Below are positions 1 through 64,000 of a stretch of DNA of 64,000 nt, piece by piece. How positions within the stretch are numbered: position 1 is the first letter of the stretch; each line of letters begins with the position of its first letter. Both the position numbers and the translations under genes were made by a program. Where the stretch lies: positions 1-64,000 of the forward strand of contig CAXXVK010000064.1 of NCBI GenBank assembly GCA_963676915.2, given 5' to 3'. The notes under the pieces were generated by a model. That model was given only the letters and a program-made list of their open reading frames with translations. It searched no databases and had not been told where the DNA came from. Source of the stretch: Myxococcota bacterium (GTDB lineage: Bacteria > Myxococcota_A > SURF-8 > G963663525).

Positions 1-1098
1 GCTTGTCCGGTCGCTTGACGGACCATTGCCCCCATTGCCGCCGTTCCCACCGCTTCCTCCGTTGCCGCCATCGAGAAACAGTTCGGTCTGCAAACCAATT
101 GTCAATGGTCCTGCCGAATAGGCGGTCAAAACTCCTCCTTGACCGCCATTGCCGCCTTGAGCGCCTTTTCCACCGTTTCCGGCATTATAGGTGCCGGTAA
201 GATCCAGTGCGACAGACCCGTCACCACCAAATCCGCCAGCGGCTTCCTCTTCGGCTTGAGGGCTTTGGCTGTCACCACCCGAGAGGTCGATTTCGGCCAG
301 ATTTTCGATGTTCAGGCATCCGCCTGCCGTTAGGGTAAGGCTACCGGAGTAGGAACCGCTCCCAGAGTATCCGCCCATTCCACCGATACCACCGGTAGCA
401 AGGAGATCGTTCGATGTCGTATTGACGGCATTGCCTCCATCACCGCCAGCACCTGCCAACCCTCCGTCACCGCCACTTAGGTCGATACGGGATGTTCCGG
501 TGATCGAAAGCTGATACGGGGTGCGAATGATGAGATTTCCTCCATGCTCTCCACGTCCACCGTTGCCACCAATACCGCCATTGCCCCCGTTGCCGATAAC
601 ATGAGTCTCTAAAGGTTCGCGGCTGACGCCGTCTTGTCCGTTTCCACCATCCCCACCTTTTCCGCCGTTTCCGCCGGAAAGATCGATTTCGCCGGTAATT
701 AAAACATCTCCACCTGCGTTGATCAAAAGATCGAAACCAGGTTGGCCGGGGTCACCGTCTTCACCGCTTTGTCCTGGATCGCCATGTCCGGTCACTAGAT
801 CCGTTCCTTCTCCATCCGTTCCCGGCGCACCGTCCGCGCCGTGATGGCTGACTTCCAAATGGTCGTAATCCACAAGAACGTCGCCTCGGATGGTCACGGG
901 ACCAATGACATTGAGCACGACGTTTCCACGCAGCATGATCCGCGAGGTTTCATCGACATAGATGGAGTCGTATTCGTAAGAACCTTCCGTTATGTTGGCG
1001 ACCATGTTTCCGACCAGATTCAGTTTTTCCGCCATGGCGGGGAAGGGGACGGAGTACAGAACCAGTAGAAGGATGAAACCATAGAAATTTCTCGCCAT
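1..1098 (-). CDS. Secreted glycine-rich repeat protein (3' end runs off the window)
   Basis: Absent from the ORF track because there is no stop in the window. Manual translation from the ATG at 1098 (AAGGA upstream) is open to position 1: MARNFYGFILLLVLYSVPFPAMA|EKLNL... (signal peptide), then repeated IDLSGGxGGxGG / GNGGNGG blocks. Confidence 0.85.
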   Translation of the reverse strand, partial: MARNFYGFILLLVLYSVPFPAMAEKLNLVGNMVANITEGSYEYDSIYVDETSRIMLRGNVVLNVIGPVTIRGDVLVDYDHLEVSHHGADGAPGTDGEGTDLVTGHGDPGQSGEDGDPGQPGFDLLINAGGDVLITGEIDLSGGNGGKGGDGGNGQDGVSREPLETHVIGNGGNGGIGGNGGRGEHGGNLIIRTPYQLSITGTSRIDLSGGDGGLAGAGGDGGNAVNTTSNDLLATGGIGGMGGYSGSGSYSGSLTLTAGGCLNIENLAEIDLSGGDSQSPQAEEEAAGGFGGDGSVALDLTGTYNAGNGGKGAQGGNGGQGGVLTAYSAGPLTIGLQTELFLDGGNGGSGGNGGNGGNGPSSDRTS

Positions 1099-1390
1099 AG
1101 CGTGTTCCTTTCGTTTGATCGGTCCGAGATACGTCCATTCTTGGGGCCAGGAAAGCCGGATCACTTGTTGTGTGTTTCAGGATGGTCGCCCGTATCTTAG
1201 CATGATCGACCGCATTTCATTAAACTTAAGGTCTCGATCTTTGCTGGATGGTGCCGTTTTTGTCCTTGTTTAAGCTTTTTGACTCCACTTGAAACGGAAT
1301 AATTCAATTCGAAAGTTGCCGAAAGGAATGATCGAACGGTACGATACCGATGTAATCGATAGTGACGCTTGAAATGGAGGAATGCTTGCC

Positions 1391-3016
1391 ATGAAAATCT
1401 TTTCCGCGCTGTGGCTTGCGTTTGGACTGTTTTACCTGTGGGGTTGCGATGACTCCCAAAAAGAAAGTTCCGATCTCGAAGGCGATAGCGATACCGTAGA
1501 GACGGAAGAAAGCGCAACCGAATGGCTCGATCCGTACGCCAATCAGCCCTGGCGACCCCGCTATCATTTCACACCATCGGAAAACTGGATGAACGACCCC
1601 AACGGCCTCGTGTTTTACAAAGGGGAATATCATCTGTTTTACCAGTATGCGCCGGAAGGCTTCGTGTTGTCGCCGTTGCATTGGGGCCATGCCGTCAGTA
1701 CGGATCTGGTGCATTGGGAACATCTCCCGGTGGCGATTTACCCGGACGATGTTCTAGGCAACGCCTATTCGGGAAGTGCGGTCGTGGATCGTACGAATAG
1801 CAGCGGTTTATGTCTGGAAGACGAGGGAGAAACTTCCTGTCTTGTGGCATTGTTTACGCATTCCGGCGGCGAGGACGGATTGCAGAAACAAAGTCTGGCC
1901 TACAGCAACGACAGAGGACGAACCTGGGAGATGTACGAAAACAATCCCGTTCTCGGACCTGATCCGCGATGGGCGGATTTTCGCGATCCGAAAGTGTTGT
2001 GGGATGATGCAAATTCCCGTTGGATTATGGTGTTGGCGGCTGGAAACCAACTTCTTTTCTATGAGTCATCCAATTTGCTGGAATGGGAGTTGGCCTCCGA
2101 ATTCACTCGGGATTCTTCAGATGATGGAGGGGCCTGGGAATGCCCGGAACTCTTTGAAATCCCCTTGGAAAATCGCGAAAATGAAAGCCGCTGGTTACTG
2201 GAAATCGATTGGACGACCTCAACCGGAGGTATCGGTTCAGGAGGACGGTATTTCGTCGGAGATTTCACGGACGGCTCTTTTTACTCGGAAACGTCGGTGA
2301 AGTCGGTGTTGCGGGTCGATTACGGCAGCGATTTTTATGCCGCGCAATCGTTTTTCGGGCTGGAAGACGGTCGTCGTATCTGGCTCGCGTGGATGAACAA
2401 CTGGCAGTATGCGTTAAGCGTTTCGACAAAACCCTGGCAAGGGGCGATGTCTTTACCCCGCACGATTGCCCTGCGAACCGATGATAAGGGACTCTATCGG
2501 GTCGTACAAAACCCTGTGGAACAGTTGCGTTCCCTTCGTGGGAACCCCTTGATTCAATTGGAAAATCTTGTTGTCGAAGGCGAATACCGGCTTCCCGAAA
2601 CTTCCTATTGCACAAGTTGTGAAATCGCGGTTGAACTCCAACCCGACTCGGCAAGTGATTGCTTCCTTTCGGTTTTTGTGGGAGGTCAGGAACATACGGA
2701 TATCGGATACGATGCAGGAAACGGAACCTTGTATTTCGACCGTCGAGAGTCGGGAACGGTGGATTTCAGCCCGCATTTTTCACGACGACAGGAAGTAGAT
2801 TATCCTCTGGATAACGGAACCCTGCGGCTGAATGTTTTCTTGGACCAAAGCACGGTGGAAGTTTTTGCGGGAGACGGAGAAACCGTGCTGAGCTTCCTGG
2901 TTTTCCCGGACTCGGATAGTAGGGGAATCGTCTGGCAGGCGAATGGTGGTGCTTGCACGGTGGAGACGATGGCCATCTATCCTATGGAATCTATTTGGAA
3001 AATTCCAGCACCTTGA
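1391..3016 (+). CDS. GH32 beta-fructofuranosidase/levanase, lipoprotein
   Basis: Catalytic motifs WMNDPNG, FRDP and WECPE; C-terminal beta-sandwich (LDQSTVEVF); lipobox LWGC. The ATG at 1391 is better spaced from GGAGG than the one at 1382. Confidence 0.93.
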   Translation: MKIFSALWLAFGLFYLWGCDDSQKESSDLEGDSDTVETEESATEWLDPYANQPWRPRYHFTPSENWMNDPNGLVFYKGEYHLFYQYAPEGFVLSPLHWGHAVSTDLVHWEHLPVAIYPDDVLGNAYSGSAVVDRTNSSGLCLEDEGETSCLVALFTHSGGEDGLQKQSLAYSNDRGRTWEMYENNPVLGPDPRWADFRDPKVLWDDANSRWIMVLAAGNQLLFYESSNLLEWELASEFTRDSSDDGGAWECPELFEIPLENRENESRWLLEIDWTTSTGGIGSGGRYFVGDFTDGSFYSETSVKSVLRVDYGSDFYAAQSFFGLEDGRRIWLAWMNNWQYALSVSTKPWQGAMSLPRTIALRTDDKGLYRVVQNPVEQLRSLRGNPLIQLENLVVEGEYRLPETSYCTSCEIAVELQPDSASDCFLSVFVGGQEHTDIGYDAGNGTLYFDRRESGTVDFSPHFSRRQEVDYPLDNGTLRLNVFLDQSTVEVFAGDGETVLSFLVFPDSDSRGIVWQANGGACTVETMAIYPMESIWKIPAP

Positions 3017-3038
3017 TTTTTGCAGGAAAGAGCGAGAA

Positions 3039-3971
3039 TCACTCTTCTTCCAAATACTCGTCTTGTGCAAAACCGTTTTCCAAGCCTGAATCTTCGAGGG
3101 CTTCGAGTGCGCGGTTGTATTCAGCCGCCGTGATGCGTCGGGAAACCTCGGGGATGTCCGGGGCTTTATGGGCCGGAAAATACTGGGACATCAGGCTTAC
3201 ATAGGTTTGTTTGCCCAAATTGTCGGCAAGAAAGGACAGCACTTTTTTCGTGCCGGATAACTCTCCTGGTAGCACGAGATGTCGAACCAGTAGTCCTTTG
3301 ACGGCTACTCCCTCTTCATCGAGTTCCAACTCCCCGACTTGACGCTGCATTTCGGTAAGTGCACGGGTGGCGACCTCCCAATATTTCGGAGCACCGGAAA
3401 GTTTGCGGGCAGGGCGGTCCTCGCAATATTTTAAGTCGGGGAGGTAGATGTCGATCAAACCTTCCAACCGTTTCAACGTTTCGATACGCTCGTACCCATT
3501 GGAGTTCCAGACGATGGGAATCGTCAAACCCCGTCTGCGAGCCATGAGAATCGCTTCACCCGCTGCATGGGAATAATGCGTGGGAGAAACGAAATTGATA
3601 TTGTGTGCTCCACGTTTTTGGAGGGAAAGCATGTTCTCTGCCAGCTTTTCGACCGTTATTGCATTCCCGACGCCCTGTTGGCTGATGGGGTAATTCTGGC
3701 AGAAAACACAGCGTAAATTGCACCAGGTAAAGAAGATGGTTCCCGAACCTCGCTCGCCGCTGATCGGTGGTTCCTCTCCGAAATGGAGGTTGCAACTCGA
3801 TACCATCGGTTCAAATGGCGCATGGCAGCGGCCGACTTCTTCACGTCGGTCGATTTTGCAGTGATGCGGGCAGATCCGGCAGTCCATGGCTTCTTTACGT
3901 AGCCATCGAACGTTTTCGTCCCAGGAATCGGCGCTCCAATCCCTTGAATTTTCAGGTAATTTCGTTGTCAT
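3039..3971 (-). CDS. Radical SAM protein, PflX-like (PFL-activase-related)
   Basis: CNLRCVFC cluster motif; N-terminal CRICPHHC; HFGEEPPISG, DIYLPDLKY and LLVRHLVLPG signatures. Confidence 0.85.
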   Translation of the reverse strand: MTTKLPENSRDWSADSWDENVRWLRKEAMDCRICPHHCKIDRREEVGRCHAPFEPMVSSCNLHFGEEPPISGERGSGTIFFTWCNLRCVFCQNYPISQQGVGNAITVEKLAENMLSLQKRGAHNINFVSPTHYSHAAGEAILMARRRGLTIPIVWNSNGYERIETLKRLEGLIDIYLPDLKYCEDRPARKLSGAPKYWEVATRALTEMQRQVGELELDEEGVAVKGLLVRHLVLPGELSGTKKVLSFLADNLGKQTYVSLMSQYFPAHKAPDIPEVSRRITAAEYNRALEALEDSGLENGFAQDEYLEEE

Positions 3972-3987
3972 GGGTGCTATAGGGATC

Positions 3988-4992
3988 TCAACCGTTGTTT
4001 TTCATGGTCGCACGCAAAGAACGCCGTGAAGCTTGCAACAGTTTTTTCGGAGCTTCACCGTCATGCAGAAGATCCAGAGCAAACCATAACGCTCCAAGTA
4101 CAGGTTCATCACGCAACGTGACGATTTTCACGTTGGGATAACGTTTCTTAACACGTTCCGAAATCGTCTCGATCTGAATGGCCGGTTTGGCTTTTTGAAA
4201 CACTGTTCCGCCAAAGACCAGCGAAAAAGAGTCGTTTTTCTTGTAAAGACGCTTGCAGGCCGTCAGAGCGGTATGAGCCTGATGGCTGGCGGCATCTTTG
4301 AGAATTTTCAGTGCGACTTTATCGCCCAAGCTTGCTGCTTTGAAAACGAGAGGTGCGTAATCACCCGGCTTGACCGGTCGGTAAGAGTCAGGATAATAAA
4401 ACTCGAAAACGTCGTACAAGTGCTCGACTTCAAGAGCTTTTTCGTACATCTCGACAAGAATCGTCGGCGGATTGCGACCATCAAGCGAACGCATCGAGGC
4501 GATAAGTCCTTCCTCGCCAATGTCGGACGCCGATCCTTTGTCCCCGGAAAATTCTCCCAACCCTCCGACTTTGACCTGTTCCCCGGCTTTATTGAAACCA
4601 ATGCAATTGCTACCGGTTCCAGCGATCATCGCCACACCCAGCAAGTCCGGTGCTCCGGCTTTGAGCGCGAGGGTCGTGTCATTGCACAACAGGCTTTCGG
4701 AAGCCGGGTCGTTGGGTTCGACGCACTGGGCCACCGTGTCGAAATCCGACTCTCGGTCCGCGCCACAGATTCCATAGGCGGAATACTGCACATCTTTCGG
4801 TTTGATACCCGCGCTTTTCAGTGCGTTGTCAATTGCCAGTCCCAACTCCGCTGTTGCGGCAACTTGTCCGACAGCCTGAAAATTGGTAGTTCCCGAACGA
4901 CCGACTCCAACGACTTCGCCTTCACTATTGGCAACGACGGCGAGGGTTTTGGTGCCACCGCCATCTACGCCAAGTACGTATGTTTCCGACAT
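3988..4992 (-). CDS. BadF/BadG/BcrA/BcrD-type sugar kinase (N-acetylglucosamine kinase-like)
   Basis: GVDGGGTKT phosphate-1 motif, ND, IAGTGSN and GG.G...GD.GS motifs. Confidence 0.88.
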   Translation of the reverse strand: MSETYVLGVDGGGTKTLAVVANSEGEVVGVGRSGTTNFQAVGQVAATAELGLAIDNALKSAGIKPKDVQYSAYGICGADRESDFDTVAQCVEPNDPASESLLCNDTTLALKAGAPDLLGVAMIAGTGSNCIGFNKAGEQVKVGGLGEFSGDKGSASDIGEEGLIASMRSLDGRNPPTILVEMYEKALEVEHLYDVFEFYYPDSYRPVKPGDYAPLVFKAASLGDKVALKILKDAASHQAHTALTACKRLYKKNDSFSLVFGGTVFQKAKPAIQIETISERVKKRYPNVKIVTLRDEPVLGALWFALDLLHDGEAPKKLLQASRRSLRATMKNNG

Positions 4993-5009
4993 TGTTCAAG
5001 CCTCGATGA

Positions 5010-6131
5010 TTACAGATCATGTCGTGGGTTGAGCCACAGATCCACCGGTCGTTGTACGTGCTCCGGCTTGAAGGGCAATTTGACCGTCTTTTTCGTTCCG
5101 GCCGAATGATACCCTGCCAGCATGATTTCCAGTACGTCCAAACCGTCCTGACCCGACTCTACCGGTGTGTATCCTTCGCGGATACACTGGAAAAAGTCGG
5201 CGAATTCCTGCGGATATCCGTTATTCCACAGCCATTCGTAATCCGGGTGACTCCAACCCGCCGATTCCGGACCGCCCATTTGACCTTTGTTGTCCGGCAT
5301 CGGAAAATAGCCGTTCTCGGAATAGCAACGAAGCCCCATTCCGTCAAGCAAATCCCCGTAAAGAACACCTTCGGTGCCGTACATTTCTGCGGTCGAACTC
5401 ATACCGCCTTTGAGCGCCCAACTCGATTCCACCTGACCGATAGCTCCGTTTTCGAATTCCATCGTGAGAATCACATGGTCTTCGAGGTCCGTAACGTCTT
5501 TGTGCAGGTACGTGGCCATGTGGGCGGTAACCGAAGTGACTTTCTTCTTGCCCATCGCCCAGCGGCAGTATTCGATAGCGTGGCAACCCATGTCCATCAG
5601 AATTCCTCCACCAGCCTCGGCGCGTTTCCAGAACCATGGCGAATACGGTCCTGCGTGCTTTTCGCACTGTTTGACCATATAAACCTGTCCGATGCCGCCC
5701 ATTTCGGCGATTTGTTTCATTCGACGGAATTTTGGGACGTAACACAGTTCCTCGGCATAGCCGATAATCAAGCCTTTCTTTTCGGCCAACGCAACCAGTT
5801 GCTGGCCTTCTTCCATGTTGACCGCAAGAGGCTTTTCAACGATGACGTGCTTGCCCGCTTCCAGTACGTCTTTGGCGATCGGTGCATGAAGGAAATTAGG
5901 AACCGCTACGGTGCAGATGTCGATGTCGTCTCGCTTGAGAAGATCACGGTAGTTGGTCACCATTTCAGGGATTTTGTATTGTTTGCAAAACTGTCGTCCC
6001 TGTTCTTCTTCCACCGTGGCGAGCGCTACAACCTCTAATCCACCGACTTCTTGGGCAACAGCCCGATAGGAATCCATATGGACGGTTGAAATCCAACCCG
6101 ATCCGATTTGCGCCAAACGTAACGGCTTCAT
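5010..6131 (-). CDS. Gfo/Idh/MocA family NAD(P)-dependent oxidoreductase
   Basis: IGSGWIS Rossmann motif, HVIVEKPLA and GGGILMDMGCH; AGGAGG RBS. Confidence 0.92.
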   Translation of the reverse strand: MKPLRLAQIGSGWISTVHMDSYRAVAQEVGGLEVVALATVEEEQGRQFCKQYKIPEMVTNYRDLLKRDDIDICTVAVPNFLHAPIAKDVLEAGKHVIVEKPLAVNMEEGQQLVALAEKKGLIIGYAEELCYVPKFRRMKQIAEMGGIGQVYMVKQCEKHAGPYSPWFWKRAEAGGGILMDMGCHAIEYCRWAMGKKKVTSVTAHMATYLHKDVTDLEDHVILTMEFENGAIGQVESSWALKGGMSSTAEMYGTEGVLYGDLLDGMGLRCYSENGYFPMPDNKGQMGGPESAGWSHPDYEWLWNNGYPQEFADFFQCIREGYTPVESGQDGLDVLEIMLAGYHSAGTKKTVKLPFKPEHVQRPVDLWLNPRHDL

Positions 6132-6303
6132 GTTTTGTCCCTCCTGGAATTGTGACTTTTTTACTTTATATCACGTAACTATAGAAAATGGTTAAAATTT
6201 TTCCTTGTCAGATTCGTGCGTCAGCCCCCGACAGGAAAAGAATAAACTGGAAAAACTATCCTCATGCCCCATCATTATTTGTTCGATCTGCTTTTTTCAT
6301 CCG

Positions 6304-7293
6304 TCAATAGGGAAGGGGATACTCTACGCCACATTGCATCGAATATTGGTAATTCAACATTTCACCGCAAAACGATTTTCCCATCAGTAGCGAATATGTC
6401 CAGGTTTTAAACCGTAAGTCTTCGATATAACGAATGAAACGAGGATCTCGTGTGCGTAGGCTGTGCACCATCCACTCGATGTCGCCCGGTTCCACATCTT
6501 GCCAATCCGCTTTGGTGTCCAGTGAGGCAGCGAGGTTCGTTAATTCAGTTCCGTCATCCACCATTTCGCAAACGATTTCCATAACCGGTGAGGAATAGCG
6601 GTCGTAGCAAACGTCGCTATCCAGCTCTTTTCGCTCCAGTTGATCAAAAATCCTGTACACCTTGACCCATTCGTCTGCGGCATCCACATTTTTCGACTTG
6701 AGCATCCGGTTGAACCGAATCTCGGAAAAACGCTCGAAGAAATAGTAATAGGGGATTAACCCGAAAATCACCGTCTCCAGCTTGCACTTCGTGGCGAGTC
6801 GGTCCCCTTCGCTTTCCGAAATCATGAGATCGCACCAGGATGGATCGAATGTCGCCACTGCCTGACAAGAAGCGTAACTTTGCAAAACCAACATATTGCC
6901 GTCGAAATTTTCGAAATGTGCAGCCAAAGCCTTTGGCGTGGCTTTTTTCCCGAGTTTCTGCAAAATCAACGACTTTCTCAAGCAATCGCTAACGGGGATG
7001 TCTCGCATCTCGTTCGTTTCTTTATCGAAACGAGACAACGCCAGGTCGGGGCGTGCAACGGTTTCGTCAAAAGTTTGGTCGAAAGCGACCATTTTACGAT
7101 CGATGGGATCTTCCATGGTGTACGGATCGATTTCACCTGCATCCGTAGGGGCGAATTCTTCCGTAATTTCATGAAGTTTAGGAAAAGGCGGCATGCGGTT
7201 TTCCGAGTTGTCGCGCGTTCGGTTAATTCGATACAACGCGTCCACCCCCACAGCGATGATTACAATCAGGGCCAGCCCCGCAAGCTTGTTCAT
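6304..7293 (-). CDS. Hypothetical membrane-anchored protein
   Basis: 329-aa ORF with one N-terminal hydrophobic segment and scattered Cys; no family recognised. Confidence 0.65.
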   Translation of the reverse strand: MNKLAGLALIVIIAVGVDALYRINRTRDNSENRMPPFPKLHEITEEFAPTDAGEIDPYTMEDPIDRKMVAFDQTFDETVARPDLALSRFDKETNEMRDIPVSDCLRKSLILQKLGKKATPKALAAHFENFDGNMLVLQSYASCQAVATFDPSWCDLMISESEGDRLATKCKLETVIFGLIPYYYFFERFSEIRFNRMLKSKNVDAADEWVKVYRIFDQLERKELDSDVCYDRYSSPVMEIVCEMVDDGTELTNLAASLDTKADWQDVEPGDIEWMVHSLRTRDPRFIRYIEDLRFKTWTYSLLMGKSFCGEMLNYQYSMQCGVEYPLPY

Positions 7294-7420
7294 TTTCGAC
7301 TCGTTACAAATCCGTTTTGGAAATACCGGATCAGTTTCTCATGGTTCCAATGGACGACGAAGCGTTATTCTACACTATTCAATGTGTAATGAAAAGCTTC
7401 GATTCCATTCTTTGTACTTC

Positions 7421-8767
7421 TCAAGCTTTGAAAGGATACTTTCTGAATGCGAAAAAGGCAATGGCGATAAATATGGCTCCTACAGGTCCAACAAGTTGAA
7501 TTCCCAACGGATTTTCAGCCGAGTTGCCGAAGAAGTGGAACAGCAGAGAACTCAGTAACCAGGCGAAACCGGAGGCAGAACGGGTGAAAAGCCCTTCGAC
7601 GCCGTTGTACATCGCCTCACGTCGCAGTCCGGTGCGTTTCTCGTCATGGTCGATGACATCGGCCAGTAAGGGACGCGGAAGAACGTTGAAAATGGCAACG
7701 GGAATGGTGGCAAAACCGAACAGGATGTATCCCTGTACCATCAGCGGAATGCTTTCGATCGAGCCAAGCCCGAGCATCAACGGAAGAATCACCATGAAAC
7801 CGATACAACCTGCCAAGGTTACGACTTTTTTGCCGAATTTTACGGAAGTCCAGTTCACTACGGGGAAAAGTACGACCGACCCAAGAAGAACAATCAATTG
7901 GATGACAGCCGCGTCGCCCTCGGTTCCACGCATGACGGTGGTGATCATGTAAGGGATTGCCACCACGACCAGATCCACGCCGATGCGAAAAGCGGTGACG
8001 AGATAGAGATACGGGCTGAACGCTTCATTCTGCCAGACCTGCTTAAAACCTTCCGTAAAGGAAAGCTCCACTTTTTTCGAGGGAGTATAGGGGTTTTCCT
8101 TGATACCGAAACCGGTGATGTAAAATGCTACTAACGTAAGGATACCGAACAGAAGCCCCGCAATCTGGAAGCCATTGAGTTGCAGTCCACCGATGACGTC
8201 CACACCGCATTTGTACTCGTTGATCAGGAGTCCGGCTCCGGCTGTTGCCGTCAAAACTCCCAACACTTCGAAAAGAGCCATCAGGGCGGAGACGGTCAGG
8301 CGTTCTTCATTATAAGGAGTTAATTCAGGAAGCAAGGAAAGATAGGGAGCTACAACGGCGGCAAACGCCATCGAGACAATCGACATCCAAAAACATACCC
8401 AGGCGGCGTTGATCAGCGATTCATGGCCGATGGGCGGGAACCAGATCAGGAACATCGCCAAGACCATGATCGGCGTGCCGACGAGGATGTAAGGAATACG
8501 CCGTCCCATTTTCGTGTTGGTTTTGTCCGACCAGTCGCCGATAAACGGATTGAGCAACGCCTCCGCTACACGACCGATCGCCAGCATCAGACCGATCAGA
8601 TAAACAGGAACGTAGGAAACCAGACATGAGCCGTCTTCCGGTGGCGGAGAATAATAGTACATCGCCCAGGAGCCGACGATAGCCGGAAGCAGTCCAACAC
8701 CGGAATTACCGATGGAATACGCCATTCTCTGCCAGAAACTCAATGCACGTTCTTGCGTTTTAGACAA
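7421..8767 (-). CDS. MFS transporter, glycoside-pentoside-hexuronide (MelB-like) family
   Basis: About 12 TM segments; PFIGDWSDKTNTKMGRRIPYI and LADVIDHDEKRTGLRREAMY motifs. Confidence 0.9.
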   Translation of the reverse strand: MSKTQERALSFWQRMAYSIGNSGVGLLPAIVGSWAMYYYSPPPEDGSCLVSYVPVYLIGLMLAIGRVAEALLNPFIGDWSDKTNTKMGRRIPYILVGTPIMVLAMFLIWFPPIGHESLINAAWVCFWMSIVSMAFAAVVAPYLSLLPELTPYNEERLTVSALMALFEVLGVLTATAGAGLLINEYKCGVDVIGGLQLNGFQIAGLLFGILTLVAFYITGFGIKENPYTPSKKVELSFTEGFKQVWQNEAFSPYLYLVTAFRIGVDLVVVAIPYMITTVMRGTEGDAAVIQLIVLLGSVVLFPVVNWTSVKFGKKVVTLAGCIGFMVILPLMLGLGSIESIPLMVQGYILFGFATIPVAIFNVLPRPLLADVIDHDEKRTGLRREAMYNGVEGLFTRSASGFAWLLSSLLFHFFGNSAENPLGIQLVGPVGAIFIAIAFFAFRKYPFKA

Positions 8768-8790
8768 TGCCTTGCCTCGTTTCGTGGCGG

Positions 8791-9645
8791 CTACCCGCCT
8801 TGTTGTATCTGTTTGGAATTATTGCCACCTTCAGCCACTTCATCACTGGGGATTCTTTCAAGCGGCCACGGGTCGCGAGGTGCCATATGAACATTTTCAG
8901 GAAAAAATGTACGTGAAAACAGTCCTTGCGTGCCCTGAACGATAACCCAGGGATACCCGAGAGCGGGTGTCGGCAAGTATAGTTTTTCTTTTAGTGCATT
9001 GATTTTTACTTCAATGTAATTGATCGCCGCTCGTCTGCCATGATCGGTTTTGTTGTCTTTGGCAGGATAGGACTTGTTGACGTTGGCGAGCTTGTTTTCC
9101 AGTTCTTTCAAGCGGTTGGCAACAACAGGATCTTCTTTTTTGCCTTTTTCCGTGGCCCTACGAAGTCTTTGTCGCCATTTCGAAACGAGTCGTTTTTCCA
9201 CAGGGACGATAAGACGAGATTTCGGTGCAAGATCCAGGTCTTCGACTGGGCGGTAATCGTCTTTATTGAAAGTTCCGAGTAGCGCGCAGGCGGTTTTCAT
9301 GTCGGACAAAACAACAAGGTTCCAACCTTCCGGACCTTTTTGCAATTCGGTCGCTACGGCATCCCGTTCACAAAGCTTTCCCCATTCACGGTCGTGATTC
9401 CACGCATAGTAGCCGCCCCAGATCATTCCGGCTAGCAGCAGCAAACCGACGAAAAGAGAAAAAATCCCCGTCGCCCGTTTTCGATTTCCCTGAAAACTGG
9501 CCTCGAAATCAACAGCCGTCTGCCAGGCGGTATCGTGCTTTCCGCTGTCGTGAGATTGGGATTGTCCCTCGGATGTTTGTTTCAATGGCTCTCTCGATGG
9601 GAACAGGGATACATAAGATGAAAAGATCCTTAGCACATACAACAC
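8791..9645 (-). CDS. Hypothetical membrane protein (start uncertain)
   Basis: One TM segment (IFSLFVGLLLLAGMIWGGYY) followed by a basic, coiled-coil-like region; co-oriented with its neighbours. Confidence 0.55.
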   Translation of the reverse strand: MLYVLRIFSSYVSLFPSREPLKQTSEGQSQSHDSGKHDTAWQTAVDFEASFQGNRKRATGIFSLFVGLLLLAGMIWGGYYAWNHDREWGKLCERDAVATELQKGPEGWNLVVLSDMKTACALLGTFNKDDYRPVEDLDLAPKSRLIVPVEKRLVSKWRQRLRRATEKGKKEDPVVANRLKELENKLANVNKSYPAKDNKTDHGRRAAINYIEVKINALKEKLYLPTPALGYPWVIVQGTQGLFSRTFFPENVHMAPRDPWPLERIPSDEVAEGGNNSKQIQQGG

Positions 9646-9704
9646 ATGGTCGCAAGCATCGGGTACGAACCGAATGAAGTCGTCTCAAACGACCCCATAC
9701 ACCA

Positions 9705-9736
9705 ACGGGGGCTGAATCTTTCGATCCAGCCCCCGT
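9705..9736 (-). terminator. GC-rich hairpin downstream of the receptor-lipoprotein pair (probable terminator)
   Basis: ACGGGGGCTG...CAGCCCCCGT stem with a GAAA loop on the minus strand; weak U-tract. Confidence 0.55.
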
Positions 9737-9770
9737 GGGGAGAATGTTACTCGTATTGGAAAACGAAGAC

Positions 9771-10613
9771 TTACTCTTCTCCCTCCAAACCACAGTGGGC
9801 TTCACCATAGTGACCAAGGGTGATCAAGGCTTCGTAAAAAGCGTCGTACTCGGTCATAGATTCAAGATCGGTCTGGGTAACGTCCAAGGTTCCTTCACTG
9901 GCAAGAGCGGCAAAAGGACCGAAACCGATGGCGATGTCGTTGATTTCGCCTTCGGTGTCGTCGATGTCACCGAAAATGTGGTCGAAATGGAACGTCGCCT
10001 GAGCTTCGCCCTGTCCCTCTTTATCGACAACGCCGATGTTATCGGGATGAGGACCGCAGCTTACGTAGTTCATTTCTTCCGTCAGTTTGATCGTGAAATT
10101 CACGGTTTCCGTATCTTTTACGGCTGTTCCGATCAAGACAATGGAATATCCTTTGGCGTCATCGACAACGCCGTTGGTATCATCGCCAGCCTTGACGATA
10201 TTGAAATTCAAGTAGTTGTAATTGCCGATGGCTGCGCCTTGAACCGTACCGATGGGTAGAGCATTGGTGCCTTGGGTCAGATCCTGCATGTAGCTACCAA
10301 TCAAGGCTTCGTTTGCAGCACCGTCGGGGATATCGACGTGGGAATGTCCCGCGTGAAGCAGTTTTTTCGACGTATCCGTTTCTTCGTCGGCGACCTGAAA
10401 CGCCGTCGGACCATCGATGGTGAGATAGACGTGCTCGAACGACATGGTCCAACCGTCTTCGGTGACAAAGCCATCTCGAATGAAGTCTTCACCATTCATC
10501 GTGAACACCAGTGTACCGGTATCCGTAGTCTCTTCTTCGTCGTCATCACCTCCGCAGCCAGAGAAAGCCAACAGGCCGATCATCAGAATCAGGATCCACT
10601 TGCATGATTTCAT
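9771..10613 (-). CDS. His-containing lipoprotein (DUF4382-like), probable metal-uptake partner of the TonB-dependent receptor
   Basis: Lipobox FSGC; NGEDFIRDGFVTEDGW; HAGHSH, FHFDHIFGD and GHYGEAHC His clusters; directly downstream of the receptor. Confidence 0.7.
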   Translation of the reverse strand: MKSCKWILILMIGLLAFSGCGGDDDEEETTDTGTLVFTMNGEDFIRDGFVTEDGWTMSFEHVYLTIDGPTAFQVADEETDTSKKLLHAGHSHVDIPDGAANEALIGSYMQDLTQGTNALPIGTVQGAAIGNYNYLNFNIVKAGDDTNGVVDDAKGYSIVLIGTAVKDTETVNFTIKLTEEMNYVSCGPHPDNIGVVDKEGQGEAQATFHFDHIFGDIDDTEGEINDIAIGFGPFAALASEGTLDVTQTDLESMTEYDAFYEALITLGHYGEAHCGLEGEE

Positions 10614-10673
10614 TGTTTTCCTCCTTCAGGGTTCACCCAAAACGCTATCGAGACAAGTTATAGAAACGCTTAT

Positions 10674-12845
10674 TTAAAACCGGGCTTCGAATCGTAGTCG
10701 AGCCGTTGTAGGCATTCCCGGTGTAACATGCAGACCTTCCAGTGTTTCTCCATTCTGTACAGGACGAGAAGGGTACGCATAAACGGAGTCGTACCAGACG
10801 GTATCGAAGAGATTTTCAATACTTAGGGTGATTTCGAATGGTTCGAACTCGTACCCCATTTGCAAATCTACAAGGTAATAGGCATCGGAATGGAAGCCCA
10901 TATCGTGGGTACGTGGTCCTAAAAATCGTCCCCGAACGGTGGCCTTGAAGCCTTCGGGATGATGGATCGCAACGGTGTTGGTCATCAACCATTCGGCCAT
11001 GTTGGTAATACGCTTGCCGGTATCGACGAAATAAGCTCTCGTGTAATAGAGATCCGTTCCGAGGTACAGCCATTCGAGAGGAGAGATACGGCCCTCGAAT
11101 TCTCCTCCCATCCGGCGGCTGCGTCCTTTTGGGATCGTCATGCCGAATTCACTATCGAAGATCGTTTCGGCTTCTTTTTCAGCCCACCAGGCCGTGGTTG
11201 CGAGATTCAGTCGGCCTTGCCAGAGTTTCAATCGTGTGCCAATTTCTGCCGCCGTAACGACGGGCATCGTCGTGTCTTCTTCCCAGGCAAGTTGACGAGC
11301 GTAGCTGGAGACGAATCCACGACCGAAATTGAGGAAAATATGCCAAGGGGTGAGGGGTTGAAATACAACACTTGCTTTGGGAGAAATCGCCCAGGCGTGG
11401 GTATCCAAGTTAGCCGGGTCATCGTCGTAAAATGGAGTTGTGTTGGTGACAATGTCGAACTCGCCGTAACGATCCTGTGTTCCATCTCCCTTGTAGATAA
11501 TCGCATCGTAACGAACTCCAAGAATCACCCTGACCCAACTCGCCAGTTTCATACGTTCGTCCAAATAAACGCCAACCGCCGTTTCGTTGAACTCATAGTG
11601 ATTCATTACGTTGAACCGTTCGCGGTCTTCGGTGTTGGCCTGGGTTTGGTTCACCCAATCGGATCTCAGGTTGACTCCCGCCTGTGTGCTGAAATCCATT
11701 TCTCCCAAATCGGCGACCCAGCGGACATAAGAATTCAGTCCGGCATAGTGGCGTTTGTCGCTTTGTTCGAGTTGGTCACCGCGTTCAGGATGAAAATAGA
11801 AGAAAGTGTAGTTGCTGAAAATCCGAGTATCTTTGAAATTGTAATATCCCTGGACACGACCATTGACGTTTTTGTGTTTCCAGTCGAGGGTCAATCCAAG
11901 CAGATGCCGGTCTACGTCTACACGGTTTGAATCGTCCAAGGAGTCGAAACGACTGACTGTTTTCTGGTCGATCCATTGTTTCGGCAGAATATCCGCCGCT
12001 TCCGAACGCGCAGCATATCCGGCATACAATAGCCTCAACTCACCGAAATCCCCAAGACGGAACCTGTGATGCAGCATTCCGCGTCCGGCTTGGAATTGAC
12101 CGGGATTCGTATAGCCGTCGGTGCGGTCGAACTCGGCGACCATGTATGTATCCATCGAATGCCAGTTTTGGTATATCTGGCCGATGCCTTCCGCGAAATA
12201 GTTCGATCCTCCTCCCACCGCAACGCTGTAGTTGTCGCCTCGTTCGATGTAGGGTTTGAAATCAATGACGCCCGCCGTCGCGAAATTGCCGAACCTGGCG
12301 TCATAAGGTCCGGTAATAACCCAGATTTTCTGTATTCCTTCCGGGATGATGAAATGCAGATCAAGATACCCGATGCCGTGAACGTGGCTGGTTTCATTGA
12401 GCGGAATTCCATCGAGATAAGCCGCCACGTCCTGGCCGTGTTCGGCATCGAATCCGCGCAGGAAAATTTGGTGGGCCTTCGCCCCGCCGGTATGCTGGGT
12501 TATATGGAGTCCGGGCACGAAACGTAGGAGGTCTGATGCACTCCGACGGGGGAAGGTCATGAAATCTTTGTTACGAATGGTCTGATCCGAAGCGGCGCTC
12601 AATGGACGCTCGCCGATGACCTGGATGGTTTCCGAATCTTCCTGAGAAGTTTCTTCTTCGCTTTCCATCGACATGTCGAGAACGATGTCATCTTTTTCTA
12701 CGGGAGGTGCGTCGATAGGAAGTTGCTCTTCTTCAGAAAACGTTGAAGGAGAATTCGAATCGCTATCTTCCGCTGATGTTGCAAATTCAGGCGATAGCAA
12801 CAGCAACGCAACAAGGAAAAAAGACAAACGCATCGATAGCGGCAT
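10674..12845 (-). CDS. TonB-dependent outer-membrane receptor
   Basis: Signal peptide, TonB-box-like ETIQVIG, plug (DLLRFVPGL...QHTGGAKAHQIFLRGFDAEHG), ENLFD and a C-terminal Phe. Start moved to the ATG at 12845. Confidence 0.92.
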   Translation of the reverse strand: MPLSMRLSFFLVALLLLSPEFATSAEDSDSNSPSTFSEEEQLPIDAPPVEKDDIVLDMSMESEEETSQEDSETIQVIGERPLSAASDQTIRNKDFMTFPRRSASDLLRFVPGLHITQHTGGAKAHQIFLRGFDAEHGQDVAAYLDGIPLNETSHVHGIGYLDLHFIIPEGIQKIWVITGPYDARFGNFATAGVIDFKPYIERGDNYSVAVGGGSNYFAEGIGQIYQNWHSMDTYMVAEFDRTDGYTNPGQFQAGRGMLHHRFRLGDFGELRLLYAGYAARSEAADILPKQWIDQKTVSRFDSLDDSNRVDVDRHLLGLTLDWKHKNVNGRVQGYYNFKDTRIFSNYTFFYFHPERGDQLEQSDKRHYAGLNSYVRWVADLGEMDFSTQAGVNLRSDWVNQTQANTEDRERFNVMNHYEFNETAVGVYLDERMKLASWVRVILGVRYDAIIYKGDGTQDRYGEFDIVTNTTPFYDDDPANLDTHAWAISPKASVVFQPLTPWHIFLNFGRGFVSSYARQLAWEEDTTMPVVTAAEIGTRLKLWQGRLNLATTAWWAEKEAETIFDSEFGMTIPKGRSRRMGGEFEGRISPLEWLYLGTDLYYTRAYFVDTGKRITNMAEWLMTNTVAIHHPEGFKATVRGRFLGPRTHDMGFHSDAYYLVDLQMGYEFEPFEITLSIENLFDTVWYDSVYAYPSRPVQNGETLEGLHVTPGMPTTARLRFEARF

Positions 12846-12862
12846 GATGTGTCCAATCACAG

Positions 12863-12896
12863 GTAACACGTTGTAGAAAAACGTAACACGTAGCAC
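12863..12896 (-). promoter_or_regulatory. Candidate NikR operator: GTGCTAC.GTGTTAC-N13-GTGTTAC (minus strand)
   Basis: On the + strand, GTAACAC at 12863-12869 and 12883-12889 (13-bp spacer) and GTAGCAC at 12890-12896, lying between the -10 box and the receptor start. Confidence 0.55.
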
Positions 12897-12925
12897 TTTT
12901 TAACATTGCGTATGTGTTGACGCAA
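12897..12925 (-). promoter_or_regulatory. Putative sigma70 promoter of the receptor operon
   Basis: Minus strand TTGCGT-N17-TAAAAA with an upstream TG. Confidence 0.4.
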
Positions 12926-13027
12926 GAAGAATGTTAGAATATTTTCTGTTTTAAAGAGCGTCGGACGGTGGTGAGTGCAATCGGTGAAGCTGCAATTGTA
13001 TGTAAAAAGACGTTAGGAAGGTATGAC

Positions 13028-13582
13028 GTGGTGAAGAAACCTATTGAAGAATGTCGGCGAATTCTCGTTCTCGGAAGCGGTGGAGCTGGGAAGTCTACCT
13101 TTGCTCGAAAGTTATCGAAAATATTGGATCTTCCTGTCGTTCATCTGGATAAACACTTCTGGAAAAGTGGTTGGAATCCTATGGAGACGAAGCTATGGAT
13201 GCAGGAAGTTGAACGGTTGATCGAAGCCGAAGAATGGGTTATGGACGGTAACTACGATGGTTCTTTGGAACTTCGCCTCTCACGAACCGAAGCTGTGTTT
13301 TACCTCGACTTTTCGACGCCTCTGTGTCTGTTTCGAGCCTGTAAACGTGTTTTCCAATACATCGGTAAAAGCCGTCCGGACATGGCTCCCGGATGCCAAG
13401 AAAGATTTTCCCTCGAATTCTTAAATTGGATCGCGACATTCAGGAAAAAGATTCGCCCCGGAATGTTGAAGCTGTTGTCTGCAAAAAAAGGAAACTTTCA
13501 GCTAATAACGTTTGACAACCCTCGCCAATTGGACCGTTATCTGGAGTATCTCGACGAAGCTCCGAAAGAAATGTCCGCATAG
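13028..13582 (+). CDS. Adenylate-kinase-like P-loop protein (DNA topology modulation protein/FlaR family)
   Basis: RILVLGSGGAGKST, VVHLDKHFW, WVMDGNY and RPDMAPGCQERF. Confidence 0.85.
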   Translation: MVKKPIEECRRILVLGSGGAGKSTFARKLSKILDLPVVHLDKHFWKSGWNPMETKLWMQEVERLIEAEEWVMDGNYDGSLELRLSRTEAVFYLDFSTPLCLFRACKRVFQYIGKSRPDMAPGCQERFSLEFLNWIATFRKKIRPGMLKLLSAKKGNFQLITFDNPRQLDRYLEYLDEAPKEMSA

Positions 13583-13717
13583 TTGATGTTTCGTTGATTC
13601 ATGAAGATTTCCACGCATTTAGGAGAGAAGATACGAGAGAAATCTTGCGAATTTAAAGTATTATAAGTATAATAGATTCAATGTTTTACTGAATTTCCAT
13701 GTAATGAACGATTGTAA

Positions 13718-13829
13718 TTTCATCGTCTTTTACGATGAAACATACGAAGCTCAATAGTTCTAACATATTGGAAATTAAGTATTATTTAGGATTTATGTTA
13801 AAGGTAAACCATCGTCAACGCGATGGTTT
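13718..13829. promoter_or_regulatory. Two related inverted repeats in the AT-rich spacer upstream of surE
   Basis: TTTCATCGT-N5-ACGATGAAA (13718-13740) and AAACCATCG-N6-CGATGGTTT (13806-13829). Confidence 0.35.
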
Positions 13830-13939
13830 GTTTTCAAAAATTGATCTTTCCTGAAGGAAAGAAAATGCTATAGGGTTCGTTCGCGTTTCGAATGGTTCGG
13901 GACGTGTATCTACGAACTTAAACGAATCGGAGTTGTTTT

Positions 13940-14707
13940 TTGCGAATTCTTCTTAGTAATGATGACGGAATCGATGCTCCGGGGCTTTTAGCCCTGGAAA
14001 AAGCCTGCGCCGCACTGGGAGAGGTTTATGTCGTTGCGCCCCAAAGGGAAATGTCGGGGTGTTCACGATCCATTACATTACGGTCTCCTTTGCGGATTCG
14101 CGACAAAGGCGAGAACCGCTGGAGCGTCAACGGTACTCCCACCGATTGCGTGTATATGGCCTGTAGCCATTTGTTGACCGAAAAGCCGGATTTGCTGATC
14201 TCCGGCGTCAACCCCGGTCCGAACATGGGGGAGGACGTTCAGTATTCCGGTACGGTTGCGGCAGCGTTGGAAGGCACGATGTTCAAGGTTCCTTCGCTGG
14301 CGGTTTCGATCAATAGCTATACCGAGTTCGATTTCGACGCCTCCGCCGCTTATGCCGTCGAAATAGGACGAAAAATGCTCGAATGGCAGTGGAATGGTGA
14401 AGTTGCCTTGAATCTCAATCTTCCCGGACGTTTTGATCCGAACCGTTTGTCCTGGAAGACCACATGTCTTGGACGGCGGGATTATGGGCAGGCGGTTGTC
14501 GAAAAACTCGACCCGCGAGGCGTTCCCTATTACTGGATCGGTGGCAATCCCTTGGGAAAAGTGTCCGTAGAGGGAAGTGATATCGATGCTTTGGAAGAAG
14601 GTTTTGCCTCGCTGACTCCGTTGAAAGCCAACTATTTTCATGAGGCTTCGATGAGTATTCTCGAAGATTTGCAAAATTCTACAGTATCCAAAGGAAAACA
14701 CGAATGA
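13940..14707 (+). CDS. surE: 5'/3'-nucleotidase SurE
   Basis: ILLSNDDGI, GTPTDCV and SGVNPGPN...YSGTVAAA; TTG start. Confidence 0.95.
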   Translation: MRILLSNDDGIDAPGLLALEKACAALGEVYVVAPQREMSGCSRSITLRSPLRIRDKGENRWSVNGTPTDCVYMACSHLLTEKPDLLISGVNPGPNMGEDVQYSGTVAAALEGTMFKVPSLAVSINSYTEFDFDASAAYAVEIGRKMLEWQWNGEVALNLNLPGRFDPNRLSWKTTCLGRRDYGQAVVEKLDPRGVPYYWIGGNPLGKVSVEGSDIDALEEGFASLTPLKANYFHEASMSILEDLQNSTVSKGKHE

Positions 14708-15354
14708 CCAATCCAATCAAATCCGTTCTCGGATGGGGACGTTCTCTATACAATTGGGTTCTCAACTGGGCCAATACCCGTTACGGGACGCCTGCATTGG
14801 GAGTGTTGAGCTTCGCCGAGTCGTCGTTTTTCCCGATTCCTCCCGACGTGCTGTTGATCGCACTCGGTGCGGAACGTCCGAAGCGCTCCTACTATTACGC
14901 ACTGATTTGCTCCATTGCTTCGGTTCTCGGTGGAATGTTGGGGTACATGATCGGTTCGTTCCTGTGGTATACGGCCACCGAAGACGGGAGCATGACGTAT
15001 TCCGGTCTAGCCCAGGCGTTTTTCCACTACATTCCCGGTGTTACGTCGGATAAGTTCGAGCATGTAAAAGAATTGTTCGATGAATGGAATTTTTGGGTGG
15101 TCTTCACCGCAGGATTTACGCCGATTCCATACAAGCTGATCACCATCAGCGCCGGTGTTGCGGATATCAATTTCCTGGTTTTCGTCGTGGCCTCCGCCGT
15201 GGGACGATCGGCACGTTTCTTCCTGGTCGGTACCTTGTTTTATTTCTACGGCGCTCCGATCAAACTGTGGATCGACCGATATTTCGAGATTCTCAGTGTC
15301 GCGTTCCTCGTGCTTTTGTTTGGCGGCTTTATGCTGATTAAATACGTATTGTAA
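14704..15354 (+). CDS. YqaA/DedA-family membrane protein
   Basis: SFAESSFFPIPPDVLL and FTPIPYKLITI; ATGA overlap with surE. Confidence 0.9.
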   Translation: MTNPIKSVLGWGRSLYNWVLNWANTRYGTPALGVLSFAESSFFPIPPDVLLIALGAERPKRSYYYALICSIASVLGGMLGYMIGSFLWYTATEDGSMTYSGLAQAFFHYIPGVTSDKFEHVKELFDEWNFWVVFTAGFTPIPYKLITISAGVADINFLVFVVASAVGRSARFFLVGTLFYFYGAPIKLWIDRYFEILSVAFLVLLFGGFMLIKYVL

Positions 15355-15363
15355 CGAAAGAAG

Positions 15364-16170
15364 ATGCTTTGTAGCGTTTTTTCAGACGGCAACCGAGATT
15401 CGGTATGTGCCTGCTCCGAACTTCCGATTCACTGGGAGAAAAGGGAGGCTTTGTCGTTTGGAATCCGCTGCTTGCTGATACTTGCGTTGCTCCTTTTACT
15501 GGGCGGTTGTGCGGGAAAGCTTGGCAGCTACCATACTGTGAAAAAAGGGGAGACGCTGTACTCGATTTCCCGTGATTACGATGTACCGGTGCAGAAAATC
15601 GCCCAAGTCAATGCGTTGCGCAACCCGGATGTCATCTACCCTGGAGAACGGCTGTATATCCCCGGTGTGCGAAAGGCTGGGGCTACTGCCTCGACAGCAT
15701 CGGTTGCTTCTGTAAAACCTGCTTCGTCATCCTCCGGTTCCAAAGGGCACATGGCCATTTCGGGAGCGCTTCCGCCCCCGACGAAATCTCGTCCTTTTGC
15801 ATGGCCGGCGCGTGGGCTTGTGGTCTCGCGTTTCGGTGTTCGCCACGGAAGAATGCACAACGGTATCGATATCGCCGCTGACGAAGGAAAGCCCGTTTAT
15901 GCGGCTCGATCCGGCAAGGTGATTTTCGTTAGTGACTACCAAAAGGGGTATGGTCGCCTGATCCTCATTCAACATGATGAAACATACATTACGGTCTACG
16001 CTCACAACTCGAAAAATCTCGTTCGACTGGGAGATAAGGTCAAGCAGGGACAGACCATTGCCCTGATCGGACGGACCGGCAACGCTACAGGTCCGCATCT
16101 TCATTTCGAAATTCGTCAGAACAGAAAACCCATAGATCCGTTGAAACTCCTATCGAAACCGGGTCGTTAG
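15364..16170 (+). CDS. nlpD: LysM + M23 peptidase lipoprotein (NlpD-like); true start probably downstream
   Basis: Lipobox LGGC, LysM (HTVKKGETLYSIS), M23 motifs HNGID and HLHFE; position after surE-yqaA. Confidence 0.82.
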   Translation: MLCSVFSDGNRDSVCACSELPIHWEKREALSFGIRCLLILALLLLLGGCAGKLGSYHTVKKGETLYSISRDYDVPVQKIAQVNALRNPDVIYPGERLYIPGVRKAGATASTASVASVKPASSSSGSKGHMAISGALPPPTKSRPFAWPARGLVVSRFGVRHGRMHNGIDIAADEGKPVYAARSGKVIFVSDYQKGYGRLILIQHDETYITVYAHNSKNLVRLGDKVKQGQTIALIGRTGNATGPHLHFEIRQNRKPIDPLKLLSKPGR

Positions 16171-16353
16171 GGATTTTTACAAAAACAACAGTAGTTTTTC
16201 ATTCGAAAAGAATGGTAAAATTCGATTTCTTTCGCGCTGAACCATAACCGATTATTGCAAAAGCGTGGAAAATGTGTACTGTGGTTTTGACCTGCCGCGT
16301 CATAAAGGAAATCAGGCGGCGGAATCATCAACTCTGAGGTTGGAGGAAACGGT

Positions 16354-17571
16354 TTGGACCCGTTCAAACTGCCCGCCAAAGGCATCTATCCGCTTCGTTT
16401 TTTTCAGATCGCCAACGACCGCTTTGTCGATTGGGCGATGGAACGGGTTCGTTTGCAATTCCATCCCGAACCCTGCGTTCGAGTGGCGCTGTATCCGAGC
16501 GGTGAGAACAGTCCGTATCTCACTGTATTGAAACATGAATTGGAACTGGCGGGGGCGGAAGTCACCTGGCTGGACAAACTGGACATACCGACGCTGACAC
16601 GTTTACGTTTGCACTGTGAAGTGCTTCATATTCATCAAATCAAAGAATACGAAAGTCCTTTTACCGGGGAAGGTTCCAGGGAGCAGGTCGTCAATGCCTC
16701 CCGAGAAATCGCCACCATCTGGGCGGCGAAACGTCTAGGATATCGGATTTTTTGGACGATGGTCAACGAGCCGGACCGGGAACTGCTGGGTGAATGGATC
16801 GCACATCATGGACGGCTGGCGCTTTTTCATATGGCCGACAAGATTTTTTGCCAGACCCACGACAGCACCCGGTGGTTACGAAACGCATTTTCGGAAGTAG
16901 AAGCGGAAAAAGTCGAGTTTTTCCCAACACATGCGTTTCATTCTTTCTATCCTGCAACTTTGACTCGTGCCCAGGCGCTGAAGAAGTTGGGTATCGAACC
17001 TCGTGGAAAGGTGTTTCTCGTCTACGGAAACGTTCAACCCTATCGCGGTTTGACGGACATCATCAGCCTGTTTGGGCGTGGACGCTTGAGTCGGCATACG
17101 TTGATTGTCGGTGGGCAGCCGGTGCATAAACATTACGCCAAAACCATAGAAGGAATCTGCGAGCGCTTCCCCAACGTTTGTGCTCGTATCAAACCTATCG
17201 ATCGCAATGAAGTTCAACAGTATTTCCAGGCGGCTGATTTCTGTGCCTATCCTTATCGACAGATGAGTCATTCGGGTTGGATGATGCTGGCGCTTACGTT
17301 CGGTCGTCCGGTGATCGTACCCGATTCGCCGCTAACTCGGGAAGCTCTCGATGACGGGGCGTGTATCCGCTACGATATCCACGAAGAAAAAGGATTGGCG
17401 AGAGCCTTGTTGAGCGTGCTGGATAAAGACGACAGTGCAATGAAACGTGCGGCGTTGATCAATGGGGAGCGTTTCCGGGCACGAAAAATCGTGCGGCAGC
17501 TCGTCAATCGCTACATTTCATTTTTCCCCGGTCGGGAACCGGTGTTGATCGATGAGGACGAGGAAATTTGA
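16354..17571 (+). CDS. GT-B glycosyltransferase (GT4-like, GumI-like C-terminus)
   Basis: FLVYGNVQPYRGL and YFQAADFCAYPYRQMSHSGWMMLALTFGRPVI. Confidence 0.75.
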   Translation: MDPFKLPAKGIYPLRFFQIANDRFVDWAMERVRLQFHPEPCVRVALYPSGENSPYLTVLKHELELAGAEVTWLDKLDIPTLTRLRLHCEVLHIHQIKEYESPFTGEGSREQVVNASREIATIWAAKRLGYRIFWTMVNEPDRELLGEWIAHHGRLALFHMADKIFCQTHDSTRWLRNAFSEVEAEKVEFFPTHAFHSFYPATLTRAQALKKLGIEPRGKVFLVYGNVQPYRGLTDIISLFGRGRLSRHTLIVGGQPVHKHYAKTIEGICERFPNVCARIKPIDRNEVQQYFQAADFCAYPYRQMSHSGWMMLALTFGRPVIVPDSPLTREALDDGACIRYDIHEEKGLARALLSVLDKDDSAMKRAALINGERFRARKIVRQLVNRYISFFPGREPVLIDEDEEI

Positions 17572-18635
17572 TGTCGGACGAAACGAAACGTATTCTATTA
17601 CTGGCCAAAGGCAGTCGGATTAACCCGGCGACCCGTTACCGGTTTCTCCAATATGAGCCGTTCTGGAAGTCCCATGGCTTAGAGGTCGATTGCAAGCCTC
17701 TGTTCGACGATGATTTTTATCAATTGAAAAGAAGCCTTAGCGGTCCGTCTTCGTACCTGAAGTTGATCAACAAAACGACACATTATCTTTCCCGGCGCAC
17801 CAAAGATGTAGAAACCGCCTCCGATTACGACCTTGTATTGTTGGAAAATCAGGTGTTTCCTTACGAGCAGGGGATGTTGGATAAGCGTCTGTTGGAACTG
17901 AATCCGAAAACCATATTGGAATTCGATGACGCCATTTACCTGACGTTTTTACACGACAGAAAACTTCGCTCCTTGCTGAAAGAGGTGCGTAGAGTTATTG
18001 TTGGAAATCGCTATCTAGCTGAATTCGCACGGCATTTTTCTGAAAAAGTTTCCATCGTTCCAACCGTGATCGATACGGATAAATACCCGGCTCATCCGAA
18101 ACCCAGAGAAAAACGCACCGTCATCGGTTGGATCGGCCTGCCGGTCAATCTGCCGAATCTCGATATTGTCGGACAGGCGCTATCGAAGGTGGCCGAGGAG
18201 TTTCCTATTGAGTTGCGGGTCGTGTCTTCGACTCCTCACGTTCTTCCCCACGTACCATGCAGTTTCGTTCCCTGGTCTTTGGAAGGCGAGATCCGGGCCT
18301 TGCACGATTTCGATATCGGGATCATGCCGTTACCGGACAATGAATGGTCGCGAGGAAAATGCGGTGCCAAATTGTTGCAGTATATGGCGGCGGGTCGTCC
18401 TACCGTGGGAACGCCGGTAGGGGTCAATGCCGATATCATCCGTGACGGCGAAACCGGATTCTGGGCGACGACTCCCAACGACTGGTACCGTGCCTTGCGT
18501 AAACTCGTGGCCGATTCCGAACAGGCTGCTGCCATGGGACGCGCCGGGCGAAAAAAGGTGGAGCGGGATTACTCGCTGAAAGTCTGGGGTCCGCGTCTCA
18601 TGAAAATCTATCAAGAGGTTATCGACGAGGATTGA
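17568..18635 (+). CDS. GT4 family glycosyltransferase
   Basis: EFDDAIY, IGWIG and FDIGIMPL...GKCGAKLLQYMAAGRPTV. Confidence 0.9.
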   Translation: MMSDETKRILLLAKGSRINPATRYRFLQYEPFWKSHGLEVDCKPLFDDDFYQLKRSLSGPSSYLKLINKTTHYLSRRTKDVETASDYDLVLLENQVFPYEQGMLDKRLLELNPKTILEFDDAIYLTFLHDRKLRSLLKEVRRVIVGNRYLAEFARHFSEKVSIVPTVIDTDKYPAHPKPREKRTVIGWIGLPVNLPNLDIVGQALSKVAEEFPIELRVVSSTPHVLPHVPCSFVPWSLEGEIRALHDFDIGIMPLPDNEWSRGKCGAKLLQYMAAGRPTVGTPVGVNADIIRDGETGFWATTPNDWYRALRKLVADSEQAAAMGRAGRKKVERDYSLKVWGPRLMKIYQEVIDED

Positions 18636-18803
18636 AATCTCGCTAAAGATCGTCGTAGTTTGCCTCTGAATTCATTTCCAAAAGATTCGTTCCTAAAAAA
18701 TTCGCAATTTTCGTTTCGATTATTGCGGATTCGTTCGCGATTCGTTATATTTCCGCCACTCGTTCAGTATCGCCAAACTCTGAAACAGGCAGGGAGTTGC
18801 GTT

Positions 18804-19103
18804 ATGGCTGAAACCATTGAAGAATTGACCGTCAACTGGACCAACGACGACGGTGTATTGACCACCAAAGAATTGGACAAGCACGTTCTCACCAAGGGCG
18901 CTTGGACCACCATCATGTTCCGTTATTGTGACATGGATCGCAAAACGGGTGACTACGGTCCTCCCAAGGCGGTGATTCGAAGATACCAGAAGCGTGGCGG
19001 TATTTATCGGATGCAGAGCAAATTCGTGTTTTCCAGCGCCAATCAGGCCCGGAAAGTCATGGAAGTCCTCGGAGACTGGTTTCCTCCCGAAACAGAGGAA
19101 TAA
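18804..19103 (+). CDS. Small hypothetical protein (99 aa)
   Basis: ATG at 18804 with GGGAG RBS; KELDKHVLTKGAWTTIMFRY...IRRYQK, compact and beta-rich. Confidence 0.75.
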   Translation: MAETIEELTVNWTNDDGVLTTKELDKHVLTKGAWTTIMFRYCDMDRKTGDYGPPKAVIRRYQKRGGIYRMQSKFVFSSANQARKVMEVLGDWFPPETEE

Positions 19104-19252
19104 TTTCCAGTTTTTCAAAATAAGGCGTTTTCTTCCCGTTTTTACCGTTCGTCGCAACGCCTGCCTTGAAATCCCTGAGACGGGGAGAGTTCTTCCGTTT
19201 GTAACGTACCGATAAAACGGGTTCGTCTCCTCGTTTCCATGCCCTTTTTGGG

Positions 19253-20296
19253 ATGAAGGGATGCGTATTGTTTTCCGTGTACGAACGATCCCGTCTCCTC
19301 GAACTGTTCCGGCTGTTTCCCCTGTGCTGGTTTGGAGTGTTGTCCATTGTCGTGATGACCCAGGCCGGGCACACGGCGGATCTGGTGTTTCGTACCGGTA
19401 TCGACCTTGGTCCCGCTCTTGCGGCATTGTTCTGGGCCTTGATTCCCGCTTCACAATATGCTTTCGCTCCGGCGTGGTTGCTGGCGTTGACCATCGTACG
19501 GCTGCGTTCCCGACTGGATGGCGAAAACCTTGCCCTCTCGGCCATGGGCGCGAACGTTATACGTATCGAACGTCCCTATCTTCTTGCTAGCCTGTTGTTG
19601 ATGTTTCCTGCTGTGGTGGGGGTAGGGTGGTTGAGTCCTTTGGGTTTGACTCAGACCCAACGTTGGTTGGAACAATCCTGGCAGAATGCCACCATAGAGG
19701 GATTCGAGCCGGACGTGTTCGTTCGTCTCGATGACCATCGCCGTATGTTGCTGAAATCCGAAGACAAAGGCGGGCGGCGTGGAGGTTTATTCGTAGACGA
19801 ATCCGATGGCGTGTTGCGTGTGATGGAGTCGGAGAACGTCAAAATCTCCAACGCAGGTCGAGGAAAACGTTTCGAAATGGATGGAGGATGGTTTTATCAA
19901 AAAGACCATTTGCTGCATGAATTCAAGCATTTAACAGTAGAATGGCCTGCCGCCTCACGAATCGCGCCATTGTTTGGGGAAATTGTTTGCCACAGCGGAT
20001 TTCGTCCGGTTGAAAACGGTGGTCTCCCTGCAAAGACGGAACCTTTTCGACGGTTGAGAGCCGTGTTGCTTCTTCCGCTGTTCTGTTTGATTTCCCGTGC
20101 GGCTGTTTCCACCACGAAAAACGCCTCTACCTTTGCCGTATTCGCTGGAATGGCGGGATGGCTGGCGGCGGTGTATCTGTTGGCACGCTTGGGACACAAT
20201 TTGACACTCAAAGGTCTTTTACCTGTCGCCGTGGGGGAATTTCTGCCGTTGCTGCTGATTCCCGTGGCTTTTCTCGTGTCACGGAAAAACGCATGA
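19253..20296 (+). CDS. lptF: LptF/LptG-family permease (divergent LptF-like)
   Basis: 3 TM + periplasmic domain + 3 TM; RLDGENLALSAMG motif; paired with the next gene. Confidence 0.62.
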   Translation: MKGCVLFSVYERSRLLELFRLFPLCWFGVLSIVVMTQAGHTADLVFRTGIDLGPALAALFWALIPASQYAFAPAWLLALTIVRLRSRLDGENLALSAMGANVIRIERPYLLASLLLMFPAVVGVGWLSPLGLTQTQRWLEQSWQNATIEGFEPDVFVRLDDHRRMLLKSEDKGGRRGGLFVDESDGVLRVMESENVKISNAGRGKRFEMDGGWFYQKDHLLHEFKHLTVEWPAASRIAPLFGEIVCHSGFRPVENGGLPAKTEPFRRLRAVLLLPLFCLISRAAVSTTKNASTFAVFAGMAGWLAAVYLLARLGHNLTLKGLLPVAVGEFLPLLLIPVAFLVSRKNA

Positions 20297-21381
20297 CCTA
20301 TTTTCGAACAACATGGAACGAATCACTACGTTTCACGGGAGTAGCTCTCGGTCTACTCGTGGTGTTGTTTCTCGTTTTCGATTCCGTCGAACACGCCCGA
20401 ATCGTCGCGGCGTACCATGCCGAAAGCTTCTATCTTGCTCGTTTGGCGGGAGTTCGTCTGTTTACTGCCATCTATCTGTTACTTCCGCTGGCAGGGCTTT
20501 TCGGCCCTCTAACCTTGTTGTTTTTACGAATGCGCCGTGGCGAATTGCAGGCGTTGGCGGCTTTCGGTCAATCTCCCGTTCGTCGAGTTCTGCCGTTTGT
20601 AATGTTGGGTGGATTGCTTGGCGTTTCGCATATGGTTTTTGGAGCTACGGCAGCGCCATGGGCGGCTGGACGTTATCGGCAAATGATCGACGAAGAGATC
20701 AAGCACAAGCCTGAATGGGGCGAAAAGTGGAGACCGTCCAGCGTCTGGTACCGTGGTCCATCCGGGATCTGGCGAATGGAACGTAAGGACGAAACGGACC
20801 GTACGTTTCGAAATGTGCTGCATTTTCGCAAGGATGAAGACGGTTCGTTGCGGTTTGTCATCGAAGCCAAGCAACTTGCATGGAACGAAGGCAAGTGGAT
20901 CTGGTTGAGTGGACGACGAATCAGCCTGGATGAGTCGGTGACTTTCGAGACATTGGAAGAGCAACTTCCTGAAACTCCTCGATATTTTCGATACGGATGG
21001 GAAAACGGGGAAGAACTGGACCCCTGGAAGTTGACCGAGCAGATCGAATGGAATCGGAAACAAGGGCATAGCGTGGCGCAATTGGAAGGGCGGCAGGTGA
21101 TTCAGTGGGCTTTGCCGTTTTTAACGTGCTGGTTTCCGCTGTTGGCTTTCGTTCTCGTTGGAGCCGGAGAGCGACGACAAACCGGTTGGATATTCGGCCT
21201 GGCTTTCGGGGGTGCGCTTCTCGCGTTTGTTCTCTTGCAAGCGGCGAGTCGCCTGGCGGCATTGGGCGCAATTGGAGTACTTCCGGCGACCGCGCTTCCC
21301 ATCGTTTTTGTAGCAGGTGGAGTTCTTTCCGCTTTTATGTTGCGGGAATTCGGAAAATCCTATTGTTTCAATAGGTTATAG
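20293..21381 (+). CDS. lptG: LptF/LptG-family permease (LptG-like)
   Basis: MRRGELQALAAFGQS motif, IEAKQLAWNEGKW jellyroll; ATGA overlap at 20293. Confidence 0.7.
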   Translation: MTYFRTTWNESLRFTGVALGLLVVLFLVFDSVEHARIVAAYHAESFYLARLAGVRLFTAIYLLLPLAGLFGPLTLLFLRMRRGELQALAAFGQSPVRRVLPFVMLGGLLGVSHMVFGATAAPWAAGRYRQMIDEEIKHKPEWGEKWRPSSVWYRGPSGIWRMERKDETDRTFRNVLHFRKDEDGSLRFVIEAKQLAWNEGKWIWLSGRRISLDESVTFETLEEQLPETPRYFRYGWENGEELDPWKLTEQIEWNRKQGHSVAQLEGRQVIQWALPFLTCWFPLLAFVLVGAGERRQTGWIFGLAFGGALLAFVLLQAASRLAALGAIGVLPATALPIVFVAGGVLSAFMLREFGKSYCFNRL

Positions 21382-21389
21382 CATCTAAC

Positions 21390-22199
21390 TTAACGAGCGT
21401 TGCGCTGATCTTTAATGGAGAACGTCGGCTCGATCATCTTTTGTGTCGTTTTCCACAACGTTTCGGAAGCTCCCAACAAGGGAGGAATGATGTGGCCTCC
21501 GCCGTACCAGTCTGTCCAGACAATTTCTTTGCCATCGAGGTGTTTTAACTGTCCACCGGCTTCTTGAAGAATCGGCGCTATGGCGGCGTAATCCCAGATA
21601 TGAGCCGCACTCACACCGGCGATTCCTGCCCCTTTGGCAACGAGCAGATAGTGGAGCGCCGTACTTCCCAACGATCGGATTTTTCCGTTGAAGTGGAATT
21701 TATAGGCCAAGTGGGACTTGGAAGGGGCATATATCGCGGAACGCTGCAAGATTTCTTCGTCGGTCGCCGCGCGAATGGGGATATCGTTGTAAAAAGCTCC
21801 CTCGCCGATTTGGCCTTTGTATGTGGCATGTAGCGCGGGTAAATTCACCACGCCTGCATAGGGTTTTCCATGGCGAAACAATCCGACACAAACACAGAAT
21901 GTCTCCAGTCCATCGGAAAACACGCCGGTTCCGTCTATCGGATCGACGATCCAGACGTACTCGGACGCTATCGCCTTTTTGAGGCTTTCGCTTTCTTTCT
22001 GTCCTTCTTCTCCGATAAACGCCGCTTCGGGAAGCAATGCGCTTAGTTCGTTTTGCAGGAAGCTTTGGACTTCCGGGTCGGCTTCGGTCAAAACGGAATG
22101 ATCGGGTTTGTAGGAAACATGTGTGCGACCGAAATGTTTTAAAGCGATTTCACCCGCACGGTCAGCAATTTCAACCATACGATCGAGCAGATGGTGCAT
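21390..22199 (-). CDS. Inositol monophosphatase family protein
   Basis: TEAD, GEE, WIVDPIDGT, RSLGS and WDYAA motifs. Confidence 0.9.
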   Translation of the reverse strand: MHHLLDRMVEIADRAGEIALKHFGRTHVSYKPDHSVLTEADPEVQSFLQNELSALLPEAAFIGEEGQKESESLKKAIASEYVWIVDPIDGTGVFSDGLETFCVCVGLFRHGKPYAGVVNLPALHATYKGQIGEGAFYNDIPIRAATDEEILQRSAIYAPSKSHLAYKFHFNGKIRSLGSTALHYLLVAKGAGIAGVSAAHIWDYAAIAPILQEAGGQLKHLDGKEIVWTDWYGGGHIIPPLLGASETLWKTTQKMIEPTFSIKDQRNAR

Positions 22200-22568
22200 C
22201 TTCCCTCTCCCTTTCCCCTCCGGTAAATTTGCTCAGAGCATAACCAAAACGGCTTCGGATGCAAGCTAGATTTTTACTTCTATGCATTAGTATCGGGCAG
22301 ATTGACAAATTGTTCAGTTTTTCCAATAACATCGATTCTCTACACTTTTATTCGAAAGTGATGACGGAACTCCTTTTTTTGTAACGAAGCTATCTTAAGT
22401 TTTTCTGAATGAGGGAATATCGTCACTAAAAGATTTTACTTCATCCGCTTCAATAGAATTCGGTTATAGCCCCTTGTTTTTTGTACCGTGTGTCATACTG
22501 TTAAGTAACGCTTCGCGTTTTCTGCTTTTTGAAGCCCACCATTCTTTTCCCGGCAAAGGAGCGACCGA

Positions 22569-23789
22569 ATGCCTCGCTGGATGTTTTTCGCGATCTTTTT
22601 CGTTGTAGCTCTCACGATTGTAAGTGGTATTCATTACTATATTTATCGGCGGATTGTCGTCGATCCTGCCCTCCCTGCACCATGGGGGCTGATCGTCAAA
22701 ACGATGCTGATCGTTCTGGCGGCGAGCATTCCGATTTCATTCGCTTTGATTCGTTTACTGGATAACGACCTCACCCATTATTTCGTATTCCCGGTATACG
22801 TTTGGCTTGGCGTGATGCTGTTGTTTTTCTTCACGTTTTTTGCATTTGACATCATTCAGGCTGTTGTGTGGATCGTCGCCCGCATTTCCCAGAAACAAGA
22901 ATGGCTTGAAGACCCATCACGACGGGCGATGCTGGCACGTGCCATTGCACTGACATCGGTGGGCACGGTGTTGACCTCTGCCGGGTTGGGAATTGCACGA
23001 GGATTGGGAAAACTGATCGTCCGGCCTGTAGAGGTCGTATTGCCGAAATTGCCAAAGGAATTGGATGGTTTTACCATCGTTCAACTTACGGATCTGCACC
23101 TTGGACCGATGCGAGGCCGTGAGTGGATGGAAGAAGTCGTGCGCAGAACAAACGCGCTGAAGCCTGATCTCGTGGCAGTAACCGGTGATCTTGTGGATGG
23201 TTCCGTCAGCCAGCTTGCCCACGATGTCGAGCCGTTAAAAGATTTGAAATCGAAACAAGGTACGTTTTTCGTCACGGGAAACCACGAATATTTCGTGGAT
23301 TTGTACGGTTGGCTCGATCATCTTGAAAGCATCGGAATTCGAGTGCTGAGCAACGAACGTGTGAGTATCGAGAAGAATGGAGCTTCGTTCGATCTGGCAG
23401 GCGTGGACGATCACGATGGCGGACGGCTGGCGTTGGATCATGGTGTCAACGTACCTGCCGCAATGGATGGTTACAACGGGGATCGGGCTGTGGTTTTGCT
23501 GGCGCATCAACCGCGTGTCATCGACGATGCGGCGAAACACGATGTAGGACTGGTTTTAAGCGGCCACACCCACGGTGGACAAATCTGGCCTTGGGGATAT
23601 CTGGTCTATTTGCAACAACCCTACGTGCGCGGATTGCACGATCACAACGGGACGCAGATCTACGTTAGTGAAGGTACAGGTTTCTGGGGACCGCCGATGC
23701 GATTGGGCAGTACGTCGGAGATTACGAAAGTTACGTTGCGGTCTCCCGAGGTTGTTGGAAAAAAGGCTACGGACAGCGTGACAAGTTAG
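22569..23789 (+). CDS. Membrane-anchored metallophosphoesterase (YkuE-like)
   Basis: TDLH, TGDLVD, GNHE, LAHQP and SGHTHGGQ; N-terminal TM segments. Confidence 0.92.
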   Translation: MPRWMFFAIFFVVALTIVSGIHYYIYRRIVVDPALPAPWGLIVKTMLIVLAASIPISFALIRLLDNDLTHYFVFPVYVWLGVMLLFFFTFFAFDIIQAVVWIVARISQKQEWLEDPSRRAMLARAIALTSVGTVLTSAGLGIARGLGKLIVRPVEVVLPKLPKELDGFTIVQLTDLHLGPMRGREWMEEVVRRTNALKPDLVAVTGDLVDGSVSQLAHDVEPLKDLKSKQGTFFVTGNHEYFVDLYGWLDHLESIGIRVLSNERVSIEKNGASFDLAGVDDHDGGRLALDHGVNVPAAMDGYNGDRAVVLLAHQPRVIDDAAKHDVGLVLSGHTHGGQIWPWGYLVYLQQPYVRGLHDHNGTQIYVSEGTGFWGPPMRLGSTSEITKVTLRSPEVVGKKATDSVTS

Positions 23790-23805
23790 GTTCCGGTCTT
23801 TAGGG

Positions 23806-25023
23806 ATGGCCGTGGAAACAAACGATAAAATTGATGAGAAAACGAGTTCCTCGTGGAATAAAGTGTTTCGTTTTCTTGCGTGGTTGGGAGGGATTTTCGG
23901 GGCGTTTTTCAATCCTCTCGTCGCTCCGAATCTCTTGTGGTGGCCTTACGATCATTGGGCAGAGCATCCCGGCTGGTGGCTTTCGTTCCTGTTTCTGCTC
24001 TGCTTGTGGTTTTGGGTTGGCGGGTTGGCTTTTGTCGCCACTGTTAAGTTTTCTCGTAAATTTCGGTTCATTCTTGCACCGATTCTTGGGCTGTTTTTTC
24101 TCACGGCTTTGATCGAAAGCGGTTATCACACCGTTTATTTTACTCGTTATTTCAGTCAGTTGGATGCCATCGAACAACCGCCCGATCCGTTGTACGAAGT
24201 TCTGGACGAGTCTTCTCGCCGCTATCGTCTTCGTCCCGGCACACAAGTAAACATGCCTTCAGAACGAGACGGAGAGCAAACGGTTCCTGTGACGATCAAC
24301 CTGTTAGGAATGCGGGATACGAAGGTTCGGGTTTCCGTAAATGAAAAAGCCCTGCGCATTCTTTTTGTGGGGGACTCCGTCACGTTTGGTCCCAAACTGC
24401 CTATCGAAGAAACATTTCCTCAAAAAACGGCAACACTTTTGGAGAACGATCTGAATCGAGAGGTTCAGGCATTCAATTTCGGAATTCCCGGTTACAATCT
24501 GCCGGAGATAGCGCAGTTTCGCTCCATCGTGCCGTGGGAGGTTATTCATCCGAACCTCCTAGTATATGCCGTGTGTCTCAACGATGCGCATCTGGAAGAA
24601 GAAATCTACGATCCTGCTACCCGTTCCCTCGTTCCACGTCATCGGTTTTCGGCAGTTGTATGGGGAATCCGATCCTTGGTTCTTGGCGAGGAACGTGAGC
24701 TAGGCCGCCTGTTGGATCAGGTTTTGGAGCAGTCCGTTGCAGATCAACAAGCACCGGTGGTCGTTCTTTTGCCTACGGCTCCGTATCTTAGGGGAATTCC
24801 TGAAGAAAACGCCAACTCCGACCGGAAAGCAGCAGCGTTTTTCAGAAAACACCTTGCAGAAAAAAATGTACCGGTACTTGATTTGTTGGATGCCGAATGG
24901 CCACAGCCTGTAGAAGAAAACTATCTTCCAGGACCGGACCCCGCCCATTTCAGTACAAAAGGATCGCGTTTTGTCGCGGATCGGCTAGTCCGATTCCTCG
25001 AAACGTTTTTACAAAAACAGTAA
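23806..25023 (+). CDS. SGNH/GDSL hydrolase, membrane-anchored
   Basis: GDSVTFG, NFGIPGY, CLND and DPAHFS blocks. Confidence 0.85.
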   Translation: MAVETNDKIDEKTSSSWNKVFRFLAWLGGIFGAFFNPLVAPNLLWWPYDHWAEHPGWWLSFLFLLCLWFWVGGLAFVATVKFSRKFRFILAPILGLFFLTALIESGYHTVYFTRYFSQLDAIEQPPDPLYEVLDESSRRYRLRPGTQVNMPSERDGEQTVPVTINLLGMRDTKVRVSVNEKALRILFVGDSVTFGPKLPIEETFPQKTATLLENDLNREVQAFNFGIPGYNLPEIAQFRSIVPWEVIHPNLLVYAVCLNDAHLEEEIYDPATRSLVPRHRFSAVVWGIRSLVLGEERELGRLLDQVLEQSVADQQAPVVVLLPTAPYLRGIPEENANSDRKAAAFFRKHLAEKNVPVLDLLDAEWPQPVEENYLPGPDPAHFSTKGSRFVADRLVRFLETFLQKQ

Positions 25024-25036
25024 TCGAAAACGGAAC

Positions 25037-26983
25037 TTACCAGTCCAATTTTCGAAGCGCTTTTTCCACGTCTTGGGCGTTGAGTCTTCCCACGAGTTCC
25101 GGCATTACCAGTCCCATACCCCAACGGATTTTCGCTTCAGGGTCCGTGCTGGCGAAAGGTTTTCGAATTTCCCGTTTTTCTTTAATGATGTTCATCAGTT
25201 CGGTTTCGAGATTTACCGTTCGGATCGCGTATTTCGATACGATGGTCTCGACAGGAGTATCCGGGCTTTGAAGAATCGTTTCGAGAATCGGCGTGAGGCT
25301 TTGCAATAACAATTCGCCGTTGACCGCTTTTTGTGCCAGCATTTCAACGAGTTCGGCAGTGAAACGTTCGACGCCCAACCCTTTACGCTGTCCAAAACGC
25401 AATTTTTGTGTAACTCGGCAAATCAGGCTTCGCAGGTCGATATCCGGTGATTCGGCAAGCAGGGTTTCGAACAGCGTTCCCATTTTGCGAACGACGAGCA
25501 TGGAAAGCACATCTTTGGGAAGATGCAGCGGAACTAGCTTTTCGGACAACTCCCACGGCATTTTCGGTAGATTCCTGCGAATTTCCGACACACGTTCCGG
25601 GGTGATTTCAATCGGCGGAAGATCCGTGTCGGGATACATCCGGTCGGCTCCCGGAAGGATGCGTTCGAAACCGTTGGTGCCATCTTTGTGGTGACAGCGG
25701 GTTTCGGCGGGAACGCCTTCGGTAGCTTCTTTGGCACGGATGATGATTTCGTTTGCGGCAGTGAGGATGTCGTCCTTCGAACCCCAGGTGACGACCACGG
25801 CGTCCTCGGGTCCGGCTTTCAGTTTTTTCCTGATCCGATGCCATTGACTGTTGGAAATCGTTGGGTCGAGAGAGTCGGAATGAATCATATTCGGGTGGCC
25901 GTGCAGACAAGCGATGATCCGTACCCGGTCCGAAATCTCACGGGCGAACGAAGTCATGGTTTGTGTTTGTTCGCGCAAAATCCCGGCAAAGCCTTCCAAC
26001 TTCACCGCACGCATTCGCTGGCCTTTTTCCAAGGCGTGCAGGATGGGGATGTACGAGGTCTTCAGCAAGGCTCCGGTCACGTCACGATGCTCGGCATGGA
26101 ACGTCTCGGGCGTAATTCCTCGCTTGCTTAAAATATCCTTGATTCTCAAAAGGTTCCATTGACGCATTGCCTCATTGTAGACCAGCAGCGGAATGCGTCG
26201 CAGGGAATCCACACCCTTGATTTCGATTCGAGTGCCACCGGCGATGGAAACGTTGACATCCTCGCGTCCAGCGCCGATTCCGGTACGGACCTTTCCCGTA
26301 GCGCGAACCAAAGCCCGTAGGATTTCACCCACTTCCATACATTCGGTCGGCGTAACCATCTCCGGCTCGGTGACGGTTTCGATCAGCGGCATACCAAGGC
26401 GGTCGGTTCGGAACGTAATACGGTGACCGACGTTTTCGACTTCTCGGCAGGCATCTTCTTCCAGGCCGAGTTGACGGATACCGATACTGCGGTCATTGTA
26501 AGGAATACTACCGTTGATACCCAGAATCGTCGTACGCTGAAACCCGGTAGGAATCGAACCGTCCAGATACTGCTTACGAGCAATGTGCAACTCGCCGATC
26601 AGATTAAGTTTCAAAAGAAGTGCGACTTCTATGGCGATATCCACCGCTTGATCGTCGATTTCAAAAGGCGGGGCATCGTCCATTTCATAGGTGCAGACCG
26701 TCTCCCGGTTGAGCAGATAGACGATTTCTTTTTTCGTCTTGAATTCCATCAAGGCGGTGCCGTCGTATTCACCCAATTCCGAAAGCGTGGGACGCATGTG
26801 CCGTAAAACCTCGGCGTCGTGTTTTTTCGAATACAGACCCGCTTTGCAACGACAGAACAGCTTGCGTTCGGTCAACAACTGCTGGTGAATTTCCAAGCCG
26901 GTACGAAGGCCGAGCGCGTGCCAATCTTCATCCGTCATTTCGGGGAGTTTCTTAAAAGGATTGCGTGAAAAATCATGTTCCAT
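25037..26983 (-). CDS. gatE: Glu-tRNA(Gln) amidotransferase subunit GatE (archaeal type)
   Basis: GLEIHQQL..KLFCRC, RPTLSELGEYD, RKQYLDGSIPTGFQRT, LEEDA, DRLGMPLIE, REDVNVSIAGGTRIEIKGV and LPGADRMYPDTDLPP. 648 aa including the AspRS-like insertion that GatB lacks. Confidence 0.92.
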   Translation of the reverse strand: MEHDFSRNPFKKLPEMTDEDWHALGLRTGLEIHQQLLTERKLFCRCKAGLYSKKHDAEVLRHMRPTLSELGEYDGTALMEFKTKKEIVYLLNRETVCTYEMDDAPPFEIDDQAVDIAIEVALLLKLNLIGELHIARKQYLDGSIPTGFQRTTILGINGSIPYNDRSIGIRQLGLEEDACREVENVGHRITFRTDRLGMPLIETVTEPEMVTPTECMEVGEILRALVRATGKVRTGIGAGREDVNVSIAGGTRIEIKGVDSLRRIPLLVYNEAMRQWNLLRIKDILSKRGITPETFHAEHRDVTGALLKTSYIPILHALEKGQRMRAVKLEGFAGILREQTQTMTSFAREISDRVRIIACLHGHPNMIHSDSLDPTISNSQWHRIRKKLKAGPEDAVVVTWGSKDDILTAANEIIIRAKEATEGVPAETRCHHKDGTNGFERILPGADRMYPDTDLPPIEITPERVSEIRRNLPKMPWELSEKLVPLHLPKDVLSMLVVRKMGTLFETLLAESPDIDLRSLICRVTQKLRFGQRKGLGVERFTAELVEMLAQKAVNGELLLQSLTPILETILQSPDTPVETIVSKYAIRTVNLETELMNIIKEKREIRKPFASTDPEAKIRWGMGLVMPELVGRLNAQDVEKALRKLDW

Positions 26984-27032
26984 GGCGTAAATTCCTTATG
27001 TGGCTCATCGCTTCCTAAAAAAAATCCTCTGG

Positions 27033-27061
27033 AATGTATGTGGAAAACGTGCGAAGGACAA
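27033..27061 (-). promoter_or_regulatory. Putative sigma70 promoter of gatE
   Basis: Minus strand TTGTCC-N17-TACATT, 50 bp upstream of the ATG and downstream of the preceding terminator. Confidence 0.45.
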
Positions 27062-27079
27062 GAAAAATCCGCACGCATT

Positions 27080-27108
27080 AAAAAAGGCCCGGATTGCTCC
27101 GGGCCTTT
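27080..27108 (-). terminator. Rho-independent terminator
   Basis: AAAGGCCCGGA-GCAA-TCCGGGCC followed by TTTTTT on the minus strand, after the 27135..27746 gene. Confidence 0.85.
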
Positions 27109-27134
27109 CGTGTTAACTCTTTGAAATCAAAGAA

Positions 27135-27746
27135 TTATTCATCCAGGGATTGGATGTATTCAACTTCTTCCACCGCGATATCGTAGACATCTCCGGGTAG
27201 ACAGACTTTGCCGGTGTCTGCATAGTAGTCGGCGATTTGTTCTTCGGTGAAACCGAATTCATCCGCTCCGACGCAAACCTGGTCGCTGTCAGGGGCGCAA
27301 TCTTCGTCGGTGTTGCAAAGGCGCAGGCACAGGCCGATGCCGGGAACGCCCATGATCGGCTCGACGCTCAGGCAGTAGGCACCTTCGGAAGCCGGGCATC
27401 CAGTGCCACCAGGCTGGCACAGATCTGTGGTGCAGTAACCGCCGGGGATTTCAAATTCGGCATCGCCTTCCAATTGGAATTTAGTGCGGGCCGTTTCCGG
27501 GGTCAAACAAACGGATTGGTTGCAGTCGGCTTCTTCCGTGCAGGGGGCACCGATGTTTTTGTCTGCAAGAGCGATGACGTTGGCATCGACGGGAGCGCTT
27601 TCTTCTTGCTCTGCAACCACGTCTTCATCGCCTTCATTTTGATTGTTATTGCCATCGTCGTCGTCGTCATCACCGCCACAGCCAACCATCGTAACCGTAG
27701 CCGCCAGAAGCAGCATCGCCAGAATCCATAAAGATTTCTTCGTCAT
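27135..27746 (-). CDS. Cys-rich acidic lipoprotein of unknown function
   Basis: Lipobox MVGC, a GGDDDDDDG tether, and many Cys in short modules (GAPCTEEADC, PGGYCT, CLRLCNTDEDC). Confidence 0.8.
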   Translation of the reverse strand: MTKKSLWILAMLLLAATVTMVGCGGDDDDDDGNNNQNEGDEDVVAEQEESAPVDANVIALADKNIGAPCTEEADCNQSVCLTPETARTKFQLEGDAEFEIPGGYCTTDLCQPGGTGCPASEGAYCLSVEPIMGVPGIGLCLRLCNTDEDCAPDSDQVCVGADEFGFTEEQIADYYADTGKVCLPGDVYDIAVEEVEYIQSLDE

Positions 27747-27963
27747 TTTTTCCTCTCCTTTTTGAAGTTGTCGTATCGACTTTTTCTTACCGCTTTCGAT
27801 GGAACTTTTAGATATTCCGTAACGAATTCGAATACATGCATTTCCTTGCGTAAACCGAAGCGATACTACTGGCAGCCTCGTTCGACGTCAAGCTTAGAGT
27901 GCAAAAAAGTCGCTGAATTTCAGTACAAACCATCTATAAGACCCACATTTCGTGCGTTGGGTA

Positions 27964-28609
27964 TTATTTGGGCACTTTTTCCCAGTCTTTCATGAATTTG
28001 CTCAGGCCGATGTCCGTCAGGGGATGTTTGGCCAGTTGTTTCATGACACTGAAGGGAATCGTCGAGACGTGAGCGCCCATCAGCGCGGAGTCCAACACGT
28101 GTACCGGATTGCGGATGCTGGCGACGAGTACTTGAGTGTCGTAGTCGTAGTTGTCGTAGATCTGAATGATCTGCTCGATCAATTCCATACCTACGTTGCT
28201 GATATCGTCGAGGCGTCCGACGAAAGGCGAAATGTAGGTAGCTCCGGCTTTGGCGGCAAGCAGCGCCTGCGCGGGAGAGAAGCACAAAGTCACGTTGGTT
28301 TTGATTCCTTCTTGGGACAAGGTACGGACCGCTTGCAAACCATCGAGAATCAACGGGATTTTAATGACGACGTTCTCGCCGTACTTGACCAGTTCCCGAG
28401 CCTGCGTCACCATGCCTTCGGCGTCGAGCGCGGTAACTTCGAGACTGATCGGTCCATCGACCAGCTCGGTGATGTCTTTGATCACTTCTTCGAACGTGCG
28501 TCCGGTTTTGGCGACGAGAGACGGGTTGGTCGTCACGCCATCCACCAGACCCCAGCCCAGTGCGGTGCGGATTTCTTCAATATCGGCGGGTGTCGATAAA
28601 AAACTGCAT
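27964..28609 (-). CDS. tal: Transaldolase/fructose-6-phosphate aldolase (short type); apparent +1 frameshift in codons 7-8
   Basis: [20 protein letters not shown] and [17 protein letters not shown] + ATG at 28609 reads MQFFIDT; removing one C near 28589 restores [22 protein letters not shown]. Confidence 0.85.
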
Positions 28610-28657
28610 CAATGCCTCCTGTAAAAACGAAAAACAGACCTTCACCCCTATATGGGA

Positions 28658-29146
28658 TCAAGGTGACCACAATATCACGTCGGATTGATCCATACATTTA
28701 GCCAGAAGTTCCCTCGCCGTCAAGCCGGAAGAGGGATGTACCAGATTTGGAGCGATTTCAACCAGCGGCACAAGCACGAAACGTCGCTGATTCATATGCG
28801 GATGGGGAAGGGTGAGGGTGTCGCTTTCCATTCGAACGTCCCCGTAGATCAGCATGTCGATATCGAGGGTGCGTGGTCCCCAATGCACGAGTCGTTTCCG
28901 TCCAGCAGCGTTTTCGATGTCCTGCAACATCTTCAACAAAGGCTCCGGCTTTATGGATGTTTCCAGAAGCGCCGTGGCGTTTAGGAACATGCCTTGCTCC
29001 GGTCCGCCGACCGGTTCGGTTTCGTAATAGCTTGAAAAAACCGATAACTTCGTATCAGGCAGAGACTCCAGACGTGTGCGTGCCGTTTCGAGCGTTTCGA
29101 ATCGATCGCCCAGATTGCTTCCCAGCGACAGCGCAACGAGTGGCAT
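28658..29146 (-). CDS. folK: 2-amino-4-hydroxy-6-hydroxymethyldihydropteridine diphosphokinase
   Basis: LSLGSNLGDR, YETEP, WGPRTLDID and LPHP...RRFVLVPL. Confidence 0.96.
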   Translation of the reverse strand: MPLVALSLGSNLGDRFETLETARTRLESLPDTKLSVFSSYYETEPVGGPEQGMFLNATALLETSIKPEPLLKMLQDIENAAGRKRLVHWGPRTLDIDMLIYGDVRMESDTLTLPHPHMNQRRFVLVPLVEIAPNLVHPSSGLTARELLAKCMDQSDVILWSP

Positions 29147-29350
29147 GGATTACCCTATGAAAACGAGTTGAAAGACAACGACCAGAGCATAAGGAGGAAG
29201 CGCTCGAAGTCAACGGTTTTCTTTACAGGACATCCCCCGAAAAACCGTATCACGATTTTGTATTTAGCAGTAAATACAGCGCTTTTAGAGCTTTAAAAGT
29301 GAAAATGAATATTTCTTGTAAAAGCTACTCATTTACAAATAAAAACTTCA

Positions 29351-29442
29351 GGGTGCCACGGTCTTCGATTTGAAGAATCGATGGCCGTGCAAGTATTTGG
29401 AATCTCACGGCCATTGCCCTTCGGGCAAAGACCGTGCCACCC
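29351..29442. repeat. Inverted REP-like doublet (REPIN-like), GGGTG type
   Basis: GGGTGCCACGGTCTT-hairpin-ATGGCCGTG faces an inverted copy, GGGTGGCACGGTCTT-hairpin-ATGGCCGTG; intergenic. Confidence 0.7.
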
Positions 29443-29523
29443 TTGGTTATGCACAAGCTTTGAAAAAATGGGGGAAGTCCTGTTTTCTTTGCCCCGAATA
29501 ATCCATGAAAATTCTTCGATTTT

Positions 29524-30693
29524 CTATGTCTTATAACGCGCCTTCACAACGAGCGGGCATTCCGGGTCGGGTTCGTGCATGGAGCCGGTAAGGTGCAAAG
29601 CGACGGCGTGGCAACCACCTTTGCAGATCGTTCGATAGTCGCAGCTTGCACAAGGTTCGGGAGGGCTTTCGTCCCAATGGCGGAAATCCTGAAACACGGG
29701 GTCCATTTCCCAGCGGGAGCGCAACTCGTCGGCGTGCCAGTCGTTGACGGGATAAAAACTGCACGGTGAAACAAGACCTTCCGGCGTGACCCCGATCAGG
29801 TGGTTACCGCCTTCGCATCCCAGAACGCCGAAAAATTCCATGACGTTACGATCAGGAGCGTGACAAACCAGATGAGGTAGAAACGAGCAATCGACCTTGA
29901 TCGATATCCGCGAACGCTTCCGAAGACGTTTAAGCAGCGGAAAGAAGTTCACGCTTTGTTCATCGGTCAATCGGTGAGATTCGTAGTAATTCGCGCCTCG
30001 TCCCCCAGGTTTGAATCTCAGAAGTTCGACATCGTGCAGACGCAGGCGGCTGGCAAGTCGGATCACACCGGGGATTTCATCGTATGTCTGACGAGAAACC
30101 ACCATGTTGATACCGCAGCGAACACGATGTTTTTTCAACAATTTCAAAGCATTGATGGATGTTTCGAGTCGTCCTCTTCGTCCGTGTCCTTTGTCCGATA
30201 CGGAGTCGAGACTCACGTTGACCTGACCGAAAATTTTGCAGGCCCGTGCCAGCATAGGGGTCAACGAACTTCCTTCGGTTGTCAGGTTGGGAACCAGACC
30301 CCGTTTTCGTGCATAGCGGGCGATTTCGAAAAGCGCTTTGAGTTCAAGACTTTCGCCGCCACCCATTGCAACGTGAAACACGCCCATCGATGCTAGTTGG
30401 TCAATGATTTTCTTCCAACCTGCGATTCCGACTTCTCCCGGCAGAAAATCCTCTCCGTCGGGAGAGCGTTGCGAATCTACATAACAATGTGCGCAACCTC
30501 GCGAACATTTGCGCGATAGGATAAGATGTGCCTCGGTTGGTGCGCAAAGCGGTCCTTCGGGGCGTTCCCACAGGGGATGCTCGGGCAGTCCGATGTGTCG
30601 GACGAAATCGCGGTCCACATAGGCCAACAGGGGCGGATGCTCCAAGGCTAGAATGGCTCCGAATTGTTCGTAACGCAGTTTCATGGGCGGCAC
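29524..30693 (-). CDS. Radical SAM/SPASM domain protein
   Basis: CSRGCAHC, GGGE, and SPASM cysteines (GCEGG, PCSF, CASC....CKGGC, PDPEC). Confidence 0.9.
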   Translation of the reverse strand: MPPMKLRYEQFGAILALEHPPLLAYVDRDFVRHIGLPEHPLWERPEGPLCAPTEAHLILSRKCSRGCAHCYVDSQRSPDGEDFLPGEVGIAGWKKIIDQLASMGVFHVAMGGGESLELKALFEIARYARKRGLVPNLTTEGSSLTPMLARACKIFGQVNVSLDSVSDKGHGRRGRLETSINALKLLKKHRVRCGINMVVSRQTYDEIPGVIRLASRLRLHDVELLRFKPGGRGANYYESHRLTDEQSVNFFPLLKRLRKRSRISIKVDCSFLPHLVCHAPDRNVMEFFGVLGCEGGNHLIGVTPEGLVSPCSFYPVNDWHADELRSRWEMDPVFQDFRHWDESPPEPCASCDYRTICKGGCHAVALHLTGSMHEPDPECPLVVKARYKT

Positions 30694-30744
30694 TATGGCA
30701 CAAGCCGAACTCTTTGGCGATGACTTTTTCCCATCTCCGATGAA

Positions 30745-31602
30745 TTGAAAGGCAGCAAAAGCAGGTTGAACCGTTTTCTTACATATTTGGCGACGTTGTT
30801 TGGGCGTTTACCCATTTCGTGGCTCGATTTTCTGTCCTTTGGATTGGCCGTATTGTGGTTTGACGTACTGCGCATTCGAAGAAAGCAGGTTGTGGCTCAA
30901 CTTCTTGCGACCAACATTGCCCCCAATCGGAAAGAAGCCGTGACGATAGGACGGCGGAGCGTTCGTCATGTTTGTCGCGTGTTTTTCGATACTCTCGTAC
31001 TTAGTGGATTGACCAAGCAAGAAATTCTCGCACCTATCGATATTGGTCGTAGAGAGATCGTGGACGAGATCCTCAAGAACGGGAAAGGCGTGATCGTTTT
31101 AACGGCCCATCTTGGATATTTCGACCGCCTGGCCGTATCGCAAAGCGCCGAAGGTTATCCCCTTGTAATTATTACCAAACGACTTAAGCCTGCGTGGTTG
31201 CATCGTTTTTGGATGGCTTCCCGGCGTCGTTTCGGTTTGGAGATTCTGGAAACGGGAGGAACTTTCGAATCGTTGGCCGCAGCCCTCGAAGAAGGTAAAG
31301 CATTGGGATTGGTAGCCGACCAGCACGCGCCTCACGGAAAAAGAACGACGTTTTTCGGTTTGCCATGCCGATCCGTCTCGGGAATCGCAGAGTTATCGCT
31401 ACGCACCCAAGCGCCTATCGTACCGATGGCGCTCGTTCGAGAAAACGGCAGACTTCACATGGTGGTGGAGAATCCTCTTCCTCCTGCAAAGCGGCAAGAA
31501 GATGTTCCCGAACTCGTGCAAAGTTGCCAACATTCGATTCAAAACCTTATCCGGCGCTATCCCGAGCAATGGCTCTGGCTTCATCGGCGCTGGAAAGGAT
31601 GA
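30745..31602 (+). CDS. Lipid A late acyltransferase (HtrB/LpxL family)
   Basis: GVIVLTAHLGYFD (HxxxxD), VADQH and IRRYPEQWLWLHRRWK. Confidence 0.88.
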   Translation: MKGSKSRLNRFLTYLATLFGRLPISWLDFLSFGLAVLWFDVLRIRRKQVVAQLLATNIAPNRKEAVTIGRRSVRHVCRVFFDTLVLSGLTKQEILAPIDIGRREIVDEILKNGKGVIVLTAHLGYFDRLAVSQSAEGYPLVIITKRLKPAWLHRFWMASRRRFGLEILETGGTFESLAAALEEGKALGLVADQHAPHGKRTTFFGLPCRSVSGIAELSLRTQAPIVPMALVRENGRLHMVVENPLPPAKRQEDVPELVQSCQHSIQNLIRRYPEQWLWLHRRWKG

Positions 31603-31612
31603 TACTCGATTT

Positions 31613-33334
31613 TTATTCCATCATGCAGGTTGTCTGAAGAGCCAATTCCCCAACCTCGATGCAGGTTGTTGGGCAGGTACGTAAGCATAAACCGCAACGG
31701 ATGCAGCGTGAACCGTCGATACGAATGCCTTTTTCCGATTTGGAAAATGGGAGGTAATCCGAAAGTCTGGAAAACAGAGATTCCGTAACGATTTCACCGT
31801 TTCGTGTCAGGTCGATGCAGTTACGCGGGCAGATATCCAGGCATTTGTTGCAGTAAATACAATCTTCTTCACGAATGAAATAAAAGAGATTGCAGAGATA
31901 ACAGCGGGAAGCTTCCTGGCGGCTTTGATCGTCGTCGTATCCTGTTTCGGCTTCGATCGTTGGTGAAATGAGACGTTTGGCCGGATCGAGTTTCGGAAAG
32001 GGGAGGGGAGGAAGCTCATCCCATTCTTTTTTGCGTGGCGTATCGGCACAGGGATGGAGCGCCACGGTATCTTGGATACGTTTTTTTCCCATCAAGGCTT
32101 CATCGATTCGCCGGGCGACAGCTCGTCCCTGACCTATGGCATCGATAACCGTGCGAGATCCGCTGGCAAAATCCCCGGCGGCAAAAAGGTTCGGCCATTC
32201 GCAGGTGCCGGTTTCTTTGTCGAAGTCTGGAAGATCCGGTAGCTGGTTTGTGTCTATTTCCTGTCCGATAGCGAAAATCACCGTATCGGTTTCTATCTCG
32301 AAAGGTGGATCATCGGTTCGTTTGGCAGTGCGGCTTCCGGTGGTTTTGTCGATTTGGATGCTCGTGCGCGCAAGGCTAAGGCGTTTAATCGATGTTTCCC
32401 CATGAATTTCCACAGGGATCGACAATTCCATAAGATGGACGCCTTCTTCCAGCGTTTGTTCGAGATCTTCCACACGAATCGACATGTCCTCACGGGTTCG
32501 GCGAAGGATCAACCTGACGTCCACGCCACCGAGCCGTCTTGCCATACGGGCGCAGTCGATGGCTGTGAAACCTCCACCAATGACCACCACACGGCTGCCG
32601 ACTTGTTCGATGCGTCCCGCATTGGCTTCCATCATGAATTCAAGTCCCTGATGCACGCCATCGAGATTCTGCCCTTCGATATCCAGACGGCGCGAACGCT
32701 GACAACCCAGTGCAAGCAAAACGGCGTCATGTTCTTTGTGCAACGTATCGAGAGAGAGATGTTGCCCCAGTTTTTTACCCACATGCACACGAATGTTTTC
32801 AGTTTGAATTTGTTCGAGTTCTCGCTGACGAATATCTGCCGGAAGGCGGAATTCGGGAATGGCGTAAGTCAGCATTCCACCCGGCTTTTCTCTCCCTTCA
32901 TACAATTCGACGTGATGTCCCAACCTTGCGAGGTCATACGCCGCCGCCAGTCCTGCCGGTCCGGCTCCTACGATGGCAACGGTTTTTCCACTTGGCCCGA
33001 ATAATGGTTCGAAAGCAGGAAGGTTTTCATCTCGTACGTCGGCGGATCGGCGTTTGAGGTGGCAGATGTTGACCGCTTCCCCAAGAGAGTCTTCACCATG
33101 TCGGCAGGCATCCTCGCAAGGACGGGAGCATATACGACCTAAACACGCCGGAAAAAGGTTGTGCTCGACGTTGATCCTATACGCTTTTTCGGGGTTGTCT
33201 TCCCATATGGCGCGAATGTATCCGGGAATATCGGTTTGTGCCGGGCACGCTGACCGACAGGGTATATTCTCCGATAGTGCGGAAAGCGTCAGCGATGGCA
33301 GCGAACGAGACGGCGGAAATTCGGGCCGGGTCAT
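31613..33334 (-). CDS. GltD/SfrB-like FAD- and NAD(P)H-dependent Fe-S oxidoreductase with a C-terminal 2x[4Fe-4S] domain
   Basis: PCRSACP, LGRICSRPCEDAC, GAGPAGL, GGGFTAID, CIYCNKCLDICP and CIRCGLCLRTCP. Confidence 0.88.
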   Translation of the reverse strand: MTRPEFPPSRSLPSLTLSALSENIPCRSACPAQTDIPGYIRAIWEDNPEKAYRINVEHNLFPACLGRICSRPCEDACRHGEDSLGEAVNICHLKRRSADVRDENLPAFEPLFGPSGKTVAIVGAGPAGLAAAYDLARLGHHVELYEGREKPGGMLTYAIPEFRLPADIRQRELEQIQTENIRVHVGKKLGQHLSLDTLHKEHDAVLLALGCQRSRRLDIEGQNLDGVHQGLEFMMEANAGRIEQVGSRVVVIGGGFTAIDCARMARRLGGVDVRLILRRTREDMSIRVEDLEQTLEEGVHLMELSIPVEIHGETSIKRLSLARTSIQIDKTTGSRTAKRTDDPPFEIETDTVIFAIGQEIDTNQLPDLPDFDKETGTCEWPNLFAAGDFASGSRTVIDAIGQGRAVARRIDEALMGKKRIQDTVALHPCADTPRKKEWDELPPLPFPKLDPAKRLISPTIEAETGYDDDQSRQEASRCYLCNLFYFIREEDCIYCNKCLDICPRNCIDLTRNGEIVTESLFSRLSDYLPFSKSEKGIRIDGSRCIRCGLCLRTCPTTCIEVGELALQTTCMME

Positions 33335-33452
33335 AAGGCTCCCCTTCGAGAGAAAAGTGATAGGAATACAAGTGGATACATCGATACATCGTATCCTACC
33401 ATATCACAATTTCTTTGTGAAACCCATGATCGTTGGCAGGCGTTGTGACTCC

Positions 33453-34988
33453 TTACGGTTTTGGTGTTTCAGTTGTTAGAAACGAGAGCAGTTCCTCTTT
33501 CGTGAGGGTTTGATTCTTTTCGGAGAAACGAAACGTTTGGTCGTCGATCACGGTAATTTGGAGGTTCGAAGCGGTTTTTTCCGTATCCAATCGACAAGAG
33601 ATGCCTCGTTGGTTGAGGGTTCTCATCAGGTCGTAGGCCACACTAAAGCGGTTTGAGGCTGCAAGGATCGAAACTCGTGGGAAATCGGGAGCTTGTATGG
33701 TGTCGTTTCGTTCAATCGCCGATAGCAATGTTTCCAGATCGATCGCCATCCCCACCGCGGCAAGATTCGACTCCGGTTCGTTCGATGGTCCTGAACGCTG
33801 TACCAACCATTTTACGAGGGAATCGTATCGTCCACCTCTGGCAATCGCTTCGATTTCTTCCGGCACGCGGGCTTCGAAAGTCAGGCCGTTGTAGTAACTA
33901 AACCCTTTTCCAGGCGGAGGATCGATATCGACTTCCACACCCGCCGAAGCCGTGGTTTCTAGGATTTCACGAAACGATTCCAACAGGGGCCGTGAAGCTT
34001 CGCAACGTGCAACGTAAGGTTCGGCCTTTGAAAGAAATTCTTCCCAATTGCCGGAAAGTTTGGACAAATTCAGAGCTTCGGTGATGCTCTCGTCCGATAG
34101 ATGCAAGGCATGTCGCCAAGCTGTCGTGACAAGCATTTGCTGGAGTTCGGGGAGTTGCGCTCTCCAGTGTTCCAGAGAAAAATCCGTAGGTTTGGCTTCG
34201 GGATCGAACTCCTCCGGCCTATCTTGTGGTTCCAACCAGTCGTATAGATTGACCATACGGTCGAAACGATTTTTCATTCGGGCGAGCATCCAGGGCACGT
34301 GAAGGTTCAGTTCCTCGTTGTCGGCTCGAACGAGACGACGCAGAAAGCCGGTTCGTCGGATTGCCATCAGCACGGAAGACGCCTGTTCCGGGATGACGCC
34401 GCAGGAAATGATCCAGTGCTCGAAAAGCTCGGCGTGACCTGCATGAAGAGAAAATCGTTCGATTCCGCACGTTTTCAACAAATCATGGCACAAACAGAGA
34501 ATTTCCGCGTCCGCAGCGGTTCCTTTTAAGCCCAGAATTTCGGCATCGACCTGTCCGCGCTCCTTCAGTTGCCGCAATGGATCGAGATCCTGAAAGATTC
34601 TTCCCGATGAACAGACACGCATGGGGAAAGAGGGCTTTCGACTTCCGAACAATGAGGACCGTACAAGCGGTGCGGTCAATTCGGGACGCAACGCGACTTC
34701 GTTGGTTTCTTCCTCGAAATCTAAGCTGGACGGATCTTCGGAACTATGTGACGAAAACGTTCGCCATTCCCCGATTCTACCAAGAATCAGGTTCGAAAAC
34801 GGATCGACGCCGATGCGGTCGGGATGATACAGGTCGATGTATTCCAGCGAGGAGATTTGGCAGGGATCGAAACCCCTTAGACGCAACTGATCCAGCAGAA
34901 GGTTTTCAACTCCCCGGTAGCGAAGAGCAGCGTCCCCATGCAATTCCCTGAATCCGGCGGGCAAAGTGAAACGATGAGATTCGTTCAT
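33453..34988 (-). CDS. hisZ: HisZ-like histidyl-tRNA synthetase paralogue with a large internal insertion
   Basis: LPAGFREL, ALRPELT, ADAEIL, YYNGLTFE, GGRYD and AVGMAIDLE; degenerate motif 2 (GRIFQD). Alternative start at 35039. Confidence 0.62.
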   Translation of the reverse strand: MNESHRFTLPAGFRELHGDAALRYRGVENLLLDQLRLRGFDPCQISSLEYIDLYHPDRIGVDPFSNLILGRIGEWRTFSSHSSEDPSSLDFEEETNEVALRPELTAPLVRSSLFGSRKPSFPMRVCSSGRIFQDLDPLRQLKERGQVDAEILGLKGTAADAEILCLCHDLLKTCGIERFSLHAGHAELFEHWIISCGVIPEQASSVLMAIRRTGFLRRLVRADNEELNLHVPWMLARMKNRFDRMVNLYDWLEPQDRPEEFDPEAKPTDFSLEHWRAQLPELQQMLVTTAWRHALHLSDESITEALNLSKLSGNWEEFLSKAEPYVARCEASRPLLESFREILETTASAGVEVDIDPPPGKGFSYYNGLTFEARVPEEIEAIARGGRYDSLVKWLVQRSGPSNEPESNLAAVGMAIDLETLLSAIERNDTIQAPDFPRVSILAASNRFSVAYDLMRTLNQRGISCRLDTEKTASNLQITVIDDQTFRFSEKNQTLTKEELLSFLTTETPKP

Positions 34989-35050
34989 GTCGGTTCCGAT
35001 GCTCGAAATGTCGAAAGTTCTTTTCCCGGGCGATTCCATACGAATCCGGG

Positions 35051-35494
35051 TCAATCGTCGGGTTGGCGATCCCTCAAACCGCCTACGATCATCCATTGAC
35101 CGTTTTTTCGGTGCAGGATCAGACGTTCGGCGCCCTTGACTTTGAACTGATTTTTATCGGAAAACATCGTGGCTTTGAAGTCCTGCTCGGCAAAAATTTC
35201 CTCGCCACGAATCTGAACGTCTCGCCGGAGGACCGTCAACTCGACTTTGGAAACGCCTTCGAAAGTTTTTCGAATCATTTCCATCAGGCTGGCGCGGTCG
35301 CCGATCTCGTCTTTGTAGTCGGGCGAAATCAGTTTTTCGTATGCAGCGACATCCGCCGTTTCCATCGCTTTTTTTCGGGCGTCGAGGACACGATTGGCGT
35401 CCTTGGCCATGCGTTCTTCCCGGCTTTCGCAGGCGGTGAGGAAGGACGTAAACACCGCTAATAAAAAGAACGAGCGACAACAAAAACGGATCAT
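35051..35494 (-). CDS. Small lipoprotein, NTF2/SnoaL-like fold
   Basis: Lipobox LTAC; DVAAYEKLISPDY...NGQWMIVGG pattern; ATGA overlap with the bamD stop. Confidence 0.7.
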   Translation of the reverse strand: MIRFCCRSFFLLAVFTSFLTACESREERMAKDANRVLDARKKAMETADVAAYEKLISPDYKDEIGDRASLMEMIRKTFEGVSKVELTVLRRDVQIRGEEIFAEQDFKATMFSDKNQFKVKGAERLILHRKNGQWMIVGGLRDRQPDD

Positions 35495-36561
35495 GGGGGC
35501 GGTACTTTGTCCACGATCTCTCCGGCCTTGCGTTTGCGACGTTCTTCTTCCATTTGTTTCATGTAGTCTTCTTCCCACGTCGCCTCCTTCAATCGTCTTT
35601 CAACGAGTTGATCCTGCAACTTGCGCCATAACAGTTCTTTTCGCTTGTTCCAAAGCGCTTTCAACTCTTCGTTTTCTTCGTCGTCCGATTCGGTCCACGT
35701 TTCCGATTTCTGCTTCAACTCTTCAATCTGCGCTAGAGCTTGCCGTTCTATAGGAGTTTCCGGGTGACTTTCGGCCAGAAATCCCCACATCCTACCAGCG
35801 TTTTCCATGTCGTGGTCTTCTTCGTATGCTTTGGCAAGCATTTCCACGAGTTCAGCGGACTCCGCCGTTACTGGGTGATCCAAAAACAGCCGTTCCAGCC
35901 GCATGATCGCGCCCCGTGGCTTATCGCGATCAAGGTAATAATTGGCCACATACAATTCCCGGTCGATGATTCGTTTCATGCAGTAGGCTTTTTTCGAAAG
36001 CGCTGCATAGATATACGCCCGGATCTGTAGGTATTGCCGTTGTTGGCAATAGGTGATTTTTTCCGGTCGGAAGTCCGGCGGATAGTAGTAATCCTGCGCA
36101 TCTTCCATATTCAGCAGCCGTTTGTATTCCCGTAGGGCTTTTTCCGTCATCTCGATGTCTTTTTCATACACCGGCGGCATGAACCACCAATCTTCCGGCA
36201 TCTGTTCGTAGTACGATTCAGAGATTCTGTATTGGGAATACGGAACGCAGGGATGTACGGGATATTTTCTTTGAAAATTTTTATAGGCGTCCACAGCGTC
36301 GAGATATTGCTCGCGCTTGAATTTCGTGTCGGCAGCCATCAATTCAGAGGTTTTGGCCAACTGAGAAAAAGAATATTTGTTTTTCACGAGTTGGAAATAT
36401 TTCTCGGCGAGTTCGTATTCCTCCCGTTTGAGGTATTTAACTCCCTCCTCGAAATTGAGTCGCGCCGAGTCCTGATAGTCTTTGCCGATGATTTCCTCGA
36501 ATGTCGCGCATCCGGAAAGCAGCAAGGACAGAAACAACAGTTGGGTAATACGTCGAAACAC
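35491..36561 (-). CDS. bamD: Outer-membrane protein assembly factor BamD
   Basis: Lipobox LSGC, TPR helices, FQRKYPVHP and RELYVANYYL; extended C-terminus. Confidence 0.85.
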   Translation of the reverse strand: MFRRITQLLFLSLLLSGCATFEEIIGKDYQDSARLNFEEGVKYLKREEYELAEKYFQLVKNKYSFSQLAKTSELMAADTKFKREQYLDAVDAYKNFQRKYPVHPCVPYSQYRISESYYEQMPEDWWFMPPVYEKDIEMTEKALREYKRLLNMEDAQDYYYPPDFRPEKITYCQQRQYLQIRAYIYAALSKKAYCMKRIIDRELYVANYYLDRDKPRGAIMRLERLFLDHPVTAESAELVEMLAKAYEEDHDMENAGRMWGFLAESHPETPIERQALAQIEELKQKSETWTESDDEENEELKALWNKRKELLWRKLQDQLVERRLKEATWEEDYMKQMEEERRKRKAGEIVDKVPPP

Positions 36562-36651
36562 GGATTCTCCTCATCGTCTGGCAAGGTTACCGCTCTCTTG
36601 TACTCGGCTGTCCGAACAATGTCAACGAGATTGCCGTCCGCATCGACACCG

Positions 36652-39600
36652 TTACGGAGAAGCTTCGTTGGCAGAGGATCGTTCGGAACTCTCCGGCAGT
36701 GATTCCGAAACCTTGTTGGAGCGCGATTTCATAGAAGGTTGCGGCGGTGGTTCGTTCCCGAACGACGTATGCCAGAACACGTCCATACCACCGACACTTG
36801 CATCGCCGTAAAACGTTTCAAGATCCCATTGGGGCGTCAACATCAGATCGACTTTCAATTCGGCGCGGTTCACGTCTTCCGGGGCATTGTGGTGGTAAGA
36901 CGACTCCACCATGATTCTCCGGGTCAGGCGCTTGCCGACGGTGAGAATCGGTTCTTCGGTGGTTTCTCCAAACGTCAGGCTTACGCGGTCGATACCCAAC
37001 CGGTCGCTCATCTGCCGCTGCAATTCGGGGTATTGGAAGGCGATCAGTCCCGCGCCAAGGTTGGCGGCTTTTCCCTGCACCTGGTCGTCGCTGTCCTCGT
37101 TGGTTTCCGTGGTACCGGTCACCAATAACGTGAAGATCTGATATTGAGGCATTGCAGGTTCGGAGGAAAACGCCAGATCCGGTCGGCTAGCCGGGCCTTT
37201 GACGTTCAAATACACTCGTGCTTCGGGGGTATCGGCTCCGGCAGTGAGGTTGATGTATGGCTCGTTTTGCGTGCCGTCGGGGAAACTCAGCAGCGCTTGT
37301 TCGACCTCGAAGCTGTTGCCTAAAAATTCGAACCAGCCTCGTTTGTTTTCCAAACCTCCGGTAACCGCCGTTCCTTCCTCTTCCTGAGCGACATCGAGCA
37401 CGCCGCCCCAGGACATATCCACCTGATTTCCAAGAATGACGATAGGGTCGGTGATATCTACATGAATACCGAGATTCGGGCCTTTGGTGGCGGATGTTTC
37501 GGTTTTCGGCTTGGATTTCTCCTCTTCCACAAAAACGATGTGCGCGTTTTTAGGGATATCCTTTGGAGTATCCGACGTGAAACTGAGCACGGTTACCTGG
37601 GTTTCTCGAAGTGTCACGCCCAAAAGGATATCGTCAGCATTACTTGAAACGCCCAGATCCACTTTAGCATCGAGGCGACTTGGCGGAACTCCTGGAAATT
37701 CCAGGGGAAACGAGACGAAATCGAGTGTCCACGTGCCATTCGGCTCGAATTTTTCGCCAAGGGTAAGCTTCCCTTTCATGTCCATGGAACCGGAACCGCT
37801 AGCCAACGAAAGGTTTTGCAAATCGATTTGTTTCGTATCGGTCAGTTTCAGAGACAAATCGATGTTTTTGTACCTCTGATACAAATCAACAACGGTAACT
37901 TCGCCGCTTTCCAGGCCGATGGTTCCGTTAACCGAAGGCTCTCCCACGGTTCCGTCAACATCCAACGCAAGGTTCAATTGTCCGCGCAGGTCGTAAAGGG
38001 CGTCAGGCAACAGTGGATTGAGGGTTTCGAGTTCGAAACGGTTCATGCTAAGATTGGCTTCGATGGGAATGGTTTCGGCTTTTACCGTTCCATCCATCAA
38101 ACCTCCGACCTTTGCTCCGGCTTTGGCTTCAAGCGACAGGGCGAAGGGGCCGGACTCGTCGAATTTAGCGTGGACCGTCTGTTGTTCCGGTTGAGCATGG
38201 ACTTGAATTTGTAAAGGAATTTCAAGGTCTTCCCGAGAAATTGATCCCTCAACGGTGATTTTTGCATCCGGCTGGCGAATGGTTCCGTTGAATTCCCCTT
38301 CGTTTTCAATGGTGAATTTCGTTCCTTTGGGAAGTTTCACGAAGGGCGTGATCTCCGCTTCCGAAAAATCGGAGAGCTTCCAGTGAGCGTGATGAGACGA
38401 ATGCTCTTTCCAGACAAACGAGCCACTCGTAAGATTCAATGTGGCCGGTACCGTTGCCGCAAGGACGAATTTTTCCTGATTTTCCTTTTCTAATCGTAGG
38501 TTTACGTCGATTTTTCTTTTTTTCCAATCCACGGTCGTTTGAAGATCCCCGTACGGATGTTCCTTCACGGTAAGTTGTCGTATATCCGTGGCGAGGTGGA
38601 TGATCGGAGCAGATCCCGGACCTTTCAAGTGGATTTTCACATCGGTCTGACCCGAAAGTTCCGGTTCCGACACCACTTTTTTCAATGTGGCAAGTTCAAA
38701 CGCTTCGAGTTGTACATTAAGATCGCTGGTTCTTTTGGGATTGAAACGACCGTCTACGGTCAATAAAGCTTCCTCGATACCCAATCCGAGATGCTTAACC
38801 TGCACCGCCGATCCGTTGACGACAACACGTCCCGGTTGTGCCACAAAAAGCGCGATGTCGGCGATTTTTCCCGTTCCTTCGGTAAGGTCAACCGTCAAAG
38901 GTGGACCGGGTTTCAGTCGAATCGAGAACGAACCTGCGTTCGTTTCATCTTTTTCGATGGAGCACGTCGCCTTTAGGTTTTTGGGGGTGCCTTTGGCGTT
39001 CAAATCGATACGTTTTAATGGAAGATCGGGCAAACTCAGGTTCTCGACGGATACCCGCGTATCGAACGCCTGTTTCGTTGCAACGTCCTTGGCGTCGAGA
39101 TCGAGCGTAACCTTTTGCACGACAATCTGTTGTTCGGCAGCCTTCAACGCTTCGAGCAGCGCCGAGATCGTGCACGAGGGGTTCCGCAATTCTCCTTTGC
39201 ATTGGCCTTGCAGATCCAAACGACCATCAATGCCTTTGACGGCAAAAGCCGAGGCGATGGTTCCTAATGTGTCGGAATTAACGGAGAAATCCGCCTCGAT
39301 GCGATCTTTTTGCGGGGAATGAGCCTTTGCCTGCACCAGAATGTCTGCAATGTCTACCTTCAGCTTTCCGTGTGCTTTCATGTCTTCCAAAGAGGCGTCG
39401 AGATCGACGCTGAAAGCTCCGAATGGTTCCAACGTACAGTCTTTGCAATGAAAGGAGGCATCGGCTTTGAGGGTTTCGAGTTCGCTCCCTGTCGCTTTGA
39501 GTCTGCCTTTTCCGCCAAGTTTTCCCTTTAAGGGTAGGCCGTATTTTTGAGGCGGAAGATTGGAAAAACGGTAGTCGAGATCCGCTTGCGGCTTGGGTTC

Positions 39601-40605
39601 GGCGGCTACCGTTCCATGGATATCTACGGTGGAAGTGCCCAAAACCAAGGATGTTTCAAGCTCCATTCCGGTAAGTCCACCATTGCTGGATAACCGTAGC
39701 TTGGCGTCGTCGTGGATCTCCAGCCCGGAATATTTTCGCAACGTTGCTGAAGGTGCAAGCACTGTAAGGGCTACGTTGCCTTGCATCTGCCGAGCGTCGA
39801 AAACAGTGTCCTCAAGATCGAGAGTGGCAAGATTCGTTTGTACATTCAATGACTTGACGTGTATTGCCGGATCATTCCAATGGGCTTGCAACGCAATTTT
39901 TTCAACAGTCAGTTCCGCCACGGGAACCTTTGCGGAAAGCTCATCGATTTTTACATCGGCTTGACGCTCCTGCATTTGAACCGAAAGCTGCACCGAGACG
40001 TTTTCGACCAAAGGGGAAGGGTGGGCGTTTTCGTCGTAAGAAATGACGGTCAGACGATCGACGTTGAGATGGTCAAGTACCAGCGTGATCGGCAGAGAAA
40101 TGCCCAGATAGCGTGGGTCCGGCTCTTCCGGTTTTTCTGGTGGAGGAGGTTCTTCGGAAGCGGGTGGAGCGAGATCGAGAAAGGTGGAACCTCGTGGTTT
40201 CTCGCGTAAATGAATTTCTCCTTCTTCTATGGATAGCAGAGCGATGGACAGTCGCATGTCGATCATTCCAATGGGATCCCATCGCAGACGAAACGCATCT
40301 AGGTGAACCAACGGATCGCCGTCAGCGTCCTGGATATCGATGTTTTCAAGGTCGAAGCCATCCATCAACGTGCCGTGAATACGGGCAATGTCGATATTTC
40401 CCGGAATCATCTGGTTGTACTGCTCCAAGCCGGTGCGAATCGTCCATTGGAAACCGTCCTCCGTACCGATAATCGTTGCCAGTACCAGAGACAAAGACGA
40501 AATCAGCAACAGTACGAAAGTAAAAAGCACACGTACGAAGTTCCATGGCCAGCGAAACCAACGTCGTTGCAAGAAAGATTGTTTTGAAGACGTAGGTTTC
40601 GGCAT
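36652..40605 (-). CDS. tamB: TamB-like translocation/assembly module protein
   Basis: N-terminal TM, long beta-taco repeats and a C-terminal DUF490-like region (GPASRPDLAFSSEP, LTVGKRL); TGATG overlap with the upstream Omp85 gene. Confidence 0.85.
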   Translation of the reverse strand: MPKPTSSKQSFLQRRWFRWPWNFVRVLFTFVLLLISSLSLVLATIIGTEDGFQWTIRTGLEQYNQMIPGNIDIARIHGTLMDGFDLENIDIQDADGDPLVHLDAFRLRWDPIGMIDMRLSIALLSIEEGEIHLREKPRGSTFLDLAPPASEEPPPPEKPEEPDPRYLGISLPITLVLDHLNVDRLTVISYDENAHPSPLVENVSVQLSVQMQERQADVKIDELSAKVPVAELTVEKIALQAHWNDPAIHVKSLNVQTNLATLDLEDTVFDARQMQGNVALTVLAPSATLRKYSGLEIHDDAKLRLSSNGGLTGMELETSLVLGTSTVDIHGTVAAEPKPQADLDYRFSNLPPQKYGLPLKGKLGGKGRLKATGSELETLKADASFHCKDCTLEPFGAFSVDLDASLEDMKAHGKLKVDIADILVQAKAHSPQKDRIEADFSVNSDTLGTIASAFAVKGIDGRLDLQGQCKGELRNPSCTISALLEALKAAEQQIVVQKVTLDLDAKDVATKQAFDTRVSVENLSLPDLPLKRIDLNAKGTPKNLKATCSIEKDETNAGSFSIRLKPGPPLTVDLTEGTGKIADIALFVAQPGRVVVNGSAVQVKHLGLGIEEALLTVDGRFNPKRTSDLNVQLEAFELATLKKVVSEPELSGQTDVKIHLKGPGSAPIIHLATDIRQLTVKEHPYGDLQTTVDWKKRKIDVNLRLEKENQEKFVLAATVPATLNLTSGSFVWKEHSSHHAHWKLSDFSEAEITPFVKLPKGTKFTIENEGEFNGTIRQPDAKITVEGSISREDLEIPLQIQVHAQPEQQTVHAKFDESGPFALSLEAKAGAKVGGLMDGTVKAETIPIEANLSMNRFELETLNPLLPDALYDLRGQLNLALDVDGTVGEPSVNGTIGLESGEVTVVDLYQRYKNIDLSLKLTDTKQIDLQNLSLASGSGSMDMKGKLTLGEKFEPNGTWTLDFVSFPLEFPGVPPSRLDAKVDLGVSSNADDILLGVTLRETQVTVLSFTSDTPKDIPKNAHIVFVEEEKSKPKTETSATKGPNLGIHVDITDPIVILGNQVDMSWGGVLDVAQEEEGTAVTGGLENKRGWFEFLGNSFEVEQALLSFPDGTQNEPYINLTAGADTPEARVYLNVKGPASRPDLAFSSEPAMPQYQIFTLLVTGTTETNEDSDDQVQGKAANLGAGLIAFQYPELQRQMSDRLGIDRVSLTFGETTEEPILTVGKRLTRRIMVESSYHHNAPEDVNRAELKVDLMLTPQWDLETFYGDASVGGMDVFWHTSFGNEPPPQPSMKSRSNKVSESLPESSERSSANEASP

Positions 40606-42575
40606 CAGAACGTCTCCCCGAGGCTGAAGTGGAGCGCCCACGTCTTTTCACCGGTGAAGCGTTCGGGAGTATTGAGCCGGTAGCCGAAATCAAGACGGAA
40701 TTTGCCGATGGGACTGGCGAAGCGGATACCGCCGCCTGTGGAGTAGCTCCATTCGTCGGTATGGTATTCCAACTCGCCTTCCTGCACGTCTCCCACATCG
40801 AAGAACGGCACAAAATACAGATTTTTCACGAGGAGAAAACGAAACTCCAGGTTGCCCATAACCATGGTGTTTCCACCTATGGGGAGTGTCGAGCAGGAGG
40901 AGCCGTCCGCGTCGCAATCTTCGATTCGTGGCGCAAGACGTTTCAAGCCCCAGCCACGTACGGTGTCCGAACCGCCGAGATAGAATTTCTGTGAGATCGG
41001 AATGCCGGGTTTCCAGGCAAAGGGGAAAGCAAACCCCGTAGCGCCACGAAACGCGAGTTGCAGGTGAGAAAACACTTTCCAATAGGCTCGCATTTCGGGT
41101 TCGAACTTGTGGTAATCGAAATGTCCACCCAACACCGTTCCGGCAAGATCCCACTTCAGAGCGAAAACCAAGCCGTTTTGCGGTTCGAAGATGTCGTCCG
41201 TAAAGTAGATCGTATAGCCGAATTCCATGAAACTGAGCAGGTAAGGATCGCGAAAATCCCTTCCCAGCAGAGTTTTGTTGCTGCCGAGTAGCGGAGATTT
41301 GTCAAAGAAATCGAAGAAGTGCAGGTTGTAACTGATTTCCGCCAGAGTAATGCCGAAGAAGAACCGGGAAACACCCAACCTGAGTTTGGGTGTATAAAAT
41401 TTATACCCTTCGTCCACGTTCAACTCGAAACTCGGTCGAAGCATCCAAACCAGTTTTTTTTCGAGCAATCCCTTTTTACGAAACGTCGGAATCAGTTTGA
41501 AAACCGGGCCGTGTTCCTCGATATCCCAGGGGTAGGGCAGGGTAGCGTAACCCGTAACAACGCGCAGATCCATCCGGGTCAGTTCGGGCAACAAGCTTTT
41601 GTGGGTGTAGAGCATCGAAACGCGCCCTTCCCAACGATTGGGTTCGAAACCGACACCAGGACCGACCTTGATGCGCTGCGAGCGGGATTCAACGACTCGT
41701 ACAAGAAGGTTCAACTTCCCGTTTTCGTTGAGATTTTTATCGGGAATCACGGCCACCGAATCGAAAACGTCCATGGAATAAACACTTTTTTCGATTCGAT
41801 GCATCAGATTTGGCGAGTAAGGTTGTCCGGGAGCGAAATCGACCTCGACATCCACCATATGCGCGGGAGCCATGCGCAAGCCTTCGTAGCGGATTTGATC
41901 GATAACGCAATGCGGGCCGGTATCGACTTCGAAACGGACGGCTGCGCGTCGGGCATCGCGGCGAATCTCGGCTTGTTCCTCGACTTTTGCCATCGCGTAT
42001 CCGAGATCGTGCAGACGAAACAGCAGTTCCTCGCGGGACTGGTTGAGACGTTCTGTCTCGAAAGGTTCTTTTGTTTTTAGGGGGATGCTTTGCTCTAATT
42101 CCTTCGTATCGATATCGTCGCCGTTCCAAGAGAATTCAATCGAATCGACGAAGGTCGGTTTGCCTTCCTCGACGGTGATGGTCAACCGACCTTCCAGGTC
42201 TTCCTCGTCGATCAAATCCATTTGAAATTCAAGGACCTTCGTTTCGAAGTACCCGAAAGACCGGTACGCTTCGACGATTCGTTGTAGATCTCGTTTGACG
42301 TACGCTTCGTTGTAGTAGGAGGTTTCGACGAAAATCGTCCAGTCCCAGAACGAATTTTCCGACATATTCAGGTATTCGAGAAGTTCCTTTTTTTCGAAAC
42401 GCTCCACTCCGATAAACACGATTTCTTTAAGAACGACCTGCTTTTTTTCTTCGTGTTCTTGTGGTCCCGAACTGTTTCCAGCAGACAATGAGAACAAAGG
42501 CAGAAAACACAGGCACAAAAGCAAAAGTCCCTGAAAAGCAGGAAGACACCTCGAAATGTAGGTTCGTCGGATCAC
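40605..42575 (-). CDS. tamA: Omp85-family (TamA/BamA-like) outer-membrane protein with about 3 POTRA domains
   Basis: POTRA motifs (YRSFGYF, LHDLGYA), FYLGGSDTVRGW, SPIGKFRLDFGY and a terminal F. Confidence 0.85.
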   Translation of the reverse strand: MIRRTYISRCLPAFQGLLLLCLCFLPLFSLSAGNSSGPQEHEEKKQVVLKEIVFIGVERFEKKELLEYLNMSENSFWDWTIFVETSYYNEAYVKRDLQRIVEAYRSFGYFETKVLEFQMDLIDEEDLEGRLTITVEEGKPTFVDSIEFSWNGDDIDTKELEQSIPLKTKEPFETERLNQSREELLFRLHDLGYAMAKVEEQAEIRRDARRAAVRFEVDTGPHCVIDQIRYEGLRMAPAHMVDVEVDFAPGQPYSPNLMHRIEKSVYSMDVFDSVAVIPDKNLNENGKLNLLVRVVESRSQRIKVGPGVGFEPNRWEGRVSMLYTHKSLLPELTRMDLRVVTGYATLPYPWDIEEHGPVFKLIPTFRKKGLLEKKLVWMLRPSFELNVDEGYKFYTPKLRLGVSRFFFGITLAEISYNLHFFDFFDKSPLLGSNKTLLGRDFRDPYLLSFMEFGYTIYFTDDIFEPQNGLVFALKWDLAGTVLGGHFDYHKFEPEMRAYWKVFSHLQLAFRGATGFAFPFAWKPGIPISQKFYLGGSDTVRGWGLKRLAPRIEDCDADGSSCSTLPIGGNTMVMGNLEFRFLLVKNLYFVPFFDVGDVQEGELEYHTDEWSYSTGGGIRFASPIGKFRLDFGYRLNTPERFTGEKTWALHFSLGETF

Positions 42576-42642
42576 TTTCGCGATTCCCCGAAAAATGAAT
42601 TGTAGCGGTCATAAAGCATCGAGTCGAAGAGTCGGACTGATT

Positions 42643-43404
42643 TTAAGGATGGGGCGTTTCGCTGTCAACTTGGGGAGCGGTTTTCGTTCGACGTTTCGCC
42701 AGGTGAGGGCCGACTTCCCGACGAATGACGTGGATGACTTCGGGCAGGCTGCTTTGTGTCAGCATATTGAGCACGAATTTCGGCAAAGGCGCGCCGGAAT
42801 CGGTATATGTGTGGTAAATCAGCAACGTCCCTTTGCCTCCCATATATGGAAAAAGCTTGTAATATCCATGGGTATCCTTGATATCGCCGTGCGCGTACTC
42901 CCATTCGATATAGCTGTTTCCGTAGTGGAGCAGATGGAGTCGGTAGCGGATCGTGTAGAAAGCGACTTTCAGAGTCAAATCCTCGATGGCGAGATTTTTG
43001 TCCCAGCGAACTTTGATGTCCGTATTGTGCGGCATCATGCCGATGCGGTTTTCGTAATCCCGTAAAAAGGTCATGATATCGCTGGGTGAATGGTCTATGA
43101 TCGCTATCGCATCATACATCAGTCCCGGTTTGTCGGGAGTGGGAATGCGCCGAATGACGATCTCCCGCCGATTGAGTTTTTTCAATTCCTCGCGACTGAA
43201 TGTAGGTGGGACGCCAAGCTTGATCGGTGCAAGCCGAGCTTCCTCTTCGGGAGAAAGAGGTTTTAGCTTCAAATTGGTGTTTTTGTATTTATAAATCTGG
43301 TCTTCGTTGGCATGAAGCGGGTGAACAAATGCAAAAAGCAGCACGAAAACGATGCTTAATAGGTTCACAATGGCTGGTAGCGAGGGGCGTGGTGTGGTTT
43401 TCAT
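42643..43404 (-). CDS. Secreted SRPBCC/START-domain protein
   Basis: Signal peptide; FLRDYE...MPH, GDIKDTHGYYKL and DSGAPLPKFVLN...SLP pattern. Confidence 0.7.
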   Translation of the reverse strand: MKTTPRPSLPAIVNLLSIVFVLLFAFVHPLHANEDQIYKYKNTNLKLKPLSPEEEARLAPIKLGVPPTFSREELKKLNRREIVIRRIPTPDKPGLMYDAIAIIDHSPSDIMTFLRDYENRIGMMPHNTDIKVRWDKNLAIEDLTLKVAFYTIRYRLHLLHYGNSYIEWEYAHGDIKDTHGYYKLFPYMGGKGTLLIYHTYTDSGAPLPKFVLNMLTQSSLPEVIHVIRREVGPHLAKRRTKTAPQVDSETPHP

Positions 43405-43692
43405 AGGTGGCGATGTGGGAAAAAGTAAGGTAATTTCAGCTTCTGTTTTTAAGCCTACCCGGATTGCACGAAAAGGGCAACCTCTTGAGAAAACGACGTT
43501 TTTATGGACAGTTTTTAGGCATGATTACAAACAAAATTCCTTTTTTACATTCATGCGAATGAAAAGTTGATCAAAACCACTGAATCGGGTAGGCTCTGAA
43601 ATACAAATAAATCGTGAAGCAAGTTTTTGATCGTTTCGTTTCATCGGGGGGAGCACGAACCTCCCGCTCTTATTTGGAGAAAGAAGAAAAAC

Positions 43693-43965
43693 ATGAACAA
43701 AACAGAATTGATCGCCGCCATGGCCGAAAAAGCCGAACTTTCCAAAGCCGCTACCGAAAAAGCGCTTGCCGCTTTTCAGGAAGCCGTGACCGACAGCCTG
43801 AAACAAGGTGACAGCATTTCTCTCGTAGGTTTCGGAACGTTTTCCGTCAGCGAGCGCGCTGCTCGTACCGGCAGAAATCCCCAAACCGGTGCGGAAATGC
43901 AGATTCCCGCCAAGAACATCGTCAAGTTCAAAGTGGGCAAAAAACTGGCCGATTCGGTGAACTGA
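43693..43965 (+). CDS. hup: DNA-binding protein HU
   Basis: MNKTELI...LVGFGTFSVSERAARTGRNPQTG; 90 aa. Confidence 0.96.
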   Translation: MNKTELIAAMAEKAELSKAATEKALAAFQEAVTDSLKQGDSISLVGFGTFSVSERAARTGRNPQTGAEMQIPAKNIVKFKVGKKLADSVN

Positions 43966-43982
43966 CCGGCGAATAAAAGTAC

Positions 43983-44020
43983 AAACGAAAAGGCCGGCAT
44001 TAAGCCGGCCTTTTCGTTTT
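43983..44020. terminator. Bidirectional rho-independent terminator
   Basis: 16-bp perfect stem AAACGAAAAGGCCGGC / GCCGGCCTTTTCGTTT between convergent genes. Confidence 0.9.
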
Positions 44021-44045
44021 AAAGATCTCATGTTGTAAAGCTTAT

Positions 44046-44681
44046 TTAGGGAAATATCAGTACATATATTCCCACAATCGCTAAAATGGGGAATACAAAA
44101 GTTGCACCTGCAAGCAAAATATTGCCAAAAGCTTTCATTGTTGAAAACCCTTGAACCTGACCAACACACTTACACATGAGTATTAAAGTCAAAATAATCC
44201 CAGAAAATCTCAAATAGAGAAAAAAAAGCTTTACGTTAATATGCTCCAGAAATGTAGGGGTGATGTTGCTTGTAAATAGATCATTCCCGAATATCAAGTA
44301 CTCTGGAATCCATAGAACCAAAGAATAAATGATCGGCATTTGCGACCAAGTTATCGCGCAACGAATTTGCTCACCAGATGCATTGCCTTTTATCCACGAT
44401 CCAGTCCAACGAATCAGGAATCCAAATAGATAAATTTTAAAAATACCTCAAAGAACTCCATAAGAAATTGCTAGACAAAAAATGTAACCAGGATGGAAAT
44501 TATCACCAACACCGTTAGTTGATGCTTTATCTAGCGAATTTACAAAACCTAAAATTCCAGCCAATGGAATGACCATATAGTTGGGATCGGATTCAATTAT
44601 TCTTTGAGTTGTAAGTCGTGGTTGTATGAAAATTGAAAACCAAGGATTGAGTTGTTCCTCGCCTAATTTTACCATTCCCAT
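44046..44681 (-). pseudogene. Yip1-family membrane protein interrupted by one in-frame TGA (44448-44450)
   Basis: The two listed ORFs share one frame: LNPWFSIFIQPRLT...YGVL*GIFKIYLFGFLIRWTGSWIKGNASGEQIRCAITWSQMP... The segment is AT-rich. Confidence 0.75.
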
Positions 44682-44699
44682 CCTATTTTAACTGGTCCA

Positions 44700-45638
44700 T
44701 TAATCGCTTGTAGGCCAGAAGTGCGGTTGTCCGTTTTCGTCGAGCGGTTGATGCCCGGACAAGTGGCAGTTGCGGCATGCGGCGTTGGGTCGGTCCGTAT
44801 CGGTGTCATCCTGCCTGTGGCAGTAGATGCAGCCGGTCATTTGTGCACCGGCGGGGTCATTGGCGTCTACATTATCTTGAATTGCCTGCATGTGCATGAT
44901 GTGCAGGTCACCGGTCGATCCTTCAAAGTTGTGACATTGCAGACATTCGGGAATGGCTCCGTGCGATTCTTCCGCCACCTGGTGGCAACCGCCGCAGCCG
45001 GGATGGAACATGGCGATTTTGATCGATTCATTCGCTACGTAATAGCCTTCTTTCCAGATTGTCGCGTGCATGTTGGTGCCTGCCGAAAGCAGGTCTTCGG
45101 GGCGCATCGAACCTGTGTAGCCTACGGTTTCATTCGCGGAGTTTGTGAATACTTCGGTGGTGACGTTGTCTTTCAACCATGCGTGACAGGCTCCCGCACA
45201 GTTGGTTTCCCCCTGAAAAACGCTCGAACGTGTGGTTTCAGAAAACGTTTTGATGCCGTGCCCGTGGCCGAGTTCATCGACGGGGTGGCAGGAGAAGCAG
45301 TCGGCCAGATCGGTTTCGGTGTGGCGGCCACGATCGGGCCACGGAGAAGCCATTTGCTGTTTTCCTGCCTCGGGAAGCGCTTTTTCGAAACGCACCAGTC
45401 CCAAACCTTGTTCCACGAGCCATTCCCGAGGACCGGCGTCCTCGTCGGAATGAACGGCGGCCAGGGCTTCATAATCGTGACAAATCGAGCAATCTCGCAC
45501 CAGTTTGGGAAGGTTTACTTCTTCTTCTGCATCGCTGTCTCCGGGTGAATTGTTATCGGAGCCGGAATCCGAACAAGCCGCAAAGCTCATCGCGAGTATC
45601 GCAATGGCTATCAATATTGCAAAGTATTGTTTTTTCAT
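44700..45638 (-). CDS. Multiheme cytochrome c lipoprotein (6 CxxCH + 1 CxxxCH)
   Basis: Lipobox FAAC; CSICH, CFSCH, CAGACH, CGGCH, CLQCH, CIYCH and CRNCH. Confidence 0.9.
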   Translation of the reverse strand: MKKQYFAILIAIAILAMSFAACSDSGSDNNSPGDSDAEEEVNLPKLVRDCSICHDYEALAAVHSDEDAGPREWLVEQGLGLVRFEKALPEAGKQQMASPWPDRGRHTETDLADCFSCHPVDELGHGHGIKTFSETTRSSVFQGETNCAGACHAWLKDNVTTEVFTNSANETVGYTGSMRPEDLLSAGTNMHATIWKEGYYVANESIKIAMFHPGCGGCHQVAEESHGAIPECLQCHNFEGSTGDLHIMHMQAIQDNVDANDPAGAQMTGCIYCHRQDDTDTDRPNAACRNCHLSGHQPLDENGQPHFWPTSD

Positions 45639-45651
45639 GGTTTATCTCGCT

Positions 45652-46278
45652 TCAGGGCATCCATCCATCGGTAAGTTCATCACACACCGCAACACGGAAC
45701 GAGGCTTCGGCAATGTGTCGGTACCCAAGGTTCGGTCCTGGATATTTTACATATTCATGACCCAAACCGTTGTAGGCTCCACCAAAGAACGCCGAGCGAA
45801 TCGCCCGAAACGCCATCCGAAGGATGGGCATTTCATTTTGTACTTTCACCAGTATTTCCATACGTTCAGCATAATCCAGATCGATGAACGAACCGCCGGG
45901 GCTGTTGATATCGAACAAGGTGGCCAGTTCGGGGATCATCGTTCGGAACGGATAGTATTCGTCGAACATCAGGTTGAGAGAGCAGGCTTCCAGGCCACCG
46001 GGATCGCCGTCCGGGTCCAGGGAAGGGCCGGGAACCACGGTATCCACCACAGCGGCCAATGTGCGTTCTGCTTCGGATGACGCTTGCAGACAAGCGCCTT
46101 CCAATATTGGGCGTGTCCAACCGGGCGAGGCGTATTTCGCCGTTTCGGCCAGTCCCGAACCGTAAGCCGCAGTTGCCAGCAAGAATCCCAACGAATGCTT
46201 CATGAACTTCCGTCGTGAAAGATCGGAGGGTTTGAGGCGATTGGGAGCGATTTCGTCGTGTTTTTGAGGATTTTTCAT
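45652..46278 (-). CDS. Tat-exported small subunit, gluconate 2-dehydrogenase subunit-3-like
   Basis: Twin-arginine signal SRRKFMK; TLAAVVDTVVPG, FIDLDYAERMEIL and VKYPGP pattern. Confidence 0.75.
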   Translation of the reverse strand: MKNPQKHDEIAPNRLKPSDLSRRKFMKHSLGFLLATAAYGSGLAETAKYASPGWTRPILEGACLQASSEAERTLAAVVDTVVPGPSLDPDGDPGGLEACSLNLMFDEYYPFRTMIPELATLFDINSPGGSFIDLDYAERMEILVKVQNEMPILRMAFRAIRSAFFGGAYNGLGHEYVKYPGPNLGYRHIAEASFRVAVCDELTDGWMP

Positions 46279-47724
46279 TTACTTGTTCTCCACGAGATAC
46301 GCGGCGATGCGCTCGGCATTGGCAGCGATAGTGTGGGCCGGATTCACGCCCGTACCGCCGGGAACCGAAGCCCCGTCCGTGCAGTAGATACCGGGATTGG
46401 AGCGCAACTCTCCGTTGGGTGTGCAGGGGGCTTTCTCCTCATTGTCGCCGATTCGGCAAGTTGCCAGCGGGTGAGCGTCACCGTGTTCGTAGGTGTGATC
46501 GGCGGTACGAAACAGTTTCGCACCGGTTTCCTCCTGAATGCGCAATCCGACTCCGGCAACTTTATCAAGGTAAGCCTTGAAATGGTCCGTTTGCGGAATG
46601 TTGAACTTCAGCAGTCCGCTGTCGTCCGCCCAGACTTCGCCTTCTCCGTCAACCAGACCGATTGCCAAGGACGAAACCAGGCGGTTGGGATAGTTGTCGC
46701 GTAGAAAATGCTTGAATTCTACACCGAAAGGAATGTCCGGCTTGCCGCCGTCCTCACGTACGATGTCGAGTGCTGCGTAAATCGCCGGGGGAGAACCACC
46801 CGCGTGGATGGTGATTTTGTGTTCCTCCCAGAAGGCGTAGGTAATCATTCCGGCATTGTTTCGACCCATGTAGGACCAGGCATCCGGGAAGTCCTCGGGC
46901 AATTGGAAGACGAGGGCCATATCCCCGTTTTGATTGAAGTTTTTTCCGACCTGTGGATGCAGGTCGCTCAGGTAGTTTGCCGAACGTTGCAGAATCACAG
47001 GGGTTTCCAAGGCTCCGGCCGCCATCAGCAACATGGGGGTCGCCACTTTGCGTTCGATATTGAACTCGTCCACATACACCACGATGTGGTTGGACGACGC
47101 ACCGTCTTCCTCGATGTGGTCCACCTTGGCATTGACAAGGAATTCGGCTCCAGCCGATTCGGCTTGCGGAATGTAGTTGAATCCCAGGTGCTTTTTCTTG
47201 TCGTAAGGACAACCGCACATGCAGAAACCGCAATGCAGACAATCATGTATGGGATACATGGCGCGATCGCAGGTTAGTCCCATTTTGTCGAGCAGCATGG
47301 CGAAACAGCCGCCGACTTTCGGAACGTCCTCCCAGGCGATGCGCTCGATTTCCATCATCCGCTCGACTTCCTCGTAATGCGGATCGAGCACCGAACGGGT
47401 CACGCTAGCGGGCCAGACCTTGTAACCGTTCTGGTCGGTATAGTCGAACACTTCGGAGGGAGAACGCAGCATGGCGGCGGCGTAGGTCACGGAGCCACCA
47501 CCCAATCCTTTGCCATAGCGCATGAAGACGGTGTAATCCTCGCTGGTGTAACTGGTGAACATCCGCATTTGATTGCGAAATCCCCAGTCCATTTTGTAAT
47601 CTTTGGCGCTAAAACGCTGTCCCTGTTCAAGAACCAGCACTTTTCGTCCGTCTTCGGCAAGGCGCAATGCCGGGATCGAGCCACCGAACCCAGACCCCAC
47701 GATTACAACATCATAGGTTTCCAC
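46279..47724 (-). CDS. GMC oxidoreductase, cholesterol-oxidase (ChoD)-like, with a Cys cluster motif
   Basis: YDVVIVGSGFGG, GLGGGS, CLHCGFCMCGC, HPLATC and GVNPAHTI; no signal peptide; GTG start. Confidence 0.88.
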   Translation of the reverse strand: METYDVVIVGSGFGGSIPALRLAEDGRKVLVLEQGQRFSAKDYKMDWGFRNQMRMFTSYTSEDYTVFMRYGKGLGGGSVTYAAAMLRSPSEVFDYTDQNGYKVWPASVTRSVLDPHYEEVERMMEIERIAWEDVPKVGGCFAMLLDKMGLTCDRAMYPIHDCLHCGFCMCGCPYDKKKHLGFNYIPQAESAGAEFLVNAKVDHIEEDGASSNHIVVYVDEFNIERKVATPMLLMAAGALETPVILQRSANYLSDLHPQVGKNFNQNGDMALVFQLPEDFPDAWSYMGRNNAGMITYAFWEEHKITIHAGGSPPAIYAALDIVREDGGKPDIPFGVEFKHFLRDNYPNRLVSSLAIGLVDGEGEVWADDSGLLKFNIPQTDHFKAYLDKVAGVGLRIQEETGAKLFRTADHTYEHGDAHPLATCRIGDNEEKAPCTPNGELRSNPGIYCTDGASVPGGTGVNPAHTIAANAERIAAYLVENK

Positions 47725-47934
47725 GTGATATTCTCCGAAAAAATGTGAGTCGATAAGATGCGTTTTTTCAACATATGAAGAATAAAAATCGTCGTCAACT
47801 TTTCTATCGAAAACTCATCGTTTTTTACGTCTCAACTCATTGACGATACAAAGGGAAAACGGGTAAAACATCCTTGTGTTTTCCAAACTATTCCAAATGT
47901 GGACAATTCGTGATTTTTCGTGGCAGGAGAGACT

Positions 47935-48483
47935 ATGTATTTTGAACATGCAGGACCGATGAATACGGAAGAAACGCTGAAGATTGCTTGTAACCGAGGG
48001 AAAGAGTTGGGGATTTCCGAACTCGTCCTCGCCAGCACGAGCGGTGAAACCGCCAGAGCCGCTCTGGATATTTGTGAAGGTATGAAAATCGTGGCGGTCA
48101 GCTATCATGCCGGATTCAAAGAACCTTTCCAGCTTTCCATAGACTCCAAAGAGCGCGCTTGGCTGGAAGAGCGAGGCGTGCAGGTGATTTGTGCAACTCA
48201 CGCGTTGTCCGGTATCGAACGCGGCATGGCGAAGAAATTCCCCGGACCGTATCCGGCTCTGATCGCAGCCGAGACGCTAAAAATGTTCGGTCAAGGTGTA
48301 AAGGTGGCGGTTGAAGTCGCTGTAATGGCTGCGGATTCCGGGATTTTGTCGGGAAACAAAATCGTTTCGGTCGGTGGTTCAGGTAAAGGCTGCGATGCCG
48401 CTGTCGTGCTGACACCCGCCAACCAGAACCGTTTCTTCGATCTGAAAATTCACGAAATACTCTGCAAACCCAGGTTATATTGA
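47935..48483 (+). CDS. Pyruvate-kinase C-terminal-like domain protein (MTH1675-like conserved protein)
   Basis: YFEHAGPMNTEETL, VLASTSGETA, THALSGIER and FGQGVKVAVEVAVMAAD; alternative GTG start at 47920. Confidence 0.8.
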   Translation: MYFEHAGPMNTEETLKIACNRGKELGISELVLASTSGETARAALDICEGMKIVAVSYHAGFKEPFQLSIDSKERAWLEERGVQVICATHALSGIERGMAKKFPGPYPALIAAETLKMFGQGVKVAVEVAVMAADSGILSGNKIVSVGGSGKGCDAAVVLTPANQNRFFDLKIHEILCKPRLY

Positions 48484-48836
48484 ATCACATCATGCTATAG
48501 TATGAAAGGTTTGCGGTCTTGTTGGGTGAAAAAGGGTTCCTGCTAAACATTTGCTGTCGAGAAACGCATGCGGTTTTCTTATGATTTTCTTAAGGCTCAA
48601 ATGTTTAAATTATTGTGGGGGGAAGATAGAAAAGCCCGAGTAAAAACCAGTGGTTGTCGTATGAAAACTCGGATTTTGGAAATCTTTAAACGTGTGGTGG
48701 AAATGGAATCCCTGCAAACTTTCATCGCCAGTTCGTCAAATTCAATAACTATTGGCTCTTCTGTTGCATAATACGATTGGTTTGGATTATGGTAGAGAAA
48801 ACGAAACGATTCATCTTGGTAGCGGACGAGGTTTTC

Positions 48837-51800
48837 ATGAATCCATATATCGGGGGTTGGTCGACACGAAACCTATTTGTTTTGTTGGCTTTCGTGGTTC
48901 TTGGAATAGGGGCAGTCGGCTGCGAAGGAACATCCGCTCCTGCCAATCGCTGCAATCCGGAATGTCTTCCCGGACTGGAATGCGTCGATGGCACTTGTGT
49001 CTGTTCGGACAGCGATTGCTGCACGACAAGTGACGACTGCGATCCTGGGCAAATTTGCAACACGGCAACCATGCAATGTTGCGTTTTGGGTGAAAACGGT
49101 TGCGGCGGCGAAACACCGGACACGGATGACGATGTAGAGGAAAGCAACGCCGACGGTGACGAAACCGACGATGCGGATATCTCCGATACGGAAGAACTTT
49201 CTGAAGAGGAAGAAGAAGCGGTCTGTGTCGAAGAGGGAGATCCTTGTACCGAAGCCGGGTTGCTCCTCTGCCACGAATGCAGCGACGAAACCGTTCAGGC
49301 TTGCAATCCCGTTGATCCCAATCAACCCGATGGTGACAAACAATGGGAACTCGTAGCCTGTTCTGCCATTTGCTTCGATTCCGAGAAACTTGCTCTGTAT
49401 TGCGAGATGTTCTGCGAAAATGGAGTTGCCTGTTGCAGTTCTTGTTCCTGTGACTGTGGCTCGGCGGATGGTGACGATGACGGCGACGAAGTGGTAGATA
49501 GCGACATCGATGATACGGACGATATCGAAGTCGAAGAAGATGTCACCCCCCAGGATTGCTATGTCGAACAGCGCCATATCGGGGTGGATGTTCTGAATCA
49601 TATCGAGGATTTACCGGCGTTTCGGCAGTTGTCCTGGGCCGAGCAGGTCAGCAGTGCGGACCCCGGTGATGTCGGCGACGACATGGCCCCCAATCCATTG
49701 CAAGACGGTGACGAAAAGGTTGTTGTCGATGTCAACCGGCCTGGTTGCATCACCCGGATGTGGTTCTCGAATCCCGAAGAAATCGGCTCGCGGCTGCTTT
49801 CGATTTACCTCAACGATTCCGAACAGCCGGTGCTGGATATTTCCTTCCCGACGCTGTTTGCAGGACAGACCGCTCCGTTCCTGAGTCCGCTTGTGAAAAA
49901 CACGGGCGATGCTTACCTCAGTTACGTGCCGATCTGCTTCTCGAAGTCGGTGAAAGTAACGATCCAAGGCGGCGGAAGACTCGAAAACTTCGCCTACCAG
50001 TTCACGTACGGAACCTTTAGCAACGATCTCGGAGTCGAAGATTTTTCGATCGATCTCGACATTGAAGACCTTGTGGACTTCTATACCAATTCGCTCGGTA
50101 ACGATCCGAAACCTTATGATGCAAGCGGTCCGAACTCCAACGTTCACTCTTTCCCGTTAAGCGGCCAACCTGCACCTGGTGTAACCGTCACGATGTCTCA
50201 AATCAACGGTCCCGGTGTCATTGAACGGATCTTGTTCGATGTCAATCCGAAAGAACCCGATCCGCCATATGGTGAGTACGATGTGCTTCGCAATGTCCGT
50301 TTGCAGATCTTTTTCGACGGCAAATCCGTCCCGGATGTCGATGCGCCCGTGGACCTGTTCTTCGGTTCAGGATTCGGGGAGGACGATAGCTACACAGGAT
50401 TAATGAACGGCATGACTGGTGCGGAAAGCTGGGCCGGAGCCGATTATTGGTATTCCTTCTGGCCGATGCCTTTCAAAACAAAGGCTATTGTGAAACTGGT
50501 AAATGACTCACCGATCACGTTGGATTCCGTAGAATATCGTGTGTATTACCGAACGATGCCGGAAGAAGAATGGCCCAATGATTGGGGACATTTCCATGCT
50601 ACGTATAACGAAGCGCTTCCGGCGACGGGTGATGGCGACTATACGTTGCTGCATACGTCCGGTCGTGGTCAGTACGTCGGAACGATGCTCGGCATCGAAA
50701 ACGGGGATACCTACAACAAGGATTGGATCGAAGGCGACGATAGGGTCTTTATCGATGGTTCATCCTCGCCACAACTGAGCGGTACCGGTTTGGATCACAT
50801 GTTCAACGGTGGTCGCGAATGGCGAAGCAGCTATACCGGACCTTTCGCAAGTGTCACAAAGCATAGTGATTTCCCGTATCAATTCAGCGCACGTCGTTTG
50901 TATCTGTCCGACGCCATTCCGTTCAATACCGAACTTCTCTACAACCTTGAGCGGGTGTTCGAGTTGTCCAGTGGAACGGAAAAAGTCACGGAAGCCAAGT
51001 ACCGTTCTTTAGCTCTGTACTATCGTTCTTGTCTGGGTGGCATGTCGATTACAGACCAGGTAGATTTGGGGAATCCCTCCGATCGCGTCCTGCACGAATT
51101 CGATGCGGCCTTTGAAAATGATCGTTGGCAGACCCCCAATCGATTTTTCGGAAGCACGAAAATTCTCTGCACCTATCAAGGAAACGAATGTCCTACCAAG
51201 TACGTATGCACCGATAGTCGAACCATCACCACCGAGCTTTATGCTGGATGTGAAGAATCTTCGCCCGAATGCCGATGCATTCCGAGGCTTTCGGGAGTCG
51301 TCCTGACCTCTTCGGCGGAGAGTCCGAGTTTTATGGAAGTCACGATGGAGATCGATCCCGACAACGTGGGACTACGCCTTTCCCGTGTGTTGGATTACAG
51401 CTTCGCCGATCAGGAAGCCGAAGTCTGGATCGGTTCCACCGAGGTGGGAGCGACGATGCGCAAGGCCGGTGTCTGGCGTACGCCGGGACGCAATCAAAGC
51501 AAGTCCTGGCGGGAAGATTTCTTCGATATTCCTTATTGCCTGATTCAGGATCTTGTAGGAAATCAAGTGCGTTTGCGCTTCTTGCATACTGGCGGCAATG
51601 AGTGGAATATCTATGATCTCAAGGTTTATTCTTACCTTTCGCCGGATCGTACCCAAGCCGGTCCGGGAGTCGTGGATGTCGATACGATTCAGGCCGAATA
51701 TTCCCTGTCGCGCATTAGTCTGAGTTGGCAGGCTCCGACCGGAACGCCTCCTGCCTATTACCACATCTTCAAAAACCTCGATTCGCCGAGTTTCGCTTGT

Positions 51801-52532
51801 ACCGGTGATCCAGCCGCTACGGTATCGACGAATTCCTGGGACGATCCTACGCCGTACCCCGCACAATCCAACGTCTACTACAAGATTCTTCCCGAAGATT
51901 GCATGGGACAACGTAGTGAAAACTGCTCCGAAACCTTTACCGCTTCAACGCCGTTGCCGCCAAAATGCATCAATGTGGAAGACGCTGTTGACTTGACCAA
52001 TTCCGATATGCCCATAGATCCCGATCTGCCGGAAACCTACACTGGAGAAATCGAAATCGAAGGCTTCGTCGGTGAAACGGACGGCGTGATCGGTATCTCT
52101 CCCGAAGATCCGCCCATTGGATACACTTGGGTGGGACGTCGCAGCACCAGTTCTCTGGTAGTGAACGTCAAGCCTCTGGTAACCGGTGATTACAACATTG
52201 GTATTCGTTACGGTAAAGGTACGGATTACGCCAAGTGGCAACTGTCGGTTCAGGGTATTCCGCAGGGGGATATCCAAAACGGATTCAACGCCACGGAAAT
52301 TGTATATCCTCCAACGGTGGATGACAGCCCGCAACTTCAGTTCATCAGCACCAAACGTTTAACTGTGCCGGACGGAACGGATTTCTACGACAACCCGGAA
52401 GCCTGGGAAGAATGGGACGGAATTTCCTTCGTCTTCAAACTCAAGGGAGCCGATACGGGAGCCTCCGGAAGCCAGAAACGGGTGACGCTGGACCAGATAT
52501 GTCTTGAAGGGACGGCTGAAGAAAGCCGCTAA
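48837..52532 (+). CDS. Large Cys-rich lipoprotein with DUF2961 (GH172-like) domains, an FN3-like domain and CBM-like domains
   Basis: Lipobox AVGC, Cys-rich modules and acidic linkers; PGCITRMW, GPGVIERI, VDAPVDLFFG, FWPMPF, GHFHA, GRGQYVG and IEGDDRVFIDG...GTG; FN3-like LSWQAP..YYHIFK. Confidence 0.8.
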   Translation: MNPYIGGWSTRNLFVLLAFVVLGIGAVGCEGTSAPANRCNPECLPGLECVDGTCVCSDSDCCTTSDDCDPGQICNTATMQCCVLGENGCGGETPDTDDDVEESNADGDETDDADISDTEELSEEEEEAVCVEEGDPCTEAGLLLCHECSDETVQACNPVDPNQPDGDKQWELVACSAICFDSEKLALYCEMFCENGVACCSSCSCDCGSADGDDDGDEVVDSDIDDTDDIEVEEDVTPQDCYVEQRHIGVDVLNHIEDLPAFRQLSWAEQVSSADPGDVGDDMAPNPLQDGDEKVVVDVNRPGCITRMWFSNPEEIGSRLLSIYLNDSEQPVLDISFPTLFAGQTAPFLSPLVKNTGDAYLSYVPICFSKSVKVTIQGGGRLENFAYQFTYGTFSNDLGVEDFSIDLDIEDLVDFYTNSLGNDPKPYDASGPNSNVHSFPLSGQPAPGVTVTMSQINGPGVIERILFDVNPKEPDPPYGEYDVLRNVRLQIFFDGKSVPDVDAPVDLFFGSGFGEDDSYTGLMNGMTGAESWAGADYWYSFWPMPFKTKAIVKLVNDSPITLDSVEYRVYYRTMPEEEWPNDWGHFHATYNEALPATGDGDYTLLHTSGRGQYVGTMLGIENGDTYNKDWIEGDDRVFIDGSSSPQLSGTGLDHMFNGGREWRSSYTGPFASVTKHSDFPYQFSARRLYLSDAIPFNTELLYNLERVFELSSGTEKVTEAKYRSLALYYRSCLGGMSITDQVDLGNPSDRVLHEFDAAFENDRWQTPNRFFGSTKILCTYQGNECPTKYVCTDSRTITTELYAGCEESSPECRCIPRLSGVVLTSSAESPSFMEVTMEIDPDNVGLRLSRVLDYSFADQEAEVWIGSTEVGATMRKAGVWRTPGRNQSKSWREDFFDIPYCLIQDLVGNQVRLRFLHTGGNEWNIYDLKVYSYLSPDRTQAGPGVVDVDTIQAEYSLSRISLSWQAPTGTPPAYYHIFKNLDSPSFACTGDPAATVSTNSWDDPTPYPAQSNVYYKILPEDCMGQRSENCSETFTASTPLPPKCINVEDAVDLTNSDMPIDPDLPETYTGEIEIEGFVGETDGVIGISPEDPPIGYTWVGRRSTSSLVVNVKPLVTGDYNIGIRYGKGTDYAKWQLSVQGIPQGDIQNGFNATEIVYPPTVDDSPQLQFISTKRLTVPDGTDFYDNPEAWEEWDGISFVFKLKGADTGASGSQKRVTLDQICLEGTAEESR

Positions 52533-52559
52533 ACGTCAAAAAAAGGAAAAAGACAAGCC

Positions 52560-52973
52560 ATGCTGCAACGAATCGGAATATCGCTGGACGACAAACTTTT
52601 GGAGCGTTTCGACGAACTGATTCAACAAAGGGGCTGGGTGAACCGTTCCGAAGTCGTTCGCGATCTGATTCGGGACATGCTTGTCGAGGAAGATTGGACC
52701 AGCGAAGAGGAAGAGGCCATGGGGGTGGTGGTCGCGGTATACGATCACCATGCCCACGGACTTTCACAAAAACTCACCGAAATTCAGCACGATAGCTTCG
52801 CCACGGTGATTTCCACCTTGCACGTTCACATGGATCATCATAATTGTCTGGAAATCATGGTCTTGAAGGGGAAGCCGGCAGATTTGAAATCCCTGGCCGA
52901 TCAGGTAATCGGCACCAAGGGAGTCAAGCACGCGAAATTCATTCCCACGACCAGCGGGGCGAAAATTTCCTAA
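52560..52973 (+). CDS. nikR: Nickel-responsive regulator NikR
   Basis: RHH N-terminus RIGISL...NRSE, YDHH and HVHMDHHNCLE nickel ligands. Confidence 0.95.
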   Translation: MLQRIGISLDDKLLERFDELIQQRGWVNRSEVVRDLIRDMLVEEDWTSEEEEAMGVVVAVYDHHAHGLSQKLTEIQHDSFATVISTLHVHMDHHNCLEIMVLKGKPADLKSLADQVIGTKGVKHAKFIPTTSGAKIS

Positions 52974-52999
52974 CCACACGTAACGCCTGGCTTTACAGT

Positions 53000-54922
53000 T
53001 TACAACTCAACACTTTGTTCGATGCGCTGGCCGACGAACTGCGCGATCCAACTGGACAAAGCACCGATAGTGATCATCGGATTGACGTTCGTTGAAGTGG
53101 GGACAACGGAGCCGTCCGCAATGAACAGGTTACGCACATCGAAAGTTTCCCCGCTCGAATTGACCACCGCTTCTCGGGGATTTGCGCCCATTCTCGCCGT
53201 TCCCAAAGGATGGTAGGCCGAAAGGTCCAGATCCATGGGTTTGGCAGGTCGGTCGAGATGCTGATGCAATTCTGTGGGATGATGAACGGTCGTGATACCG
53301 TGCAACGGCAACATGACCGTCCGCGCCCCGGCGGCGAGAAATACCCGGCTGAGGATTTCCATTCCACGTAGGATGCGCCCAAGGGTCGTTTTATCCATCC
53401 AGTAGGTAATTAATGGACGGCGGAAATTCGCGGCGGGCAACACACGTCCGACAGATGAATCCGAGACCATAAAACCGAACGTCGAAAGATGTCGGGCTTG
53501 TTCCATGAACGACTGGAGCTTCTCTCCAACGAAATCGGTAAAAACGGGAAGATGTGCAAACGGTGTCGTGGCACCTTCGAACAAGATGCCTTCCTCGTGA
53601 AATTCGTTGATCTGGTAGCCTTGAGGAATGAAGTTGTAGCCGTCCACGACTTCATCCATCACCGCCACCAGCGATGTAGCGGGGTGCACCGAAAGATTTT
53701 TTCCCAGCCATCCCGAAGAGTTGGCAAGCTTGTTTTTCATGAGCAACAGTGGAGTCAACAAAGCACCGCAAGCCAGCACAACGCATCGAGCCTTGATGGT
53801 GACTTTTCGTCCCGTATCTTTGCTGCGTCCACGAACGCCGTATGCCGTGCCGTTTTTGACGAGGATTTCGTCCACCACGGTTCGGGAGATGAGAAAAGCG
53901 TTGTTTTTCAAGGCGTCGGGAACGAACGAAACGTTTGTTCCTCGTTTGGCGTCGGTAGGACACCCGAACACACAAACGCCCTGGCCATCGCAATCGGGAG
54001 CATTGCGAGGCAGAGGACCGTGGGAATATCCCAACTCATCGGCTCCTCGACCAATGATTTTCCCTGTGGGGCCGACGTATTTCATGTCAGCGGTCGTGAC
54101 ACGGTAACCGGTTTCCATTTTGGCGAAATGCGGTTCGAGGTTGGCGGGTGTCAGGTCGCACAATCCGAAATTCTCCCGCCATTTCCGCAACACGGGACGG
54201 GGCGTTCGAAAACAGGTGCCTGAATTGACGGTTGTCGTTCCCCCAACCGTTTCTCCGATAGGGAGGTAAATCAGGCAGTTGCCGACGGTCATGGTATTGC
54301 CGCCCAGGAACCACATATCCTGTTGACGATCCCAGGCGCGACCATCGAACGTGCGACGGGTGAAGTAGTCCCCGGACTCGACCATCACCACCGCATGACC
54401 CTGAGAGGCCAACTCCGAAGCAACCACCGCACCACCCGCTCCGGTACCAACCACAACGGCCTCGGCTTCGAGTTCCAGATCTTCTGTAATATCGGAACCT
54501 TGCGTTACCTGTTGCCACCAGCTTCCCGTCTCGGGTTCTCCGGTTTCACAGGCGTATCGACAATTGAATTTTTCGTAATAGCCAGGCTTGTCGTAATAGG
54601 AGATCTTCATCAACAAGCTTACCAGACGAAACGCCTGAAATTCCACCCAGGTTGCCGTTCGCAGTTTTTCGATATACGCGGTCCGCTTGGCAGGAGACAG
54701 ATGACGCATCGAACGAACGTAGTTCAAACGTGCCCGCTCGTTGACAACGTGAAGCATTCCTTTGACGGAACGTATCGAAATCGGCGTCATTTTTGCGATG
54801 GCACGCTCGACAAGATCGACATCTTCCCAGGTATAGGCACCGAAAGATTTCGAAGCCGGAAACATGACTTCACCTAAAGCATAAACGATTTCCCGCTCGC
54901 GGTTGGAAAGAGTAGTTCCCAT
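53000..54922 (-). CDS. GMC oxidoreductase (long-chain alcohol oxidase-like) with an N-terminal helical extension
   Basis: VVGTGAGG, VGGTTTVNSG, CDGQGVCVFGCP, YHPLGT and NVNPMITI; AAGGAG RBS before the ATG at 54922. Confidence 0.88.
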   Translation of the reverse strand: MGTTLSNREREIVYALGEVMFPASKSFGAYTWEDVDLVERAIAKMTPISIRSVKGMLHVVNERARLNYVRSMRHLSPAKRTAYIEKLRTATWVEFQAFRLVSLLMKISYYDKPGYYEKFNCRYACETGEPETGSWWQQVTQGSDITEDLELEAEAVVVGTGAGGAVVASELASQGHAVVMVESGDYFTRRTFDGRAWDRQQDMWFLGGNTMTVGNCLIYLPIGETVGGTTTVNSGTCFRTPRPVLRKWRENFGLCDLTPANLEPHFAKMETGYRVTTADMKYVGPTGKIIGRGADELGYSHGPLPRNAPDCDGQGVCVFGCPTDAKRGTNVSFVPDALKNNAFLISRTVVDEILVKNGTAYGVRGRSKDTGRKVTIKARCVVLACGALLTPLLLMKNKLANSSGWLGKNLSVHPATSLVAVMDEVVDGYNFIPQGYQINEFHEEGILFEGATTPFAHLPVFTDFVGEKLQSFMEQARHLSTFGFMVSDSSVGRVLPAANFRRPLITYWMDKTTLGRILRGMEILSRVFLAAGARTVMLPLHGITTVHHPTELHQHLDRPAKPMDLDLSAYHPLGTARMGANPREAVVNSSGETFDVRNLFIADGSVVPTSTNVNPMITIGALSSWIAQFVGQRIEQSVEL

Positions 54923-55101
54923 GGAGGGTGCTCCTTGAAAGCTTGTGTAATCAAAACACATTAACACAGCGCGTTACGATTGCAAGAGAAGCAGCATTTT
55001 CGCTGCGCAAAATCATGATAGTGTTTGCCTCGAATGTCAATCTGTGTAAACTATCGTTCAATGTCGCGGACGAATGGGTGTAATTTTTTGTAGGAAAAAT
55101 C

Positions 55102-55172
55102 GTAGGTCGGGTGATTTCACCTGAAAATTTTCGAAAACGGTCTTCGGTGTCGGGTGAAGTCACCCGACCTAG
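55102..55172. repeat. Inverted GTAG-type REP doublet (REPIN-like)
   Basis: GTAGGTCGGGTGATTTCACCTGA followed by an inverted copy (reverse complement CTAGGTCGGGTGACTTCACCCGACA); intergenic. Confidence 0.75.
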
Positions 55173-55340
55173 AACTTTGGTTCAACGTTTTCTTAGAAAA
55201 TGCGATTTATCATAAGATTAAAGACACACCCTGGACGAATGGATACGTGCAAAAAACAATTGAGAATCGGTTTTAAGAACGATCTGGGAACAGTTCTCAG
55301 ATTCCAGGGTTGAGTTTATCTTTTTCGGAGGTGCGGGATC

Positions 55341-57895
55341 ATGAATCGAGGTCTTTTCGCCAGCCTTCTGCTTTTGTTTGCTGTCGTACTTGCTATGTCG
55401 GGATGTACCGGGGATGAGCCGGACCTCCGGCCGGATTCGCTTTCGGAGGTAACTCCCTACCTGACGTATCTCAAAGACGATCAAGGGCGGTATATTTACC
55501 TCAAGGGTGTCAATGTGGGTGGAAGTTCGAAGGTGCCTTATCTGGAAGGAGAAGACGCACTCGAACACCGCTACAGCCCTAATCGGTCGGCGGATATATC
55601 TTATGTAGGGCGCCCGTTTCCCGCCGAGAGCGCTGACCAGTACTTCGAACAGATTCGAGCCCTGGGATTCAACTCGGTGCGGTTGCTGTTCATGTGGGAA
55701 GCGGTCATGCCGAACTCTCACGATGAAGTGGACACCGAATTTCTGGCCTATCTGGACGAGATGATCGGTAAAGCCCACGAGCACGGCTTGTACGTATTGC
55801 TCAACGTGCACGAGAATATCTGGAGCCGTCACATTTATTCGCTGTACAACGAAAAAGCCGATGGAAACAAAGGCGATTTGATCAACATGCTGTACTCGCT
55901 GTTTCCGCAAAAATGCAAAGACAGCGGACGGTGTGCAGAAGGCGCAGATCCCGAAGCTTACGACTGGGAAAATGGCTTCACCGATCACGTTTCCGGCGAT
56001 GGCGCACCGATGTGGGCCAATTATGCTTGTTTACCGCATAAGAACTGGGACCCCGACAACAAGAACTGGGGATTGTTCCGTATTATCGGAACGTTGGGCA
56101 AAGACCAGGACGACAATGGCCGACCGGATTTCTTCGAGGAACTCGACCTGATCATCCCTTATCTCGAAGGCACCGGCATGATTACCCTGGACGACGCCAC
56201 CAAGGCGAAAATCCAGGAAATGGAGAAAAATCTCCCCGAGCCGTTTTCGGTAAAAGAAACCAGCGACATGATGCCCTGGACCTTCTGGGGACTCGATACC
56301 TTCCTGTCGATGGACTCCGACCAGTGTTACGCCAAACTGTTCGCCGGAGATGTCGCTTACCCGGAAATGATCGCGCTCGACAAAGACCGCAATCCCATCA
56401 TCGATCCGAATACCAACGAGCCGTATCCTATCGAGGAATATCTGCAATCGGGATACGAGCGCATGTGGCGTGAAGTGGCCAAAGTCGGCAAAAAGCACTC
56501 CAACGTCATCGGATACGACATCATGAACGAGCCGCCTATCGTGTTCATCGTGTTGTCCATCCTTGGAGCCTATTTCGATCTTTCGGGGTTGGGACTCGAA
56601 AGCACTTTGGAAAACCTGATGAGCGGCCTCGTGCCGGTGGATGTCCCGTTGAGCGTTCCCGACAATTACGTACTGAGCGACGACGGGAATACAAGCCTCG
56701 GAGAATACGCCTTTTTCCTGTTGCGCTTTCTCGAAATTCTTCCAAGAGATACCAGCGACGAGATGAAAGCCGAGTTGGGTCTTGCCTATAAAGACGATAC
56801 GCAGAATATCGAATGGAGCGCCGACACTTTCGGACTGCTGGGCTTGAATTCCAATTTCGAGGAGAACCATCTTCGACCGTTTTACGAGCGCCTGGCCGGA
56901 GCCATCGTCGAGGAAGACCCCGACGCCACAATCTGGTTCGAGGGTCGGCTTGGGAATCAATTCGATTCTTGGCGGTGGCGGTATCGGTGGTCAATGGGTA
57001 CAACACATGCTTCGTCCGACACTGGAAGAAGGCGACCGGGGACGTTTCGTATTCACGCCGCACTGGTACCCGGACATCTATCCGCATATCGGTTTCAACA
57101 TGACCCCGCGTGAGTTCACCGACGAAGTATATCGTTACCGGGAGTACTCCGAAAAACTGCAAAGCTACCGGGATGAAGCACAGGACTGGTACTCCAACAT
57201 CCCGACCGTGTTCGGCGAATTCGGAACCTATTGGAATTTCAACGGAATCGAGCAGTCCGTTGAAGACAACTATATCGTTTCCACCGAGATTCTCGACAAC
57301 TACTACGAAGCTTACGAAGACCTGATGCTGAGCAACATGGTCTGGTGCTATACCGCCGACAACGATTACACTTACGGCGACTGGTGGAACCACGAGGACT
57401 TCTCCATCATCGATCCAGCCGGAAGACCTCGGGGTGAGACGGCTTATTCTCGGCCCGTGGCTACGGCGATTTCGGGAAAACCTACCCACATGCACTTCTA
57501 CTCGGATCACCACTATTACGATCCCGACAAAGGCGAGGTCGATCCCTTCCACGAGTTCGAATTGCGTTTCGCCAGTCGGGGAAACCCGCGAACCGACGAC
57601 GCTTTTCGTCCCCGAACTGCAATATCCCGATGGCTTTTACGTCTGGCTTTCGGACGGGTTCTGCTCGGTGCAGTATTTCCCGGAGATCGAAAACCCGACG
57701 GGGTCCAACAGTGGAGCGAGCCGGAAACCCGAATGGATTCCGGGCTATTACCTGCTGAATTACTACCCGACAGAAGACAAGCCGGGTTGGGAGCACGAGG
57801 TGTTGATCCGTCCACCTTTGAAGGGGCAGGAAGCCAGGGACTGGAGTTATTTCGTCAAAGGCCAAGACACATTGACCGGCGGAACTCGCCACTGA
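55341..57895 (+). CDS. GH5 glycolipid hydrolase (GH5_12/endoglycoceramidase-related) lipoprotein; two apparent +1 frameshifts
   Basis: Lipobox MSGC; GVNVGGSSKVP, YVGRPFP, GFNSVRLLFMWEA, HENIWSR, GDGAP, MNEP (acid/base), FGEFG (nucleophile) and GDWWNHEDFS. Removing one G at ~56943 and one at ~57579 joins three ORFs. Confidence 0.8.
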
Positions 57896-57917
57896 CGCGG
57901 ACGAATAGGAGGTGGAT

Positions 57918-59491
57918 ATGCAACGCAATACTACTTGGACGCTTCGGTCGGTTCGTTCGCTGATATTGTTAGCGGTGCTGGCCTTTGGTTTTGAAGGATA
58001 TGCCGAAGAAGTTTCGACCAATGAAACGGACGCTTTGGCAGTAAGCGAAACGGCTACAGAAGAAAACAGCGCAACGAAAGAGATACAACCGGTTGAGAAT
58101 CAAGGGGAAAAACTACCTTCCTGGGTGGATGACCAACCGGCGAAAATCGATCTTTCCAAAGCACCGGCGGGGGAAATCTGTTACGACCCGGAATTGGTCG
58201 CTTCCTCGGTCGCTCCCTCCTGCAAAAGCGGGAAACGAGTGGAATTCGGTGCCGACTTCCAAACCGTCTTTTTCATCAAAAACGATGAAGATTTCGACGA
58301 TACACCGCCGGAATACAACAAAGACAGTCAGCAATCGGCGTTTCTGGGAACCTACCTTCGACCGCGAGTTGTCTCTCTATGCGATGGACAACCTGAAGAT
58401 TTTCTGGGAATTCGAAATCGGCCTGAACCTGTGGAGCCGCAACAACGCCGACCAGAACAATACCGGCAGTGGCGACTACTTCCTGTTCAAACAACGAGAA
58501 CTGAACGCACAAGGGTCGTTCCTGGACGGGGCTGGTGGGATTTTCCGTGGGATATCAGCACTTTTCCGATCCTTCCGGTCTGTTTCTGAATCATTGGATC
58601 GGTGCTGCGAGTTTTATCACGAAACCGAAAAGCGGAACCTACACCATCAGTCTGGCTCAGATGCCCGACAATACGGCGGAAGGCTTCCTGACCGATGAGA
58701 ACAGCCTGACACGTGACCGTTACGTGTTTGGATTCCGGGCTGATCTGCCTTTCAAATCCGGCGAAACGAAGCTGACGTTCTCTCCGTCGATCTATCATTT
58801 ATATGATGACACCGTGGTGGATTACACGAAGAATCTCGCCAACCTGACTCTCCATCTGGACTTGGAATGGCGCTACCTGACCTTCTCTGCCGACCTGCTT
58901 TACCAGTACGGCGTTACGAAAAACGGTTCGTACGATGGCGAGGACGTGATTCACTCCGGCTATGCCACGCAACTCAATCTTGGACTCGATTTCAATCCTT
59001 TCGTGTTGTCGTTCAACCTGCTGAACCTTTCGCCGGACGACGACCACGAAGCCAACGATTCGGATGGAGCCTTCCTGTACTCGGGCAAAAACCGAAGCGC
59101 GACGATTCTGCTTACCGAAGACGAACTTCGCGACCGTGGAGACAACCTGGACGAACGGATGGGAAGCAACGACGGCGGTTTCTCGCAACTTCGCTCCGGT
59201 TACGGCCTTGTGGATCTGAAAGCAGCGATGAACGTAACCGACTATTTCCAGCCTGCCTTGGTCGTCGGTGCGGCAGTGACCCAGAATACCGCCAATTCCA
59301 TGGGTGAAAATTTCGTGGGGATGGAAACGAATCTCACGATGAAATTCATGGTGGACGACGTGCTGGACTTCCACCTTGTCGGAGCCGTACTGGTTCCCGG
59401 CAAGGCGGCAGCGGCCAGAATCAACGGGTATGACCGGGACCGAACGAACCTGATGTATGCCGGAGAAGTAGCCATGGGCGTACACTTCTAG
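57918..59491 (+). CDS. Outer-membrane beta-barrel protein (alginate-export/porin-like); two apparent +1 frameshifts
   Basis: AGGAGG RBS, signal peptide, amphipathic strands and terminal GVHF. Three ORFs join if single bases are removed at ~58365 and ~58529. Confidence 0.62.
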
Positions 59492-59541
59492 AGAAACGAT
59501 TTCACAATGGATCAACGGACCTTTCAATTAGATAAGCGGGG

Positions 59542-61216
59542 ATGGTGATGGAAGCAACGATTCAGCTTGCAGCGGTGGACTGGCTGATTATCGCCCTGTA
59601 TTTCGTGGCGATACTCGGCATCGGGTTGTATCTCAAACGCTTCGCCGATACGAAGGAAGACTTCTTCGAGGCCGGGCGTCGAAACAGTTCCTGGGTTGCG
59701 GGACTGGCCTTTGTGTCGGCCAACCTCGGTGCATTGGAAATCCTGGGATGGACCGGCGGAACGATCAAGTATGGCATGTTTGTGAGTCATTTTTACTGGA
59801 TCGGCGCAATTCCGGCGATGCTGTTTTTGGGATTGTTCATGATGCCATTCTACTATTCCAGCAAAATCCACTCTATTCCGGGCTATTTGCTGCTCCGCTT
59901 CGACGAGAAAACCCGTGTTCTAAACGCTATCGCATTTGCCGTAATGACGGTGCTTGATGAGCGGTATCAACATGTATCTGATGGCGCTGGTGTTTCATGT
60001 TGTGTTGGGATGGAACATGGATGTTTCCATCTGGATCAGCGCAGCGGCGGTAGGTTGCTACATCACGTTGGGAGGGCTGATGTCTGCGATTTTTACGGAA
60101 ATCGTGCAGTTTTTCCTGATTTGGTTCGGTTTGTTCCTCGTGTCGCTGCTCGGTATCATCGATCTGGGAGGATTGAGCCAGATCTTTGCCGGATTGCCGG
60201 ACACCATGGCCGGGTTGTGGTCCACCGCCGGGGACGCCAGCCTCAACGACATGGGCGTTACCTGGGTGGGAATCGTGCTCGGTCTGGGATTCGTGCTGTC
60301 TTTCGGCTACTGGACCACCGACTTCCTGCTGGTACAGCGCGCTTTTTCGGCCAAGGATCTCCAAGCCGCACGTATGACCCCGATCATCGCCGCGTTTTTC
60401 AAGATGATCCTGCCGTTTATCGTCGTGGTGGCCGGTTTGGTGGCGTACCAATTGATCGCTCGTGGCGACTTGCCTAAAGAACTGTTGGAGAATCCTGACT
60501 CCGCCTTGCCGTTATTGATCGCCAGGTACTATCCGCCGGGACTGATGGGATTGGGTATTACGGCCTTGCTTGCCGGATTTATGGCCAATTATGGCGGGTA
60601 AGCGGGTAAGAGAGTAGCCTTCAATACGGTATGGACTTACGATATCTACCGAGTGATCTTCAAGCGTGACGCCACCGACGAGCACCTGCTCAAAGTCGGG
60701 CGCATCACTACGGTGGTGGGAGTGTTCATCAGCATCATAACGGCGTATGTCGCCATGCAGTTCAGCACCATCATGGATTACATCCAGGCTATTTTTTCCT
60801 GGGTCAACGCGCCGCTGTTTGCAACAATGCTGCTTGGAATGTTCTGGAAACGCACCACAGCCGCCGGGGCTTTTTGGGGATTGATCGCCGGAATGCTGAC
60901 CTCGTTTTCGATCTTCCTGGGCTTCCGTTTCGGTCTGATCGGCGAGTCGGCTACATATCTGATCACCATGAGTCACGAGCCGTCCGACATGACGAAGAAC
61001 CTATGGCAGGCGTGGTGGGCCTGGGTGGTCTGCTTCGGCTTGACGATCATCATCAGCCTGTTTACTGCACCCAAGCCGGTGGAAGAACTCAAAGGTCTGG
61101 TGCGTGGTCTGACGGAAAAAGCGGAATTGGGACACGTTCCCTATTGGCGCTGGCCGGAAGTCTGGGCCGCTGTGGCGCTCGTCGCGTGTCTGATTCTCAA
61201 CATTTACTTCTGGTAG
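59542..61216 (+). CDS. Sodium:solute symporter (SSS), probably for galactose or another sugar; disrupted in this sequence
   Basis: DFFEAGR, SANLGALE, GYWTTDFLLVQRA, AFNTVWTYDIY and NAPLFAT. Extra T at ~59955; garbled 60590-60609 with a duplicated GCGGGTAA and an in-frame TAA. Confidence 0.82.
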
Positions 61217-61231
61217 ACGGGAGGACTGGTC

Positions 61232-61475
61232 ATGAACGAATCCAAGGAAAATGATTTCGATCTGGACCTGGGTCGGACTGGTTCTGACGATTTACGGACT
61301 GATCATCGTAGGTTGCGGCTTGTATTATCTGGTTGAGCCGGATACGAAAACAGCGATGGCGGCAATTCATCCTTCTCTTTGGTGGGGTGCGATCATGGTG
61401 GTTGCCGGAAGCGTGTTTTTATCGCTGAAATTTATCGGAAAAACCTTGGGAATGTCCGATACGGAGGAAAGTTAG
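61232..61475 (+). CDS. Small two-TM membrane protein accompanying the SSS; apparent +1 frameshift near 61248
   Basis: GGAGG + ATG at 61232 is one base out of frame with MISIWTWVGLVLTIYG...HPSLWWG (61251). Confidence 0.65.
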
Positions 61476-61477
61476 AG

Positions 61478-61861
61478 ATGCGCAAAGTCACGACAACCCG
61501 ACCTTCCTTTCCCGACGCCCCTGCAAACGTAGCTCTGGAATTTACCGAGGGAGAACGTTGGCAGGTGCCATGTGGGGATACCGGCCATTGGCGTATGGGA
61601 TTTTACTCGCCTGAATACGGCAGCGCCGCCGATATCGAAGAGTTGGAATGGCACGATTGCCCCGAACTTTTTCTGCTGGTCGAAGGCAAGGTGTCGCTGG
61701 TGTTGTCCGATCACGAAGGCGAACGATTCGTGGAACTGGAACCGAAAAAACCGGTGCTGGTAACCTGCCGGCATGCCGGATTCTGTCCTGACGGACCGTT
61801 TACAGGCGTTTGTGCCGTTATCGAGCGCGACGCCTTCGAAACCGAATACACACCGCGCTAA
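61478..61861 (+). CDS. Small cupin-like hypothetical protein
   Basis: LEWHDCPELFLLVEG...CRH resembles cupin metal ligands; GGAGG RBS. Confidence 0.6.
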   Translation: MRKVTTTRPSFPDAPANVALEFTEGERWQVPCGDTGHWRMGFYSPEYGSAADIEELEWHDCPELFLLVEGKVSLVLSDHEGERFVELEPKKPVLVTCRHAGFCPDGPFTGVCAVIERDAFETEYTPR

Positions 61862-61881
61862 CCCACCAAGGAGAAACCGAC

Positions 61882-63063
61882 ATGTCCGCGAATCTCGACT
61901 TCGACCGTTTACAACGGATTTTTCACGAAAAGTTCGGTTCATCCGAAGGACCGTTGCGCTGGGTCGCCGCACCGGGACGAGTCAACCTGATTGGTGAACA
62001 TACCGATTATCATGACGGTTTCGTGCTTCCGGCGGCGATCGATCGCTACGTAACGGCAGTCGGTCGTATTCGCGAAGATGACACCGTGCAGGTATATTCT
62101 GCCACTTTCGACGAGCAGATCTCTTTCCGGTATCGGGATGATGTACGTTCCGAGCATGGTTGGGCGCGTCGATTGGAAGGCATTTTGCGCATCGTGCTCG
62201 AGGGTGTGGAAAAGCCTGTCGGCATGGATGTCACTATGGAAGCCAACCTCCCTTTGGGCGGCGGATTGTCCAGTTCGGCGGCGGCTCAAGCGGCATTGGG
62301 ATCGCTGGCCATGCACTTCAACGACGTATCCATGGATAATCTCGACTTCGCACGGGCGATTCAACTTGCCGAACACCGGTACGCCGGGCTGAAATGCGGT
62401 ATCATGGACCCGCTCGCCGTGATCGAAGGTCAGCCCGACTCGGCACTGTTGATCGACTGCCGCAGTTTGTCGGTGCGTCCCGTACCCTTGCCGCCGGATT
62501 GGCGCATTGTCGTACTCGATACCGGCGTCAAACATGAACTGGCCAGCAGTGAATACAACAAACGGCAGGAAGAATGCCGCTCGGTGCTGGATCTTGTGAA
62601 GGAAAACAACCCTGAAATCAAGGCATTGCGGGACGTTCTTCCCGAAGATCTGGATCTTGTGGCTGAAAAAGCCGATCCGGTGGGGTTGAAGCGCTGCCGT
62701 TATGTGCTCGCCGAAAACAATCGTGTGCAAGAAGTGCTTGATCCACTCAAGAAGAAAGATATCCCGCAGGTGCGACGGTTGTTTCTGGCGTCTCACGAGG
62801 GCTTGGACAAAGACTACGAAGTCACCTGCAACGAGTTGAATCGTTTAGTGAATCTCGCCAAGGAAGCTCCGGGATTCATAGCCGGGAGGATGACGGGTGG
62901 CGGTTTCGGTGGCAGCACCGTGAATTTTGTCGAAAAGGATCGGGCGCAGGATTTCATTGAAACCGTGCTGGATGCCTACAATCGTGAAGAGGGACGAAAA
63001 GGTTCCGGCATGGCGGTAACAGCCTGCAATGGTGTGGAACAAGGCGACGTCCCGTCTTCCTGA
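61882..63063 (+). CDS. galK: Galactokinase
   Basis: APGRVNLIGEHTDY, GGGLSSSAA, CGIMD and RMTGGGFGG. Confidence 0.95.
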   Translation: MSANLDFDRLQRIFHEKFGSSEGPLRWVAAPGRVNLIGEHTDYHDGFVLPAAIDRYVTAVGRIREDDTVQVYSATFDEQISFRYRDDVRSEHGWARRLEGILRIVLEGVEKPVGMDVTMEANLPLGGGLSSSAAAQAALGSLAMHFNDVSMDNLDFARAIQLAEHRYAGLKCGIMDPLAVIEGQPDSALLIDCRSLSVRPVPLPPDWRIVVLDTGVKHELASSEYNKRQEECRSVLDLVKENNPEIKALRDVLPEDLDLVAEKADPVGLKRCRYVLAENNRVQEVLDPLKKKDIPQVRRLFLASHEGLDKDYEVTCNELNRLVNLAKEAPGFIAGRMTGGGFGGSTVNFVEKDRAQDFIETVLDAYNREEGRKGSGMAVTACNGVEQGDVPSS

Positions 63064-63123
63064 AACTTGGTGTATTTGAACCATATTGGGTGCACTCTAG
63101 GGGATGACCTGAGAAAACCGCTC

Positions 63124-63152
63124 TTGACTCTCTTTCCATCCATCGTTACATT
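63124..63152 (+). promoter_or_regulatory. Putative sigma70 promoter
   Basis: TTGACT-N17-TACATT upstream of the last gene. Confidence 0.55.
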
Positions 63153-63200
63153 TTCCTAAATAGGTGATTTGTTTCCATACCTCAACGTTGGGTAGTCTTC

Positions 63201-64000
63201 ATGTCCCTTACCAAATCGATGCGCTTCGGGTTTCTTGTTCTTTCCATCGTTATTTTACTATCTGCCTGTGAAGATGAGGGAAACGGTAGCGCTCCTGTGG
63301 ACTGGGTAGCGTTTCAGCCTCCCGTTCATGAATACACGACGGATCAACGTGTGGTGTTGCCTGCCGGGGTCCGATTACCTGATCGTTCCGTTCAGCACCG
63401 ATGAAAAGGCGGCCGATCAAATCGGGTTCACGATTATGGTCGAACAGGGTGGAGATGAGACAACGGTTGCCCGGAAGAATCTTTATGTGCAACCTTCCGA
63501 ATTCGTTGAGAAAAATGACACGACATTGGCTTTGGAGAAAAGCCGCTCGGAAGTCGTCGAACGTCTGAACGCTCAAATTCGCCTGGATGCCCGTTTTCGC
63601 GAAACCCGCCAGCGCATTGCAAGCGAACGTCTGTTGAAGCCTGTACCAGAGTCTCGCACGGAGGTTTCGAAGAAAGCGTTGGAAGGTAGTTGCACGCTTT
63701 CCAGCGAATGCGAACAGGATGCTTTGTGTGTCGACGGCGAATGCCTCAAAGATGTTCCCGTACTTTCGAATACACCCATCGACGATTTCCAGACGGTGGA
63801 GACGTTCACGGCGTACGTCGGCTACAAAGGCGAACGTTGTGCCGTATTGGTGGATCAAAGCAACGGTACCCACGTAACCGAAGATTCGGTGAACAATATG
63901 GGCGAAATCTTCGATGCGCTGATTTTTCCTCGATTGCAGAGCATGTATGGAGAGGCCGAACTTCAGGACGGTACGAAAGCCTGGGATCGTAACGGAGATG
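63201..64000 (+). CDS. Lipoprotein, possibly peptidase M30-like (partial); apparent +1 frameshift at 63366-63369
   Basis: Lipobox LSAC. After removing one G the frame is open to the window end: ...CTLSSECEQDALCVDGEC...IFDALIFPRLQSMYG...WDRNGD. Any HExxH motif would lie outside the window. Confidence 0.5.

Follow-up and report, generated by a model that had tools for sequence, protein, structure and literature searches.

A bacterial-type GatE in a Myxococcota genome with its GatD partner encoded on a separate contig

Gene content and transcription unit of the gatE locus

We analysed a stretch of DNA of 64 kb (hereafter the window) from a genome of the phylum Myxococcota, with a focus on a single minus-strand ORF at 25037..26983, whose translation is an intact GatE of 648 amino acids. 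Family profiles and structure matches describe this coding sequence as that of the kinase/transamidase and tRNA-binding subunit of GatDE, composed of a cradle, a GAD-type insertion and a weakly matched YqeY-like tail. The preliminary description of the locus had assigned it the span 25037-27108; this contains the gatE coding sequence (25037-26983), but its end at 27108 takes in a terminator and is not coding. A Shine-Dalgarno-like AAGGA can be read from the sequence at 26993..26997 (minus strand), 9 nt ahead of the ATG. Further upstream, at 27033..27061 on the same strand, a weak sigma-70-like promoter match (TTGTCC-17 nt-TACATT, 8/12) was picked out by eye. A promoter belonging to gatE itself had been proposed before; the candidate site agrees weakly with this proposal but lies below the scan threshold, and the putative gatE promoter is a guess.

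The intrinsic terminator of the upstream gene was located by folding at 27080..27109 (minus strand) and consists of a 12-bp hairpin followed by a U-run. The hairpin has an energy of -22.3 kcal/mol (z -5.14); none of 200 shuffled sequences folded as stably. The consensus promoter/terminator scan listed neither this terminator nor the promoter-like site ahead of gatE. The terminator isolates gatE from upstream transcription. The upstream gene itself (27135..27746, minus strand) encodes a 203-aa Cys-rich protein, for which the family search returned no family match. On the other side of gatE, a convergent gene on the plus strand (23806..25023) encodes a 405-aa GDSL-like acylhydrolase; it ends 13 bp from the gatE stop and closes the transcription unit. 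Based on the ORFs and the family search neither neighbour is gatD, and gatD is absent from the whole 64-kb window. The gatE gene is monocistronic in this genome, with the upstream terminator, the convergent downstream gene and the lack of an adjacent gatD all as first described. The same Cys-rich upstream neighbour and the same GDSL-like neighbour surround gatE in the sister species of this genus.

Conserved domains of the GatE protein

The protein scores above the cut-offs of both GatE equivalog models of NCBIfam, with 521.9 bits against a cut-off of 456 for NF003107 (whole protein) and 426.8 bits against 319.55 for TIGR00134. The GatB models all fall far under theirs: the best of them, NF004012, reaches 149.2 bits (cut-off 338) and TIGR00133 reaches 128.6 bits (cut-off 314.8). 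Concerning the domains, the Pfam domain GatB_N spans residues 28-465 and is split by the AspRS-like GAD insertion (PF02938, residues 316-405, 25.9 bits with a cut-off of 23.4), which is located within the catalytic domain. The earlier reading of a full-length GatE of 648 aa with the GatE-specific insertion is borne out by these matches. The YqeY-like tail (PF02637/GatB_Yqey) is matched weakly, at 22.5 bits and under the cut-off of 27, and the NF003107 match extends to residue 645. In GatE this tail domain, which reads the tRNA D-loop, carries a GXXAXGX motif that served as a criterion of membership. The tail found here, PEAKIRWGMG, departs from the archaeal consensus g..a...lMG, the motif having been placed via that consensus and not by published coordinates.

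The nearest solved chains are archaeal GatE proteins, 1zq1_C of P. abyssi (2.4e-98) and 2d6f_C of M. thermautotrophicus (2.4e-90). In the alignment with 2d6f_C the residues H33, E175 and E202 correspond to His15, Glu157 and Glu184, which are Mg2+ ligands according to a passage of PMC2330236; the archaeal enzyme loses its activity when they are mutated. The alignment blocks are ungapped and have a constant offset of 18, so we read H33, E175 and E202 as the Mg2+ ligands of the protein; all three are invariant across 13 bacterial GatE sequences (alignment A1). GatB of the GatCAB enzyme is a paralogue that has the kinase/transamidase core and a YqeY-like tail but no GAD insertion, and its partners are the amidase GatA and GatC, whereas GatE pairs with the asparaginase-type GatD. 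Judged by its sequence, the window ORF is a genuine GatE, as opposed to a GatB.

The host genome and the distribution of GatE in the phylum

The window also encodes a TonB-dependent receptor, LptG, an LpxG-like protein, BamA, BamD, TamB, a lipid A acyltransferase, SurE and FolK. By this gene content (LptG, BamA, BamD, TamB, the TonB-dependent receptor and the lipid A genes) the host contig is that of a diderm bacterium. GatE is found over the cut-off in all 10 genomes of the same order, two of which are single contigs, and in 4 of 31 genomes sampled from the rest of the phylum. When the phylum was sampled evenly, 41 of 301 genomes gave a GatE match at E<=1e-100, 31 of these over the cut-off. 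The distribution tracks lineages: all genomes of families f4 (6/6) and f19 (14/14) have GatE, and none of families f9 (0/27) and f12 (0/23).

The occurrence of an archaeal-type protein in an assembly of 74 contigs with 3.79% estimated contamination might be put down to archaeal DNA, or the gene could be a misread GatB paralogue. Either origin is extremely improbable. Diderm bacterial genes lie on the same contig and GatE is found throughout the order; the GatB models score as given above, and both phylogenetic trees (see below) place the protein apart from the GatB of the same genome. Contamination and the GatB paralogue are contradicted by the contig content, the order-wide presence of GatE, the GatB scores and the trees. 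As GatE is present in all 10 genomes of the order, two of them single-contig, it is inherited within the lineage. GatDE is native to this bacterial order, and the preliminary claim of an archaeal-type GatE in a bacterial chromosome holds.

The GatD partner and the linkage of gatE and gatD

A full-length gatD is located on contig C11 of this genome (match C11:6638-7840), with 492.3 bits against a cut-off of 324. The encoded GatD, of 466 aa, is made up of GatD_N, Asparaginase and Asparaginase_C domains, matches P. abyssi GatD with 396 bits and retains the motifs GTGGTIAS, HGTDTM and RSSDRPSSDA. Of the 14 genomes sampled from the phylum that have GatE, 13 contain a GatD over the cut-off; in the 14th, GatE runs off the contig end. 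In most of the order the two genes adjoin: gatD directly follows gatE in G002-G009 (8 of the 10 genomes), and also in G019, G023 and G028. Within the order they are unlinked only in the present genus, on contigs C64 and C11 in this genome (G000) and on C4 and C1 in the sister species (G001). The flanks in G001 match those in G000 around both gatE and gatD, which means that the separation predates the split of these two species. The ancestral state in the order would be a gatE-gatD operon, and the genes probably parted in this genus before the two sampled species diverged, with both retained. The unlinked arrangement of gatE and gatD is a derived trait of this genus.

The comparison of G000 and G001 also gives a measure of constraint. 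For gatE the dN/dS is 0.105 (dS 1.12, 83% amino-acid identity) and for gatD it is 0.034 (dS 0.94, 95% identity). Both genes are under purifying selection. What this locus adds is that gatE and gatD can part and yet both stay under selection.

A complex of GatE (residues 1-480) and GatD was also predicted, with a score of 0.71, the best of 3 controls scoring 0.00. Of the solved complexes, 58 of 80 reach the mark used for this score, as do 2 of 110 mismatched pairs; these counts hold only roughly here since our own alignments were used. The prediction runs share at least 88% of their contacts, and the partner has a pLDDT of 84 or more. Since structures of archaeal GatDE complexes exist (1zq1, 2d6f), the favourable score may reflect prior exposure of the predictor to them, and the predicted complex is a likeness, not proof of binding.

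The absence of gatD from the window had led to the suggestion that GatE is an orphan which acts without GatD and with another ammonia donor. This is very unlikely: gatD is present on C11, it lies between the same flanks in the sister species, it has the low dN/dS given above and its product is predicted to bind GatE. The orphan GatE is contradicted by the C11 gatD, by its conservation in G001 and by its dN/dS, and with gatD on C11 no other ammonia donor need be invoked. The observation of a bacterial GatE and its reading as part of a bacterial GatDE are therefore confirmed and the orphan reading is refuted.

Distribution and phylogeny of bacterial GatDE

A scan of one genome per species returned at least 594 matching stretches, at least 575 of them encoding a relative. 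The 80 matches retained, among those listed, are by record title all bacterial and belong to Ignavibacteria, Kapabacteria, Bacteroidota, Aminicenantes, KSB1, Calditrichota, Cloacimonetes, Marinimicrobia and Myxococcota. Database proteins which carry the name GatE and are 54-58% identical to the window protein are found in Latescibacterota, Myxococcales, Planctomycetota, Ignavibacteriae, Aminicenantes and Krumholzibacteria; that GatE-like genes are annotated in some bacterial genomes had been noted from the outset.

Looking at the loci, a clean GatE ORF is present in 79 of the 89 bacterial loci examined. In 62 of the 79, gatD is immediately downstream; 8 have no downstream room, and in about 7-9 gatD is not adjacent. 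Among the 71 clean-ORF loci which have downstream room, gatD thus adjoins gatE in 62. The usual bacterial-type arrangement is therefore a gatE-gatD operon, in contrast to the monocistronic gatE of this genome with gatD on another contig. Genes for PhoH-PIN, an aldehyde dehydrogenase, an outer-membrane barrel protein, MFS, an acyl-CoA dehydrogenase and an H+-PPase recur in the neighbourhood of gatE; these recurrent neighbours are lineage synteny. Neither a glutamine synthetase gene nor asnA adjoins gatED in any of the 89 loci.

Two trees of GatE were built, one of 124 rows with FastTree and one of 66 rows with IQ-TREE in quick mode (LG+G4), with the genome's own GatB as outgroup. The IQ-TREE tree contains a 30-row clade (SH-aLRT 100), the first two branches of which hold the only named archaeal proteins (Heimdallarchaeota and Thorarchaeota); most of its rows are nameless, and its label 'archaeal' rests on these two names and on a score level like that of the solved archaeal chains. 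The query and all named bacterial proteins fall outside this clade. In both trees the window GatE groups with the named bacterial GatE proteins and apart from the genome's own GatB, which answers the question of GatE or GatB raised with the first reading. Rooted on this single long GatB outgroup, neither tree resolves the bacterial-type rows into a single clade, so the trees do not separate old bacterial inheritance from old transfer. The identity of the window GatE is 31-38% to the archaeal-clade representatives, as against 41-59% to the bacterial-type ones.

We also compared the alignment columns of 77 bacterial locus ORFs with those of 78 archaeal-clade representatives. Ninety columns are at least 80% conserved in both sets with the same residue, including GLEIHQQL, DGS..GFQRT, LEED, DRLGxPLxE, RxDxNVS and RMYPxTD; a further 23 are conserved in each set, but with a different residue. 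Specific to the bacterial set are an FKPF..MT extension at the N-terminus and, at residues 358-360, an ACL insert; its tail motif is reduced to lmG..M, against g..a...lMG in the archaeal set. Columns of at least 80% conservation number 283 in the bacterial set (n=77) and 124 in the archaeal set (n=78), two figures that are not comparable because the sets were sampled differently (species genomes and 50% cluster representatives, respectively). The columns of GatD average 82% identity across phyla.

The bacterial and the archaeal GatDE have in common the domain order of GatE (cradle, GAD-type insertion, helical region and, weakly matched in the window protein, YqeY-like tail, as in 2d6f and 1zq1), the Mg2+ ligands, a GatD with GatD_N and asparaginase domains and, in most bacterial loci, the pairing of gatE with gatD. 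They differ in the level of identity, in the bacterial N-terminal extension and altered tail motif, in the unlinked genes of the present genus and in the host, here a diderm bacterium with GlnRS, GatCAB and AsnRS and with U1:A72 in its tRNA(Gln). The likeness to the bacterial-type GatDE which NCBI and JGI annotate in MAGs of many phyla lies in the 54-58% identity and in the grouping in both trees. The window GatE belongs, as an ordinary member, to a large group of bacterial proteins which is annotated in databases and undiscussed in the literature searched.

Passages of PMC2811023 and PMC9499178 state that GatDE is exclusively archaeal, and last-common-ancestor scenarios have been built on that. 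The full-text literature search found no paper on bacterial GatDE. A GatDE that is native to a bacterial order, with the bacterial type in at least 575 species genomes, contradicts the archaea-only statement.

Routes to Gln-tRNA and Asn-tRNA in GatDE-bearing genomes

The genome search proposed with the first reading (gatD, gatCAB and glnS) found all of these genes. Besides the gatD on C11, this genome contains GlnRS (788.7 bits, contig C62), gatB (contig C14), gatC-gatA, AsnRS and an AsnB-family gene. With GlnRS, GatCAB and AsnRS all present, the archaeal-style route to Gln-tRNA is not relied on, and the suggestion that this bacterium makes its Gln-tRNA by that route does not hold as a dependence.

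Among the 14 GatDE-bearing genomes of the phylum, GatB is present in 9, GlnRS in 11 and AsnRS in 14. For other phyla we used 50 GatDE-bearing genomes, obtained from the 80 retained loci with contigs of about 17 kb or more; GatB is present in 22 of them, GlnRS in 46, an AsnB-family gene in 30 and AsnA in 2. These are raw counts given without statistics, as related genomes are not independent. Overall, GlnRS is found in 57 of the 64 GatDE-bearing bacterial genomes examined, and only 2 of the 64, both MAGs without stated completeness, show neither GlnRS nor GatB. GatDE is hence hardly ever the sole route to Gln-tRNA, and the canonical Gln-tRNA role of bacterial GatDE looks dispensable.

Concerning the tRNAs, archaeal GatDE recognises the A1:U72 pair of tRNA(Gln) according to a passage of PMC9499178. 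The first reading had pointed to the 1-72 pair as a check, and the outcome is not the archaeal one: U1:A72 is found in both tRNA(Gln) genes of this genome and in all 5 that were read in four further GatDE-bearing genomes. The total is 7 of 7 genes (G000, G003, G007, G044 and G045), and the archaeal trait A1:U72 is absent from all 7 genes read in these five genomes. The tRNA(Asn) of G000 has U1:A72 as well.

Proposed function of bacterial GatDE

Based on sequence and family membership, the window ORF is the gene for the E subunit of a bacterial-type GatDE, with GatD supplied from C11, and the enzyme is probably an accessory Glu-tRNA(Gln) amidotransferase. In the chemistry of the family, as a passage of PMC2330236 describes it, ammonia is freed by GatD from either Gln or Asn, and the tRNA-borne acyl group is phosphorylated and amidated by GatE. 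By homology, a GatD dimer would hydrolyse Gln or Asn, the ammonia would pass via a tunnel to GatE, and GatE would bind the acceptor end of the mischarged tRNA, phosphorylate the side-chain carboxylate with ATP and Mg2+ and amidate it. The most likely substrate would be Glu-tRNA(Gln), converted to Gln-tRNA(Gln), with GatDE as an accessory route alongside GlnRS and GatCAB and not the sole one. The enzyme would have to accept the bacterial U1:A72 tRNA(Gln) in place of the archaeal A1:U72. The question which this raises is what role a tRNA-dependent amidotransferase has where tRNA(Gln) is charged directly, and how a U1:A72 tRNA is read.

Several points count against such an accessory role. Where a bacterium has GlnRS, its GluRS is usually a discriminating one, and Glu-tRNA(Gln) would then not arise as a substrate; in the GluRS of Thermus an arginine reads the anticodon. 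This genome already contains GlnRS, GatCAB, AsnRS and an AsnB-family gene. All 7 tRNA(Gln) genes read carry U1:A72 in place of the pair recognised by archaeal GatDE, and the tail consensus of the archaeal proteins is cut down to lmG..M in the bacterial set. Also, with GlnRS in 57/64 genomes and GatDE as the sole route in at most 2/64, the canonical role appears dispensable.

A different substrate has to be weighed here. Bacterial GatDE could be an Asp-tRNA(Asn) amidotransferase, or dual-specific, and provide a tRNA-dependent supply of asparagine, as GatCAB does where AsnRS is kept and asparagine synthetase is absent. We regard this as unlikely. Among the 50 genomes of other phyla, 10 show neither GatB nor an AsnB-family gene (E<=1e-30) nor AsnA, and one of these, G043, is a complete 3.9-Mb chromosome; AsnA/AsnB are lacking from 10 of 28 GatB-less genomes and from 10 of 22 that contain GatB. 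The U1:A72 pair in the tRNA(Asn) of G000 is also in line with such a substrate. However, by record title the 10 genomes represent about two lineages (Aminicenantes and Ignavibacteriales) and hence few independent cases; they come without stated completeness, and would be explained just as well by asparagine auxotrophy. G000 itself has an AsnB-family gene and GatCAB. In addition, according to a passage of PMC2330236 a class II AspRS would collide with the GatE insertion, which bacterial GatE retains. The archaeal-type non-discriminating AspRS (TIGR00458) gave no match over the cut-off in any of the 5 GatB- and AsnA/B-less genomes tested, the top matches being AsnRS genes, which also speaks against Asp-tRNA(Asn) as substrate. 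The 10 genomes fit, without showing, an asparagine-making role on tRNA(Asn). The fuller proposal, that bacterial GatDE is an old, distinct bacterial branch with altered tRNA recognition which is not a Gln-tRNA back-up and makes asparagine as an Asp-tRNA(Asn) amidotransferase where GatCAB and AsnA/AsnB are absent, is likewise doubtful. If it were true, the position of the bacterial GatE outside the whole archaeal clade would fit a GatDE in early bacteria and not an archaeal invention.

Bacterial GatDE might also act beyond routine charging, in the clean-up of mischarged tRNAs, under nitrogen conditions in which Asn is the donor, or on an acyl-tRNA with a non-translational use; we consider this quite improbable. 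Nothing direct points to another substrate, the catalytic and tRNA-binding domains are all retained, and no third conserved neighbour gene was found among the 89 gatE loci. A role of this kind would nevertheless suit an enzyme that is almost never the sole route and yet is strongly conserved (82% mean for GatD, 283 GatE positions at 80% or more), and it could find a place for the bacteria-specific FKPF..MT extension and the ACL insert.

Distribution and conservation of GatD and GatE

Genes of the GatB, AsnA and AsnB families were searched for in GatDE-bearing genomes of other phyla; none was found in G043, G044, G045, G309 and G315, nor in G317, G334, G339, G344 and G350. GlnRS is present in all of these genomes. 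Concerning conservation, GatD was aligned from 13 bacterial genomes (alignment A2), namely the genome holding the window and 12 others, which belong to its own order and to other phyla. The GatD of the window's genome is 69–74% identical to the 12 other bacterial sequences, and the identity of GatE (54–58%) is far below the mean column identity of bacterial GatD in this alignment (82%).

The bacterial-type GatE group, which includes the window protein, also contains two relatives labelled as Thermoplasmata or Thermoplasmatales (P0313 and P0351), placed beside Zixibacteria. P0313 is encoded on a contig of 5.16 Mb, and because of the size of this contig its archaeal label may be wrong. Among the relatives, P0152 (943 aa) is the single case in which a tail-less GatE core is predicted to be fused to a complete GatD, which could be a gene-call artefact, and P0183 (781 aa) carries a kinase-like AAA_17/AAA_18 domain at the N-terminus of GatE.

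Aminoacyl-tRNA synthetases of the genome

GlnRS (743 aa) is encoded on contig C62 (locus L005:1072–3303, minus strand) and has a C-terminal tRNA_bind domain (PF01588). Elsewhere in the phylum, several genomes have matches to the GatB/YqeY-like tail inside or adjoining long GlnRS reading frames. The complete AsnRS is found on contig C19; besides this, a second, partial AsnRS (292 bits) is located at a contig end (C15:1–645, plus strand). This partial copy could have arisen by duplication, or could stem from strain variation or from contamination.

The bacterial-type GluRS is present in a single copy (contig C23, ~27220–28602, plus strand, locus L008). Its match consists of three pieces, the first in frame 0, the second of ~55 aa in frame 2 and the third again in frame 0, and includes two TGA codons. 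The order of the frames therefore implies two compensating frameshifts. The gene is an essential one, and both shifts are probably indels of the assembly.

Other genes in the window

The match to a single sodium/solute symporter is divided between two adjacent ORFs on the plus strand (59542–60477 and 60653–61216), one covering its N-terminal part and the other its C-terminal part; this pair is a predicted split gene, or another indel. The matches of a HisZ/HisS-like protein of 547 aa (33453–35096, minus strand) fall in two separate stretches, a pattern which suggests an insertion.

Follow-up and report, generated by a model that had tools for sequence, protein, structure and literature searches.

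A candidate three-subunit FAD dehydrogenase of Myxococcota pairing an iron-sulfur GMC flavoprotein with a seven-heme lipoprotein cytochrome

Direct-electron-transfer sensors for glucose and fructose are built on three-subunit FAD dehydrogenases, whose three-heme subunit passes electrons to ubiquinone. As far as we found, all described members carry one kind of three-heme cytochrome. In the Burkholderia cepacia FAD-glucose dehydrogenase (BcGDH; PDB 6a2u, 8grj) and the Gluconobacter fructose dehydrogenase (FDH; 7w2j) a GMC catalytic subunit without a signal of its own is combined with a Gluconate_2-dh3-kind Tat small subunit and a c-type cytochrome encoded in the operon. In BcGDH, C212, C218 and C222 are ligands of a 3Fe-4S cluster (PMC6719666), and the cytochrome touches both other subunits, with a heme 7-8 Å from the cluster (PMC9727119). 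A related two-subunit arrangement is the acetol dehydrogenase AceDH (GmcA/GmcB) of Methylacidiphilum fumariolicum SolV. There the motif CDQCGFCFQGCT holds a 4Fe-4S core about 11 Å from the FAD, which is covalent, the Tat small subunit completes the cluster pocket, an extra Cu has as ligands Met144 of the small subunit and Asp188, which directly follows the first Cys, and the enzyme reduces a c-type cytochrome in vitro (bioRxiv 10.64898/2026.06.11.731722). The same preprint tested the acceptor cytochrome cGJ as a separate protein and does not describe it as a subunit (bioRxiv 10.64898/2026.06.11.731722).

We analysed a window of 64,000 nucleotides, the whole stretch of Myxococcota DNA under study, whose minus strand carries three consecutive genes. 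The first (46279-47724; 481 aa, GTG start) encodes the catalytic subunit, a GMC-fold FAD flavoprotein without signal peptide, the second (45652-46278; 208 aa, ATG start) a small "hitch-hiker" subunit with the Tat signal SRRKFMK, and the third (44700-45638; 312 aa) a putative heptaheme c-type cytochrome lipoprotein with six CxxCH motifs and one CxxxCH. The GMC stop codon directly abuts the ATG of the small subunit (0-bp gap), and 13 bp separate the small-subunit stop from the cytochrome start. A sequence-only reading had reported this trio with its gaps, Tat motif, heme motifs and a GMC protein lacking a signal peptide, and all of these are present in the sequence. The order GMC, small subunit, cytochrome differs from that of BcGDH and FDH, and the operon contains no quinone-reducing or membrane-spanning subunit. 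The intergenic stretch ahead of the GMC gene (195 nt, 34% G+C) contains a promoter-like site, TTGACG-17-TATGTT (47770-47798, minus strand), 46 nt upstream of the start codon; taken alone it is weak evidence, with four such sites in the scanned region and 4.2 expected from shuffles.

The flavoprotein starts its FAD-binding GSGFGG at residue 10 and matches the Pfam families GMC_oxred_N (6.6e-20) and GMC_oxred_C (2.3e-07). Its AF2 model (pLDDT 88.9) retrieved the BcGDH alpha subunit, the FDH large subunit and cholesterol oxidase as top Foldseek matches (TM 0.75-0.79), with the two dehydrogenases narrowly ahead (8grj_B: E 2.1e-31, TM 0.79), and the family profile likewise matched the Burkholderia GDH alpha subunit best (4.8e-34), followed by cholesterol oxidase (2.3e-30). 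The pair His418/Asn461 is invariant in the family alignment and aligned with the C-terminal catalytic region of BcGDH. The sequence-only reading had called the protein cholesterol-oxidase-like, which is right only in part: the protein is roughly as distant from cholesterol oxidase as it is from the glucose and fructose dehydrogenases with an Fe-S cluster, and it scored 111.3 bits against the NCBI cholesterol oxidase model (NF058674), below the equivalog cut-off of 850. Type I cholesterol oxidases (Streptomyces ChoA, Brevibacterium; PDB 1b4v, 1coy) share the GMC fold (TM 0.75-0.77), the His/Asn pair and a similar length, and have neither a small subunit nor a cytochrome. The flavoprotein could accordingly be viewed as an ordinary O2-dependent oxidase of this type, standing beside a cytochrome that is an unrelated neighbour or an accessory, e.g. 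in peroxide handling. In favour of such an oxidase are the rank of cholesterol oxidases among the best sequence and fold matches, the catalytic pair, which is common to oxidases, and Thr80, found at the position of the FAD-linking His105 of BcGDH, which fits a non-covalent flavin as in type I cholesterol oxidase, although this column is variable and the aligned stretch scores only 3.9 bits. The shortfall of 111 against 850 bits speaks against it, as do several further features of the locus.

Among these is a conserved cysteine motif, identified by alignment and conservation, C162-x2-C165-x2-C168-x3-C172-P (47206-47241, minus strand; residues 162-173, CLHCGFCMCGCP). Across 26 aligned sequences Cys162, Cys168 and Cys172 are invariant and Cys165 is nearly so. 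The motif CLHCGFCMCGC had been pointed out from the sequence alone; it is present and four of its cysteines are conserved, while its remaining one, Cys170, is variable and lies outside the conserved motif. C162, C168 and C172 align with the cluster ligands C212, C218 and C222 of BcGDH, and four conserved cysteines where an Fe-S cluster is known from a solved structure argue against a plain oxidase. In the PDB alignments with type I cholesterol oxidases, which begin past the motif at residue 177, it has no counterpart. BcGDH and FDH have three cysteines (Cx5Cx3C) where four are conserved here (CxxCxxCxxxCP), and the spacing CxxCGFCxxGC is identical to that of the AceDH motif. A cluster on Cys162/165/168/172 would probably be [4Fe-4S]. 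By its published description, AceDH is alike in the GMC protein with CxxCGFCxxGC, in the Tat small subunit and, as predicted here, in a c-type cytochrome as electron acceptor. The two differ at the Cu-ligand Asp given there, where Leu163 follows the first Cys here and Arg or Leu is found in relatives. The trio takes the four-cysteine cluster motif beyond the single case solved in 2026, and the motif is widespread: CxxCxxCxxxC occurred in 49 of 80 GMC loci (the best 80 of 582 matching stretches). Many of the motif-bearing GMC genes in these best 80 stretches have no recognisable small-subunit or cytochrome neighbour, so that a complex cannot be deduced from the motif by itself.

The small subunit bears its twin-arginine signal at residues 21-27 (SRRKFMK; 46198-46218, minus strand), and the RR motif is at least 90% conserved among relatives. 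The window's own protein matched no Pfam family, whereas of 31 relatives in the alignment 21 are recognised by PF13618 (Gluconate_2-dh3) with E<=0.1, the best at 2e-06; by these matches of its relatives the small subunit is assigned to the Gluconate_2-dh3 superfamily. Near its C-terminus lies the stretch PGPNLGY (45721-45741, minus strand), invariant in the alignment of relatives, and the protein ends in GWMP, with that Met present in 23 of 31 sequences; in view of it a heterometallic cluster of the AceDH kind is conceivable. Export by way of a Tat partner rather than a signal peptide of the enzyme itself is a further point against an ordinary oxidase. The sequence-only reading had recognised here the layout of three-subunit FAD dehydrogenases, i.e. 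an Fe-S flavoprotein carried by a Tat small subunit, together with a cytochrome, and the alignments agree. Relatives of the small subunit also adjoin GMC genes, these about 31% identical to that of the window, in actinobacterial GMC + DUF5987 pairs (L002-L017). In these pairs the small subunit precedes the GMC gene, a multiheme cytochrome is lacking, the next gene downstream often encodes a CMD domain, and the GMC ORFs of L002-L015 have neither the four-Cys nor the three-Cys motif. The window also holds a fused GMC gene at 53000-54967; profile comparison of the small-subunit alignment with it found nothing (probability 0.4%).

At one further locus (L001) GMC, small subunit and cytochrome genes stand in the same order, with a flavoprotein 43% identical to that of the window and with hmmsearch matches to the small subunit (1.2e-64) and the cytochrome (3.2e-105). 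This is the sole close locus among the best 80 of 582 matching stretches kept from the genome scan, which are mostly distant relatives (25-38% identical). The closest relatives found are 95% and 70% identical. Contig data link the proteins elsewhere: the longest contig of 11 of the 21 cytochrome matches equals in size that of a GMC or small-subunit match, 23 of the 73 small-subunit matches have a contig equal in size to that of a listed GMC match, one contig of 3,319 nt carries all three genes, and a small subunit and a cytochrome bear the adjacent locus tags KBD49_11085 and KBD49_11080, respectively. The trio is thus conserved, as the sequence-only reading presumed, and synteny kept down to 43% identity speaks against a cytochrome that is an unrelated neighbour of an oxidase. 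Fewer homologues were found for the cytochrome (21) than for the small subunit (73) and the GMC protein (457), which may reflect search sensitivity or the presence of the cytochrome in part of the clade only.

In its cytochrome this locus departs from BcGDH and FDH, the place of their three-heme subunit being taken by an unrelated seven-heme lipoprotein of c3/c7 type. All of its motifs lie on the minus strand: the lipobox FAAC with Cys22 (45573-45584), CxxCH at residues 50, 114, 215, 232, 270 and 288 (45477-45491, 45285-45299, 44982-44996, 44931-44945, 44817-44831 and 44763-44777, respectively) and the CxxxCH motif CAGACH at residue 147 (45183-45200). An alignment of 23 cytochromes at 35-75% identity shows no variation in any of the seven heme motifs, which are therefore not due to chance, and conservation of at least 90% for the Cys of the lipobox. 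The proposal, made from the sequence alone, of a lipid-anchored multiheme protein of a different kind is supported. Among further histidines five are invariant and three nearly invariant in the 23 cytochromes, and the alignment contains no conserved Met; the hemes are probably mostly bis-His. With several CxxCH sites, additional His as possible sixth ligands and Pfam matches of c3/c7 type only, among them Cytochrome_C7 at 25.2 bits (cut-off 24.8), the protein falls in the multiheme c3/c7 class. A sequence search of the PDB returned no chain at E<=10, although the cytochrome subunits of BcGDH and FDH are contained in it, and Foldseek gave no match of the model to the PDB at E<=0.001; as the single-chain model is moderate (pLDDT 71), this absence does not show a new fold. 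The family is rare, with 82 representative clusters among 1.84 billion at E<=0.001, and an Atlas search yielded only generic c3/c7 multiheme clusters (scores 0.86-0.88), which are leads only. None of ten longer homologues scanned is fused to a small subunit or GMC protein; eight carry only further heme domains and two are without family match.

Prediction of the three-chain complex with the cytochrome as partner gave a score of 0.83 (runs 0.83, 0.12 and 0.83, i.e. one of the three was low), compared with 0.33 for the best of three controls. Of 157 solved complexes 116 attain this mark, as do 2 of 215 mismatched pairs; the counts apply only roughly here, since the alignments were our own and the prediction covered three chains. 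Between the runs at least 40% of contacts coincide, with a partner pLDDT of at least 65, and because the cytochrome has no solved relative, the predictor is unlikely to have passed on that chain by recalling a known structure. In the predicted interface residues 180-185 of the small subunit, the invariant PGPNLG, contact residues 124-128 of the cytochrome, including the invariant His127, and residues 218-223 of the GMC protein contact residues 81-83. The Cys loop of the flavoprotein is absent from the listed contacts. Complex formation, which the sequence-only reading had proposed, is thus favoured by a predicted interface, and as in BcGDH and FDH the cytochrome would contact both other subunits. 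The specific interface predicted counts against a cytochrome independent of the enzyme, and taken together with the conserved cysteines, the Tat partner, the low cholesterol oxidase score and the retained synteny it makes the ordinary oxidase an improbable explanation.

The most likely reading, to which we assign a probability of roughly 0.65, is that the trio is a periplasmic, membrane-tethered three-subunit dehydrogenase containing FAD, an Fe-S cluster and seven hemes. It would follow the known plan of three-subunit FAD dehydrogenases, with the unrelated seven-heme cytochrome most likely as the new part. From the genes, motifs, conservation and synteny, which are present in the DNA itself, we infer the content of every cofactor, the export route, complex formation, the direction of electron flow and the substrate class. 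The GMC flavoprotein would fold in the cytoplasm with FAD and the Fe-S cluster, bind the small subunit and cross the membrane via Tat on the twin-arginine signal of its partner, while the cytochrome would be exported on its own, acquire a lipid at Cys22 and receive its seven c-type hemes. In the periplasm it may then dock on a face formed by the conserved C-terminal part of the small subunit and by the flavoprotein. A CH-OH group of the substrate (a sugar, a polyol, a hydroxy-ketone or another alcohol) would deliver hydride to FAD at His418/Asn461, and electrons would pass singly from the flavin through the Fe-S cluster and the heme chain to a periplasmic or membrane acceptor, O2 not being the acceptor. 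The sterol or lipid substrate suggested earlier found no support of any kind; genes for sugar use are abundant in the window, and L001 has other neighbours: a PK_C-like protein, a DUF2961 protein, HU and a Yip1 remnant in the window and TauE, TPR and trehalose genes at L001 have nothing in common. Rfam matched nothing in the whole window, which therefore offers no riboswitch clue to the substrate.

A location of the cytochrome on the cell surface, with the trio in an extracellular electron-transfer route, had also been suggested. The lipoprotein has Ser at position +2, it matched PF22113 (MtrC/MtrF domains II/IV) weakly, at 23.6 bits and under the cut-off of 30, and the look-alikes in the Atlas include clusters named as electron-transfer conduits (0.88; leads only). 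The predicted partner, however, is a periplasmic heterodimer exported by Tat, which puts the complex on that side of the membrane. Porins and periplasmic decaheme partners are missing from both the operon and L001, genes for a beta-barrel or a further cytochrome are likewise missing next to the trio in the window and at L001, and the cytochrome is the only CxxCH protein among the 51 window ORFs examined. We consider the surface location the least probable of the alternatives.

A reversal of the electron flow would turn the periplasmic dehydrogenase into a reductase, in which the heme chain feeds the Fe-S cluster and FAD for reduction of a carbonyl or double bond, comparable to Shewanella flavocytochrome c3 or urocanate reductase. 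Heme chains conduct both ways, the hemes appear to be bis-His, which are usually low-potential (five invariant and three nearly invariant His, no conserved Met), and the window contains genes of a kind found in anaerobes, for radical SAM enzymes and for a BcrAD/BadFG-type ATPase. On the other hand, every characterised GMC enzyme matched is an alcohol oxidase or dehydrogenase, the His/Asn pair is a hydride-abstraction site, and the periplasmic flavocytochrome reductases have a different flavoprotein fold, of the fumarate reductase type. A reductase is therefore as doubtful as the oxidase, and oxidation of the substrate remains the preferred direction.

Our literature search, which extended to sources other than subscription journals, found no description of a combination of GMC protein, Tat small subunit and seven-heme cytochrome. 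Tentatively, the trio might represent an undescribed class of respiratory dehydrogenases in uncultured diderm bacteria (relatives are labelled Deltaproteobacteria or Myxococcota), in which a Tat-exported GMC enzyme with FAD and [4Fe-4S] is firmly connected to a lipid-anchored seven-heme wire of its own and couples the periplasmic oxidation of an external alcohol directly to anaerobic, possibly extracellular acceptors, bypassing cytoplasm and NAD. If true, this would be a natural direct-electron-transfer enzyme with a heme chain much longer than in the biosensor enzymes. The association of the same catalytic core with a rare and unrelated seven-heme lipoprotein suggests that evolution has joined the Fe-S exit port of GMC enzymes to more than one kind of heme module, and it indicates a way in which sediment-type bacteria, themselves poorly known, may use periplasmic alcohols or sugars for respiration.

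Three ORFs on the minus strand of the window are arranged head to tail, coding for a GMC flavoprotein (46279-47724, 481 aa, GTG start), a small subunit (45652-46278, 208 aa, ATG start) and a cytochrome (44700-45638, 312 aa). The stop codon of the GMC gene abuts the ATG of the small subunit without any gap, and the cytochrome ORF begins 13 bp past the small-subunit ORF. The three genes have a G+C content of 54-56% and are flanked by AT-rich spacers with 34% and 36% G+C; a promoter-like site lies 46 nt 5' of the GMC gene, but such sites are not enriched over shuffled sequence. Checked in the sequence, the ORFs, gaps and motifs described in the sequence-only reading were correct throughout. The trio is best read as a periplasmic dehydrogenase tethered to the membrane through the lipid anchor of the cytochrome. 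The 36% G+C island immediately 3' of the cytochrome (44046-44687, minus strand) carries a gene for a Yip1-domain membrane protein, which one in-frame TGA (44448-44450) divides into a first part of 79 codons and a second of 133; the latter aligns with the C-terminal portion of Pfam Yip1 at E 3.6e-05, below the cut-off, and a strong bidirectional terminator follows at 43983-44019.

Both GMC domains are detected in the flavoprotein by Pfam, and it lacks a signal peptide, since the FAD-binding strand (DVVIVGSGFGG, starting at residue 5) opens the chain. The best structural matches of its confident model (pLDDT 88.9, built on 26 sequences) fall into three groups with nearly equal scores, namely the alpha subunit of the FAD-glucose dehydrogenase from Burkholderia cepacia (BcGDH; 8grj_B, E 2.1e-31, TM 0.79), the fructose dehydrogenase large subunit from Gluconobacter (FDH; 8jej_A, E 7.2e-31, TM 0.78) and Streptomyces cholesterol oxidase (3cnj, E 1.5e-30, TM 0.75). 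The single sequence matches cholesterol oxidase (6e-11) and BcGDH (7e-11) equally, whereas the family profile favours BcGDH (4.8e-34, 121 bits) over cholesterol oxidase (2.3e-30) and FDH (3.4e-25). Thus, the initial description of the flavoprotein as cholesterol-oxidase-like holds for fold and sequence match, but BcGDH does equally well or better, and the NCBI cholesterol oxidase model reaches 111 bits against a cut-off of 850. The flavoprotein is intermediate between oxidases and Fe-S dehydrogenases, and the feature relevant to mechanism is common to it and the latter; a plain oxidase, as the cholesterol oxidase matches would allow, is improbable. His418 and Asn461 are invariant and placed where GMC enzymes carry their catalytic pair, and Thr80 aligns with the FAD-linking His105 of BcGDH in a stretch where the alignment is weak.

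The motif CLHCGFCMCGCP occupies residues 162-173 of the flavoprotein. Cys162, Cys168 and Cys172 align with BcGDH Cys212, Cys218 and Cys222, which are ligands of a 3Fe-4S cluster that takes electrons from FAD and hands them to the cytochrome subunit (PMC6719666). These three residues are invariant in 26 family members (33-95% identity), Cys165 is missing from just one of the 26 and Cys170 is variable, so that the conserved motif is CxxCGxCxxGC. According to a preprint on the acetol dehydrogenase (AceDH) of Methylacidiphilum fumariolicum SolV, the same Cys spacing, CDQCGFCFQGCT, occurs in a GMC alpha subunit paired with a Tat small subunit, where it holds a 4Fe-4S core about 11 Å from FAD plus an extra copper, whose ligands are the Asp following the first Cys and a Met of the small subunit; in vitro, a c-type cytochrome accepts electrons from AceDH (bioRxiv 10.64898/2026.06.11.731722). 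As Leu163 takes the position of this Asp in the flavoprotein, its cluster is likeliest to be a plain [4Fe-4S]. CxxCxxCxxxC is present in the GMC ORFs of 49 of the 80 listed genome-scan loci, which were chosen partly via a pattern containing it and in a few of which the automatically picked ORF is a fragment, and mostly there is no recognisable partner gene; the four-Cys GMC enzymes are therefore a large group, the trio being one small branch of them. A second GMC flavoprotein in the window (53000-54967, minus strand, 655 aa) has a three-Cys motif of the BcGDH type (CDGQGVCVFGC, residues 326-336), and its N-terminal ~150 aa weakly match Gluconate_2-dh3 (E 0.0038) within the same chain. Its N-terminus has no twin-arginine signal and no cytochrome gene adjoins it; this protein would be a fused version, possibly a cytoplasmic one, of the enzyme class of the trio.

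The small subunit has a hydrophobic stretch after SRRKFMK (residues 21-27), and it matched no Pfam or NCBIfam model and no PDB chain. Among its 31 aligned relatives, 21 match Gluconate_2-dh3 (PF13618, best 2e-06) and 10 match DUF5987; the twin arginines are kept in at least 90% of the sequences and PGPNLGY near the C-terminus is almost fully invariant. Within the hitch-hiker subunit superfamily it is a divergent member. The chain ends in GWMP (45652-45663, minus strand), and the last-but-one residue is Met in 23 of the 31 relatives and Leu in the other eight; the copper of the AceDH cluster is bound by a Met close to the conserved C-terminal end of that enzyme's small subunit (bioRxiv 10.64898/2026.06.11.731722).

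The cytochrome opens with a lipoprotein signal whose last residues are FAAC (Cys22), and it contains six CxxCH motifs plus a single CAGACH. In 23 sequences (35-75% identity) all seven heme motifs, CxxxCH included, are invariant and at least 90% keep the lipobox Cys; five further His are invariant and three more nearly so, which would be enough for bis-His ligation of seven hemes. Pfam yields borderline c7/c3 matches and sub-threshold MtrC/MtrF domains, no PDB chain matches in sequence at E<=10, and the model (moderate, pLDDT 71) finds no fold at E<=0.001. Searched with the family profile, 1.84 billion representative proteins yield 82 matches at E<=0.001, of which 45 also reach E<=1e-30. None of ten longer matches scanned is fused to a GMC protein or small subunit, eight having only further heme domains and two no family. 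The cytochrome thus belongs to a rare family, and a close described relative was not found.

Complex formation was predicted for the three mature chains with our own alignments, the cytochrome being the scored partner. The score was 0.83 (runs 0.83, 0.12 and 0.83) compared with 0.33 for the best of three controls, contact agreement between runs being at least 40% and partner pLDDT at least 65; of 157 solved complexes 116 attain this mark, as do 2 of 215 mismatched pairs, counts that are rough for three chains with own alignments. The most confident predicted contacts include those of the invariant PGPNLG (small subunit 180-185) with cytochrome 124-128, including the invariant His127, of small subunit 105-107 with cytochrome 207-209, beside the CGGCH heme site, and of GMC 218-223 with cytochrome 81-83. 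The model supports binding of the cytochrome to both other chains, like in BcGDH, where the cytochrome subunit contacts both partners and a heme lies 7-8 Å from the cluster (PMC9727119). The small subunit of AceDH covers the cluster with its C-terminal part (bioRxiv 10.64898/2026.06.11.731722).

The trio is conserved, for which L001, the single close locus among those listed by the genome scan, is direct evidence. It encodes a GMC protein 43% identical to that of the window; a small-subunit gene (hmmsearch 1.2e-64) and then a cytochrome gene (3.2e-105) come behind it as they do in the window, whereas the genes on either side of the trio are unrelated to the window's. The cytochrome is absent from the other 79 listed loci, which are distant relatives (25-38% identity); a small-subunit-like ORF lies directly upstream of GMC in 14 of them, most of which are actinobacterial, and in four DUF5987 was confirmed. 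The relatives retrieved by word-indexed searches number 457 for GMC, 73 for the small subunit and 21 for the cytochrome, in tables that give no gene context but the size of the longest contig holding each protein, equal sizes being an indirect sign of linkage and unequal sizes uninformative. By this measure 23 of the 73 small-subunit relatives share a contig size with a listed GMC relative and 11 of the 21 cytochromes with a GMC or small-subunit relative; all three proteins (P0031, P0159, P0197) appear to lie on one contig of 3,319 nt, and GMC and cytochrome on contigs of 3,320 and 3,711 nt. Neighbouring locus tags were found for a small subunit (KBD49_11085) and a cytochrome (KBD49_11080). 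In the actinobacterial module of loci L002-L017 a DUF5987 Tat-type small protein precedes a GMC protein without the Cys motif (in L012, 7364-7933, 7977-9626 and 9732-10301); a CMD-domain protein lies downstream of GMC in L008, L010, L011, L013 and L015 and a DUF6423 protein in L012, and some relatives of this GMC group bear the IMG label 'enediyne biosynthesis protein E9'.

In the periplasmic dehydrogenase, electrons would pass from an alcohol to FAD, the Fe-S cluster, the seven hemes and a further acceptor; a reductase would run this path in reverse, and we consider that unlikely. The operon has no membrane-spanning or quinone-site subunit and the cytochrome is the sole CxxCH protein among 51 window ORFs examined, which gives no candidate for the electron exit. 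The proposed location at the cell surface is unsupported because the partner is Tat-exported and neither a porin nor a second cytochrome lies alongside; a surface conduit, to which the lipid anchor might lend itself, is accordingly doubtful. Nothing favours the sterol substrate suggested at first, and the window is abundant in carbohydrate genes (GH32, GH5, a DUF2961 protein, sugar transporters, galactokinase). The conserved unit, however, does not extend beyond the trio, which has other neighbours in L001, and these genes therefore point to no substrate class. The DUF2961 protein (48777-52532, plus strand, 1251 aa; central domain at residues 504-749, E 4e-49), close to the trio, has a sugar-use setting as the genes around it encode GH5, GH32, a sugar transporter and galactokinase.

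Elsewhere in the window, successive ORFs of 311 and 187 aa (59542-61216, plus strand) match positions 1-100 and 329-406 of the sodium:solute symporter family profile, which looks like one transporter gene, split or minus its middle. In a 648-aa protein (25037-26983, minus strand) 277 profile positions of the GatB/GatE catalytic domain are spread across residues 28-465, which points to a large insertion in the domain; such an insertion marks archaeal-type GatE rather than bacterial GatB.

Enzymes that combine an Fe-S-bearing GMC flavoprotein with a Tat hitch-hiker and a cytochrome are already known as a kind. In the full-text literature, with most subscription journals outside coverage, we found no description of a GMC enzyme with such a cytochrome, and the first structure of the four-Cys cluster motif dates only from 2026 (bioRxiv 10.64898/2026.06.11.731722). 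What is new is the use of an unrelated and rare heptaheme lipoprotein for electron transfer, and its combination with the four-Cys cluster motif.
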